A stretch of DNA of 63,882 nt, filler included, from Polymyxa betae A26-41 (Eukaryota; Protista; Endomyxa: Phytomyxea), in assembly GCA_003693705.1 (NCBI GenBank). It is 4 parts of 4 records of this genome, joined end to end, with 100 filler letters (N's around TTAATTAATTAA, not from the genome) between each part and the next. Parts side by side here need not be neighbours in the genome. Positions count along the whole stretch, not along the records: positions 23,495 to 43,570 come from RBZT01000466.1; 3 more parts are not named here. One strand, given 5' to 3'. The notes beneath the pieces are model-generated. The model was not told the DNA's origin and did not search any database. It worked only from the letters and a program-made list of their open reading frames with translations. Made by a program: the position numbers and the translations under genes. Positions within the stretch are counted from its first letter, which is position 1. Each line of letters starts with the position of its first letter. This document shows, piece after piece, positions 1-63,882 of the stretch.

Positions 1-976
1 CTTCTTCGTCGCTTAACCAACCGCCCCGTGATAGAATCGATCATGTTTCTGGTCCGGAGCGTGATTGGGGTTTCTGGGCCCGTCGGATCGGTCATCTGGT
101 TCATATTGGATTTTCATTATAGCATTAGAGCCTAATCATATCGATCCATTAATTGTTATGATATTTCATCCACTTATGTGGCCCATTTACGCCAATATTA
201 TTCATAACAATTTCTTTTAACTTCATCATCATCAACACTCCTAATATCGGCTGCCCAGCTGTACTTTATTCTTCAATTTAAGCTTGTGCGAACTTATCGT
301 TTCGCATTAGGTGCTTCTCGAGCTCATATTATGATTAATTAGTCATTTCATTTCAACAATACAAAATAGGTTTTGTCTATGAGCGTTTTGCTGTGAATTA
401 TTTGAGAGATGCATTTCTGTCGGGTTGTTGTTGATATTCCGAAATCTTCAGTCACGAGACTCGAGGCTGAATCACGACCTCACAAAGGTGTCAGTTAATC
501 CAGCACACTGTACTCGATTCGATACACTAAACAGGACTTTGTATCCGCAATTCGAAACTCTTGTTCAATATATCGAATGATCACGCCCAAAGTCTCGCTA
601 AGCATTCCCAAGTGTCAAAAGCCCCCAAAAACAAACACTTATCCACACAAAGTACTATCTCAGAGACATGCAAACCGATCCCATCCAACCAATGCCCATT
701 CTGCAGTCAGCTCATTCCAAAATCTCTAATTGATCTGGGGGCATGGCCAAACCCGTCGTTCGCCGAATGTTGGAGACTGAATTTGGCGGAATATCATTCA
801 ATAAGGGCCAATATACGGCTACGGGTTATATTGCCAATTGGTCCTGAGTCTATTGATGAAGATCGGTGACTGGCTCACTGTTCTTAATTCTATAAAATTC
901 ATACGAATCTGCCTTCTAACAGCTTCATATAAACGTTCGACACAGTCGTGCTCAAAAGACCACAAAGCTCTGTGTT

Positions 977-1557
977 ATGGCTGTTACGAAACCGTCTTCT
1001 CTGAAACAACGAAAATCTCCATATTGGTATAATGATGGCGATGTCATCTTAGATATTCAGCACCCGATGACTCCGAAGCCCCAAAACAGTTCCGCGTCCA
1101 TAAACTGATTCTGTCCCTTGTGTCCGAATTCTTTCATAATCTGTTCAAAGATGGAGCTATCTGGAAGGAGAATCACGACTATACAGCTGGTGGGGCCATT
1201 TTAGTGAAAATTGAAGATGAATACCCCAGCAGATTCCAAATCCTTCTTGATTTCGCATATCCATGCAGAGACAGGAAACCCGCCACTGAAATATTTCAAC
1301 AACTTGTGTATCTGGCTGATCGTTATATCTGCAAGGATTTAATGGCATTGATAACAGCAGCTGCTTCGAAAATGACGCCAAGTCATGAGCTACTGACATT
1401 CGCGTTCCAGCATCGATTAGATGTCAAAATGTGCTCGAAATTGATTATATGGGCGGTCGAGCAGAAGGAGATTCTCTGCAGTAAGAGGTGGTGGTTCAAT
1501 AACGCGCTCATTAATGGTGAAATAATGCGTTTTATAGTCTGGCCGAGCTGGATATAA
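977..1557 (+). CDS. BTB/POZ domain protein (one 1-nt frameshift near 1062)
   Basis: ATG at 977 gives MAVTKPSSLKQRKSPYWYNDGDVILDIQH. Adding one C to the ccc run gives PDDSEAPKQFRVHKLILSLVSEFFHNLF...FQILLDFAYP...LVYLADRY, the classic BTB motifs (DV.L; F.VHK.IL...S.FF..LF; ADxY). Confidence 0.8.
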
Positions 1558-2637
1558 AAACTCAGCTCTTTATAGCAAGAGTGGTAGCTATACGTCAATC
1601 ATTGAAGGCGCTCAACAAGTGCTCTTCTTGTGATCGTTGTATGAGAGTATCCTCATTTGCAATCCGGTAGAGAAAAGGATCTTCTGATGGAATGGGAGAA
1701 ACTGTGGCCATTCAAATTCGATCATATTCGCGATTAACCAGAAAGTCCAATAATATCTCTCAGTATAAAGTCGATAATCGAACTGGCGGCTGTCCTATTC
1801 TGTCTTGGAGGGAGTCTGCCTCGTACTCCATATTGGTAATAAAAAAAAACAGGAATTCGAAAATGTGGTCGCTTTAGAGCTGAGCCTTCCTCGTTGATAT
1901 CATCACTGATTGACATTGGGTTATGGGTTTTGGGGCAGTATCCTCGCCCTGACACCCCATATGAACAATATATGAGGCTGTCGCGTAAGGTTATAGCGGC
2001 GATATGTTGCAAATGTGAGCAATTAGATTGGAGCATAATAATATATTACATTATAATCGATTGTTCGCAGACCAAATTGTGGTGCCTCAATAGTGTTAAG
2101 GCAATCAGCCTGTTAAGAGGATTTGTGAATTTTGTTGCCAGTAAAAGTGACTCTATTTCTATTCCTATTGGAATGATTCCTTCCAAATGAGAGTATCTCT
2201 GGAGGTCATTACAGATAAGGTAATATTAACGGATGACGGAAATATCATCTCATTGAACTATTTCATCCATACCTGCATGAGATACAACCTGGAATTATGA
2301 TTCGGCACTGCTTAACATTCAATCAAGAAATCCTCCCATATAATATAGTCGTTAAGTCTTTAAAGGTCCAATTCAGAGTTTCAAGGGTCTGTGTTGCCCA
2401 ATACAACCCTAAAGGCCCCAAATTCCAAATATCTGAGATCCGATGAAGCTGATTCCCAACAATCTGGATAATCGTTGATTGCCAGATATCATCATACAAT
2501 CAAGCAGCGATGGTGACGCAGTTTCATCACTTTCACGTTCGTCATCAAGGTCGGGCGCGGCCCCTGTGACGGGCCCGGTACGACTGGCCATGACATCCGG
2601 TCTGGGGTTTTGGGTTTCCGGCTGACAATCGGTGGTG

Positions 2638-5600
2638 ATGGTGTCGCGGGGCGATGCCGACGGGGACCGTGGCGGCGTCCGAAACCAGGCTCTGGTCCAG
2701 GCTCTGTTCCAGACCGGTGTGGTCGTGAGCCGGTACAACCGCAATAACCCGACCATGGTGGCAGCTGGTCTGCTGGTCGAGCTGGCCCAGGTAATGGAGA
2801 TATGCTCGCAGATGTTCGTCTGTATGCCAACCTCTCTATCCCAGATGTTAGCATTGATTATGGGCGGAAGATTCATCTGGCAGCCCGATGCTGTCGCCGT
2901 ATTAAAGCCCATTCTCACATCCACGCTCATGACCTCGTTTCTGGCCGGTACGGTCGTTTGGCATGGCTATGTCCTCCAGAGATTTCCGCATTGTTTTCGA
3001 TTATATCAACTCTCTTTAGATCATGAAACCGATCATGTTTAGCGGTTTGCTTTTTCATTTATTCGATCTCGATTTGCGATTATGAAACATTACTTTGTGA
3101 CATCAAAATTGCGATTTCCTGATTTTTTTAAGGGTGGCGAACACCAACGATTATCAGCCTTGCCTGGTTCGCGAATTTGGCTTTATTAGTGTGGGTTACA
3201 CAGGTCCGCATACAGATCCAATGGGCTGTGAAAACCTTTCGAATGGGATCATCCGTCTTGACCTCGGTTCTGTTTATACCTCTTCTTCATGCATTTATAA
3301 CGGTATCAAGAGAACAGCCAACACCCACACATTTCTTGCCCAACGAATTTCTAAAAAAATTGAACATTTTATCAACCATTTTACCTTGCTGTATAATACA
3401 CTGCTTGCTGACTCCAGATCCGTCTATATAGGCGGCGGGTTCATGCACGGATTGCGGGTCGATCGCGACCATGTCAACCCGAATCGTGGGCGTGCTGGCT
3501 CTCGGCGTGCTCGTCGTAGTGACGGGACTCATGACGATCAGCAACTTCGAGGTCGCCATGGAGTCCACCGCCCCTTTAGCTCGACGTAAATCTGCATCTT
3601 TTTTTTGAAATTTCCCAACCTCGCTCGAAAACGTATCGTTGACAGCGGTTTCACTGATATCATATTACAGCACATTCTCGAGTGGAGCTGTTCTACGGCG
3701 TCATCTATCGCGTCATATTCGTGGCCATTGCGGATTTGGATTTCCCTGTGACCGCCTCTCTCTTCATACTCGGGATTCTATCAGCATTCACAGCCTTCTT
3801 ATTTATTCGTTATCTACCCTATTATCGGTATATCCCATTCCGACTTAAAGTCCTTACAATGACCCACACCGACCAGGCTCGAGTTCGTTTACCTACGGGC
3901 CAGTACGCTGGCGATCCTGACCTGGGCTGCCATCTGTCAGCTGATCGGAGTCTTTCAGGTCAACAAGGCATTTTTTGTTGAAATTTTTGCAACGTTTTGT
4001 AGTTCTCTTGTTCATGAATGTTTTTTTGGAGATCGTTGCTTAGTCCGGCTTTAGGATGCCCAGGAGTCCGTGGGTCCGATAGCGGCATTTGTATCCTGTG
4101 CTCCTATTGTTGTCCTTGTTGCTTATGTCCTGATCCGGACACGACGCGCGAAAATCTGTCAGCTTGCGCGAGAGTCGCTGCAGAACTGGTAACGTTGCTC
4201 CTCTGTTAACGATGATGCGCTGCGTCCCTAATAACGTTTCAGCTTCGAGGTGGAACTGCAGGCCCGGTTTCTGTTACAGGATATGGTACGGGAATCACAA
4301 CGGAAACAGGCCTTGGGTGAGCAACACGATTCCGAACAGATCGTGGCCCAGGTCCGGGGCCTGTACGACGACACCACCAGTGCCCGGTTCCGCGATAGTT
4401 CCATGTTCTATTGGTTTCGGGTGTGTTCCTGATACGGTCTTTTGACTAGTCTATGTTACTGATCTATGCTGCAGGCGAGATTTATGTTCGAGCTTGTCAA
4501 TAATATCTATCAGGTGCGTCTATGGCCGTCCCAAACTCTTAGAACCATCTCATCTGTAACGTAAGGGTTACAATGACCTCCAGCGTGCGGACTTATTAGG
4601 ACCTCCTCCGGATTTGCAATTTCTCATTTATCGCCAACGAACACTCTCTATGGATCTACTCACTGCCAATGTGAATTGCTGTCTCAAATGCTTACGTTAC
4701 TCGCGCTTCCTGATTTACGTTACGCTCGCTTGAATCCGTCCTTTCATGTTACATTCGATTCTTTTCCCGCCCCTGTTTTCATGACAGTTTAGCTAATTAT
4801 GTCATTGTGTCACGGACACATTTCGGACCTAAACTTCGGACTTATTGTTTGACTTAGACGGGAATCCGTGATATAATTGCATATATATTCGGAGAGGTAC
4901 ATTCAGCTAAGGCTATCTCATTTGATCAACATGCTGTTAATCTACGCATGGGGTGAGGTTACATAAACTCCGCTAAACGCTCTCACGGACTCCAGGCTTT
5001 GGTCCGAACTCTGCAAAGCCGTCCCCGATCTGGATGCAGTACCGAATCTATCTCTGGCACTAAGGTCCGCCACGGCATCTGCAACCTTCCACTATGAGAC
5101 CGCTATCAAATTGAAGCGAACCGATCCGGTATTGTTTTTGTTCACGAACGATATTATGCAGCTCTTTATTGGAACTTTTGTCTGAACTCACTATATAGTT
5201 TGTCCTATCACGTTATCTGCAATTCGTTCTGGATACAGAAGGTGAAGGGAGTGCCACCATTAGTGTACTACGTGGACGTCTTCAGGAACTACAGAGAGCC
5301 CGCAATGATAACGATACTAAAGTACATGATAATGTTACATTTCTCCATTTCTTGTTTTTACTCTCCGACTTCAACCTCCATACTTTGATTGACTTTTTCT
5401 GGTTTTGTGTTGCAACAGGCTTTGCCTGATAGTTATTTATACAGATCAGGAGCTCCTGATACCTATTTCGGAACCGTTCCGCCTTTGTTTTTAATTATTT
5501 GGAATTTTTTCAGACTGATCTCGTGTTACTGTTTCCTCTATTCCATATCTTCTGTGTAACGTGTACTAACTGTGGTGCTGTGTCTGTACAGAAGCTTGAT

Positions 5601-8600
5601 TCGACATTAGCAAGTCAGATATCAGCTAATCGTATTAAACACGCATTAACATCAGATGAGAATGCAATTGTAGTGGTGTCCATAAGTGATGATAAACTCG
5701 GTAAGTCCGTCACGGAGTCCGACACATGAGCTCATTTTCAAGCTTTATGTCTACATCGTTGCACTTTACCTCATTTTACTTATAATGTCAACATCATGAT
5801 ACTTTGTTGAACAAACCCTAAACCCTAAACCCATCATAGGTCTCATCGAGCGCGTTAATCTCAAATTCAAGTCCGTGTTCGGATTTACTGACTCCGACGC
5901 AATCATCGGACGTCCAATTGACATCATCATTCCGGAGCCATTCGCCTCCTCTCACGATCGTAAGTCCGCATTCGGTGTGTCGGGTCGTACTGCTCCTTGC
6001 TGACATCTCTCTGTGCAGAAACCATCCGCGATCGGCTCGGGTCAAATACGCACACGTTACTGCAAAAGTCCGAACGTGTCCTGGTCGCACGGCATCGCTC
6101 CGGGGCAATATTTCGAGTCGGGTGCACCACGGGCTCCGTGTCGGACGTGTAACATTTTCTGCTACAGATCTCGATCTTGCTTCGGATGTTCACGGAGTTA
6201 GGCGCTCGACTCTCCATTATCGCTATCATAACTCCGCTACGGACTCCGGAGGGTGAACTCGAAGACCTTCCCCTGGCCCTAGTCCGCCAATCAGACGGAC
6301 ATCTATTCGGGGCGAGTACGGGGTTTACGGCTCTGTTCGGAGTGCGTCATTTGACTGCTCTTAACGTTAGTCGATGGGCTGCACCCAATTACGTATTGTG
6401 TAATATTCGGCTCCAGATTGTGAATTATATCCCGGAGTATTATGTACTTAGGGAACAGATGCGTAAACCTGACGGGTAACGTGTTTCGGACTTTTGCTTC
6501 TTTTTTACTGTTTTCATTTCGCACATTTGGTCTCATGCTCTTGGTTGTGGTTGATTACTGAACGTAATACTCCGTAAGGGGATATCTGACCTATATATTT
6601 AGGTCCGTGATTCAATTATCGGGGTCCGAATATCGTCTTACTATAGATTCCCGTATCGACTATGGTCGAGGAGCCGATCTCATTGTTATTGAGCCCGTTA
6701 CTGCCATGAATCATGATGCGGTTATACTGGACCCCGGATCTTCAATCTTTGTTCTGATTGCGGACTGCATAGACTGCGACCTCCTTCTTCGCCACAAATG
6801 CGGCATTTCGTGATCTGTTCTATGCAAAATCTGATAGATCCGAATCTGTCTTTGTAAGTCCGTGACGGTCGAATGTACGTAGCTTCTCTTAACACCAATA
6901 CAGAGTCGGAAGACATCCTCGTCAGATGATTCCAACCAAGACAATGCGGAGTCCGTCCCGGTCCCTGTAGCGGTGCCGATGGCTCCGATCCATACGGTAT
7001 CCGCCACGGACTCCGACGAATCCCGCACCATGTTCCTGGCCAATCTAGACGCTATCCGCAGACGGGTTGCTGAAACCACGGACTCCGTCACGCACTCGTC
7101 CAATATGTTTTTTAGGAACTCGGACGACGTCCGCCTGTTGGTCTACTCCTAATCCGACAGTGGTCGGCCAGTTTCGCCATCTTCGTCGTCGTACTGGTCC
7201 TGGTCCTGGTCGCGTACATCAACGCCGCCGTACTGGATCAGTTCGTGCAGCGGACTGCGCGTATTGCCGAATCCGGCACCAAACAGCTCGCTATGGTCAC
7301 TTTGACACGGGCCGTACACGACCTCGAAACACAACGGCTCGGCATCGTCCCGTAAGTATTGGCGCAATTTTCTCAGTTGTTTTCCTGGAAAGTTTTTTTC
7401 GTGATTTTCTCAGTTCGTCGTTTTCAATTGATTGCGTAATAACATTTTGTGTCTGTTGTTATGATTGTCGCCCTGATTATGGATATTTAGTCAGGACGAT
7501 ATAGCCTGGGATGAATTACGCACCAGTGCTGAGACCGTACTGGACATCGACACATCCATCGCCTACTATGCGTTCCATTCGTCATCACAATACGGGCAAG
7601 TCGTCAATCGGTCTGAATGCCGTCCACGGCACTGATCAATCTCCAGAGCCATGTTCGGAGCCGATCTCAACGTGTCCGAATCGATCGGGAACCAGTACGT
7701 TGCCGTTCAGCGCAACCTGCTCGATATCGATCTGCTGACCGTATCACGAGCTCGTCGTATCGATTCTATGGGCAATCTGTCACGGAGTTCCATTGACATC
7801 AATGAAGTGCGTTTGAGGATATTCACTTTTCTGTTTGAAAAAGATTCATTTTGTGGAAAAATGTTTTTTCGGAAATTGCGCATGTTTTCTTTCAGGATTT
7901 GTTGCATTTCATGCGGAGTTTGCTGATGAGATGGTGATGCCGTACAGATCCTTCGGTCATCATTCGGGGATGTGTCGGCTCGTCTTCACGACACGATTGT
8001 ATTATACCGTACGGATGCCGCAGATCAGGTTGGTGAAATTCTCGGTGTAGCCCGTGGGGTCTGTATGTCTATTGCATTTATCACGTTACTCGTCTGTGCC
8101 GCTGTTATACGTCCTGCTGTTGCTGAAATCGAATCGCTACGCAACCGTATCGCCACACAATTCTTCAAAGTAACATTTCACACTCTCGATCATTTACTCT
8201 CATTGCATTATTATCCGTTCTTGTCCGGTTTTGTGACTTTTTTCACTTGCATTCTCCTTCTCTTTTTTAACCTGTTTACTGATCAAATTCTGTTGACCCT
8301 AAACCCTTAGATCCCACTCCGAGAGATCAAAGCTTCATTGTTGAAGGCCGCCATCCGCGCCGAGGATCTCCGTCATACTGAGTCAGGACCAGTCGCCGAC
8401 CGGTCACGTTTAAAGTCCATGTCGGTGGTCGCGGACTTCAAACATCATGGTATTGTGGTTTAGGGTTTTAGGGTTTCCTCCCGCTGACTCGTCTTGCTCA
8501 GGAGATCGCCTCGATTCCGATCTGCAATCATTACTGCAGGCGGCACGACGACGCCGTGCGCAGAATGTGGTGAAATTCGCCTCCCGTCTCGCAGCTCCGT

Positions 8601-9869
8601 ACGCCGTCGTACTGGTCCTGATCGCGACCCTCTGGTATTCGATGTATAGTCCGTTCACTTCTGCTTTGATTACTGCGCCTGCAAATCTACAATTAAGTAC
8701 AGATCGGTGAGTGTCGTTTACGTTACAGATTTAGGGTTAGGGTTTGATAGCGTGCTGAGCGCAGGACGTACACGGCACGATATACGCTGCTGATGTTACG
8801 TGTACTGGCGACGCCGGGTGCCACGTCTCTGACGGTTAGTCCGGATCAGGTACGGCGGGTTGTAGGGCTCACGGACTTCGTGTCTGACTTTGCAGGTCAG
8901 GTCCAGGCCGGTATTGATCAGTTTCTATCTCTACATAATGTTCTCACATATGGATCCAGTTCTCTTTCTGTTACAGGTAACATTACTCAGTCGCTTGTCC
9001 CAGCACGTCTGGTATTTTTCCTCATTTTCATTGGATGTGCAAATTTTCGGCTAAAGGTTCTCTTTTTGTCTGTTGCAACGTAATTGTAACGTAAATATAA
9101 CGTTGTGCTTTATCACGTTCAGGAACGGTGTATGTCCAGTCTAATCAGGATTCACTTCTGTATGAGAGCGTTTGTATGGACACTGGGGCCTCTGGCTGTG
9201 CTACATTCGCCAATGGTAGGAGGCTGCGCCGTCGGGGTCCAGTTGACTGAAGATGTCCGTAAAGGGATTCTGAAGTCCGGACTACACACAGCTGTATTTG
9301 AATATGCGGATCTATGTCGTATTGCGTTACATAAGATCACAACATTATGTGACAAGAAATCTGGTAACTGTACTCGGACTGATGTTCAGGTATACCGGAC
9401 TCCGTACGGTCTCATCGTACTGACTACCAAAATACAGAGCCAGCTCCTGAACATACCAGAACTCCGTCAACTGGATGAATTCGATCGTCTCTATCTATTC
9501 CCGGCATTGAGGCAATCTGAGGCCGATTTTAATGCGTAACTCCCTGCTCGGACTCCGCAACTCCGCCTCTTAATTGCTGCAGGACCATGTCTGCTGCGCA
9601 GCTATCACTGTTACGTCAGAACGTCATCCTGATCATTGCAGGTCAGCGACGTGGTCGTACTGGCCCCCGTGTCCGCGCATCTGACCTATGTACTCAATCT
9701 AGGGTTTGCGGCATTGACTGGGTTCGTGTACTGGCGTCTGTACCGGCCCACTTTGGATCGGGTTCTACAACATGGATTACAAGTCCGGGCCATGCTCTCC
9801 GTCGTACCGGACCAGATCCGATTACCGGGCCTGGAACAGATTGTCAACGACTATGTCCGCAAATTGTAG
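2638..9869 (+). CDS. Multi-exon TmcB/TmcC (tiny macrocysts)-like polytopic membrane protein with PAS domain
   Basis: Many GT-AG introns. N-terminal TM exons (ELFYGVIYRVIF...FIRYLPYYR|LEFVYLRASTLAILTWAAICQLIG, VELQARFLL). PAS exon at about 5840-5960 (GLIERVNLKFKSVFGFTDSDAIIGRPIDIIIPEPFASSHD). C-terminal TM plus RAMLSVVP tail ending TAG at 9869. Exon boundaries are not all resolved. Confidence 0.75.
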
Positions 9870-10029
9870 CTGCTGCCGTGTAACACTTGATCTGGATCCG
9901 CGGACCGCATCCAAAGTCCGGTAGAAATAATACCCGGACTGAACCGGCTGTTATGGCTGTAGCCACTGTACGCTGTTAATTGCACATTCAATTTCACCAC
10001 AAAAATAGTCCATCTTGTATTAGAATATA

Positions 10030-11310
10030 TTCCGAATTAGTTCCGGTTCAATATTCTCCAAACTGAAAAGATCTCTTTGAAACTCCTGAATCACTTTGAT
10101 CAATACCATATTGGAATACACCGAACCCAATTCCGACCTCGAAAGCCGGATGGGAGCGTCTCCGGATGCGACCGGATCGATCTGTAATCATACTTTGAGT
10201 ATTGGCTTCCTCATTCAATAGGTTGCAGCCAGAGAAGCTCGATGTGGATAACGAGATCTTCAAATTTGTTACATTTCAGCAGTTGATGTTCTATAGTTTC
10301 ACTCTTTTTATGGCAGTGTCGGCATTGATATCTTAAATAACTCGAGTATGTACTGTTCTTACTCATTTTAATAAAGGGCTATCGAAGTAGATCTCTTAGT
10401 CTGTATTACCATCTCTACTCTGTGCTCCAGAATAACCGTCTATTAGAGGAGTTCGTTTTGGGCAGTTTGCTAATCCACTTGGTTTTACCTTTTTCAATAA
10501 ATATATATTTAGTGTTTGTCTTTCTAACTGTTTATACATTAATCTACATGACGAAACTAATGTGCAGTAAGTTATCTGAAGAAATTCATGGGTCGTGTTC
10601 AATCAATTCTCCATCTATTGCAGCCTGCTTGGCTAGATCGTCTATTAATCACTTTCTGCAATCTGTTGTGTGTGACTGGGAATGAAAGGTAGTTCGACTT
10701 CGTTTTCTTCGCTAAGTTCAGCTAGCTTTTCGGCAACATCATTCACGACAGCGTTGACGAATTTGTATTTGTACGGAAGGCATGCCAGTTGCTGCAAACA
10801 AGATATTGAATTATATCTATTTTCTGGATACAGATCCAATAGTGAGGTAATGCCAGATTGTAATGCGATGATTTCTGCTTCATAGCTTGATGTCACATGT
10901 TCTATCTGTATTGAGGTGTGGATATCAAGTTCAAATATTGTACTGTGTGGATCTGGGTCCGAGATGCAGCTCCACTGGTTATGTACTCTGTCTCTGTTGA
11001 TAACTGCCGTCTGTCCAAGTGATATATCAGGATTTGTGGGTATTAAATGGGCGTTCTCGTGTTTCTCTAACGCTTCTGCTCGGGAGCTCATGTGAAATTT
11101 ACATTTTGCAAGTTGTTCTAGTATATCAGAGAGTGGATATGAGCGCTATATCTCTTTGCTGCAACTTTTACAGCTTTTCTGACAAGTCCAAAAGGAATCC
11201 ATCCATCTGCTGTACATCCTTGTTCGTCCCATTCTCTATAGTCGTCTCCTAATGAATTGTCCTGAGCTTCTGCCTTAAGAGCTGTTAGTGCCCAATCTGT
11301 AATGAGTTTA
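10030..11310 (-). mobile_element. Degenerate non-LTR retrotransposon 3' part (RNase H + C-terminal CCHC)
   Basis: SSYEAEIIAL...SISCL...VELPFIPSH matches non-LTR RNase H. CRHCHKKSETIEHQLLKC zinc motif at about 10270-10325. Multiple stops and deletions. Confidence 0.7.
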
Positions 11311-12020
11311 GCTTTCAAAGAAGGGAATTTTGAAGTTGCATGTTGAGAAGTGGTACGGATCGGAACTGCCTCCGGAGCGGGCTGGGCCTCAGCCTGAGCC
11401 ACGGAAAGTGTTTGTTGATAGACATTTTAATTCCAATTTGTTTAGTGAGTTTCATTTGGATCGCGTGTATCAGTTTGTGTTGGGCGATGTAAAATCGCAA
11501 ATGGTCGGGTTGTATAAGCATTTCGTCTGACGACGAATGTACTTCGCAGGAGGTCGCATTTTTGGGTTGCATGTTTATTTGAATCCATAGTCGGTGTAAT
11601 TGCACAAACCAGAGAGAATGGGCCCAAGTTGGAAACAGTGTCCGTCTTGCCCAATCCTCGGTCAAAGTGTTCATCCTGGTCTAGGCATAGCCCATGACCT
11701 TGGAGCCGTCGGTGTCATGGAGGGGGCCCCCAAACCTGCTCGACCGACATCGACGGGGATGATGGTGAGAGGGATGCTCTCAGCTGGCTTTGATCGGCCA
11801 GCACCCGAAGTGCCTGTGAGTCTACGCCTACCTAAGGGACAACCGCCGCCGACGACTCCCTCCTCGAACACGGCCCCTTATTACAACCACGCACTTTCTC
11901 AAATCAACAATCAACATGCGGAGAGTGTATGAACAATCCATGTCATACTGTACATATTCCCGAACCGGAACCCGGACCTTACTCGATCCAGCACGTCTCT
12001 CATAGCTATTGTCGTGATAT

Positions 12021-13349
12021 CATGAGGGTGGTCCTAATTGTAACGCTGATTCTGGTGGCGGTGTCGGCCACGGACCTCGAGCATGACGGGGTCACTCGGA
12101 GAGCGGCCCGGACCCAAACCGTGCCCGCTTCAATCCTAACGGGATCCTCGAGGTCTCCTCTCCTAACGAGATTCTGGAAGCAGTGTTCTGTCATGCCCGG
12201 CCGGACCCGTTCCTAATGGGAAGGCTCGCGCTGGTCGACAAGGCACATTTCGGAATGGTCCGGGACCTCCTTCGTCTGAGCCGGATCGTTATTCAGCTAC
12301 CGACCTCCAGAGACAATTTCATCCGTGATATCAAATGGCTGATCAATATATGCAGAGATCAGTGTAATGTGGCTGTACTGAGAGATCTCTTAACAGAAGA
12401 GACGGCGCCTCTGTTCATGTATAGGCTCCTGTCTATAGTTAAACATAATCCTGATGTGATCTCCGACCTATTCGACCTGATCGGGCAAATCGAATCTGTT
12501 GCCGAACTGACGCCCGGCTGGGCCGACATCGTCGGCCCCAACTTCGACATGTGTTTGGATGACAACCCCATAAAGCTGATGTGTCTCCAAGTGTTGAGCA
12601 AGATTCCGGTCGAGTCCGTCTACCGCTCTATTAGCGAGATTCCGTCCGATATTATCAATTGTGTCCAGCAGTATGAGGCCCTGAGTTTAACTGACCTTTT
12701 TTCCCATGCGGGAACGACTTCCATACCCGTTCGGAAAGATCAGAAAATATACGTTATTCGATATCTCTGAATCCATTCAAAGTAATCATTAGCGCCATAT
12801 CCGATTTCGGCCCTCGCTGGTCCGCAAACTGTTTTTTCTGGGGACGCCCATGTTTCTAGGCTCTCCCAGCGCAGAATCAAGGAATTCACGGTCTCCGACC
12901 TGCACGCCCTTCTGCCGTTCGTCGCCCGCGATGTCCCGAAACACTCTGCGGAAATATCGATATTTGATCGCATCGGGGCGCTCCGATCCCATCTCCGTCA
13001 TAATCAGATCGGAGGCGTTCTTATCTCCGCCGCTCTGCGAATTCGTTCGACATTCCAGCTTTCTAATTCGAATTGCTCGCTCCCTGATCGAGGCCGAGGG
13101 CCAGCATGACTTGGTACGCATGCTGCTGAAAGCGCCGCTGCCGGACGGCTGGGCTGACATGGACGAGTCGTGGCTCCCGCTTCTACACCATGCAGTACAG
13201 ACTGGTAATGTAGAAGCTGTTCGTGTACTGTTGAATGCCCGGACTTGATTAAGACCTACAAGCTCGATATCCACGGTCGTACTGCTCGGTCTTATACTGA
13301 CCCAGGTTCTGAGATTGATACATTGTTTAACGACGTTACTGTAATGTAA
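12021..13349 (+). CDS. Secreted protein with C-terminal ankyrin repeat (candidate effector)
   Basis: Signal peptide MRVVLIVTLILVAVSA. Helical middle region. Ankyrin motif PLLHHAVQTGNVEAVRVLL...LDIHGRTA. Two frameshifts are both repairable by adding one base to a G run. Confidence 0.7.
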
Positions 13350-15649
13350 GAGTAAGTCCCCATATATAATACAACTGTATTATTCATATATTATTAAAAG
13401 ACGAATTTGTTAGCCAATGTGTTATTCATAATTGGAATAGCGCAAGTTCTTTTTGGATTTTTCAATATGAAAATCTCAAATCGCTCGTCTGTATTGATGC
13501 TGAATCTGTGTTTCAAACAATGATAATTCGGTCTTAGACCCTATTTATAACCTGACATCATCTCATTCATCTCAATTCTCTTAATTTTCCATTATTTCAG
13601 TGATCAACTCTACAGATCATCAGACACATTTTCCAGTAACTTTCCAATATCTCAGATTTTTGAGACCAACCGGCGTCATCCTCTCTCTAATTCTGACCAC
13701 ATTGTCCAAGTATATTTCCAGATATTTTCTTTAAAGGGTCTTTCCAATCATTTTATTGATCTGGATTGACTCAACTCCAATCTGAGTTTTCCGCTCAGGT
13801 TCATTATTCGCGACATTTTGTGGTTCCGTTTTCGCTGAAACCAGGTTCCTGTTTGAGCTCATGTTTAGTCTGATCAGCATAGTGCCTCTCTGGATACGAA
13901 CTCCTAGATTATACAGCCTATAAGTCAAAGCATATCTGTCTATTTATTTGCTGACAAACAGCCGACTGCTGCAACGCAATGGGTTACTCGACATGTCAAT
14001 GATTTATTAAGAGTTTATTTGCGGGAGCCTTTTTGCCCGCGAGTTGCACGGTGTATCAGCGGATCTCACAGTAGGGTATCTCTGGATCGTATTTTAACTA
14101 TAGCCTGGGTCAACATTCAACAGTACGTCAGTAGTTCGTGGTCTACCACGGCGGCTCCACGAATCTGCCGTCTTGTTTTGCGTTCATCACACATGATGGC
14201 GTCTGGGAGAATTCCTGTACTGGATCATACTCTTGATCTGCACCGGTATCGGGTGAAATTGGATTGGACTGAATTCGACTAGTTTGTTGAATATGAGCGG
14301 ACTGTCGTGTATTCCAGAAGCTCCTATTTTCGTTTTATTTTTTAGGGCGGGCAGTATTTCACCCATTTCGAGAATACAACCTTCTGCAGTTAGAAAGTTC
14401 TCCATGAATTCCTCTTGTAGATAGATTGTTGTTAAAAAAATTGCGATTCTCCTTCTGTTTGCTCTTCTTGAAATGTCTTTAGGAGTTTTTTTAATGTCCT
14501 TGCACTTTATGACTTGATGCTCAATGGTTCTGTATATCTATACAATGACGGCATTTCTTAATGTTCTTAAGAATGATTCATGTTCATGGACGATCTCTTC
14601 GTACTTAATCTAAGGTTTTTAATCGTATTTTATTATCCGTTTGGTTATAGTCGTTTCGTAACGGGACTTGGTCGGGGCTGTTGGCAAACCTGCTTTGCTT
14701 AACATCATTGTTAAGATGGGTCCGAAGATTATTCTCAATTTTCTCAAACTGTAACTTATAGGACGAAATCAGAGGGTGAAAATCGATTTCGTCGCCGGTT
14801 GCGGCAGCTGTTTCTGCAAGGTCATATATTCGGTCGTGTTCCACCATTTCCTTCGATTGAGTCAGGATACAGCACAGCTCTACAATATTGTCTCGCTGCT
14901 CAGCAAGCACCTCAGCTACATCATGGATCACTGAGTTTGTGATTTTGGTATTTCTAAGGTAATGAAAGAAAAGTTGCTGTAAGCATGATGGAGAGTCTGT
15001 AGTCTGTACCCAATTTTTTGCTCAATGTTTAGTTTGATCCTACTTTTTCATATTTCAGCGGTTTGTCATGCTCTGAGTACTGATCAATTCAATGTGAGAA
15101 CCGGACCCATTTCGGGTTGAATATCGTGATATTTTGACGATAAGTACAGATTCTGAACTTAACCCAAGTGACGTCGAAGCAGTCAGATACACGACACTTA
15201 TGTCGGACCGAAGAAAACTGATGCCTTTTGCTGTTCGTTCTTCTAATCTATATGAGCGAATGCGGAACTGCTCTCTCTACTTTATTATACCAGAAATGCG
15301 AGGGCAAGTGAAGACTAGCTTTAAAGAGTCCAGGCTGTGCAATGAGAAAGTACAGAAAATGCCCAGAAACGCGAGAGAGTATCCAGTGATGATGTGGCAA
15401 ATAAGTAAAAAAGCCAAAATGCCGTGCCGCTGAATTGTCTCAAACCGAAATCACCGGGCACAGAGCTGAAGATGCCCCTTGAGTTAGGAGATAAAGATGA
15501 GAAGGATGTACGGTACCATAAATAAATGCCCGCTGGCATTGTCTGTATATAGATTAAAGTCTACCGGTACTGACACATACACAGTCAGCTGTGACGAGTG
15601 AGCGCGACAGCCAAATCGACGTTTCGCTGATAGTGCACGGTTTTTAGGT

Positions 15650-16070
15650 ACCTTTGTTGGTGATCTGACGCCCCAAGCTATTGGAGTCGTTCAGGATGGT
15701 TTATAGCCAAGAAAACGAAACCTGATGGAAAATTTGATTCAAAAGTGATTGAATGTCGTCGACTAGTTAGATACAACAACGGAACTGAAAGAGAAGGGAC
15801 AAAAGGATGGACTCTGCGATCTCTGCAGACAGGACGATTTATATTTAGCAGAAATGTAACATTTGATGTATTAAAGGTGATGAAGAAAATGAAACCGAAC
15901 ATACAAGCGATAGACACTGAAGACGAGGAAAAGAATCCGACGGATGATGGAATTGAAAAATCAAATGAAATCAAACTCTGGAAGATGATGACAAACTCAA
16001 AAGAAGTACCTGGAAAAACGATCAGCATCGGACATATTCTTCGTTTGATACAGAACGTTCCTACCGTGTA
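15650..16070 (+). mobile_element. Ty1/Copia pol fragment (post-integrase SH3-like region)
   Basis: GKFDSKVIEC...KGWTL...GRFIFSRNVTFD resembles the copia KLDxKxxxCxFxGY...KGY...SRNVxFDE motif. Confidence 0.65.
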
Positions 16071-16148
16071 GAAGCGATCCAAGTCGTGCTCGTCACGACA
16101 GGTGCGCCATCTCCCTACTGACACCGCCTGTAGCAACAGAGTGAGCTT

Positions 16149-17530
16149 ATGAACCTCGCGAAGACGCTGGAAAGAATATGGCCGGCTCAAGCACGGGGGT
16201 GGAAGTGCATTATGCTTTCCAACCTCCACCATCTCAGGGAAATACACCTTATGGTATTATTTCTCATATTTCGGTTCAATGACAGCAATTCTATGCTGCT
16301 CATACCAGAGATGCAAAAGCTAATTGAAGAGGTAGATGAGAAGGATATTGAGGGATGGATCTCAGGAGTTCTCCCCGACGACCGTTTGCGTGACTTTCTC
16401 CTGGAGAAGATGTCACAGTTCAAGATGAGGATGTCGATCGAATCGGCTAGTGCACGCGTTCTAGCTCTGACGACCGATTTCCATAAGGATTACGGATGGG
16501 AGCGACTGTTTGAGGGAGCAGAGGGTAAGAAGCGTCGCGTAAAAAAAAAATTACAGAATGCTTTCGAGCTTCGTTTGAAGGCGATGATGACGGCCTCGGC
16601 CAGGGTCGCACACGCTATCAAAGATCCTGACTCATTCACGGATTGTTTGGCGGAGGCCGCAGTATACTATCGGGAAACATCGCGACACCAGCGAGGTAAC
16701 AACAAACGATTCAGAGCCTCTGAGTCGACCACTTTTAAGGTCCAGGTTGGCCAAAAAGTTAACAAAACTGAGGATTCGCGAAAGGTAGCCGCTCGAAAAA
16801 GGACGACGAAGAAATGTTGGCGAAGGGAATGATACGAATATATAACAGCAATTGCATGCCGAATTGCAAAACTTCGGAACAGCACCACAAATTTATGCCG
16901 AGTATGCAAAACGCTTGACTATCAGAAGCGTAACAACTTTAATTTGGGAACCTGCCCTGTGACAACTGCAGAGGTGATCACGCAACCAGCACCTGCACGG
17001 TGGATAACACATTACGCTGTGCGGAAACCAGGGACATGACTTCCACAAATGTCCTAAAATTTATATAATGCACAAAAATACAAATAACATTACAAATCCA
17101 ATGAGCTCCAATAATAATTCATCGGACATTTAAAACCAATAAAGCCCCCGATGCTTTGGTGCCTGCATTTCGGAGAACATAAGATTTGGCGCTTATAAAT
17201 CGATGGGGAAGTCTCCTGAAGGCTGAGCGAGTGTTGGCCTTTGAAATAATGGCTTTCTGATATTTTGATCGGGCCATCTTCAGTGCTTGAACACAACTTC
17301 TTTTCTGATCGTGTAGCTGGAGCTTGTGATGCCGAGCGTAAATCTAGACCGGCCCGATGGCGAAGCCAGATTGGACTCAGAGTCTACTCGTTGCTGAAAT
17401 TCAGCAAGTTGTGTAACCTGTCCTGCCACCCACCAAGAGAATAATGATTCACTTCCCATCTGCAATCGAGAACGTTTATGCGATCCACAAGGGAGGTTCG
17501 TCGCTGGCACGGAGGTAACGACTCAAGGTT
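16149..17530 (+). mobile_element. Degenerate LTR retrotransposon gag (CCHC knuckle) and pol remnants, Gypsy-like
   Basis: Gag-like helical ORF (MRMSIESASARVLAL...DYGWERLF) followed by LCGNQGHDFHKCP zinc knuckle at about 17017-17055. Downstream sequence is heavily decayed. Confidence 0.55.
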
Positions 17531-17599
17531 GTACGCGCTGTCACCTGTCCGTTCGATTTAGGCAAAGAGAGGAGGAGGACGGCTATCAAAGAGAGAGAG

Positions 17600-18350
17600 G
17601 TTGATGTAAAAGAGACGGTCTCGTGCAACGGAACATCTTATTATTTCGGTTCTTGCCGATAAAATTCGGAAATATTCAAAGGACATTGATCGAATGATAT
17701 CGAAATCCAGAATCCCGGTCAGAAACTTAGTACATTTGCGAGGGAAATTGTACTTCGGTAACCTCACAGATGCGTTTTCCACAAAATTCGTCTATCAGAG
17801 CTACACGCTCTCATCGGCAGTTTTCGTGGAACACAAGAGGATATTGTTATATGAACTGCGCTACACGAAAAGACTTGTTATGCTGGAAAAAGATATATAT
17901 GCAGAGTCATCTGCATCACCGAGCACCATTTCGAAATACTTTCATTGGAGCATCGGATGCATCGGATAACGGCTTGGCGTTCGTCTGGCACAACGGGCCT
18001 ACGTCAACAAAGAAATCGATACTTCGTCAGAATTCTTGATCTGATTTCCTCCGTGGAGCTGCGAGCAATGGACATGGCGATAAGGGGGCTACCAAAAATG
18101 CATCAGCTCTACTTTTCGTAGATAATCAAGCAGTTCGTCTTGTTCAAGAATGGACAAACGAAGCTGCGCCAATATTCTCTAATTGTACAATTTCTTTGCC
18201 AGATATGGTAAAATCGATTAAATCTCTTCGAAATTCACAATCGTCGATGGCGCCTGCAATGGCCTGACTCTTTGACATGTTGGGAGCGTTTAGATGCTTT
18301 GGTGCATAAAAGCTTCGCTCAGTTCTGATCTTTTGACTCGACATAAAACA
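17600..18350 (+). mobile_element. Degenerate DIRS/Ngaro-like RT-RNase H fragment
   Basis: SDASDNGLAFVW, SSVELRAM..A and VDNQAV motifs of DIRS-type RNase H, broken by frameshifts. Confidence 0.55.
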
Positions 18351-19780
18351 TAAGCGTCCCGACGAAGTCCCGCTTCTCCAAAGCTAAGAGCAAATATTTT
18401 TCAGAGCGGTATTCGTTATGATTGGAAGATAATGTTTAGCCGTTCTCAGGAGCCTGAAACTCAATATTCACATATTCTATCTGGATGTCGAAGTTTATGT
18501 TATATTAAATCATATGATTTTCTTCCAATCCTTTCTCACTTGTTTCATTGATGCCAAATATCCCGAACCCTCTCATAAGAAGGCTGTGAATCGACATCAC
18601 GTTCGTGTGCCGAAATCCTGTAATTGTTGCCTGCGGGTTTACTGCTGCTTGGCACCGGCTTGGCTCCAGCCCATAGTCGCAGCGGACCGCTATCAAAATT
18701 GGATGAATCTGGGGCTAGTACCACTGGCCCAGGACGGCTAGCCAATCTGGGGCAGCAGATTCGCCCCCGAGATCGCCCAGTTGTGCTGGCCCACACGCCC
18801 AAAATCGATCTGAAAACATGCATCATCAATATCCTCGTCAAGGTCTGTTCTCATCGTATGGTAAAGACGGTGGCGGCAGCCAGCAGTTCCTATGGACGGT
18901 GTTCATGCTGATCGCCATCGTCTTCACATTGCTCATGATCGCCATGCCGGCACGTATCGCCTTGTTCAAGTCCATTCTGCATAAGAGTGTCGGAGCTGGT
19001 GATCAGGTGTGGCGTCGTCTAGCACTAGCTGGGCGACGTTGGCGACAATACTGGACGGGAGGTCGAAAAGTCCCTGCAGCCAACGTTCATGCTCGTTAAG
19101 TCATCTGCATCCCAAACCCATATCTCGCTTTCAAGCAATAACCTTATATTTGAATAATAAATTCCCAGCTATCTGTCGCGTTCTGATATTTTGATAATGG
19201 ATTTTCTCAAGTAAGCGAATAATTAATGCCCAGATTTGTTTCCGGCAATATAATCTGATATTTGTATTGATGGTCGTGCAGAGACGGATCTAGAATTGAA
19301 CAGAAAGCCGCTGTCAGAAACCAAATGGTCTTTTTCTGCACCAAGCCCGAATTCTGTATTCCATTCACAGAGTTATTTCGCCACTTGGCCAAATCAGCAG
19401 CGATTTGTCAATATCAGGTCAGCTCTAACTGTTACAATAACACATTTAAGCGCTTAAGCCAAACGCTATGTAACCGTCGTCCAAACAAGATTTGACAATT
19501 AGTACAGTAAAGCAAGTCAATTTGAACTTGTGGTAGCGCAAGGTGGCCAGGCTGCGCACAAGGCTGCGAGTGGCACTGTCGTGCAGGCTGCGGGTGACAC
19601 TGTCGTGCAGGTTTACGATGATGTTTTCGACTTGAAAATGGCGAAGCGGTCACTGGATGGTCCAGCGGTGCCCGGCCTCTTGTCACTGGGGCTTGAAAGG
19701 GGTCACCCCATAGCCCCATCAACGTCCCGCATCGTTACAGACCACAGTCTTAATATCGATTACGCCAACGCGTGAACGCG

Positions 19781-21565
19781 ATGTTTCTGACCGTGTGGTT
19801 GATCGCTGCTATCTTATCTCTGGCCTGTGCCTCTAACGATAATGGAACGGGCGGTTATGTCCTCATTGACCGACAACGTCCTAGTCGTTATCAGTATCTG
19901 TAAGCTGAACCCTAATCCTAGCTGTCATCTAAAATTTAGGCAGATATCAACGATGTCATAATTATCTGGAGCAAGTCCATTACAGTACGAGATTGCTGTT
20001 TGTCTTGGCGTTATCTAACCTGGTCTTGTAGTCGGTCGAAGTCGAATTGAGCACAACCATCTCGAGATCAACAAAGATGAAATTCAACCAGCGGTGTTGG
20101 CGGCCTTTACTGCTGCCGAACCATTCTTTGATGGACGAACCGATCAAGCTGTTTGCAAGTTAGCAGAACGTTGTGGATTTAGTGAAGTTCAACAGCGTGT
20201 CAATAATTATATCGCCGCAGCTGCCCAAAGTCGCTAAACCCCTTTTTTAATTTTTTTTTTACTTCTGCTATCGTGGTTCCAGCGTTTATTGATTTCTTCC
20301 AGATTTGGTCTGAATTTTGATTAGGCTCAGAAAACCCGAAGCTCGTCGATCTGGTACGCGCTCATCGCTCTTGGCGTATGATCACGAATATCGTCACTGA
20401 TGCGCTGGCATTGATCTTGCAACGCCATCCAACAAGGTATATGACAATATTGAATCTCTTTCCACAACGTTTGCGTTCCTGTTGTTTGTGATTATTGAGA
20501 CCGAGTATTCAATTGATCTGTTTAGTGCCGCCTATATCAATCATGCCAAGATAATCATGTATGTAGTCGGTAGAGATGTATTCGTTCTTCAGCTTCTAGC
20601 TCGTTCCAAGTAATTGATCGTGCTCTCATTCTATTCGGACTAACTGATATCTATCAGCTGGGACCAGCACGAACAAAGTATCCACGATGCTGGTGAAGGC
20701 GACCCGATGCTGGCGATTCGCAACCTGAGGTGAGCCTTCGTCGCTTGTGATGTAATTCTACTGATTATGATGGCAGAGGTCGTGGTCTTTTTCAATATCT
20801 AGAAAGTCAGTTCGAGTTTCATTTCCCGAAAGTGCTAAAGGAGCGTGCTGATGTCGGCGACTGCTTCTCAATCATCCCGGCCATGATGCAGGGTCTTGCT
20901 CGGGTCTGGTGGTCTGGCGCCATTCGTCCACAACGACAACGTCGAACGTTCGAACAGTTCGTGCTCGGCTGCGGTTTGTCCATTGCTGAGAAAGTCCTGG
21001 GCCAGCATTCTCTGTAGGCGAGCAGGAATTGGTCGTGCTGGCCTCTGACTTCGGGGACAGGTCGGCGCCGTTGCGGCATTCGGAGATGGCTTTCGATACT
21101 TTGGAATTCGATCAGATGTTCGACCGGCTTTTATCCGATCTTCAAATCGCGCTTGATGATCGCATTTCTGAAGACACTCCATTTAAGTCAGCTTCTATTG
21201 TTGCTTCTTGCGTTCGCTTCAGTTTCGTTGGATCTTTTCTGGCTGGTTTTCAAGTTGTGGATTTATCTCTTTGGTACATAAATTCATGAAATCCTGCTTA
21301 GGGAGCATCTGATATCGATGATTTTGGAGATCTTCAGTGATTTCGATCGTCCTCGTTATCTGTTAGAATGGGTTTCTGCTAAAGATGATAACCGGTCAGT
21401 AACTGACGCCATGTCTTCAGTCTATCGATGTTTACATTACATTATAGGCGTCAGGAAATCACGAACCTTGCAAGAGATGATCTGATGGCATCGATCGAGT
21501 ATCTCAATGCAACCTTATTACTATCCGTTCAATATTCTGATACTGTTTTTGTAGGTCGAGATTAG
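19781..21565 (+). CDS. Multi-exon secreted protein of unknown function
   Basis: Signal peptide MFLTVWLIAAILSLACA-SND followed by a series of short GT-AG introns. Exons include ADVGDCFSIIPAMMQGLARVWW and MAFDTLEFDQMFDRLLSDLQ. The 3' end is approximate. Confidence 0.55.
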
Positions 21566-23128
21566 AAGCTGTGCTTGTTTAACTGGAATTCATGTATTTA
21601 TATCTATTTAATTTTCGTGATTAAACCACATGATTCATTGTTGGAGGCACCATTTCTGTTTGCTGTTCCAGCACGATGTTGATCCTCTGATTACTCATAG
21701 AGCTTATTGAATGCGAGTTATCAATGTAGCTTTCGTTGGGCTCGAGTTCCAAGAATATTCCTGTACAGTATATGTACCTCCAGCTGACCGAGTCCAGGTT
21801 CGCTACCCGATGAATATTTAAGCTTGCCGCTGAATTTCTGTATTCCATGATATGCAAACCTCTGCATTTCCGATTAGGCAATTGTTGGTTTTGGGCTTAG
21901 ATATTTATTTCTTGATAAATAATGAACTTTAATGTTCAACTTTGATTTTATCACAAATCATATAAAATAATCAATCCAGGCTGGGTTACCGTGGCGTATT
22001 AACGATCTTGTAGAACTGATTAAATTCATGATTGGAGGCAAGACGGGAAGAGCAACGACCGTCAGCGTTTTTCGATGTCCGCACACTCATTTGAATTTGT
22101 TTTTAGAGAATCAAGTCCGGTCCGCATCAGATCACGGAAATCCTGATCGAGTTTTTCAAACCACGAAAACAATTGCCAAGAATCCGGCATCGGGGCAGTT
22201 CTCAAATCCGCCATCGTAGGACAGACCCAAAACCCCCACGGAAGTACCTCTCATTACCTAATGTATCAGTTACGATAAATTCATTATTTTGAGTTCTGAA
22301 CATCCTAAAACCAATCGAACTACCGGTAACATACTGGAGACTAATTCATTGTGAAAATACAGTCGTATGCGATTGCGCAATGGCGAAAATGTGATCCTAA
22401 AGCATAACATGCAAGAAGAAATTCGATATGCATGTACAGAAACAACATGTTCAAGTACAATTACAAAAAATCTGCATGCTGTAATGCAGCTAGGAAAAAA
22501 TCATTAACATCGCAAAAGATGTCGTAGCCTACTACAGCGGTAAACGTGCTAACCGGTGACCTCCCAGAAATTATCCCGACAGCATGTATGCCTTCCGAAT
22601 CGAAGATAATAAGAATTTCATTAGAGATCGCAATTCGGGAGCAGCATTAGCTAATCACCATCCTAATTGCGAATACCAAGAATGGCTAATTAATCGGGAG
22701 GTTCATAAATTGCTCGTAGCAAATCGCGGTATCAAGGTGCTCAAAACTGACGACTTGTCAGCGAGGCGACGCATACAATTCGACGAGTGCAATTTCACAA
22801 ATAGTTCGAGAAGGGCATTTTGAAAATGAGACTTATGACAAAAACAACGTCGATAGAATCAATCATGACTGATAGTATTCTGATGCCCTTCCCGAACTAC
22901 ATATAATACCTGTGAAATTGCAATGGTCGAAATGTTGACGTCGGATATCGGTATCCTGCCACCTGTGCAAAACTTTATGCACCAAGCTCGGTAGCACAAG
23001 TTCTGTAACTAAAGACCCGATGCTTAAGCTACCGAAATTATTCAAAAAAGCATGACTGCAGCGGTATCGCAAAACCGATTTGATTGAATCAGATACTTTT
23101 GGGTTGTGTTTTGGAGGAAAAAAAGATA

Positions 23129-23200
23129 GGGCTCAGCCGGTAATCGAAACCGGGACCTCCCCGACCCTAACAGGGAATCATGCCACTAGACCACTAAGCC
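23129..23200 (-). tRNA. tRNA-Pro(AGG)
   Basis: 72 nt GGCTTAGTGGTCTAGTGGCATGATTCCCTGTTAGGGTCGGGGAGGTCCCGGTTTCGATTACCGGCTGAGCCC forms a cloverleaf with anticodon loop TTAGGGT. A and B boxes are present, with a T7 Pol III terminator just downstream on the minus strand. Confidence 0.95.
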
Positions 23201-23394
23201 AGAACTTGGCGTGCTAGACGGAGTCGAGTTTGGAATTGGGAGAGTTTAGAAGAAGTGAAGTATTTATCATAATATTGAGATATATCAAGGTTGTCAAGGG
23301 CGTGTGCCCTTTGGTACGGTCATCAACCGTGTCGTGGCGTATCTTCCTTGACACGCCCCTTCGTTACGACTACGGTGGGTTGCGCTTGAACTTG

Positions 23395-23494
23395 NNNNNN
23401 NNNNNNNNNNNNNNNNNNNNNNNNNNNNNNNNNNNNNNTTAATTAATTAANNNNNNNNNNNNNNNNNNNNNNNNNNNNNNNNNNNNNNNNNNNN
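23395..23494. other. Artificial contig spacer (N + TTAATTAATTAA + N)
   Basis: 100-nt spacer with six-frame stop linker. Confidence 0.98.
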
Positions 23495-23599
23495 TGAACT
23501 CAATAGTTTTCTCGGAACAAACCCGATGCGTCTCGAACGCTAAGCTAAACGATAGCGACTTGCTAATGAAAGTGCTTTGATTCTAAACTTGGTTGTGTT

Positions 23600-24723
23600 T
23601 TGCAATATATTGGGATGGTGATGAATCTTTACCAGCTTGCGCTTCATCTTGACGCCATAATTTCTCTTCGAGAGCAAGAAGCGCTGAAAACTATTGTAAA
23701 GTTAATAGAGAACAATAAGAAATGGAGCGACTTCGTGCAAACCAAGATACAAACCCAGCGTAATCACCAGAGCGATTTCGTTTCGTACCGAGATAGTGAG
23801 CTTTCACCAGTATTTTCAATTCACCGGTTTTCAAACGACACTGATCAAGTTTGTGAAGTGATTATAAATTCTGATGACAATCTGGACAGCTCCTGCTCTT
23901 GTACTTGCACGTTCTTTTGTTCGAATAGACTCCCATGCCGCCATATTTCCCATGTTTTGTCTCAACATTTCAACAGAAGCCCTTTCGATGTCGGCTTCCT
24001 TCCTGGTCGATGGAGACTTGATCGCCACCCTCTTCACCAGATGGCATGCCGTCGCCTAGGTCTCAGTGCTGGTATAGAAAGACATCTTTCCGAACTCAAC
24101 GAGACTGCAAGCGTTCCAATAAGTTTGCAAGTGGCTGCAAACCAGCAAATTGATTTTCCTCACGATCAAGCTGCGAGTAGCCGCTTAATGCAGGGTTTCA
24201 AGCAGGTGGTGGCACAAGCGCATGAATCCCCCAATCTGTACAAGCGAACCAGATTGACGATCGCCAGTTTAATCAACACTGCAGGCTCCCAAGCCACTGA
24301 CATTTTTGATACAGAAACGGCGCCGGCAATAGGAGTGCTAGCTCCAGAGCGCCAACGGGGGCGTGTCCGAAACCAAGATCTGAAAAAAAAAATCGCTCGG
24401 TTTTAGCTCAAACAGGTCAGCGACCTAAACAGCGAGCCAAGGGAGAATGCGCGGTTTCCGTTCTCACAATGTAGTTCCTGTGGAATCCCACCGAGCAGGG
24501 TCATCACGTTGCCCATATACGGTAATATCCTCACAGCCGCTTGCCAGCCAGCATTCGCAGATGCCAACAGCGGCTCCGGTAAACGTCGCCGTTGCACAGG
24601 TTGTGCACGATCAACGAGCTTACAACATGCAGCGTGGTGGCAGGATTTGATGTTCTGATTGCGAATCGAGAGGGATTCAAATCACAGAATCACATCTCAG
24701 CGGTTGCCCTCTCCAATCGAATC
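23600..24723 (+). mobile_element. SWIM zinc-finger MULE-type transposase-like gene, 3' part (last codons resume at 32511-32569 after the CMC insertion)
   Basis: CSCTCTFFCSNRLPCRHI SWIM finger and RWRLDRHP. C-terminal knuckles CSSCG..HRAGSSRCP and CSDCESRGIQITESHLSGCP. Confidence 0.7.
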
Positions 24724-27700
24724 CACAGCCCAAGTAAAACATAAAAGGTCCATCTCGGAGAATTTTTTACGCGTTCTCTTTAAGATTCGTTATGTGGTGC
24801 ATTATGACCCATAATGGGCAACGTTGATTCAAGCTCCTTTCTGGTTCATAATGGGTAAACTTATAAATACATTATGGTCTTCCACTATGGATCATTACGG
24901 TCGCCCTTATGGTCCTTTATGGAGGCCTTGTGTTTTCAAGGTGGGTCTCCATTATGGATTATCATTATGGTCAGCAATGGTGAGTCATAATGTAAAGAGC
25001 TGAAACTCCATTTTGGAAAGTTCTGTTGTCCATTATGGCCCATGTCGTTGACCGCAATGGATCATAATGTCTGTTATCATGATCAGTTTATCAATAAGAC
25101 GTTGTTTAATACTAGCTATATTAAATATGTTTACAAATCATATGATGAGAATTCAGATGTGGGATTATATGTTTTGTGCTTGCACTGAGTTAAATGTGGA
25201 ACGATGTCATTGTGCGCAGTTTGCTCATAACGGTTCTTTGACTCGGTTATCATGAAGTCATGCTGGGCGTGTGTAGACTCGGGTGCAGAGACGCAGGCTT
25301 GCCGTCCATATCTGTTACGAAGTCATCATCAGCGCAAAGTCCACAAGACTAAAGCTGTTGCCTGTATTCGCAAGTTTATGACCGCATCTTCGTATGTAGA
25401 CCTGTGCCAGATCTGCCAACAATATGAATGACATTTACACATAATCATAGATCCGATGCCGATTTGATAATCTCACATCTCGACCATATGAATGTGCAAT
25501 TCAACCAACAAAGACAGAGCATGACCGGTATCGCGTCGTGTTCTGATTTAGAACATATTTGCCGGCAAAACTCTCAATTGGAACATTTCGTTGCCCTCAT
25601 GAATGACAGCGTGGTCGCCATGATTGAGGTACTCTCATTTTCTTTTTTAAGTGATCACCGATCAGATTATGAAAACAGGCTTGTGAATCCTCTGGATCAG
25701 AGAGATGGGACCTCCAAAAACTGTCCAATGATGTTTGCGCAGACTGTGATGAATTGGTGGCTGACAATGATCTAGCATACAGCCCACCTTCCGCTGACAA
25801 CTCTATGCACATGGTTGACATTGGAGATAATTTACCAGACTCTTGTAGGATAGACATTGCGATTCTCTGCAAAACAACCAAACAGCTGAATTGTCGCAGA
25901 CGAAATGTGTGCTCAACGGTGTATCATTCAATATCCAGAATTTCGGGCACCTAACTCCCCAGCTCATCGAGATTTTCTCTATTGGCCATGGCCAAACAAG
26001 CAATGGATGTCAGCTATCAGCTGGAGTGCTTCCCACCTGGGCGAATACTCAGATAATAAGCATCGTGAGTGGATGAAGTATTGTTTTCTTGATCCCCATC
26101 TACCGCACAATTTCCCTACTACATCTGAGGTCGACAATTGGTACAGCGAGAAGTTAAAAGAGATTGTGGGAACAAAAAACAGTTTGCTTGCCTTCACTCG
26201 GTTTGGTAGAATTCGAGAGTCCGGGTCACAAGCCTTTCCTAATGCTAAGCATAAGAGAATACTTACGTCGACTGTGTACCAATCCGAAACTGGCCGCTGA
26301 AATTGATTTATACCCAAGATTACCAGCTGTATCCGGAGACTTCGAGCTGAACGAATCTGCTTTCTGGAGAGCACAGTATCCTGCTCCTTGTGCAGTTTTG
26401 CCCTCCAATAGTGTTACAGAACAAGACTTGGTTTTCTGGTGCGGTGATTTCCACTTCGTGGAAGGTGAGTCTCTCCTGTGTACTGACAAACTTTGTCAAA
26501 TACTGCTGTTAATATTGCCTTATTGGACCCCACCCGACGTCTCCATGGATGCAAGTCGTTGTCGTGTTCCAGTTTTCAAAGTGGCGTCGTACGATTATCG
26601 GTTTAACAGCTCTTCTGTGGATTATGATCTATTGAAATCGCTTGGCTCATTTTTATTGCAACATGAGACAGGTTGCTAGTGGATTTCTAAGCAACATTTC
26701 GGTTCGAATGCTTCCCATCCAGGAACGCGAACAAGGCACCAAGATTGCTGGTAATCGTTGGAAAATCTAGCTATGGAGTATGCCAATGGCTGTGAGCGGC
26801 CTATTCCAGTGTTCTTTATTGGGATTGGTGCAGGTGGAGATGATTTGAATGTAAGTCGAACTAAGGCAAACTTCGGTAATAATATGTAAGTCTGACGTTG
26901 GGTTCAACACACCGAAGCTCTACCTGATCGCTTAAGCAGATATATCACTTGTACATCACATCCGAAAAGGTTGAGAGATCAAGGTACCTGGAACCTTTTT
27001 GCCTTGTGTGAACGGAACCCATTACCTTATCTGTGGCTGCAGTTATTGAAGCAAATTAATCAGTGCCGGTCGGGAACAAACTTTGCAAAATTCATTTGCC
27101 TACATTTGGACTCTGTAACCTTAGGATTGATCCATTAATATCTCCACATCATGGCTTGCGCAGAAGAATCGTGGTCGTTCCATTTCTCTCTACAGGAATT
27201 GGTGACAATCCAGCTTCTTTAACTATGTGCGGAATGACATCAGGGCGACGCTGCCGCTTTGCTTGGGATTATGGGCTCGCTGAACTTCCAGCTGCCGTGC
27301 CGAACTGCGTTCCAGAGCCTTCAGGCAGGCGAACTTTGGGCCAAGCTGTAGCCATATCAAAATGGGCAGCAACAGCTTCAACCTCGGAAATCAAGACAAT
27401 GCAGAAATCAACTGGAATCGCTCTTCTTTCGCCCTACTGTACATCTTTAATTGAGGAACATGCGAGAATGGAAGTTGATGCATATCAGTTGTTCGGTCCG
27501 GAGCTCTTGCACACTTGGAGTTTGGAACTATGCAAATACATTTTGAGGCTTTTGCTGAAACAACTGCTATTGATGGATCATGAACTTATCGATATTGTGG
27601 AGGAAGCGTTGAACGAGACCAACTGGGTTGAACTTCCCGCCAGGCTCAATGGTCAGTATATTCTGAAACATATTAACTCAATGGTTGGCAAACAGCTCAG

Positions 27701-30700
27701 AGCCACCATGATGGCGTTGCCTTTGGCTCTGCGGTCCTTGAATTATAACAATGGCTCTTCTGGCAAAGTGCTGATCATTTGTGATACCGTTGCAGAGGTT
27801 GGGTGACACGTATGCACGTTCGATACCTGTAATCTTGAACCAGATGATGAGACTGGCATATCAACGCCCATTTAACCAACCAGAACAGTTCCGAGCGCTG
27901 GGGCAAACTTTACAAGACCACTGTCGGGCAATGGGATTCGATTTTTGGGCCATGTCAAAGGCCACACGGTTCTGAACCATCTGTGCGATCTGAGCGAATT
28001 GCTTGGAAGTCCCTCACATTGGAGCAGGTCAGAAAACCATAACATCACTGCACCTGTGACATTGATTGATTTAGTGAGTTTTTGGAATCGACCCATGTCA
28101 CAGATCGTGATTTTATATCGAAAAGCAATTGTCTGAACATTTCCAGAGACATTGCCATACACCACCAATTACGAGCTGTCAATGCCCACATCAGAGACGG
28201 TGGATGGTGGCCTTCAGATTACAAAGATCCGTCCTCTGAATTTGTGGTGGCTGGAAAAGAAGCATTTAGCTACGCAACGTTTGCAGAAGAGATGTCAGAT
28301 GCAGTAATCATCCTCTATCAGACACTAGACGAGGGTCTCGATCCTGTCCAGTTGGATGATTGTGTACCACAAGAAACCATAACCAAAATATGTGACGCTG
28401 TTAGAGGATGGAAGCTCTATAAGTGTTATAGATGCAGAAAAACCAAGATGCGAACAGGCGAATTCTTATCTTGTCTCGACAAAGTCATGAATATGGGCCA
28501 CAATAATTCTTGTGCGAGGCTTCAGCCCGACAAGGACAAATTATGTGTAGTCGGAACACGCATCTATGACATTCGGTCATTGAACCAGTTCTATTTCACT
28601 GGTACTTCGTCAAGGTTGCTCAACATTTACCCACATAAGGATTTCAAGTTTAAGCTTATGATGAGGCAGTTTTGCGGGCATGAGGGCTCTTCGTGTCATG
28701 AGAATGACATTCTCAATCATGACCAATCCAACAGCATCTATATTGGGCATTCTCGCTTCATTTTCAAAATTAATTGATGGTGGTCATCAGGTAACTGATA
28801 TAAATTGAAGAGTTCTGGTTGGCACGTTCTGCGCAAATCACCTCAATATCTGACGGAAGGTTAGCTCACTGTCTGTGCTACTCATCTGCAGTTGTGGCCT
28901 TACCGATTTTTGTAATTTCGAATGACTGCTTGAATTTGGAAACAATGGGTGGCAGTTCTCGTAAGGGGTTTTCGCGTCCTAGTATTGTAGGCACATATTT
29001 TTACTGCCAAAGGTACACAGTAATTATTGGGCTTTCTGATACTGTTGTGAATATCCGCGACCACATCTTTGCTAAGAATTATCTTGAAATGGCGAGAGAG
29101 GTGATCAGCAACAACTCTAATTGATTCTCTGAGAGATTCATTTAGACTTGACCACAGCTGTTATAGTTTGTTGAGGGACGCTTCAACATTCCGTTGTTTG
29201 GGTATCTAATCAGGATATTAGCTTTTTTATCGCAGCGGATTTTCGCAGTGGTAACTTTGATTGTTGTTTGATGATGCAATGTTGAGTCTCCAAACCGGAT
29301 CGCTTTTGATTTGGGTCCTGAGAGCTCCTTTTTTAACGACGATATCGCTGGATTCCAGAAGATTTTAATCATTTGAGGTTTGAAATTTCCCTTGCCAAAT
29401 TGTGATTCTCTTTCGGTCTCACGCTTCAAACCTTATCTGACTAAACTGTCTTCTTCGTAAAATCCGTCCCTATTAAGAGTCTGTGATCGTTCTCTATTTT
29501 TCCGAGCCTCAACGTCCAGAGAAGGTACGCTGTCCTCTGGTGAGACATCCAGGTCATCGCTTGTGTAAATCGACATTGCTTCATCTGGTGACAAGGTCAC
29601 CTCATCGTCCATCATGATGCTCATGGAAATAGGGATGGATGTATAAATATTAACTGAGAAGCGATGTGTCCTGGAAAACTGCGTGGGCAATTGAGACATT
29701 GTCTGTTCGGAATCTATCCATCCATCGTCATGGTTGCTGCAGTATCTTTGGAATCCCCCCAATCGGAGGCCGCCACGACCGTTGATGGTACACCTAGAAT
29801 CTTAGATACGGCTTCCGCCCGTCGGCTGGCTTTCAGTGATGATATCCCTCATGATCGAGAACAATCATACCGCGAACAAGTTTGCCACATCTGAAGTTTG
29901 AGAATGCCGATTGAACTTGAAACTGGATCTGTCGAATCTGTTGAAGAATTGGTTGAAAAAGCGCTTTATGCTGGTCAAGTCAATGAGAACTATGAGATCA
30001 TTGACCCCAATGGTTGGTAGCAGAATATATCATCATTATTCCCAGATGCCATCCATTTGGTGAACGCCGATTTCCAAGACCAAATGGTTGCTGCTTTTAA
30101 ACAGCTGGCCATCAAGATCGACCGAATGGGTCAGGAGATTTCTGAGATACGGGAATTGCTCAAGCCAATCACCGCTAGTCTGTGGGTGCCCCCTCCTAGC
30201 ATGATTCCTGACGTTGCCATCGCGTATTTCGAATCTAAAATGATGGAGACTTCGGACAGCGCATACTTTCAAACTTTACTCCAGCGAAAACACCACGATC
30301 AGATTACCGTAAACTTTTGATTGAAATGGATATGCGAGTCTTATGGATAGTGGTCTCTAACAGGACAATATTCAATTGTCTAAGGCAACGAAAGTTGAGA
30401 TTTCGGAAATCAGCGCCAATCCCAGCGAGACGAAGCGTCAAGCTAAGGACTTCTGCAAAAAATACCTGACCCGTCTGAATGAATCGGATGCGTAAAATTT
30501 GCACGCCTTGATGGCGGAAGCGAAAGAAAAACTGTTCGGTCGCTTGATTAAAACGCGGCCAGGATTGGCGCTCTCAGAATACGGATATAGCCGGGCAGAC
30601 TGTGACAGCCTCGTTACTGCTCATGCCCTATTTCTGGTAAAATATAATGGTCAAACCACAATATATAAGCCAGTCTAACCTGTTTAACTTCAGGTTGCAC

Positions 30701-32508
30701 TGACAGCAAACAATGACTTCCAAACACCTGGACGTCCTGGCAAAGTAGCCAAGACCGTTGCAAACGCTGATACTGCAGAAGTATCGTTTTGGTCCCAGTA
30801 TTCCACTTTTTGCAAGAAAGACAATCATCTCTCCAATCGCGTCTCGAACAAAGGCACCGTTGCCGCAAAAATTCTCGCAATCGCAATGCGAGAGTTTACG
30901 AAATGCATGCTTTTACAGAACTGAGGGTGAATAAACAAAACAAACGCTGTATGTCGTAAACCGACTTAAATTATAGGGGTGCGCAGCCCGCGCAGTCTGC
31001 CGGAGTGCCGGCTGCCGTCAGGATATGCCGTTCGGGTGGTACGCTCGGTTTCCCCGACATCACACCATTGTTGATGCTTATGTTGTTGTCGAGCTAGCCG
31101 AGTTGCCGCCGTGGATGCATCTTTACCATCGCTCGTGCATTAAAGCATCAGGGACCACTCGAACATGTTCTCCCGCGCCCCTGTCACGCCGAGGCCTGTC
31201 TAGCGTTGATGACAGTCAACAGTGAGTTCGGTTTCTAACTTATTGTACACTTGTATAACCTTGATAACGCTAAAAAAGTAATAGCTAGGTGCAGCATGAG
31301 TGGTTGGCTGGCTGACTTGTGAATGAGGTGATCTGCGGCGAACGGAAATATTCGACCTTCTAATGTCTTGGTACAAGAATTACACCAATATACAGGTGCT
31401 CTGATAATTTTTACCGAAACCATACTCTTAGGTCTAAATTGATCCTGACATTGAAGGGATGATCTAAGCAGAGGAATTGTTTTGGAATTTTACACCAGCT
31501 CGCGTCTGGTGATGTTGTTTAGTGATGTGTCGCTTCTTCTTTGATTGATTGGGGCTCCAGGTTACATTTGATTTCTTGGATTGGATTCTGGAGTACTGCT
31601 TAGTTTTTGAGAAGGTAGTATTGCACTCTGTTGGCGCTTTGATACAGTTTCGCCTTTAACATTTAGTTCCCTAATTTAATCTCTGTTTTTGGAGTTTTTT
31701 TCAAACAATTACACAATAATCTCAAATGGTTACTAATATCGGTGATTCTTTTATAGGTTATAGGATATCATTGTTACAATGTGGACTTGCTGAATTCGTG
31801 GGGGCTCTCGTCAGATTTCCGTTTTCGATGGACCAATGTGAGGGTATTTTGCTATGCTGACACTGATCTCACAGACGGCGATTATATGGTCTCATGTTAG
31901 CACCGCAATTCTTGATAGCTGCAGGTCAGTGCGCCGATCCACTGCGGCCAATAACAATTATAAGCTGAATGAAATGGTCGGAGTGATACCCAGCCCCATA
32001 GCAAATTAGCAGACGTCTAGTTGGTGACGCGAGATCGCGATTTCAAGGATCGTTCGTCCTTTCCTTATTCCTGAACCTCTTTTGGTAGCTGATGGTGATC
32101 CTTTTGTATATAGTTTGTTACTCATTATAAAGCGTAATTTATCTCTCAAAAAATTCGTCCAATCCGAGTAGAATTAATGGACCATATCAACATCTCATAA
32201 AGTATTGATTAGTAATTACTTCATGGTCCATCTTGGATTGAATAAGAATTGCTACCTGGGATTTCTGAATAAACCATTGTGGTCAATAACAATTAAACAT
32301 GATGAGATTCCGGAATGGATGACTCCGGTTGTACATTGTGGTCCACAATAAAATTCACTTATGCATTTTACTGAATTTACATTATGACCCATGAAGGATC
32401 TCCATAATGGACCATAATTGCGATACGCATTATGGGCCATAATGGATCTCCGATCCTGAATGCTACAACGTTTGCCATTATGATTCATAATGGACGCACT
32501 TTGCTGTG
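24724..32508 (+). mobile_element. CMC/EnSpm(CACTA)-like DNA transposon, 7.8 kb, CACAG ends, 2-bp TC target duplication
   Basis: Left end TC|CACAGC, right end GCTGTG|TC. Subterminal arrays of CCATAATG/CATTATGG motifs at 24800-25070 and 32170-32495. Removing the element restores the host frame LQSN-PYNPGFDELQIAEAQLLNF-stop. Confidence 0.8.
25400..28777 (+). pseudogene. CMC/EnSpm (Plavaka-like) transposase, disrupted
   Basis: Motifs NPKLAAEIDLYP..FELNESAFW, GGDDLNVSRTK, GIGDNPASLTMCG..RRCR, PELLHTWSLELCKY, SMVGKQLR, and KSNCLNISRDIA...IRDGGWW. These parallel fungal CMC-type transposases (ADNP..C..CR; EILH..LLG.VKY; SN...SRDI; SGGWW). Confidence 0.65.
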
Positions 32509-32673
32509 TCCCTATAACCCAGGATTTGACGAACTGCAAATTGCTGAGGCACAATTACTCAACTTTTGAAATATACATGTTTAAGAAATAAAAAATAGGA
32601 ATCATGCTGAGCAAAACGGGGAACAGTAATTGATATATCCCAAGGAAAACTATTAACCGATATTCAATTCTGA

Positions 32674-33640
32674 TCATAAAACCATCTTTGGCGGCGAAGG
32701 CAAGGCATCGGATCTGCAATAACAACGCCGATCACAGAGGACTGAGACGCTGGGTGAACAGCACAGTGATAAGTTATCTCGAGTATCAAACCAGGAGGAA
32801 GCGCAGCCTGATTTCAGCCGGAGGAAGAGCAGCCCAGTTTCAGCCGGCGGAAGAAACGAGATTCCGCTTTGCGAAGACAAATCAACACCATCACCTCTAC
32901 TACAAGAATCCAAAATGCTGAAATACTGCATGTAGTGGCACAGAGCATTTGAAACCCCCCTTTTCCGACACAAAACTGTATTTTGATGATAGCTGGACCC
33001 AACAGAGCAAGGGCAGCAATGAAGACGCTGGCCAAAAATAAAACAAGCTTATTGGCAATATATCCATATTGATTGGACAGGGGTCGTGAGAATATTGGTA
33101 ATAAATGTTTGTAGGTAAGCAAGAAACCCAGTTCTGCTTACGATATTGATCTCAGCATCGACAGCGGCGTATACCCCGTTCTTTGATACAAGTTTTACAG
33201 AAAAATAAGCCACGAATAACCCGATGACAAATGCCAACGGAATAATCCTATGTGTAAGCCAACCAGTGTTCACCAACCCATCTAGTAGACAGCTCTCGGT
33301 CACCGCAGGTTCCGAACCCGAAATCAGAACAGAGAATGTGAACGCGACAAAGATTGAATCGCTCTGTGCCGCCACGAGAAACATCACCCTGCAAATTGAA
33401 CATCTTTGATTCTGGACAACCGGAATAATACAACTTTGTGTCGTGGAATCGAAATCCTCGGCGTTCTCAGACAATGCTACTAATACCCTACGTTCGCCTC
33501 CCAGAAGTGTCACAACACGCCAATCCAATCAGAATCGCGACAAGTCAATCCGACGAAAAAATTCTCTCGGCTTCCTCTTCCGTGACAATATGTTGGCTAG
33601 CATTAAACGGGTGTTCCTACGCTTTTTGTGATCAATTGCG
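32674..33640 (-). CDS. Hypothetical membrane protein, fragmented
   Basis: Hydrophobic segments (IIPLAFVIGLFVAYFSVKLV; LVLFLASVFIAALALLGPAII) in adjacent frames. No family recognised. Confidence 0.3.
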
Positions 33641-34164
33641 ATGACGCCTTTCGACAGGCACTAGATCATTTTTATATACGCCTGTGGATAAATGGGTTGA
33701 TGGTCGAAGAAGTCATTGCGATTCATCACAGGACCGGCGGAACAATGCCCGTTTAATACCATCACCTAATTTTCTATTACACTGAAACATATACATTAAA
33801 CCTGTCCGCAAAGTTTTGTGAGTTTTTCACGCTATTTTTAGAAGATACGCTCAAAAAATCAGCCTGTCTGTAAAGTTTCCGATAAACAAAGGTACGTTCA
33901 GGAATTGCAATCTTACGTTCGGATAGGCTACGCGCTTGCTAAGCGATAGACCATTGCTGCCTCCGGTAATGGCGAGCCGAGATGATTGGGCAAGTTCTAC
34001 TGAAAGCGAGGACGTGGCTCAATGCTATTTAGATGATGATTGCATGCAGGTGCTGCGAAATGTTTATATATCGGTCAGTGAACCAGTTCATTAACACACA
34101 GCATCAGGTTCTGTATATTTTGCTTCAAAGATCACGGTTAGCAGCATTAGCAGTAGCAAACATA

Positions 34165-35336
34165 ATGGATATTCTTGAGGATGATGATGATAAGACGAGC
34201 GAATGGATGGATGGGGATTTTTCTGTAATTCCAGACGCTCCTGTTTATGATTACTTGTCGTTATCCGTTGGCCACGAAAGTATTTTCACCAGTGAAACTG
34301 GGTTCTTGTTTTCGGAATGGAACGAGCTTGTTCAAAGAGTTAGCCCAGTTATCAATTCTAGAGGAAGAGACGGCAGCATCAAAGTCAAACCTGGAAGATT
34401 TCCGAAGTTAAATGCTGAACAGCGCCTGCTAAACTGTATAACTTATTTGAAGAAGGTACTGCGATTGAGGTGAAATTTAATGAATTTGTGCCCTTATATT
34501 GCCTCTAGGACGATAAAATTCGAGGGTGCTCTTCTCGATGAAATTATAATCGTTCATCCATTTGCAGCGACTGTATTTTCATTTGCGAGTGTATCATTTA
34601 TGCTCTTGGCCATGAGCTGGTTTGGCCAAATAAAGAACGACGTATGGACCTAGCCAAGCACTAACCTGAATTTCATGGATGCATCGGCTTTATCGATGGC
34701 ACTCTGACAGAGATATCACGCCCTGTTGGGCATTTAAATCCAGATGCTCGTCGTTCTTTCAATGGTTAAGAAGATGTACTGTTTTAATAATTCTGTCGTA
34801 GTAGACCATGACGGGTTGTTTCATCTATGTTGACCCTGGTTATCCTGGATCGTTTCACGATATAAGCATTCTAAAGGCTTCTGATTTATATAAGAACTGG
34901 AGGAATTTCTTTACAGGTGAACTGGACTATTTTGAATACGTGCTTGGAGATCGTAAGGTTAATGAAATTGTCGCAAACTGTTACTAATTGTTTCGCAAAT
35001 GCAGCTGGATACCTAGGAGCAGACATGTTCATCATGAGAAGGGTCGATAATCTTGAGGCTGTTGATGTAGATGGGCCATCGATGAATGCATATAATCGAA
35101 GGCATGCCGGAAAGCGAATTCAGGTAGAATGGGGCATCGGAGGGGTTAAAACGAAATGGAGAGTTCTACAAAATCGCCTTATAATGAGAAGAGTCAAGTT
35201 TTCCATTGTTTTCAAATCCTGCTGTATTTTGACAAATTTTATCCACCGGCGTCGAAGAAATATGGCGATTGTCGAAGTCGGAGACGTTAATGCTGGCGCC
35301 TGGGCAGGAGACGTTTCTGATGATGAAAATGTTTAG
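34165..35336 (+). pseudogene. Harbinger DDE (DDE_Tnp_4/HARBI1-like) transposase
   Basis: GCIGFIDGT, PGYPGSFHD, YVLGD|.GY, and NAYNRRHAGKRIQVEWGIGGVKTKWRVL. In-frame stops are present. Confidence 0.85.
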
Positions 35337-35399
35337 GTTTTTATTTGATTACATTTTTACTTTAACGATAGAGTTAAAGCCAATATTTCTGAATTGGAC

Positions 35400-36197
35400 T
35401 GACTTTCAGTGATAACATGATGTTGTTTTTTAAAGGAAAGTATATCATGCTGGTTCTTTAGAAGCTCTTGATTCTGCTTCTGAATGCTTCAGTTTTTGTG
35501 TTTCTTGGGCATTGATGTCGTTAGTTTTTAGCGCTTGATAACGGTCCGATTGCTGATGGAAGAAACTCGCTGCTTGTTGAGTCCCAATATCAATGGATTT
35601 GCAAATCGATTGAATTGCAACAATAGAGCGCCGACGGTGATGGCTTTTTGAAACAGCAACAACGTCGTCAGAATCATCAGCAACCGTAGAGTCCTCGCCA
35701 ACATCAACTTCCGACTTTTGACTAGCGACGATCTTGGGTGATTAAAGCTTATTCGAGTTAGCACCCTGAATAATATCCAGGCGACGTTTCTGCAAGATTT
35801 TCGACGCCATCGTATCAGAATCCATGAGTGCAAGCATAATGTCACAATTCTGTAATTCTGGTTTAGCATTCTCCCCATCAGCGTTTGCTGTCCCAGTGTT
35901 TAAACCATCAAGGAATCCACGAAGAGTATCCTTGAGATTTCTTTCATGACGAGCTTGAAGGTTGCATCCTAGTTTATCTTCGACGTCAGCTTTGATTTTA
36001 TCCCAGACAGTCTTGGGAAATTTCTGAGTTGATTTTTGTTTTCTTCCTTTACAGTAGTCGCTGAAATGAAGGTGATGGGACTTCGCTAGTAACTCGAGAG
36101 TTTCTGGGGACACGGGACTAGCCCGTTTGGCTTTCACGTCTTCTGCAACTACCTCAGCGTCATTTTCGGTGCTATCGACGAGTACTGGAACGTCCAT
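35400..36197 (-). CDS. Harbinger accessory (Myb/SANT-like) protein
   Basis: ORF 35742..36197 with WDKIKADVEDKLG helix motif, convergent with the transposase inside the TIRs. The 3' end is approximate. Confidence 0.6.
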
Positions 36198-36918
36198 CGA
36201 TGGTCCTAACTTTCAACTTGGACGTTTGCTCTATTTTCGGGCCTTCGGGAGATTTTCCAACCACACGTACGGACATTAAGAACTGCGGCGCCCAGCCTCC
36301 GCAAAAAATCGGACCAACGTAGTTTCAACCGGTTGAACGAAAAATTACCCCATTTTACGGACAGGTTTATTGTACGACTGTGATTCATTTCAACCAAGAG
36401 GGTGCCTCAAGTAGAATTTGCAATAATATTTATGAAGATCACATGAATATAAGTGCGAGTGGCTCGATAATTTTCTCTTAGACAATTTTAATGACCATCT
36501 AAGTGGTCTATAATCATAATGCAATGATATCGTTGTAACATGAATCACAGACAGGTTGGGGCTCTGATCGCATCGGTACCGGCGGCCGCCCGAGTTTCTA
36601 TAGAGGCCATCATCTGCTCTGTCCTTTTACTGACAGAGGGAATGCAGATCAATAACAGGTTTTTTCGCATGCCCCTTTAAGGCGATTCACAATTAGGCAA
36701 AGTCAATTCGCATTGGCGAATCTTGACAACTATTGTCATGAAGACGGTTTCCTGACTGTTTTGGATTGGATTGGATTGGATTGCACTATTTGTTAGCACC
36801 TGACTGGTTTAATTGCTTCAAGCGAAAACGAGTCGTTATTGCTCGTGGTACATTTCGCTCTGCCTTGAATATCGCTATATTTTCATTTTCTCTCTAACGA
36901 ATATGGATACAATCCGCC

Positions 36919-38453
36919 TTGTTGGCGGAACAGTGGTGCACTGAATCGCAGTTACCTCAAATGACAGACGATTTGACGCGTTGGGTGTACCCGGTTGCAC
37001 ATCTAATGTACACGGCCAATTTTTACATGGCTCGGCCATTGTCCGAGGACACACGGCTGTATCTACAGCGTCAATTTGCCGGCAGAATTCGAACCGCCGG
37101 GGCACGGTTGATCGAGGCCTATACCTGGTGCTGTGCCTACGCTACATTCAAACCGTTGGCTGAAGTCGCTGATTTTTTTATTGCATTCAAACGTCCTGTT
37201 CCCGATCGCCTGCAGGCAGCACTTTCGAAGGTCGACACGGCAGTCGTCCGATCGCGGATGCTCAAAGAGGTCGGTAAAACGGTTCGAAATCCTACTCGCG
37301 GTACTGAATTTCATATCACTTATACGACAAACGCCGCAATCCTGACGGCGCGGCCCATTTCCTGTACCTGTTTCGTCGCGTCATTCATCCGTTACATTCC
37401 AACTCAAGTCAGATGCTCTGTTTCCGCTATGGTGCCCTCTTGTTCCACCTGATCTAGAGACTGCTGTGACTGCGCAAACGCTGCGCCCAGTCAGGCAATG
37501 CAGCTACTCAAAAAGCCCAATGTCGATATGTGCAACCTAAAGAACGGCCTGAAAATGGATTGCAACTCTGATTGTCCCGGCTCGAACGAGCGGGATTGCT
37601 GGAATCAGATCGTCAGACAAGCCTGGTATCCTAAACTGGTTCTTGGCCAAACATTGCACTGTGGAACAAGCTTGTTCGCTGATAAGGAGATTCCCGCTTT
37701 CACTTTCATCGTTGAGTACACAGGCAAGGTATTAGAGCGGTTTCGTCAGATCGCGATAAAGCTGCTACTAAAATCGGCAGCACTTCAGTCAGTGGTAAAT
37801 GAATTGTGTTTTATTTCCAGCTCGAATCCCAGCTTCATTCAGCTCAGTCCGAACGGACACCGTGCGGACTCCGCGGGGGTCTAGCCCATTAATATTACGG
37901 TACGTCTTCATACTTTAGTCTTGTTCGCATCTTTGTTACGCATCAGATTTATGCTTGAGTCATCAAGGCTTCTCTGCGTGCGCTGATCTTCAATCTGCGT
38001 ACGCACTTTAGAAGGGATAAGATTTTATAATGTTTTTTTAATAAATCTGATACAGTATACTTGTTCCCATCATCTAGCAAACATGTCGTAATCTGGTGTG
38101 TAGAATGTGGAGGGAGGTGAATGGGAGAACAACCCCAAATATGACGCAAACTACACGGCCTACATTGATCCGGCAACGATGCTCTGCCAACATATGATCG
38201 GAGGCAGTTATCCACTTGCTGCTTATGCGAACAGTATGTGTGACCCCAACTGCGAACTGAAGCCCTGGCGAGTCCCTAATGACGGCAAACGACCCGCTGA
38301 AAGAAAAATACTGGTGTCCAAACGTCCGATGAAAAAAGGAGAGGAAATCGGTGGGACTATCTGAAAGAAAAGATTTGGCGCCAATTCGTAAATGGCCTGT
38401 GCAGTGCCTGCTGTCCCTGCAGTCGATGTCGGGCGTCGCGTCAACAGGCATGA
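36919..38453 (+). CDS. SET-domain lysine methyltransferase (Cys-rich pre-SET/AWS-like + SET + post-SET), intron-containing
   Basis: DCNSDCP...CWNQ pre-SET region, GTSLFADKEIPAFTFIVEYTG, AYANSMCDPNCE and KKGEEI(G)WDY (1-nt frameshift in a G run). Post-SET CSACCPCSRCR. Confidence 0.8.
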
Positions 38454-39287
38454 GGGACAGAGCGATATGTTAGCCCCTGACTCCAACATTGACCAACAAT
38501 AAGGGTCCCAACACCCGGCAACCGGACCGCTGGTCGTGGTGGTAGACCGCAGGCGACCCATGCAACTGCTCGGGTGTCGCCGGTAACACTACCAATAAAC
38601 AAACAGTGAGACCCTGCTACTCTACCACCTTTCGGGGTGGCCGGGCCTGATATTTTTCTCAAAATCAAGAACGAGGTGTTTCGAAACAGTAAATGAGCTG
38701 GGTTTGTTGTCTACCCCACTTGTGAGGTTTTCGCAGCCGGCTAACGCATGCCTCTGCGCTGGTCGCCCATCTGTTGAACGCCGCTGATCAACCGGTTGAA
38801 CACTGTTGCATTTACCGTTGCCAGCAGTTGCAATAATCGTTGTCAGATGTTGTACTTACCGTTGCTATCGTGGTTCGGTGAAAATGGCAACCCTTTTATG
38901 TACCACCTGTTTGTACAAGGGTTCCTAACCGTCACGCGAGCGGGTTTCCGCGTGTTTCCCAACCGCTGTCGACAGTTAACGCAAATGTTGTTGAGATTTT
39001 ATGTGAATATTAAAAAAACAATGGGCGCAACGCATCCCGCCAGAGGAGCGCTTTCACCTCCAGCGATTGACATGCACACTGTGCAAAACTAGCAGTAAGG
39101 GTTCGGAAGTCAGACATACAGACTCCAGGAAGCCAACCACATGACCGCATTTCGTGCTAGGCGGCGAAACGGGCGAATCGAAACCTATCGGGCATAGCAC
39201 ATGCACCGGAGGGCGGGCAATCGGGGCCACGAACCCTGCTTTCTCCTACTTTAAATACGCGACATCGGCGCCGCTGTTGGAATCCAA

Positions 39288-42200
39288 TCAGGCATCAGAC
39301 TTTAAATTGATGACAGAGTCTCCGCTGTCGTTGCTGCTCGAAACCATTGCGTCCGATTCATCTACTGTTCCGAATACTTCTGCAGCGATGTGACTGCGTT
39401 CAGCCGTGGGACGGTCTGCGACCGCTGGCTCCGGTGGCGGTTGATCGATCCCGAGCACCTGACGCCATCCTCTCCCCCGTTGCATAGGGATCTGTCGCCT
39501 GCCCCGCATGGCGACGACGACGCCCTAGGACTACCATAATTCTTGCGGGAACAACCCCTTTGCCCAAATAGCCCCCAATGGTGCACATATTTATTGCGTT
39601 CGTTACGGAATTTCAGCATCTCTATCGTCGGTGCAAAGAGAGGAAAAATGTCGCAAGCCAACGCTGAGATCGTTGGCCTTCGAAAGCCTGAGAATGGGCG
39701 CACGTGTGAGCTGCATGAGGCCTGTGAACTGGTTAGTCGGTGTCGTCACGCTGTTGCGGTTCAAATTCACAGTCATTGAGAGTAGCTGCTCCAATTTTTT
39801 CTGTAAACATTAACCCCAGTTTACACGATTCTCTTAACTAGGGAATGGTTTAGTCGAAGAAGCGGAGGCCGCCCATGCAGTAACCAACGGTAACGAATCT
39901 TGTCGTGTCGCATTTCTCCCCAACAGCTGCATGCCTAATCGCGAGCGATTTGTTGGGAAGTTCGCTCAGGTGGTAGAACTATATTCCATTTCCGAAAATT
40001 CCCACAAACGTCGAGAAGATGCCCGAAATTGTGGAATGGAGTCGTGCGTGCTCCTGGATGCAATTCCTGTATTAGAATAAAAACACAGTCACTGCTGTGA
40101 GGCAGCCTTAATTCCCACATGGCTCCATTTGTTAAAGTCGATACCTGGCTCCAGGCGTACAGCGCCCGGAGTGCGATGTCCTGCCGACGAGGTTTCTCAT
40201 TCGGCGCTGACCGATTGATGAGAAACTCGGTATGATTTTGTTGAAAGTGGAATTTAAACGGTCGGTTTATACCTACATCAAGTACCTGCAGCTTGGAGGT
40301 ATAAGCAGCCACAATGACTTCGGCCTGAAAACAATGTCAAGGTAACGAAATGTACATTTCTGCATATACTTCGGTCCCAAGTTCGGCAAGCTTGTCGATT
40401 ACGGTGGATTCCAGATGAGCCGAAAAGCAGTCAAGCAACAGGTCGGAGGCACGAGCTTGTCGAGCTAGAATCCAAGGTTGCCAAACCCGTTTAATCCACT
40501 CGAGCATGATTTCTACATCCATCCAAGCGTTCGTCTGCACAGTCATGACAATGCCTCCAGGGTATCCGCGACTGATGAAGGCACCGACCACCTCACGATG
40601 GTTTTTTCCCTTGCGTATTCCCTTGAAGACGAGGAAAACCGGAAGCTTCTTGCCCGTTAACGTGACCCCCAGCAGAGCGGTGGCACGCCCGGAGGAGCCG
40701 TTTCCGGTCACAACAATGGTTCGCCGACCACGACGAGACAAAGTTGTTTTAGCCGGAAGATCAAACTGAATGTCTGTTTCGTCGATATTGACCACGAACT
40801 CTGGTGGAATTGCCATCATTGTGATAGGATCATTGACAGCAGCAACGAAGTCGTCAATGATGGTAGCCTCGTGTCGCGTGTTCTGGGAGACATGGGTTGC
40901 ACGCCTCTGTACAAACCCTTCTCTCTCGAAAAACCGATAAATTCGTTTCCTCAGAGCCCAATCATTGCCGACACAAAAAGATGGCTGGAATCTATAGATA
41001 AAATGAATGTATTCTTATAATACTATCCTAAAAATCGTGAAAACAAAAAGCCAATACCGACGAACTTTATGAACCAGCATCGATCCAGTGACAACATGGT
41101 CCGGAGCCGTATTTGATCAATAAATTCTCGAAGATGATCCCAAACATCTTGGCCCTCTACGATGGCTTGAATGGAAGACAGCGGCCGGTGCATTCTGGCC
41201 CGACGGTCGATGTCATCGCTGATGTCCAGCTGCTTCTTCCATCTCTTGATATTTCGCCAGTCGACGCCATTTTTCTTTCCTGTTTGATACAGCGCCCCAG
41301 GCCGTTCAAATGCTTTATTGACAATGGCTATTTTCTCTCCAATTGTAAACCGACAGATGTTGCGGCCCATGGTACTATGATGATATGCAATCCGCACATG
41401 GTTCGAATCGTCGTAGCCCGTGCCGTTTTTTGGGGCCGTTTTCAGACGATTTTATGAAAAGAAAGAATTTATTTCTTGCACAAATAACCCCCTTCATACA
41501 GAAAAAAGGCCGCGCTCTGCACATTAGTAGGGGTTATTTCGGCAAGAATTACGGTATCACAATGACCGCACACTACGGCGATTGAGGGTTGCGCCGACAC
41601 CCTCATCATCCCGCCCTCCCATGCGAAATCAACCACGTCTTGAGCTGTTTCCAGGGCGATAGCTGTGAACTTTGCCAGGGAGTGTTTTGGGCTGATTTTA
41701 TTGCGGTGGTATCTGAGGAAACAGAAACGGGAGACAATGGCTCTCGAATGCTCCCACCCCTGAGGATTCTTCAGTGAATTGTGTGAGCGCGTAATGTGAC
41801 TGCACGGTTCGTGGTGCATGTCTGCCAGACAGTTGGAATGCCTCCAACTTTTCTTTCGGGACTGTCCTGGCGCCGATGCGCTCCTGCCACTTTCGCACGT
41901 CTGTTGGACGGAAGCGGACCTGACTCGTCCGGAGAGCGACCTTGAAGAAACCCTAGATGAGCTCGTATCAGCTGAAATAGATAACTCATTGGCGGGAAAC
42001 CGGCTCGACATGGGTGCGTTGTAGAAGCGTCGAGGGCGTCAACTCGTGATTCGTGACTCGCCACGTCGGCAGAAGCAGCCCGGTATCCCGCATTGGTTCG
42101 GGCAGCAGTGGCAGCACTGTATCAATCCACCAGTTCAGCTTGTCGGCGATGATCTGCGTCAGATCGTGAGGCCGCGACTCCAAATGCCCTAGATAACCAT

Positions 42201-43300
42201 CATTTGGTAGTTCTACAACGATCTAAACGCCAGGCAGTGCCGCTTAAGTGTCCTTGGTGTGCGCTTGAACGACTTCGATTCCCAAGTCCTTGTAGGCGTA
42301 GACAGCGCAAACCGGATATCAGCGACCTTGGCGCGGCACCATTCTTGACTTCTGATCGAGCGGGTCCATAGCTGCACGGCAGCGGTCATGAACGTCAGCA
42401 CCTCTGAGTAGACTGCCTCCGGAAGTGTACACGACTCTGAACACAACTTCGCCCAGGCTTGTATCTTGGCGTCTGTTTCCAATAGATGCTTGGCAGCGAC
42501 GTCCCAAACCTCCGGGCTTTCCAGAACCGTGCTAACACTAGCATGACCTCCACGGGCGCCACGATTCTGCCGCTAGAGAGTACGAGTCCGGAATGTGGTC
42601 TCTTGGCGCAGATATCGAAGTGGATCCAAATGACACTATTTTACGCAAACAAACGGGAATAGCATAATACAGGATGGATGGAGTTTATTATACAGCATCT
42701 TACCAATCATGCATGTCTTTCAAGGGCTGTTGATGCTTTTGATCATTGTTAGCCAATCAGATCGCTGGAAATCAAAGGCACCAATTTTGCGCGCGTCTTG
42801 AAAAGTTTCCCGCTTAATATCTGCATAGTCTAGACTGAGTGCGAACGGCAATATTGTCGGGCATAAGATTGAACCTTTCCGGATTATGGGCGCGATTCTG
42901 CCAGAATCAGATAAACATGTGTCGACTTGTGATAAGCGCGGGCCATTACAGCGTAGTTGTAATGGGCGACATCCATCATGGCGCTGGCAACGAGCCGGAA
43001 GTTATTCTTGAAAAATGCTGCTCGCAATTAGATCTTTACCATGACATGGTAGAGGCACGTACAGTATCCAGTTTCGATCTGCCGAGACAGCCTTGTATCA
43101 CGAAACAACGGAATAAGACTGATCAAGTGCGCATGTAATGTAATACCTGAACGTAACGGCATTTCTATTTACAATAACATTATCATTTTGAAAACTGTCA
43201 ATATTTGGGATCGCGTTCTTTGGCAGGCTTCGAATTGCCAGATCGGTGGCCTGCAGTTCCGCTGTTGATATGTGTTGGTTTTCTCGCTCGGTGAGCGGCT
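39288..43300 (-). CDS. Tyrosine recombinase (Crypton-like) with introns; probable C-terminal extension interrupted by the pogo element
   Basis: Catalytic motifs in order: WTRSIRSQEWCRAKVADI (R), SFKRT (K), RPTDVRKW (H-x-x-R position), SGRHAP (H), TVQSHY (Y). A phase-0 GT-AG intron lies at about 41953-42000. Gene ends are approximate. Confidence 0.65.
39534..41554 (-). mobile_element. Pogo (Tc1/mariner) DNA transposon with TA target duplication
   Basis: TIRs TA|CCATAATTCTTGCGGGAACAACCCC and GGGGTTATTTCGGCAAGAATTACGG|TA. Transposase with HTH N-terminus (41370), NIDET, NAWMD, LLLDCFSAH and LQVLDVGINRPFK (DDE_1). Confidence 0.9.
39648..40080 (+). CDS. Pogo passenger gene, HIRAN-like small protein
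   Basis: Two exons: MSQANAEIVGLRKPENGRTCELHEAC... and SCRVAFLPNSCMPNRERFVGKFAQVVELYSISENSHKRREDARNCG...-stop. It is convergent with the transposase inside the TIRs. Confidence 0.55.
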
Positions 43301-43570
43301 ACGATTCAGAACGATGTGAGCCGAACACAATCAATAACAGAATGAGATGTATTAGAAGTGAAAATTGATCTTTAAATACTCGAGTCTATTAGGGCGCTCT
43401 CATACCTTGGTAAACTCCGCGGCGGAGTTTTCATCCACCGTGGCTGTAGGCCATCACCCACTGGTTTCACAGTATAGTAATTCTGCGCGTCGGGGTTCTC
43501 GAGCGACTTGGGTTGTTGTGGAGGCGCCACACTGCTGGAAGGTGTACAGATACTAGTCGAGTGTTGGCTC

Positions 43571-43670
43571 NNNNNNNNNNNNNNNNNNNNNNNNNNNNNN
43601 NNNNNNNNNNNNNNTTAATTAATTAANNNNNNNNNNNNNNNNNNNNNNNNNNNNNNNNNNNNNNNNNNNN
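43571..43670. other. Artificial contig spacer
   Basis: N + TTAATTAATTAA + N. Confidence 0.98.
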
Positions 43671-44170
43671 GTGGGTGTATCATCTTGACACGAAGTCGTC
43701 TGCGGACTTGATCAGCTCCGAGTTTGGAACAGATTTCATGCTGCGGGAATTAACATAATCGCATTAAAAATTCATAAATTGCAGTTTTTTGGATTTTTTC
43801 TTCACAACCGTATTCGTAATTGCACCTTTATTTTTTTCCCATTAAATTAGTATTTTATATATAGCCCGCTGTAACCAAAACGTTAGCGTCCTTTCACTAA
43901 CAGCATCGGTTGAGCTGGTTTTGGGCGTTTCCGTGATTATATCAGCGATTGTTCAAACTCCAAGAAGCTCATGAGGACCAGTTAATCAGAAGTCCAGAGT
44001 AGCTATAAAATCCAATCCAATGAGAGAGGTTATGCAACCATGTCCGTCTACAGAATTCATCTACAATATCTTAATGGTAATGGAACCTGTACGCATCCAT
44101 AGAAATCAAAAATGTTTTTTTCTTTCCAAACTGTCAAAATGCAATAGTTCATTGCTTACAGAAGTCGGTC

Positions 44171-45950
44171 GAGCCTTTTTTCCACTAGTGGATTGAGGCC
44201 GCGCTATCCGCTAGTGGACACGCTCGTCACAGCTATCCCTTCACGCTCGTCACAGCTATCCCTTCACGCTCGTCACAGCTATCCCTTCACGCTCGTCATA
44301 GCTTGGGAGAAAGTTCCAGCAACTACAGAGCCGACCATAGCCACCAGTATCGCTATCGCGATACTGGTGGCAGAAGAAGATGAGTCGGACACCAAGCCAT
44401 TCGCACATTCAACAAGCGATTGCGTCAATGCCTCCAGATTTCTCTCCTTCCCCAAATCAATGGAACGATCGCTACACCGATTGCTCAAGGCGGCAGAGCT
44501 AGTAGAACTCAGTTCAACTGCTTCGACGATATCATTAGGCTCAAAGCAGTCAACCACCTCGCTCTCTGGGAGGCTCAAAGGGGCCAGTTGATGTAAGTAC
44601 GAGACGAGATTGCGGACCGGGTACGCAATACTCCCGGTTTCGGGGTCAAAAAGGACGGTCTCGGATGTAAAACAAGGTTTGAACGAATCCTCAGTTTATT
44701 CCGAGATAACAATCAGGAAGCGCTCAGAAAATCTGGCCACGTTTAGGAATACAACGAGCGAGAAGTCGTGCTTGAAAACACTGACAGTAGAATGACGGAT
44801 TACAGCGAGATTGTCGTTGTTGCTTGCAACAAAGAGAAGATGAAGGCAAATGAGATTGAATCATCAGGCGCCTTACTCCGGCGGTGTGCTATGGGAGAAT
44901 ACAGCAACTCCGACCTGAGTAGCGATGACGAAAATCGCGATTTGTTTGAGCCCAAATCGAACAAAAAACGTGGCCGCAAGCGCAAAGTTCCCATGCAGGC
45001 GATGTTTTCTTTTAGTCTGGAAAGCGCTGAGAGACTGGATGATCATACTTCAAAGAAAATGAAACTGATGGCTCAGCGATTGGAGTTTGATCGCCTTGAG
45101 GCGGAACGTAGAAATGAGAGCGATCGTCGTCGAGACGAATTGATGGTGAAGCTCGCAGAGCGACTTTTGTAAATAATAAAATAAATGTGATCGAAAGCGC
45201 ATTGGCTGTATGGTTCGGGGCGAATATAAACCAATCTGTATTCAGTTTATTGGAATGATTGCAGGCAGTTTAAAGAGGGTGCCCTAAATACTCTTCCAGA
45301 CTAGGCGGAGGTAATTTGAAGTACATTGAGATTTGACTACCCTCTGGTTGCAAACATGTGTGGCAGTTAGTTAGCAAAACAACGACTAGCCACATCTTCC
45401 CGATCGCTGTTTGCCGAACCTTCTGTTTTTTGTCGAATTGCAAGAACGCCCAAAGGTTTTTTAAACGCCCAAAGCTTCACAACTGCCTCTCTTACAGAGC
45501 TCATATCTGCATTCAAAAGAGCTTCGTTGGAACCTGATTTTGGCATGGGAAAGGGGCAACTGATGTAGTCTGAGCAGCCATAAGCAGGATCTCCATAAAT
45601 GCATTTTCCATCGATAATTTATATTCGGATTGTACTACGGTATTTCTTTAGTATGCACTCTGGATTCCTATCGCTCTGTTCTGCATTTAATTGCTTCTCT
45701 ACAAATGAAATTGAAGAATCCATGTCCATCCCATGTCTTGTAGCCTTCTTGCTTTGAATTACAGAATGGCCAAAGTTGAATTTGGCATATATTTGATCAT
45801 GTACCGTTGCGGCAGCCATAAAAACGACAGCATTTTTCAATTGGAGCAAATTTTAGAGGCAGCGCAGCGAAATTTGTCACAATGTTTTCATGGATTGACA
45901 TCGGAATTGTCCGATGGAATTTATGTTGTCTCACTACAATCAACTCTTGT
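44171..45950. mobile_element. Truncated PIF/Harbinger element (Myb-like gene +, transposase -)
   Basis: Minus strand IYGDPAYG...NADMSSVREAV...QISMYFKLPPPSLEEYL. Plus-strand acidic/coiled-coil accessory ORF ends at 45172. Confidence 0.75.
44219..44303 (+). repeat. 23-bp tandem repeat x3.7 (CACGCTCGTCACAGCTATCCCTT)
   Basis: Three exact copies plus a partial copy in the subterminal region of the Harbinger remnant. Confidence 0.95.
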
Positions 45951-46451
45951 GCAAGAGGAAATCGTAAACCGTTTTATCGATCCGATTTCGAGCGAAGCGC
46001 CGAATCGTCCGCAGACAGCAGCTAATGCAGGGCCAGTACGAATGATGGGACGGGCGTCTGCCGCGTCATATCGAGATCGGCGAAGACCGGACAGGGCCAT
46101 GATGGAGCACGCGGGTCGTTTTCGAGTTGTCAATGGACGACAGGATTCATTAAAGTCCGCAGAAGGTCGCCAAGAGGGCCAAACCGAAAAACCAACAAAA
46201 GTTCGGACGTTGTTTATGATGATTTTCTCCATTGGACAAAGGCAGATTGAACTCCGAAGCGATCTCAAGTGTAGTCCGTAAAGATATGGATTAACAGACA
46301 TCGTCAACCTCGTTTCAGTCTATTCAACGATTTTATACAAAAGTTTGTATAAAATCAAGAGCTTTTTAAGATTTTTTTTTTTTACTTTTTATGAAAAAAT
46401 ATCTGCTCAGACATTGAATGTTTCATTTCAGATGGAGAACGCGAAACTCGT

Positions 46452-48217
46452 TCAGTTGAAGTCGTCATAATATGACGATACAGGTTCAAGGAACTGGTCC
46501 TTGTGTTTGCCAATCAGTGTCGCAATCGGGCTCGGTAACGTATAACTCAGCATGAACAGAATCCGGATGCGGAGTGACCTCAGATTGGCCGACTGTCCGG
46601 TCATGGTTTCGATCAGGGCCACGGAGTCCTTGCACAGATCTTTCGCCATTTGACGCATGATCGCATCGCTCACGGACACTTTCATCACTTTCGCCAACGC
46701 ACGTTTGGCGGTAGCGGCATACATCGACAGCGCATTACGTTTCATGGTGAGGTTCACATAGTCCGCCGCCAGTCCCTTCATGCCCTCTCGATAATGTTCC
46801 ACGAGGGCGTTGGCAACTGCGAAGATCTGTCCGGAGAACAGCAACGGGTCGGCGTTCGTAGAATCCTCTTCGAGTTTGTCAAGAACATAACGATGGAGAG
46901 CCACAGTAATCGTGTCCGCCACGGAGAAACACGCCATCCGAAATTTCGTCTGAACAACGTCGTAGGTTTCGGCCAAGACCGTGGACAGAGCGCGTTTAAT
47001 CAGTTCGCGATCTGTTAATTTAGACAGGGCCGGCGTCTGTTTCGGACGTTTGGTGACTTCCAGGATGAGCTGAGTGAACGGGTGGCGCGCAACTAGGGTT
47101 TGGAGTTAGGATTTTTTGGGCGATGGGTGATTGAAAGGCTTACTGGCTTTGCCCAGTTCCATTCGAGCGTACTTTAAACGGGCTCGGTCACAATTGCTCT
47201 GTAACAACATCAGTGAAACGACTCCAGGACTCAGCAAACGTTACAAATGAAGAAAAAATGAACAAAAAAAAAACTCAAAATCCGCCCAGAGGCGAAACAA
47301 AAATCCGAAATTAAAAAACCGAGACGTTTTCATGAAAGTGGTAACGTAAATATGAAGTTTTCTAAAGACTTGAATGAAAAACTTTCCAAAAAATTGAATG
47401 AGAAACTTATAGAGAGAATCGCTGCGCTGTCAAAAGAAGGCATAAATCCAAACGATGAATTGGCAGAGCAAACTGGACCACGAGGAAGAAACATCAACGC
47501 CGTAGGAAACGTAACTGTTGATGATTGACTTACAAGCTGCGTGCGAGAATTGACTGACAATGGCACGCCGTGATGGTTGACCAGATTCCGGCAGAGTATC
47601 TCCGCCGTCGGAACATGGGCGACATTTTTGACGAATTTGTCGCGGACCGCCTTCAGCAACTGCGGAATCCCATCCGGAATCATAACACAGACGTCGCTGA
47701 GCATGAAGAACAGCGCGGATTGACCCTGCATGAAGAGCTGGAACAGAAACTCACGGACTTCACCTCCCATCGCATACTGAACGGTTTCCGAGCCGCCATT
47801 GAATGAGTTCGCGATCGTCGTGAGACGATGGCCGGCTTCGAGCGTCAGATGAACGACGAAGATGTTCAAGACTCGTTGAGCTGCATCGACGATGGTGTTC
47901 GTCAATGTTTCGAAGTGAAAATCGTCCTTCGGGTCGGCGGCGACGATCGGGAACTGGAGCATTCCTGTATAAGCGAGCTGTTCGCCACAGATCGAAGAGA
48001 ACGAGTAGAGATTCTGGATGATCGTTTCGATGATGTCCCGGGCCAGGTGGGCTTTGTCGGAGACGAGATCGGTCAGATGAACGTCTTCACCCGGGCTGGA
48101 GTCCGGCTCGTCGAGCGGGACCTCTTTCAGCAGATGGATCGCATCTGGACAGAATTCGAATGAGTCTGTTGAACTAAGAAATGCGCAATACAAACAGATT
48201 TTCAACAAAAAAGCCAA
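46452..48217 (-). CDS. Secreted alpha-helical protein (candidate effector), multi-exon
   Basis: Signal peptide MAFLLKICLYCAFLSSTDS. Long helical exons 47330..48217 and 46452..46976. The 3' end may extend further. Confidence 0.65.
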
Positions 48218-48480
48218 AGCTTGTAAAACAAGTCATCTCAATAATGAAACAAATTCAAAATAAAAAAAAATCAACAGATTTTGAACAAAAAGGCCAAAGC
48301 TTAAAAAATGTCAGGTCAATGAAACAGACTCAAACAATAAAAAAAGATTTGCAAATTATGAATGTTTGTAATAAAATTTTCCATTGAAAACAAACAGAAA
48401 AACGGACTTTCAATGGTTTCGTCAAGAGAGGAGTAGAATGTATCATAGAAGAGCCAGAGGAAAGCGGTTTGTTCAGGCAC

Positions 48481-49656
48481 CTAAATCAGGACAGTGTCAG
48501 GACACAAGGCGTGCTGGCCCCCCGACATGATCCATCGTATTACCACGCTAGAGTGTGTTGCCGGAATGGTCAAGACAGGCGATTTAGTGGAGCCGGCGTC
48601 GCCATTCTCCTTCGCTCCGGGCCCAGCGGGTTCCGACCCCGCCGTCATGCTGGCCCCGGGACCATCGGCAGCAATGCAGTTATAGTCCTGCTGCAGGGAT
48701 GTTTTCGAGCGCTTGTTCGTCTGCGGAGTCTCACTGGTAATCTGTTACAGATTGAGATTAAGGGGAAAGTGGAGAAGATAACGTTACTGTAGTAGGGTTT
48801 GGGACAGAGTCCGGATTCAGGTCCGTGACGGAGTCCGAGCTCGAAATGATGGGAATAACCACATTGGAGGATTCGATTTCGTTCAGTGTCTCGGTCTGAC
48901 AGGAACAGTCCGGAGATTGCTCCGTAGATTCGTCTTCATCGTTACATGGCACCACTGACACGCAGTCCGCGATGGTCGTGAGTCCATCGACATGCTGGAG
49001 CGGATCCTGATTCAAGATAATCTCCGGTTGTTCTTCAGAAAGCGCCGCTGTTGAATCCTCACCTGTAACATTACATTAGTGAGATCCTCCAGTATGAGAG
49101 TAATGTTACTCTTATGTTGTGAAGGTTCCGGAGCGTTATAAAATCCAGAGAAGTGATTGATGAAATCTTCAATAACAGCGGCGATGGTTTCGTTCCCGAT
49201 ATCACGAACCAAATCCAGTGTGCAGTTACGTTCAACAGCCTTCTTACGATTCATCATCTCCCGCGATGCCGAAAGAATCGCTTTCAGCCGAGCTTCAGCA
49301 GCTTCATGCAATCCGTCACGCAATCGGTTCAGCTCTGGGGCGATCTGCTGCCAGCGCTCATGGTCGAGTTTGAAGGAGAAGAGGGCGTCCAGGCCTCGGC
49401 GGATTAGAGGCGGAATTGTTTCCTTCAGGATCGGCATTGCGATGACCTTGACCTGATGCTTGATAACGCCGAAGTTCTTACAAGAACTTGGGAGACGAAT
49501 ACGACTGATACTATCAGAGAGGTCGCCGCTGAAATCAGGAACCATCTCTGTAACATTACAGGTTGCGTAAGAGAGGCGAGAATGTAAAATATCAGGTTGA
49601 ATAAGAGAGCCGAAAATGCAACGAACAAACGAACAGACGAACAGGAAACCATTCAT
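48481..49656 (-). CDS. Secreted protein (candidate effector), three exons
   Basis: Signal-like MNGFLFVCSFVRCIFGS, a helical domain, then acidic low-complexity exons. Confidence 0.6.
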
Positions 49657-49690
49657 GAAGGATCAGCAATCGGTAATGGAAACATTACAA

Positions 49691-50563
49691 TTAGAACGGA
49701 CCTTGATAGCGGTTGATCAGCAGATCAAGGGTCAGTTGTGGCTATAAAACGAAGGTTGATTGAGGTCATCAAGAAAGTGAAGTGGCATTACCTTATCGAC
49801 GAGCTGAACAAGGCAATCCGTCTCGTCGTTCTCGTCAGCGTCGGGTTCCGAAGATCGCGATTCATCTGCCGTTGAGGTAGCACCATCCGAGGCCTCTGGA
49901 GATTCCGGCAGTGTAACGATGACACCGGCAGTCGGCTCGGTCTTTTGGTCCTTCTCATCGCCAACGTCATCGACACATACGCAACCCTAAAACCCTAATT
50001 AGACAAAGTATTGCCTCAGATTTGATGCCATACAATATCAGGCACATCCGGGTCCTGTTGTTCGGCCTCCTCGATCAGAGCAGGTTTAATAGGGACAGAT
50101 GGCAGCTGTTGTATCGGCATACCGATCTGAAGGGTTAGGGTTTAGGGTTATGAGTCGATCCTGTTCGAGGAGATCTTACTCCAGGTACGGCCGCGGGAGG
50201 CAGTAACGATTGAATCCGGAGTCCCCCCTGGATGGGACCCAATGGGCTCTGATAGGGCTGCACCTCGGACGGGTAATTGATCCGGTGGTACTGGTCCATG
50301 TCCACGTCATGAACGTATAGTCGGTGATGGATCTCATGCTGTCCGATCCGTTCCGTTTCCTGATGGAATCGGTAACGTAATCCGGGGGCGGCCGGCGTCG
50401 CCTCGGACAGATCGAACGGGATCAGTACGGCGTCGGATTGGTGGCGGTCGCGAATCACTCCGTACAGCGACGGTAGCAGGACCCATTGGACGGAAACCGC
50501 CGAACAGCATCCCAGCAGGACCAGGAGCGGGGCCAGTACGGTCACTGCCGACGCCAGAGCCAT
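49691..50563 (-). CDS. Secreted protein (candidate effector), four exons
   Basis: Signal peptide MALASAVTVLAPLLVLLGCCSA. Exons IGMPIQQLPSV..., GCVCVDDVGDEK..., PQLTLDLLINRYQGPF-stop. Confidence 0.65.
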
Positions 50564-51648
50564 AATCAGGCAGCGTTTTCCCAGAATGATTCGGGTCGAG
50601 CTGACTTTTCACGCAGTCCGTGACTCGTGAAGTCTCGCCCTGGGCGCCTGATCTAGACCTCTCACTCGAATTCTCCGCAATAACAAAATCGTCCCATCTG
50701 TATTGATTTTTTGTATTATTTTCAATAAAATTTGCCTGATTTTTTTTGGTGCGCCTAATCAGAGCCTTGATTAGGGTTCGACCCTGAGGACATTCAGTCG
50801 GCATTTGCAGTTGGTCAGCTGATATTGTTCGATCTGCGGGAAGTCGTTTTAGCAGACGACTGCTGGAAGGCCGCGCCACCGTAGAGAGCTTAAAAATCGT
50901 CACGGTTATTAAATTTATTCTTATATTTAAAAGTTTTTTATTGTTTTGAGGGGTTCTGATCTGATTCGATAGATGTTGTTTTTTGTGGTCGGTCTGTTGC
51001 AAGGTCGCGAGGGGAGCCCTGTGATAAGCGATTGTTTGCATTTTGCTGCAGTTTAAGATCATTATCTTGTGGAGATCATTCAATTTCATCATGTCATCGA
51101 ACATCAAGAAATCAGCATTTGTCCTCTGGTGAAGTTGTGGACGGTGGAAGGTCAGGAGAGCGGCAGCGGCGGTGATCGCAGACTTTATTTATTGAATTTG
51201 CTCTTATTCCGAGAACTTTAACGATTCGGAAAACAGAGGTTTTGAAACAGATAGCACAGAGTACTCCCTCACTTTAAGCTTAACAGCTTCCGGAGCTATG
51301 ACGTTTGTATGGGAATTTCTGCCGAATAGAACGGGTGTGCGACTATCTCAATTTAAGAACACATTCGGGGAAAGGTTTTCCAATTTGATAGGCACATGAT
51401 AAAAATATCGATTTAACAAGATTCAAACACTGCGGTTTTCACTTGAGTATATGACAATATCCGACTTTTGACAATAGTTCAGCGAAAGAAACAAACAATT
51501 TAATAGATGACAAGTACAGAATTCAGAATTATGGTCTCGATTCCGTTTACGGCCTAAAGTAATCGATATAAAATGTAATGAATGCACAGGCAGAGCTATT
51601 AATGGTGATTTTGTGCGGATATAAAAGTGGGAATTGTGATGTATTTGG

Positions 51649-52531
51649 TTATGGCATTGGTGTAGGAGAAGGGACACGACATTCTGGACATGATAAGGTG
51701 AGATCACGAGCACGCATCCATTTATTTTTACAATCTTTATGTATGAAGTGACCACCACAAGGCATCTTACTGATTGAATCCAATCCAGTTTCATCACAGA
51801 ATAGACACGCAGTTTTCTATAAAACCATTTTGTCAGAACCGGGAAATATTCAGAACAAAAAGACCCAATGAGATTGTTAAAAAATTGGAAATGAAAGGGA
51901 GAAAACCAACTTTGGATTGTGATGATGTTACATGATCAGTCAATGTATCTAATTGAGAATTAGGTTGTTCTGTCATTGAGCTTGATGAAGGTAGTTCAAT
52001 ATTTGAAGGAGTTGTTTCTGTGACAGATATTGAAAGTTCATCTGTTGAGCAGGGTGATGAATGTTCAATATTTAGTTCCAGACAAACACAGCACAAATCA
52101 TGAATTCGATCATGAAACAACAACAAGATTTAACAGAGAGCAGAAAAAGAGTGAAAAAAAGACCTTAAAGCGATCAGATTCGGTGATAATCAGCTCAGGT
52201 GGTGGCAATACAGGGACGACATTATCAGGGATTGCGTCTTGAATGGCTTCCGCTGGGTTGGATCTTCGGGAGACCGATTCGAACAGAACATATAATCCCA
52301 ATACGAAGACAAATGGTGCGACCAATGCAAATGGAAGCCATGGAGCGGCAGGGTGAACGAGAGGAGACGGGGACGGACTTGAATCGTTCTCGAGCAGAAA
52401 GTGGCCTCTAAATATAGACCAATATCATCAGCTAATACATTGTAGAATCACAGATAGAATGAATACCTGGCTGATTGCAGAGAAAGCAGCTGAGCCAGTA
52501 CGGCGATGAAGACCAGAAGCAGACGATTCAT
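51649..52531 (-). CDS. Signal peptide + TM + RING-H2 E3 ubiquitin ligase
   Basis: MNRLLLVFIAVLAQLLSLQSA signal and TM LPFALVAPFVFVLGLYVLF. Last exon KTACLFCDETGLDSISKMPCGGHFIHKDCKNKWMRARDLTLSCPECRVP is a C3H2C3 RING. Confidence 0.85.
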
Positions 52532-52943
52532 TTCAGCCGTCAGAATCGAATTCAGAATGACACCTGGAGGAAGGCCAATTGGCGGACTGCGGGAAGTAAG
52601 TGAAGTGAATGTGAAGTCGCACGGCAGGGATTGTCGTTCAATGACCAACAGCACGGGTCGTCGTACAGGCCCTCGCTGTTCGTCATGGCATCAGTACCCC
52701 ATCTGCATTCGGTTTAAAACCGGAGAGGATTGTCACTTTTGAATTCGATGGCTCATCTTATATCAGCGAGATGATAGCTTTTGGATTGACATATCCAAAT
52801 GGGGAGCTGTCCCATGTCTTGTATTCATCGCCTTTAAGCTGCTCTGAAATTACCGTTGCAGAATTGTTATTGCAGAATCTGAGATCATTTCATCTCGAAG
52901 TAGCGAGTACGCAGGCAGTTGCTGATATAAAGCGAACGCAACC

Positions 52944-53782
52944 TTGCGCCAGGCTTAGAGTCATCGCCCGGGGAGCAGCCTTCCAATAAGGTTGCGCCAG
53001 GCTTAGAGTCATCGCCCGGGGAGCAGCCTTCCAGTAAGGTTGCGCCAGGCTTAGAGTCATCAACCGGGGAGCAGCCTTCCTATAAGGTTGCGCCAGGCAT
53101 AGAGCAAGACTGAAAAAATCCCTGGTTTTGGGAAATTAAAAATACGGTTTTTGGTTTTTTGTTAAAAAAACCTCAAAAAAACCCAAGATTTAAAAGGTTT
53201 TATTCGTCAAGCTCATCTTCTGTACACTAAACCAGTCCGGACGTTCGTTGTCAGGCATGGAAGACATTAGTTTGTGGAATTTTGAACATTTTAACAAATG
53301 TCTTTGAGCCGATTCAGATTTTTGTGATGAAAGATTGATTCTTTGCAGTGCCGGCATGTCGCAGACTTCTGAATTTGGGGATTGGGGTCATCAGTGAATA
53401 ACCCCCATATTGCTGAGGCACTACGCCCCGATCTTTTGCGCAACAATTTGGGATTATTATCATCTGCGCTCGCAAGAGCAGAACAGCAATCGTCAGTCTG
53501 GGATTGCGGTGACAGTTCTATGACATCGCAATCAACCGGTTCAGCACCCATATTGTCCATGCACGCAAATGGGTAGACGGGTCAAGACTCAAGCGACAGT
53601 TCCAGCCCTGGACAATGGCTGGGGAAAGAAGAAAACCCCGGACTGCGCAATGCGTAAGCAAAAAACCATAAAAAACCCGGATTTGGACCTGGATAAAAAA
53701 GAAGGTTATTTTATTAAAACCCTATCAAACCGAACCTTTAAAAACCCCGTGGTGAGTCATCAACCGGGGAGCAGCCTTCCTA
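52944..53782 (+). repeat. 48-bp tandem array (units start 52944, 52992, 53040, 53088) interrupted at about 53105 and resuming at 53754
   Basis: Unit TTGCGCCAGGCTTAGAGTCATCGCCCGGGGAGCAGCCTTCCAATAAGG, near-identical copies. Confidence 0.9.
53105..53753 (-). mobile_element. Internally deleted hAT-like element (BED zinc finger)
   Basis: RSASAIWGLF...SATCRHCKESI BED finger and AAAACC/GGTTTT subterminal motifs at both ends. It is inserted in the 48-bp array. Confidence 0.6.
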
Positions 53783-53890
53783 CATTGTGAACCCTTCTGT
53801 GTCCTGTACAGTATCTGGTTTCTGGAGAGCGATCGGCCGAGCGCCTCGGCCCAGGCAGCCGACCTTACATCCCCCGGGTTCGACAATAGA

Positions 53891-56556
53891 TCAATGAATG
53901 CAGCCTTTTTGTCGAAAAGGCGGATGATGGTGGCAGAGAATGTTGAATTTATTGCCTTCGAATTCTCGAATTCGCGTCAGTTTTTGTTTAGTGGGATGGC
54001 ATAGACAAATATCAACCATAACAGGACGCTGAGGCTGGACCCCTGTGGGATGCCATTTTTCTTGTTGTTCTGTGCTGTGTGTCCTCTGTATGATACAGTG
54101 AAAGCTCGAAGTGTCAACCATTGGTAAACAGTATTGATGATACGCCAGTTTCAGTTACGAGAACTCTGATAAAAACTTCGGCTAGGACCGGACACCGTTT
54201 GTTCCTCTTCTAAAATCAAATACCTCCCTGACTTTATCAAACTTCTTGGGTTTTCTAGATCAAACCGGGCCCAGATAATGAAATTTGCAGTTGAATGAAT
54301 GATAATTTGATTAATATATCTCATTTTCAGACTTGGAAACAGAATTTCATGCACTAACGTATTGTTCTATTTGCAGAAAGGAATTCGTTGATTTCGCTTT
54401 TGTCTATAACATTCTCTTTGGATTGATGGTTCCATCTCTCAATTTTGAACACATTGGAAGGAGATGCAGCATTATGCACAAGTAGAGCTGAGTCAAATTC
54501 AACAATCTTTTACTGATTAATTACTCTTGTTAGCATCTACAGCAGATAGAGCAGGACATTGTCCAGTATGTCCAGGACAGTAATTCTGTTGAAATTGATA
54601 ATGATCAATAGAATGTCCAAATATATGAGAGAAATAATTGACATCCTTATTACGATGATGTTCAAGACAGTAGAATATTGGATTTAGAGAATCTCCGAGA
54701 TATTCACTCAGATCAGATGATGGATTCAAATTGTGCTCCTTCATGTTATTATTCATTAGCTGAATACATTCCAACATGAGCTTCTGTAATATATTCAACA
54801 GAAATACCAAATAAATTCGAACACAGTAATACCGTCTCAATTCCTTTCATAGAATATCTCAATAGACAATGAACACGATTTTCTCTATCACAAACTAGTT
54901 GTGATTTGATCGAGTATTCCTTATTGTCACTGACAATGAGAGTCTCAAATCCGCACTGTTTACTCTTGCCTTTGTAACTAGAGCAACGCGTGTAAAAACG
55001 ACTATGAGAAAGCGGATTTCCCCATCGAGATTGAAAATCCGAAGATCGTTCTGACAGCATATTGTAACACAAGAAAGTACTGGGTAACATGTTCGATATA
55101 GCCAGTGGTCACATCCTTCACGTCTCATGTTCAATTTCGGGTCGGCAATCTTGGCCCGAACTATTCTTAGACATAAACTGGCCACCAATATCAACTTTTC
55201 TAACGTGGTCTCCGAAGTTGAGATTTCCGAGGGTTCCGTCAATATGAGCTGATAATCGAGAACTTCGATAATAATCGGGTCTTTTGCAACTTGAAATTTG
55301 CCTTTCGGTTTCCTCAATATATTTGTATCAGTAAGGAACGCGTACTCGTCATCATCAGGCTGATTTTTCTGAATTACAGTTTCAGTGTGAGATTCCGAAT
55401 TCAATATGAATAAATCTCACCAGAAAAGCACACAGAGTATTGTAATCTGTGATCTTCTCGACATTAAAATCAAACAAGTTCAGAAATTGGGGCACAGCGG
55501 TAAACAATGGCAGAATGAGTTGCTTTGGTGGTGAGCTAAATTTCATCCGTTTGAAGGACGGATTCTCGTTATCAGGAGGGATGGAAAAACTATCTCGGAC
55601 CTGATTCATAGACTGATTGGTAGTTAACAGTTTAGATCGGCATTCATCTCCGGAACATTCTTCATGGAATGTCTGATGATGGAAGCGATTTCCCCAGACT
55701 GTCTGAAATCTCCGGAGATCTTTCTGACAGCATTGCATGACACATCGTAGTACAGGACGACACACTTGATACATCCAATGCCGTATTTTCCCATCATTTT
55801 TCCAAGACCATTCATATCTCCGGGAGGCCCAGATCAATTTCCGATACAGATTCGCAATCAGAATCAGCTTTTGTAAGGTGACCTTAGCAGAGCGGATTCG
55901 TTTGATTTCGTTCACATCCAGATCATGTCCTTTCACATTGATAACCAATTGAAAGTTAATCGATGAGTTTTGAGCTGCACCAGAAGACAGAGAATGAAGT
56001 TCTTCATCATTCGGATCTTTGATCTAATCTACAGTCAATATACAGAGGAGAAAAAGTTCATCAAAATTCACCAGAAATTTGCAGAGACTGTTATAGTCAT
56101 TGATATCAGTAATTTCATGATTGAAGGAACATGAAAGGTCGGTTGACGATGATATCTGGTCACGAGGACGCTTCCGGGAGATGGTTTCCGTTGGTTCATT
56201 ATTCTGATATGAAAACCTCAGCAATTTCTAACACATGAAACTTGATAAGGAAACATTACATTGATTGATTCCTGAATAGGAGGTAATGCCGGAACAATAT
56301 CTGTATGGTGTGATAAAGATGTTGATGTTGATAGAAGATCAGGTAGAAGAGGGGCGGCCTCTTCCTGAAACAGGAGGTCGGGAGGATAGAGACTCACATT
56401 GAGATCGGGAGGATAGACACTGATATTGAGATCGAAAGGAAAGACTCTATCAGGAGTCTTTTCGAGAGCGCCTGTAACATTACAAGGCTCAATACTGAAT
56501 GCAGCGAAGCATTCAGATAGGTTCAGTATCAGGAAGGGAATCGCTCGGGCAAACAT
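53891..56556 (-). CDS. Secreted protein with tandem Cys-rich repeat domains and basic NLS-like motifs (candidate effector)
   Basis: Signal peptide MFARAIPFLILNLSECFA. Duplicated modules D(IND)YN(S/T)LC.FLV and TL(Q/E)KLIL.A.L...HW.Y..C.PVL.CV..CCQ.DLR.FQ..WGN. The 3' end is approximate. Confidence 0.65.
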
Positions 56557-57226
56557 TATCAGGCAAGAGAGAGAGTTCGGAGTTGCGAAATTTCCGCGAA
56601 AACGATTCTGCACGCAGTTTTTGCTGTATTAGAATCAGATTTAACAGGGCAGATAGTTTGACAATCTCGAAAATGGTCTCACAGTTGATTAAAAGAAACG
56701 ACATTCAGGTGATAAAAGCAAAAACTGTGTAAAGTACGGCCACAAACTCCAGGGCCTCTGTACAGAAGTTTGGGCGTCATTCCGCTCGACGCATGTTCAG
56801 ATCGTGTTGAAGCCGTACACAGAGGCCCAGTGTTTTGGTTGCCACAATTTCGTGTCAACAGCAGGCGCCATTTTTCGAAGCAACTTTGCAGCAGAATTTG
56901 AAATTTGCATTCGGAAGAAAGTACAGTATTACATTATTATAATAATCCCCTAAAAAAGCCCCAAAAAACACCGCGATAAAAGCCGGCCATTTAGCGTGCG
57001 CAGATTCATTCACAGTGTTTCATAAATTTCTAAGCTCGGGAGATTTAGCTAAATCCGTCGCCAACAGACTGGGTCGTCAGGTCGTGCGACCCATAATTGG
57101 GAAGGGTGAAATATCGGCAAATTATTGAATGACGCAGTTTATCGATTCGTCACGGACTTGCAGTTTGTTGCCCCCTTTTTATTGACAAAATCGGAATCCA
57201 TCCTCGTTAGATTTCTGGCTCTGTCA

Positions 57227-58821
57227 ATGTCGAGGTTCTGGGTCCTGGCTTCGTTACTCAGTGTAACGATCACATCGGCGGCCTCCACTCCACGGGTTCT
57301 GTTACAGGTAACGTTACCTACTACTATGAATCCGCTCAATTCAACCCGAGTTAGGACGATTGTCCCGGTCTAGATCACGATACACTTCTCAAACCTACGC
57401 AGAATGGTAACATGAACTCCATGCTGTGTTACCATGAAACGTATCAATGACGTTACCAATAGGTGCTTGCATCGATTTCAATGAAATTCTGGAAGATCTG
57501 CAACAATATCGTACCTCCCCGTGTATCACTGATACGATATCTTCGCATCTGATCAAGAGATGTAACATTATTCTCACCGAGGAAGTCCGCGTCGATGAAA
57601 CTCTTCAGAATTTCACGCTACATTGTGAGAAATCGCTTCATCATATGTCCGTTCACCTCCTGGGAACGTTCTGCATCTCGCACGAGTTCGATCTATTTCC
57701 GCATCTGCGCCAATGCCGACAGCAGATCGGGACGTACTGGACCACGCTGGAGAAACAGATTCAACAGCGCGCCAGTGACACTAGAATAATGTTACTGAAT
57801 GAGACGGATCAGTTTCTGTATGATCTTATATCTGATGAAGATGGATCTGTATTAACATTCACCACATATTGGATAATAAGTGATAAACTCCATCTGGAGC
57901 TCAGTAGGAAGATCTCCGAACTACAATCAGATCTTGTTATGCAGACTGTTCGTATCGAAAAGGAGAGATCTCGCGACACTTTCCGCCTGATTGACACGAA
58001 ATTATGGGACAATTTCGGAGAATTCCGTTCCGATTGAGTACGTCTTGTCGTTTTTTATGTTGCCAAGATTGATATTCGTTCTTGTCAGGTGAAACGTTTC
58101 ACGACCCTTCTTTTCCCACAATCCTGTAGATACAGAAGATGACTTCATGAGCGGTTTCATATCTGAATTGCTGAACGTCAAATATTATGGTAATGACGAT
58201 GATAGGAGATCTTCACGTCATTCTCCGCCACAATCTGTAACGGAACTCGACAAGTCCGAGACTGTCGTGAACCACTCGTCTAACGATAATGAGCCAATCA
58301 ATCCTGCTGCTTCATTTCATCATACTGAATCTTTATCTCATGACGTCGGATATGATACTCCGGATATTCTGCCATCTGCTATGAATATGGAGGCTGAGAA
58401 TTCGATGAATGCAGATCTGAGACTGCTGATGGTCTGATAACGCTTGACCATGATGTTCCTTCACCATCAACTGGACATGTAACAGTATCTGTTACAGACT
58501 CTCCATCATTCGTTACGGCAACAACAGATCCGCACACAGATAACGAACCTCGGCTTAAGAATCACGAACCAGCTGCTGACGGATCTTCCAATGGTGTTAC
58601 ATCATGTCCTGATGAAAGTACAGCAACGTTACCATGTGATGGCTTGACATCCACAACTGATTATGTTACTCCGCCATTTCTGTTACCTGATCCGTCCGTC
58701 CAGCAATGCACTCCGCAACTTGAAGAGCCGTCTGCGACCGAATTACGGATGAAATCTGTTACAAACTCGGAGCTGATCAAGTCCGCAGCCGACTTCGTGT
58801 GTCAAGATGATACACCCACGG
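57227..58821 (+). CDS. Secreted protein (candidate effector), truncated by contig end
   Basis: Signal peptide MSRFWVLASLLSVTITSA, helical exon 57447..58037, then Ser/Thr/Asp-rich tail. Confidence 0.6.
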
Positions 58822-58921
58822 NNNNNNNNNNNNNNNNNNNNNNNNNNNNNNNNNNNNNNNNNNNNTTAATTAATTAANNNNNNNNNNNNNNNNNNNNNNN
58901 NNNNNNNNNNNNNNNNNNNNN
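58822..58921. other. Artificial contig spacer
   Basis: N + TTAATTAATTAA + N. Confidence 0.98.
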
Positions 58922-58946
58922 CTGGTCAAGTTCTTTCCGCAGCGGA

Positions 58947-58984
58947 GGGGTTTAGGGTTAGGGGTAGGGCTAGGGTTAGGGTTG
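58947..58984 (+). repeat. Degenerate interstitial telomere-like array
   Basis: GGGGTTTAGGGTTAGGGGTAGGGCTAGGGTTAGGGTTG. Confidence 0.8.
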
Positions 58985-59998
58985 TAGCGTAGACTTGAGT
59001 TAGTACGGCTACAGAACGTTCTGTGTCGTTTGTCTCCTACGTGAACAAAGGCTTTACAATTGAGAGCACAATTGAATTATGATTTATTTGCAAGGATTCC
59101 AGGCCCCAAGGTCTCGTCCAGGCCGGCCGGGTAGTTTCGGACTCACGGAGGCCGGAAGGTGACACTACGGTGACTCACGCAGTTTCCGCCGCCACTGGGC
59201 CCCCAGTGGCGATTTGGCCCTTTGGGTGTCTTTCACAGTGGCCCTAGGGTTTTCCACGGACTCGTTCCGATGGATTAATATACTGGATCAATCAGTGACA
59301 TCGATTGTCTCAGTTTGTCTATTTGTCTCTAATGTGAGACAACCATACTACACACCTGGATGATATTCTTTGATGACCTTGGTCAAGGCCGGGGTGTGAG
59401 TGATTTCGAGCCAGTGTTCTGAGAGCAATAACGATTTCTTCGGGGGCATGATTGACATGTGTTATGGCCCAACAATTGGACGAGTGACAGCCGTCAGGAC
59501 AATCGAATCAAGAAACGAGGCAGCCGCAGCACATTTCACACACGAATGGCGAGCACTACTTCATGATGTACAGTCCAGTGAGCTGGAGCTAAACATAAAT
59601 TTGGAATGCCCGCTCAAAAATCTGCGCAACCTCTACAAATCGTTTCATCCTTTGCACCGTATGGGCAATTTACGTAAAGGATTTGGATTTATATTTTGCG
59701 ACGCTTTGCGCGGTGTCATTTTATTCTGCGCTCTGTTTGCGTTTTAAGCGTTGGCTTTGCACGATAATTTGTGGTCGCGATTCGCTCAGTTTTTATTGGA
59801 TTGCTCAGATTTTTGGAAACTTTGCACTGCCATGTCTAAATTTTGGAGCGCAGTCATCGTGAAATGCCTAGAGCTGCTCGCATAACGGTAAAGTGCGAAA
59901 AACCCACAAAAAATTACAGATTTTGCATTCCTTTGCCTCAATTGAGCAAAATGCCCCAAATTTTTTGACTGTGGCATTCCTAGCTGCTGCAATCGCCC

Positions 59999-61002
59999 AT
60001 GTCTGCTAACTCTCGAAGGTTTATGGAAGGAACAGTATCGCTCTTGGGACCGGCGACGGACACAGAGACACGGCATAAGCGATTTCGCACCCTCTTTGGT
60101 GTTTCATTTCAGATCATGATTTCACTCTGGGAGCTTCAACAGCTTAACGCCCCATCACAGTTTCATAGGGAGCATCTACTATAGGGGCAGTTTTTCCTTA
60201 AAGTATATCCAGCAGAGACTGTAGCGACCTGTGCTTTTCAAGACAACAGAAAATACGTGGCGGAAATGGGTCACATTGTTGTTCAAGCTATCTCTGATTG
60301 AATTGGTACGTACAATAAACAATTTCAGAGTTAAAATTTGAATCGAAAATGGAGCCATGATGCAGATCATAGAGAATTTAGATTACAATAATTTGGATCC
60401 ATGCCCGGTTAAATTACTGATTTTTGTTGACAGATTTTCTGGGATGACAGCTTTGAGGATTGGGACTGCATTCAACCATGCTGTTATGTCCACGAAGTTG
60501 ATTTCGATGTTTTCGAACAAACTTGTTTCGACAAAGGATGATTTCTCTCGCAAAATGGAGCATGCCGCACTGCGTTATGAAGTGGCAACCGGTTTAGGAT
60601 GCTCAAAAATCGTGCATATTGCAGGTGGCCTTCCCGCCGGTCTGTGGCCTGATTTGAAACTAGCACAGCATCATATCATCAGTCGTATGCTGGATGATGA
60701 AATGGCTTGTGCAGATATAGGTTACCGAGATGGTCGTGCTCGAATGATGACACCTTTCCGAAACCCTAACCCTTCTGAAATACAAAATTAACATCGAAAT
60801 GCATGTGATTGCAGCTCGACATGAAACAGTGTATTCCCGATTGAAGACGTTTGGCTGTCTTGGTGTGAAGTATTTTCGGCCTGGGCGCGAAATTAATCCG
60901 ATTGTTTTTACCGCCTGTGCCAACCTCCTTAAGCTGCTGTTGGCAGAGGAGCCTCTTTTTGACTGGCGTGATTCTGTTGCAAAGTTCAAAAATAACAATT
61001 AG
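59999..61002 (+). pseudogene. PIF/Harbinger-superfamily transposase, disrupted
   Basis: RFRTLFGVS, FLKVYP, LRYEVATG...IVHIAGGLPAGLWPDL, CADIGYRD and AARHETVYSRLKTFGCL. Confidence 0.8.
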
Positions 61003-61449
61003 AAACCAGCCCTTTAGTCATTGGAATACAGAAAAAATGGTGCCTGATGTATTTTGTGGAAATTACAGGAGCCTCCTGGAAGCTGCGGGCATGAATGTTC
61101 TCGCGAATCAAACCTCTGGACAGGAGATGAACAAACCATGTTTAGCATATACCACTGGGAGTTTTTCACTAACTTATGAGATTTTATGTATGATTGGATT
61201 ATTCCTCAGATCTGTTCAAACCATTACTTTTGATATACATGTATTTGAACTGCTTACTTTCCGGATGGCGTGGTTTTTTCCGATCGGATAAAGTTTTTCT
61301 TCTTCCTGTATTCAACGCCCACGGCAGCTCTGTAGGGAATTCGAGAACCGCAGCACAGTGACATTGCACATATTAAACTCCTCCTCGCAGATATTTTTGT
61401 TCAGTACTGAGCTCATAGGAGAGGGTTGATACTTTGATTAGAATTTTAC

Positions 61450-62134
61450 TGATTAGCCAAGCTCGCGATCCTATGCTTGACGACAAGGTTACCGGTTTCG
61501 TACAGAACCTGCTCTGGCAAGACCAGACCAACGAAATTATCAAGCAGTCGCTTGCTCAAGATTTGGGGATAAATATCTCCCTGAGAACGCTACAGAGATG
61601 GATCAAACGGGTGCTCTAATCAGTTCGGCTCCAACGACGGCATTGGATCGGAGCGTAAAATGGATAGAGGATGTTAAAACCATTATTGAGTGCGACATCA
61701 ATATCACAGACGTTCGGTATCACATCAGAAAGTATTAAAAAGAAAACATCAGCCAAGGACTCTAGAGGGAGTAATGCAGGCATCCCTCGAGATTAGTTTT
61801 GTTTTAGTTCAAACTGATCTTCGTACAAGATGCAGGCGTCCGCTGTCATCAATTCGTGCCGCAACATTTTGTGGAAACCTTGGTGCGATTCGAGTCGCAA
61901 GATGATGGGTAAGCACTGGGTTGTCGGGGCATGGCTCGGCATATTCGAGAGGAATACGACGTCCAGGTGACTCGGGATGCAGTATCCGCAGCACAACGGA
62001 AGCTCCTACCAGATACTGTCAACGCAAGCAAGAAGCAACGAATTTCACGTCGACAGAAGGCATATTGGCAATTCGATCAAAACGACAAGTTTCGGCAATT
62101 CGGGCTTGAGAACCGGGTTCAAGTAGAAAAATAA
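61450..62134 (+). mobile_element. Fragment of eukaryotic integrase-core (rve-like) transposase
   Basis: HTH GINISLRTLQR, then MARHIREEYDVQVTRDAV...RRQKAYWQFDQNDKFRQFG, paralleling the GYR...RR.Y..PN..WH.D..DKL..FG family. Confidence 0.6.
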
Positions 62135-62299
62135 CCCGAACGAATAGCGTAAATAAAAGACAATGTGGCAGCAAGTAGCGGGACGCGCAATTCCGGTCCC
62201 GCAATTTGTGGAGGCCGCGCAGAAGGCTGCGCTCATTGGTCAAAGGCTGCGCCGACCTGACCATTAATTACAGCGCTGGACCTGACTACAGATGCTGAA

Positions 62300-62948
62300 A
62301 TGACGGATGTTGACGGCGCCCCTGCTGATGCTGCTTTGTCGGCGGTAACACCAACGCCAGAAAAACGTGGCAGGAAACCTAAAGGCGACTCGTGCCGCAT
62401 CGAAGTGCGCTGGAGTAACGAAATGGTCGAGGCTTTAATGAAGGCGAGATTCAAGGACTACGATGATCGTTTACGAGATGCCAAGCATTCTCGCAAAATA
62501 TCGGAAGGCTGGTCTAAGGTTGCCTACAGAGTCTTGGTAACTTGCAATACGGTTGTCGATGGCGATCGATGTCGACAGCAGTTTGGAAGGCTGCAGAAAA
62601 AGTGGCGCGACCATAAACCAGATAGAAAGGAGTCCACAAAAACTGGGAATCAAGATCCTGGCGACGACGTAAAAGATGAGAAGTCTGCTATAATCCTACA
62701 CTACTTTTCTAAAAAACCAGGGTGTGGATCTTCTTTGGGAGAAGCGACAAGCGACTGACAATGTTCACGAAGAATCTGAGCAGGTCGCAGAAAGTCTCTC
62801 CTTTAGTTCCTGCGATGAAGCCGAAAAACAAGTGAAAAAGCTGAAATTTGATCAAAAACCGAGAAAGCCAGTGAGGCCAGGTGAAGGCATCGCGATATTG
62901 GGCAAGTCTTTTGATGGAGATTTCGCTCTTCAACTCAGCGTCGAGTAA
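62300..62948 (+). CDS. Myb/SANT-like (Harbinger accessory-type) protein
   Basis: RWSNEMVEALM...GWSKVA...CRQQFGRLQKKW trihelix tryptophan pattern. Confidence 0.7.
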
Positions 62949-62949
62949 A

Positions 62950-63882
62950 GATTCCTGTTGCTTTAACTTTAGAAACTCTTTGCTCTCCTGCGATTCAGGA
63001 TTCATTAAAAACAGTGAAAATGTAAAGCGTTCCTTCAGAAAAGCAGTCATTTCTTCGGCATTGTCTGCCATTCGTTTGTAATAAGCGGCCCGTTCGGGAT
63101 TGGATGTTGAAGAGGTTTAAAATTTCAGTTTCTTAGCCGCCTTCTTTCCGATCCCAGGGCGAGGTGTCATTTTCAAAGATCTTCTGGAAGAAGATGACCC
63201 TCGATTTTGCATATCTTGGGACACTAGACCCGTTTCTTCTTGGTTTATTGGTTCTTCTTCATCTTTGTCCAATTCGAGGCTTTTTTCATTTGTTGAGACA
63301 TTTCGTTAATGTTAATGCAAAACTTGGGCAGATTTTTTACCTGCATCCAGCTGAGCTCGTGTGAGAATGGTTTGCCGGTATCGGTTTGAAAATACTGTTT
63401 TGCCAGAGTCATGTGATTTTCCATCGACCACCCAGAATGGTGTTCCCCAACAGCTTTATCCATGCAGGCTGTGAATTTCAGCAGAGCCCTTGGAATAGTG
63501 TTGGTCCAGCGATTACGGATAGCACTGGCCGAACGATCTTGGACAGTAGCGTCTCCCATCAGCTCAGCGAATCGACTATTAATTTTGCCATAATATGTAT
63601 CAGAGTCCTGAACGGTACCGACTGAAACATTTGTCGTAACATCTTTGTAGGCGATTGTGATATTCAGGTCCTCCAGCGGTTGAAAGTTGTTCGCTTCACT
63701 CATGATTACAATTCGTCAAGTAGTCAGATGATGTCGCAAATTTACCACGCAGTTTGACGAATCTTCAAATCTGAATGTGTATATAGAATTCAACGACGTC
63801 GCGCTGGACGCAAATTTCGCTATCGTTATCGTCAAATTTAGTGATAGCGATAACGATAACTGCGCTCCGCTATACATGCTCT
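62950..63882 (-). mobile_element. PIF/Harbinger end with NAM-associated/Myb-like accessory gene (63245..63703)
   Basis: FQPLEDLNITIAY...RSASAIRNRW...SGWS...KPFSHELSW..VKNLPKF. The window ends in TATACATGCTCT, a Tourist-like AGAGCAT terminus on the minus strand. Confidence 0.7.

Follow-up and report, generated by a model that had tools for sequence, protein, structure and literature searches.

Do two broken genes that face each other in the genome of the protist Polymyxa betae A26-41 belong to one mobile element, or are they chance neighbours? The window (the whole stretch of DNA analysed, 63,882 nucleotides) includes a 20-kb piece from RBZT01000466.1 at positions 23,495 to 43,570, and the locus lies near the right end of this piece. 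The two genes are convergent and sit in transposon-rich DNA: a SET methyltransferase gene on the plus strand runs toward a recombinase-like gene on the minus strand. Both are pseudogenes, and the unit therefore has no present activity. A preliminary description read the locus as a Crypton-like element. Part of that reading was borne out, because an intron-bearing gene resembling a tyrosine recombinase (YR) faces a SET gene, no RT or capsid gene was seen among the ORFs scanned, and a DDE element is nested; a YR fold, a second copy and the ends of the element did not emerge from the searches described below. The reading that we prefer, with a probability of about 0.4, takes the locus for what is left of a decayed, Crypton-like DNA element that had two genes, a YR-like gene and a SET accessory gene.

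The SET gene

Judged by its sequence, the plus-strand gene is a genuine SET gene that is frameshifted and very divergent. Its first coding stretch (36898-37407) is an open frame of ~170 amino acids that scored best of the six frames for amino-acid composition. It appears to encode an N-terminal domain that had no match in Pfam, PHROG, NCBIfam or PDB. The nearest upstream ATG for the gene (36904) sits in another frame. A predicted GT-AG intron of 50 nt (37408-37457) follows, which removes an in-frame stop at 37450 and is the sole candidate of 40-110 nt within 37395-37470.

The next stretch (37458-37744) encodes an AWS-type cysteine cluster and the N-terminal half of the SET domain. In phmmer it matched yeast Set2 (E 3.2e-6), SETD2 (2.6e-4), NSD2 (4.5e-3) and EHMT2 (6e-3), and against Pfam SET it gave E values of 0.15-0.17. 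The C-terminal half of the domain (38104-38348) matched Pfam SET at E 8.9e-5, with 23.3 bits against a gathering cut-off of 22.4, and matched ASH1L at E 0.024. The cofactor motif N-H-x-C-x-P-N reads N-S-M-C-D-P-N, in other words its His is replaced by Ser. A frameshift lies directly upstream of the catalytic Tyr, and the end motif W-D-Y together with a cysteine-rich post-SET-like tail (38349-38453) is read in a shifted frame that ends at the stop codon 38451-38453. The tail was assigned by eye from its translation and had no Pfam match.

The gene had been described as pre-SET/SET/post-SET. The SET domain stood, but the top match of the cysteine region upstream of it was AWS (Set2/NSD/ASH1) instead of pre-SET. 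Its sequence thus gives the order AWS-SET-postSET, with the last element placed by eye, which is that of the H3K36 class. This order is common to the Set2, SETD2, NSD and ASH1L H3K36 methyltransferases, and Set2/SETD2 are its best solved relatives. However, the similarity is weak (best E 3e-6), the cofactor motif is altered, frameshifts are present, and the N-terminal part is unrelated. By its sequence, the gene does not look like a host orthologue.

Exons and introns of the minus-strand gene

The minus-strand gene is probably a genuine multi-intron coding relic that runs from ~43300 to 39288. YR ORF fragments had earlier been placed at about 41700-42480; a motif-bearing coding region is indeed found there on the minus strand, but the gene is longer. 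Splice-signal and frame inspection places upstream exons at 42576-43300. They are broken by stops and frameshifts, have candidate introns at 42703-42636, 42949-42898 and 43062-43018, and showed no family match. The 5' end of the gene may fall beyond the edge of the piece at 43570.

The YR-like box I exon (42223-42572) lies just downstream of a premature stop at 42573-42575. It carries an Arg (42353) with a downstream D-I pair, and a Lys (42266). The open frame that follows (42010-42222) would form the middle of the catalytic domain. Both coding tests (codon usage and amino acid) placed it ahead of the other five frames, and its predicted strand, helix, short hydrophobic motif and helix have by-eye parallels in the reference YR alignment. 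An intron at the junction of the box I and middle exons (A/B) was considered and rejected, because a 1-nt frame change is simpler. This change, near 42222, agrees with the single frameshift claimed earlier for the YR-like motifs, but several further breaks are present in both genes.

A GT-AG intron that had also been claimed corresponds to a predicted 57-nt candidate (42009-41953) with a branch-like site. It is the sole candidate of 40-110 nt that keeps the frame and removes three in-frame stops. Downstream of it, the box II exon (41758-41952) carries T-x-x-R (41904, 41895), His (41820) and Tyr (41793). A probable C-terminal exon after the catalytic Tyr (41601-41712, within the open frame 41559-41798) is reached from the catalytic exon only by a frame change, ranked first of six frames, and had no family match. 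A probable last exon of 78 amino acids (39288-39524), likewise top of the six frames by amino-acid composition and without family match, lies beyond a nested pogo insertion; its splice phase fits, as a 53-nt phase-compatible intron joins 41601 to 39524 across the emptied pogo site.

The gene is likely to be coding in nature. When seven minus-strand stretches were picked on the basis of motif and splice phase, the proposed frame came first of the six in the amino-acid test for all seven, as it did for 9 of 12 controls. The codon-usage test gave a mixed outcome, with one training stretch off-frame, and since the amino-acid test was run second, after it, its result carries moderate weight. Intron sizes agree with those read by eye in neighbouring transposases. 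Introns occur in Crypton YR genes.

Is the minus-strand gene a tyrosine recombinase?

The motifs make it probable that the gene encoded a tyrosine recombinase. All five motifs named in the preliminary description were found on the minus strand in the order given there. The residues R, K, R, H and Y thus occur in tyrosine-recombinase order, although the first His of H-x-x-R is Thr. Their spacing is near-canonical: the distances from R to H (25 residues) and from H to Y (9) compare with 22-23 and 9-10 in the 12 reference YRs whose box II is complete, while the distance from the first Arg to His is longer, at ~131 residues versus 73-116 in reference YRs. In a MAFFT alignment, the Arg and D-I of box I are in register with XerD, lambda Int and Cre.

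Could these motifs be a chance pattern spread over three frame pieces of a decayed gene of another kind? We consider this unlikely, and the statistics bear on it from both sides. Within the 2-kb gene region, where the proposed site is the best YR-like arrangement, a motif set as good arose in 43 of 2000 shuffles (2%; p ~0.02). Across the 20-kb piece, the strict set was equalled in 51 of 200 shuffles, or about one in four (p ~0.25), and with the catalytic residues left unfixed, 741 of 2000 shuffles did as well. The motif set is therefore only modestly above chance. On a prokaryotic YR matrix, the box I exon ranked 6th of 40022 positions and the box II exon 71st of 40088. Further features between the boxes, judged by eye, are collinear with the references, which argues against a chance pattern.

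The lack of any match in the unbiased searches favours a gene of another kind. However, the searches were run exon by exon with YR-like queries of 78-119 amino acids, which have low power against a family that shares only ~6 residues. On these exon-sized queries, no exon matched Phage_integrase, DUF3435, DUF3504 or NDC10_II at E 10, and the YR pieces had no match in Pfam, PHROG, NCBIfam or PDB. An HMM built for the purpose from 15 prokaryotic YRs (one row off-frame) likewise gave no significant score on exon-sized pieces. Two single-sequence AlphaFold models showed no YR and reached a pLDDT of only 51-52, and Foldseek found no match to them below E 2, so that the models are uninformative.

The search for relatives gave a similar picture. 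The box I exon had no homologue among 1.84 billion protein cluster representatives; the sole match in that large search, a bacterial RCC1-repeat protein, was dismissed as an artefact of its repeats. YR exons A and C gave no match in word searches, and exact look-ups of 11 window ORFs found all of them absent. When the YR, SET and DDE pieces were compared with metagenome, viral and prokaryotic contigs, no YR or SET relative was accepted and no second YR and SET pair was found. Two viral matches (L176 and L177) were rejected because they run antisense to phage sigma-factor/SSB-like genes. A tblastn search of phages and plasmids gave only matches at E 3-9, none of them on integrases. When lambda Int and Cre served as queries in viral scans, all copies that came back were 99-100% identical to them and unusable for a profile.

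One element or chance neighbours?

The 20-kb piece consists almost wholly of transposon debris. At least four other transposon relics are present, and the debris includes a SWIM-domain ORF, an EnSpm/Plavaka-like stretch recognized by eye, a Harbinger element and a pogo element. The last of these is a complete pogo/Tc1-mariner-type DDE transposon of ~2 kb (39534-41554; 39532-41556 with its TA duplication) with 28-nt TIRs and a TA on both sides. Its transposase lies on the minus strand (DDE_1, E 3.4e-10), and a second short gene lies on the plus strand (~39646-40080). The SET gene lies to one side of it and the catalytic exons to the other, and it apparently sits in the last intron of the minus-strand gene. 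The claim that no RT, capsid or DDE gene belongs to the unit is thus upheld, because the DDE element is nested and separate, and the ORFs scanned in the piece, which ends ~270 bp past the last exon found (43300), had no RT, RNase H or capsid match.

The nested element also bears on the spacing. A tail-to-tail distance of 0.8 kb had been claimed, but in the raw sequence ~3.25 kb separates the SET stop (38453) from the end of the YR frame as first read (41700). The stop-to-stop gap becomes ~0.83 kb when the pogo element is discounted and the inferred last exon (39524-39288) is counted. This gap, the convergent layout, the similar degree of decay of both genes and the position of the SET gene outside a closed Harbinger count in favour of one element. 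The repeat search of the piece found no TIR pair around the putative unit, no repeat pair that brackets both genes and no long repeats; as a single copy, the unit did not reveal its ends. With no relative of either gene and no second YR and SET pair found in the collections searched, the linkage of the two genes is putative.

It is nearly as likely that the two genes are chance neighbours in a transposon graveyard, i.e. that the relic of a one-gene, Crypton-like YR element lies beside a SET gene of other origin in a region that collects insertions. With at least four other relics in the piece, adjacency is cheap, which counts against the one-element reading. The SET gene could then be a duplicated host pseudogene, or it could have been the accessory gene in an element of HarbingerS, MuDR, Helitron or Plavaka type, the rest of which has been lost or sits upstream. 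SET genes are documented in those same DDE and Helitron groups, and the missing bracketing repeat pair fits this explanation. Short repeats are present in the ~0.83-kb gap and could be the end of another element. On the other hand, the adjacent Harbinger is closed at 33798-36368, with TIR cores at both positions, each bordered on its outer side by the same trinucleotide. That the SET gene belongs to this Harbinger was rejected, because the gene starts ~530 bp beyond the TIR core at 36368. No TIR pair was found to flank the SET gene, and the two genes are tidily spaced in convergent orientation and decayed to a comparable degree, which fits a single unit.

Very improbable, in our estimate, is a larger carrier of Plavaka, Helitron or virus-like type that extends beyond the edge of the piece and holds both genes as passengers, with the YR as a resolvase or passenger. 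The piece does end at 43570 before any start of the gene was located, a SET accessory gene is known from giant Plavaka elements (10.1101/2025.02.11.637652), and the Plavaka-like stretch lies 8-11 kb upstream of the two genes. Yet this stretch seems closed before the SET gene by its own apparent inverted subterminal repeats (~24.8-25.1 and 32.3-32.5 kb), and no capsid, polymerase or helicase match was found among the ORFs scanned in the piece.

Proposed mechanism of the two-gene element

How would a two-gene, Crypton-like element have worked? The minus-strand gene (~43300 to 39288), with six or more introns of 45-68 nt, would encode a large protein in which a C-terminal extension, roughly 130 residues long, comes after a tyrosine-recombinase catalytic domain. 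By analogy with Cryptons already described, the unit would leave as a circle when the recombinase acts on its short terminal direct repeats, and the circle would insert at a matching 4-6 bp target. The plus-strand gene would supply a Set2/ASH1-class histone lysine methyltransferase in an accessory role. This protein may methylate the chromatin of the element, most likely at H3K36 to judge by its family, and the mark could keep the element expressed or blunt host silencing. That the SET protein sets or evades silencing at the insertion site, as proposed earlier, is likewise suggested by its family. Later, the pogo-type element would have jumped into the last intron of the recombinase gene, and frameshifts would have accumulated in both genes, leaving a dead copy. 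A bolder version, in which the locus represents an undescribed, very divergent lineage of eukaryotic YR DNA transposons that stably carries a Set2-class methyltransferase and marks its own chromatin, is doubtful.

Comparison with known systems

Provided that the gene is a YR, the locus has the Crypton hallmark of a YR gene with no RT/RNase H match in the ORFs scanned. CryptonF and CryptonS (Kojima and Jurka 2011, PMC3212892) share with it a eukaryotic YR gene without RT, a C-terminal region after the YR domain and, as far as the repeat search of the piece shows, a lack of TIRs. Cryptons with a second gene and with a C-terminal domain are thus known, and an active one, CryptonF-1_cRei, has been described (PMC9977147). 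However, in those CryptonF/CryptonS families that carry a second gene, this gene encodes a C48 peptidase, a DDE transposase or an HTH protein and no SET protein. Furthermore, the locus has no Pfam match to NDC10_II or, in the pieces of the C-terminal extension, to GCR1_C (the mark of CryptonF), and shows no sequence similarity to these families. CryptonA/Glomhopper (DUF3504) resembles the locus in intron-containing and truncated YR copies in transposon-rich compartments, but no DUF3504 match was found here and the accessible portion of its description has no SET gene (PMC13465315). CryptonA also has no C-terminal domain (PMC3212892), in contrast to the extension predicted here.

Starships (DUF3435 captain) are likewise YR-mobilised elements that carry other genes, but they are giant and seemingly confined to filamentous Dikarya (PMC13465315, PMC11162782), whereas the locus has two genes and no DUF3435 match on any exon. 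DIRS, Ngaro and VIPER are defined by an RT-RNase H gene and split or inverted terminal repeats; the piece holds neither an RT match nor long repeats.

SET accessory genes are known in HarbingerS and MuDR elements of Phytophthora, in Helitrons and in red-algal Plavaka PAG2 (PMC12730594; 10.1101/2025.02.11.637652), and their capture by transposons occurred repeatedly (PMC12730594). These earlier descriptions lower the surprise of a transposon-borne SET gene. The known carriers share a DNA transposon context with the locus but move by DDE or rolling-circle enzymes, whereas the partner here would be a YR. In HarbingerS, moreover, SET lies inside the TIRs and not outside as it does here.

A published Crypton with a SET gene was not found in the literature searched. 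In the bolder version, no earlier Crypton-type element with a chromatin writer would be on record in that literature. If the two genes are linked, YR elements would join the transposon groups that independently captured a histone methyltransferase, which would point to repeated counter-silencing by chromatin writing, and the locus would supply a very divergent eukaryotic recombinase family. With one dead copy, it is for now a lead and not a result. An intact copy would make it possible to ask if a SET enzyme borne by a transposon shields the element that carries it. In fish and cnidarian genomes, YR genes may also have PR-Set7-like SET genes as neighbours, which would make the pairing less new. 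The pogo element, for its part, has one relative with 62% identity, in run ERR10755939; tRNA and Rfam features were absent from the search results.

A degenerate SET gene faces a probable broken gene on the minus strand

The plus-strand gene at ~36900-38453 is, judged from its sequence, a real SET gene (histone methyltransferase). Its exon at 38104 scored above the Pfam SET cut-off (E 8.9e-5). The exon at 37458 matched yeast Set2 best (E 3.2e-6), then SETD2 (2.6e-4), and the H3K9 enzymes EHMT1/2 more weakly (~6e-3), indicating an AWS-SET-postSET arrangement. The preliminary description was therefore right about the SET domain but not about a pre-SET domain. The gene is a pseudogene. The reading frame shifts directly ahead of the final W-D-Y, the closest start codon is out of frame, the middle exons are poorly defined, and Ser replaces His in the cofactor motif. 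With similarity to Set2 this weak, the gene is less likely to be a host orthologue of it. A role as HarbingerS accessory gene of the adjacent Harbinger element was rejected because the gene lies beyond the ends of that closed element, which bear an identical trinucleotide on both sides.

The facing minus-strand stretch, from ~43300 to 39288, is probably a gene and is longer than first described. Five candidate GT-AG introns (43062-43018, 42949-42898, 42703-42636, 42009-41953, and 41757-41713) are compatible in phase or nearly so; candidate introns in the piece (window 23,495-43,570, record RBZT01000466.1) span 45-68 nt. A pogo-type DDE element separates the SET gene from the catalytic exons. 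When this element and one TA were removed in silico to rebuild the empty site, a 53-nt intron linked 41601 in phase with a last exon ending at 39288. Thus, the pogo-type element seems to have inserted in the last intron. This placement gives a stop-to-stop gap of ~0.83 kb and rescues the ~0.8 kb first reported, whereas the raw gap from the SET stop is 3.25 kb. Seven stretches that had been picked for their motifs and splice phase all came first among the six frames in an amino-acid test corrected for composition (controls, 9 of 12); an earlier codon-usage frame test gave a mixed outcome. The gene's coding sequence is interrupted by at least one stop (42573-42575) as well as about four changes of frame. 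The GT-AG intron originally proposed is present as candidate 42009-41953, but the single frameshift proposed with it does not hold.

Is the minus-strand product a tyrosine recombinase?

The product is likely a tyrosine recombinase (YR), judging by its residues and their spacing. Catalytic-type residues occur where they were first placed: R 42353, K 42266, T-x-x-R 41904/41895, H 41820, and Y 41793. In a MAFFT alignment, the first Arg and a D-I pair line up with those of XerD, lambda Int, and Cre. Visual comparison with the reference alignment shows parallels at the strand that follows Lys, the next helix, a short hydrophobic motif, and the helix that precedes box II (the second catalytic exon). 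The H-to-Y spacing is 9 residues (9-10 in reference YRs), R-to-H is 25 (22-23), and R1-to-H is ~131 (73-116). With prokaryotic YR matrices, the rank was 6th among 40022 positions for box I, the first catalytic exon, and 71st among 40088 for box II.

That the gene encodes something other than a YR is unlikely. Bearing on this alternative, the combined pattern with fixed catalytic residues was equalled in 51 of 200 shuffles when the whole piece was shuffled, and in 43 of 2000 when the shuffling was confined to a 2-kb gene region chosen post hoc. Speaking against a YR, searches of Pfam, PHROG, NCBIfam, and PDB recognised no minus-strand exon, a custom YR HMM found nothing in these exons, and none of 1.84 billion representatives proved to be a true relative of the box I exon. 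Every search used single exons rather than the joined spliced protein, so search power was limited. Single-sequence fold predictions were too poor for use.

One element or two neighbours?

The best reading, with a probability of about 0.4, is a dead two-gene Crypton-like element; the Crypton-like interpretation first offered is partly supported, and the observation behind it partly confirmed. Convergent genes, a short gap, similar decay, and a SET gene that is not part of the neighbouring DDE elements count for a unit. However, adjacency is weak evidence because the region is so full of insertions. It is quite possible that the genes are chance neighbours of unrelated origin, since other transposon groups carry SET genes as passengers: Phytophthora HarbingerS and MuDR (PMC12730594), and Helitrons and red-algal Plavaka (10.1101/2025.02.11.637652). 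No repeat pair brackets the two genes within the piece, and scanned metagenome, viral, and prokaryotic contigs held no relative of either. That both are passengers of a larger carrier is very improbable.

If the two genes form one element, its mode of action would be that of a Crypton supplemented by an accessory chromatin enzyme. Under the Crypton model (described in PMC3212892; supported in PMC9977147 for CryptonF-1_cRei), the YR would act on short direct repeats at the element's termini, freeing a circle that it would then integrate at a short target of matching sequence. Histones on the element would be methylated by the SET protein, most likely at H3K36 given its family, and this may sustain element expression or oppose silencing. 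We infer this whole mechanism; the present copy is incapable of any step. In CryptonF and CryptonS, the YR is described as being followed by a C-terminal domain, and some carry a second gene (C48 peptidase or DDE) (PMC3212892; PMC13465315). Full-text literature searches, whose coverage leaves out Repbase Reports and most subscription papers, gave no report of a SET domain carried by a Crypton or any YR element. The putative unit is not placed in any named Crypton group.

A transposon-rich setting

The piece is transposon debris almost throughout. A 268-codon ORF (23600-24406) that begins close to the edge of the piece encodes a SWIM zinc finger (E 0.0012), which is typical of the C-terminal part of Mutator-like transposases. 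A probable EnSpm/Plavaka-like element (24800-32500), identified by eye and by an 18-nt repeat family inverted at both ends, has broken transposase-like frames at 25.9-28.8 kb and more ORFs at 29.4-30.9 kb; a Pfam search of this stretch gave no match. The complete PIF/Harbinger element (33798-36368; DDE_Tnp_4, E 6e-9; terminal inverted repeat (TIR) cores) has a plus-strand transposase convergent with a second, probably Myb-like, minus-strand gene. ATT rather than the usual TWA lies outside both its ends, which suggests the Pangu/Harbinger2 group. This group is placed beside HarbingerS (PMC12730594).

In the pogo-type element (39534-41554), TIRs enclose a two-intron transposase and, on the opposite strand, a second short gene (~39646-40080). 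Elements of oomycetes and diatoms have similar small ORFs. The only relative found for the DDE exon of the pogo-type element, in Logan run ERR10755939, shares 62% identity with it. An exact-sequence look-up in a protein collection found none of 11 window ORFs.

Minus-strand frames at 32680-33530 contain hydrophobic, membrane-like stretches and matched no family. Discounting the Harbinger, they lie ~0.8 kb from the SET gene, head-to-head, and may represent either a third member of the YR-SET unit or a host gene. An identical 14-nt palindrome occurs inside the Harbinger right end (36325-36338) and at 38788-38801, ~335 bp past the SET stop and adjoining a 22-nt tandem repeat; this palindrome may mark the end of a further element within the SET-YR gap, or may have arisen by chance.

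The GC content of the piece is 46%. CpG observed/expected is 0.99 over the whole piece, old relics included, and falls to 0.73 only in the Plavaka-like stretch. This lack of depletion in old relics suggests that the host methylates few cytosines in its repeats and may rely on histone marks for silencing.
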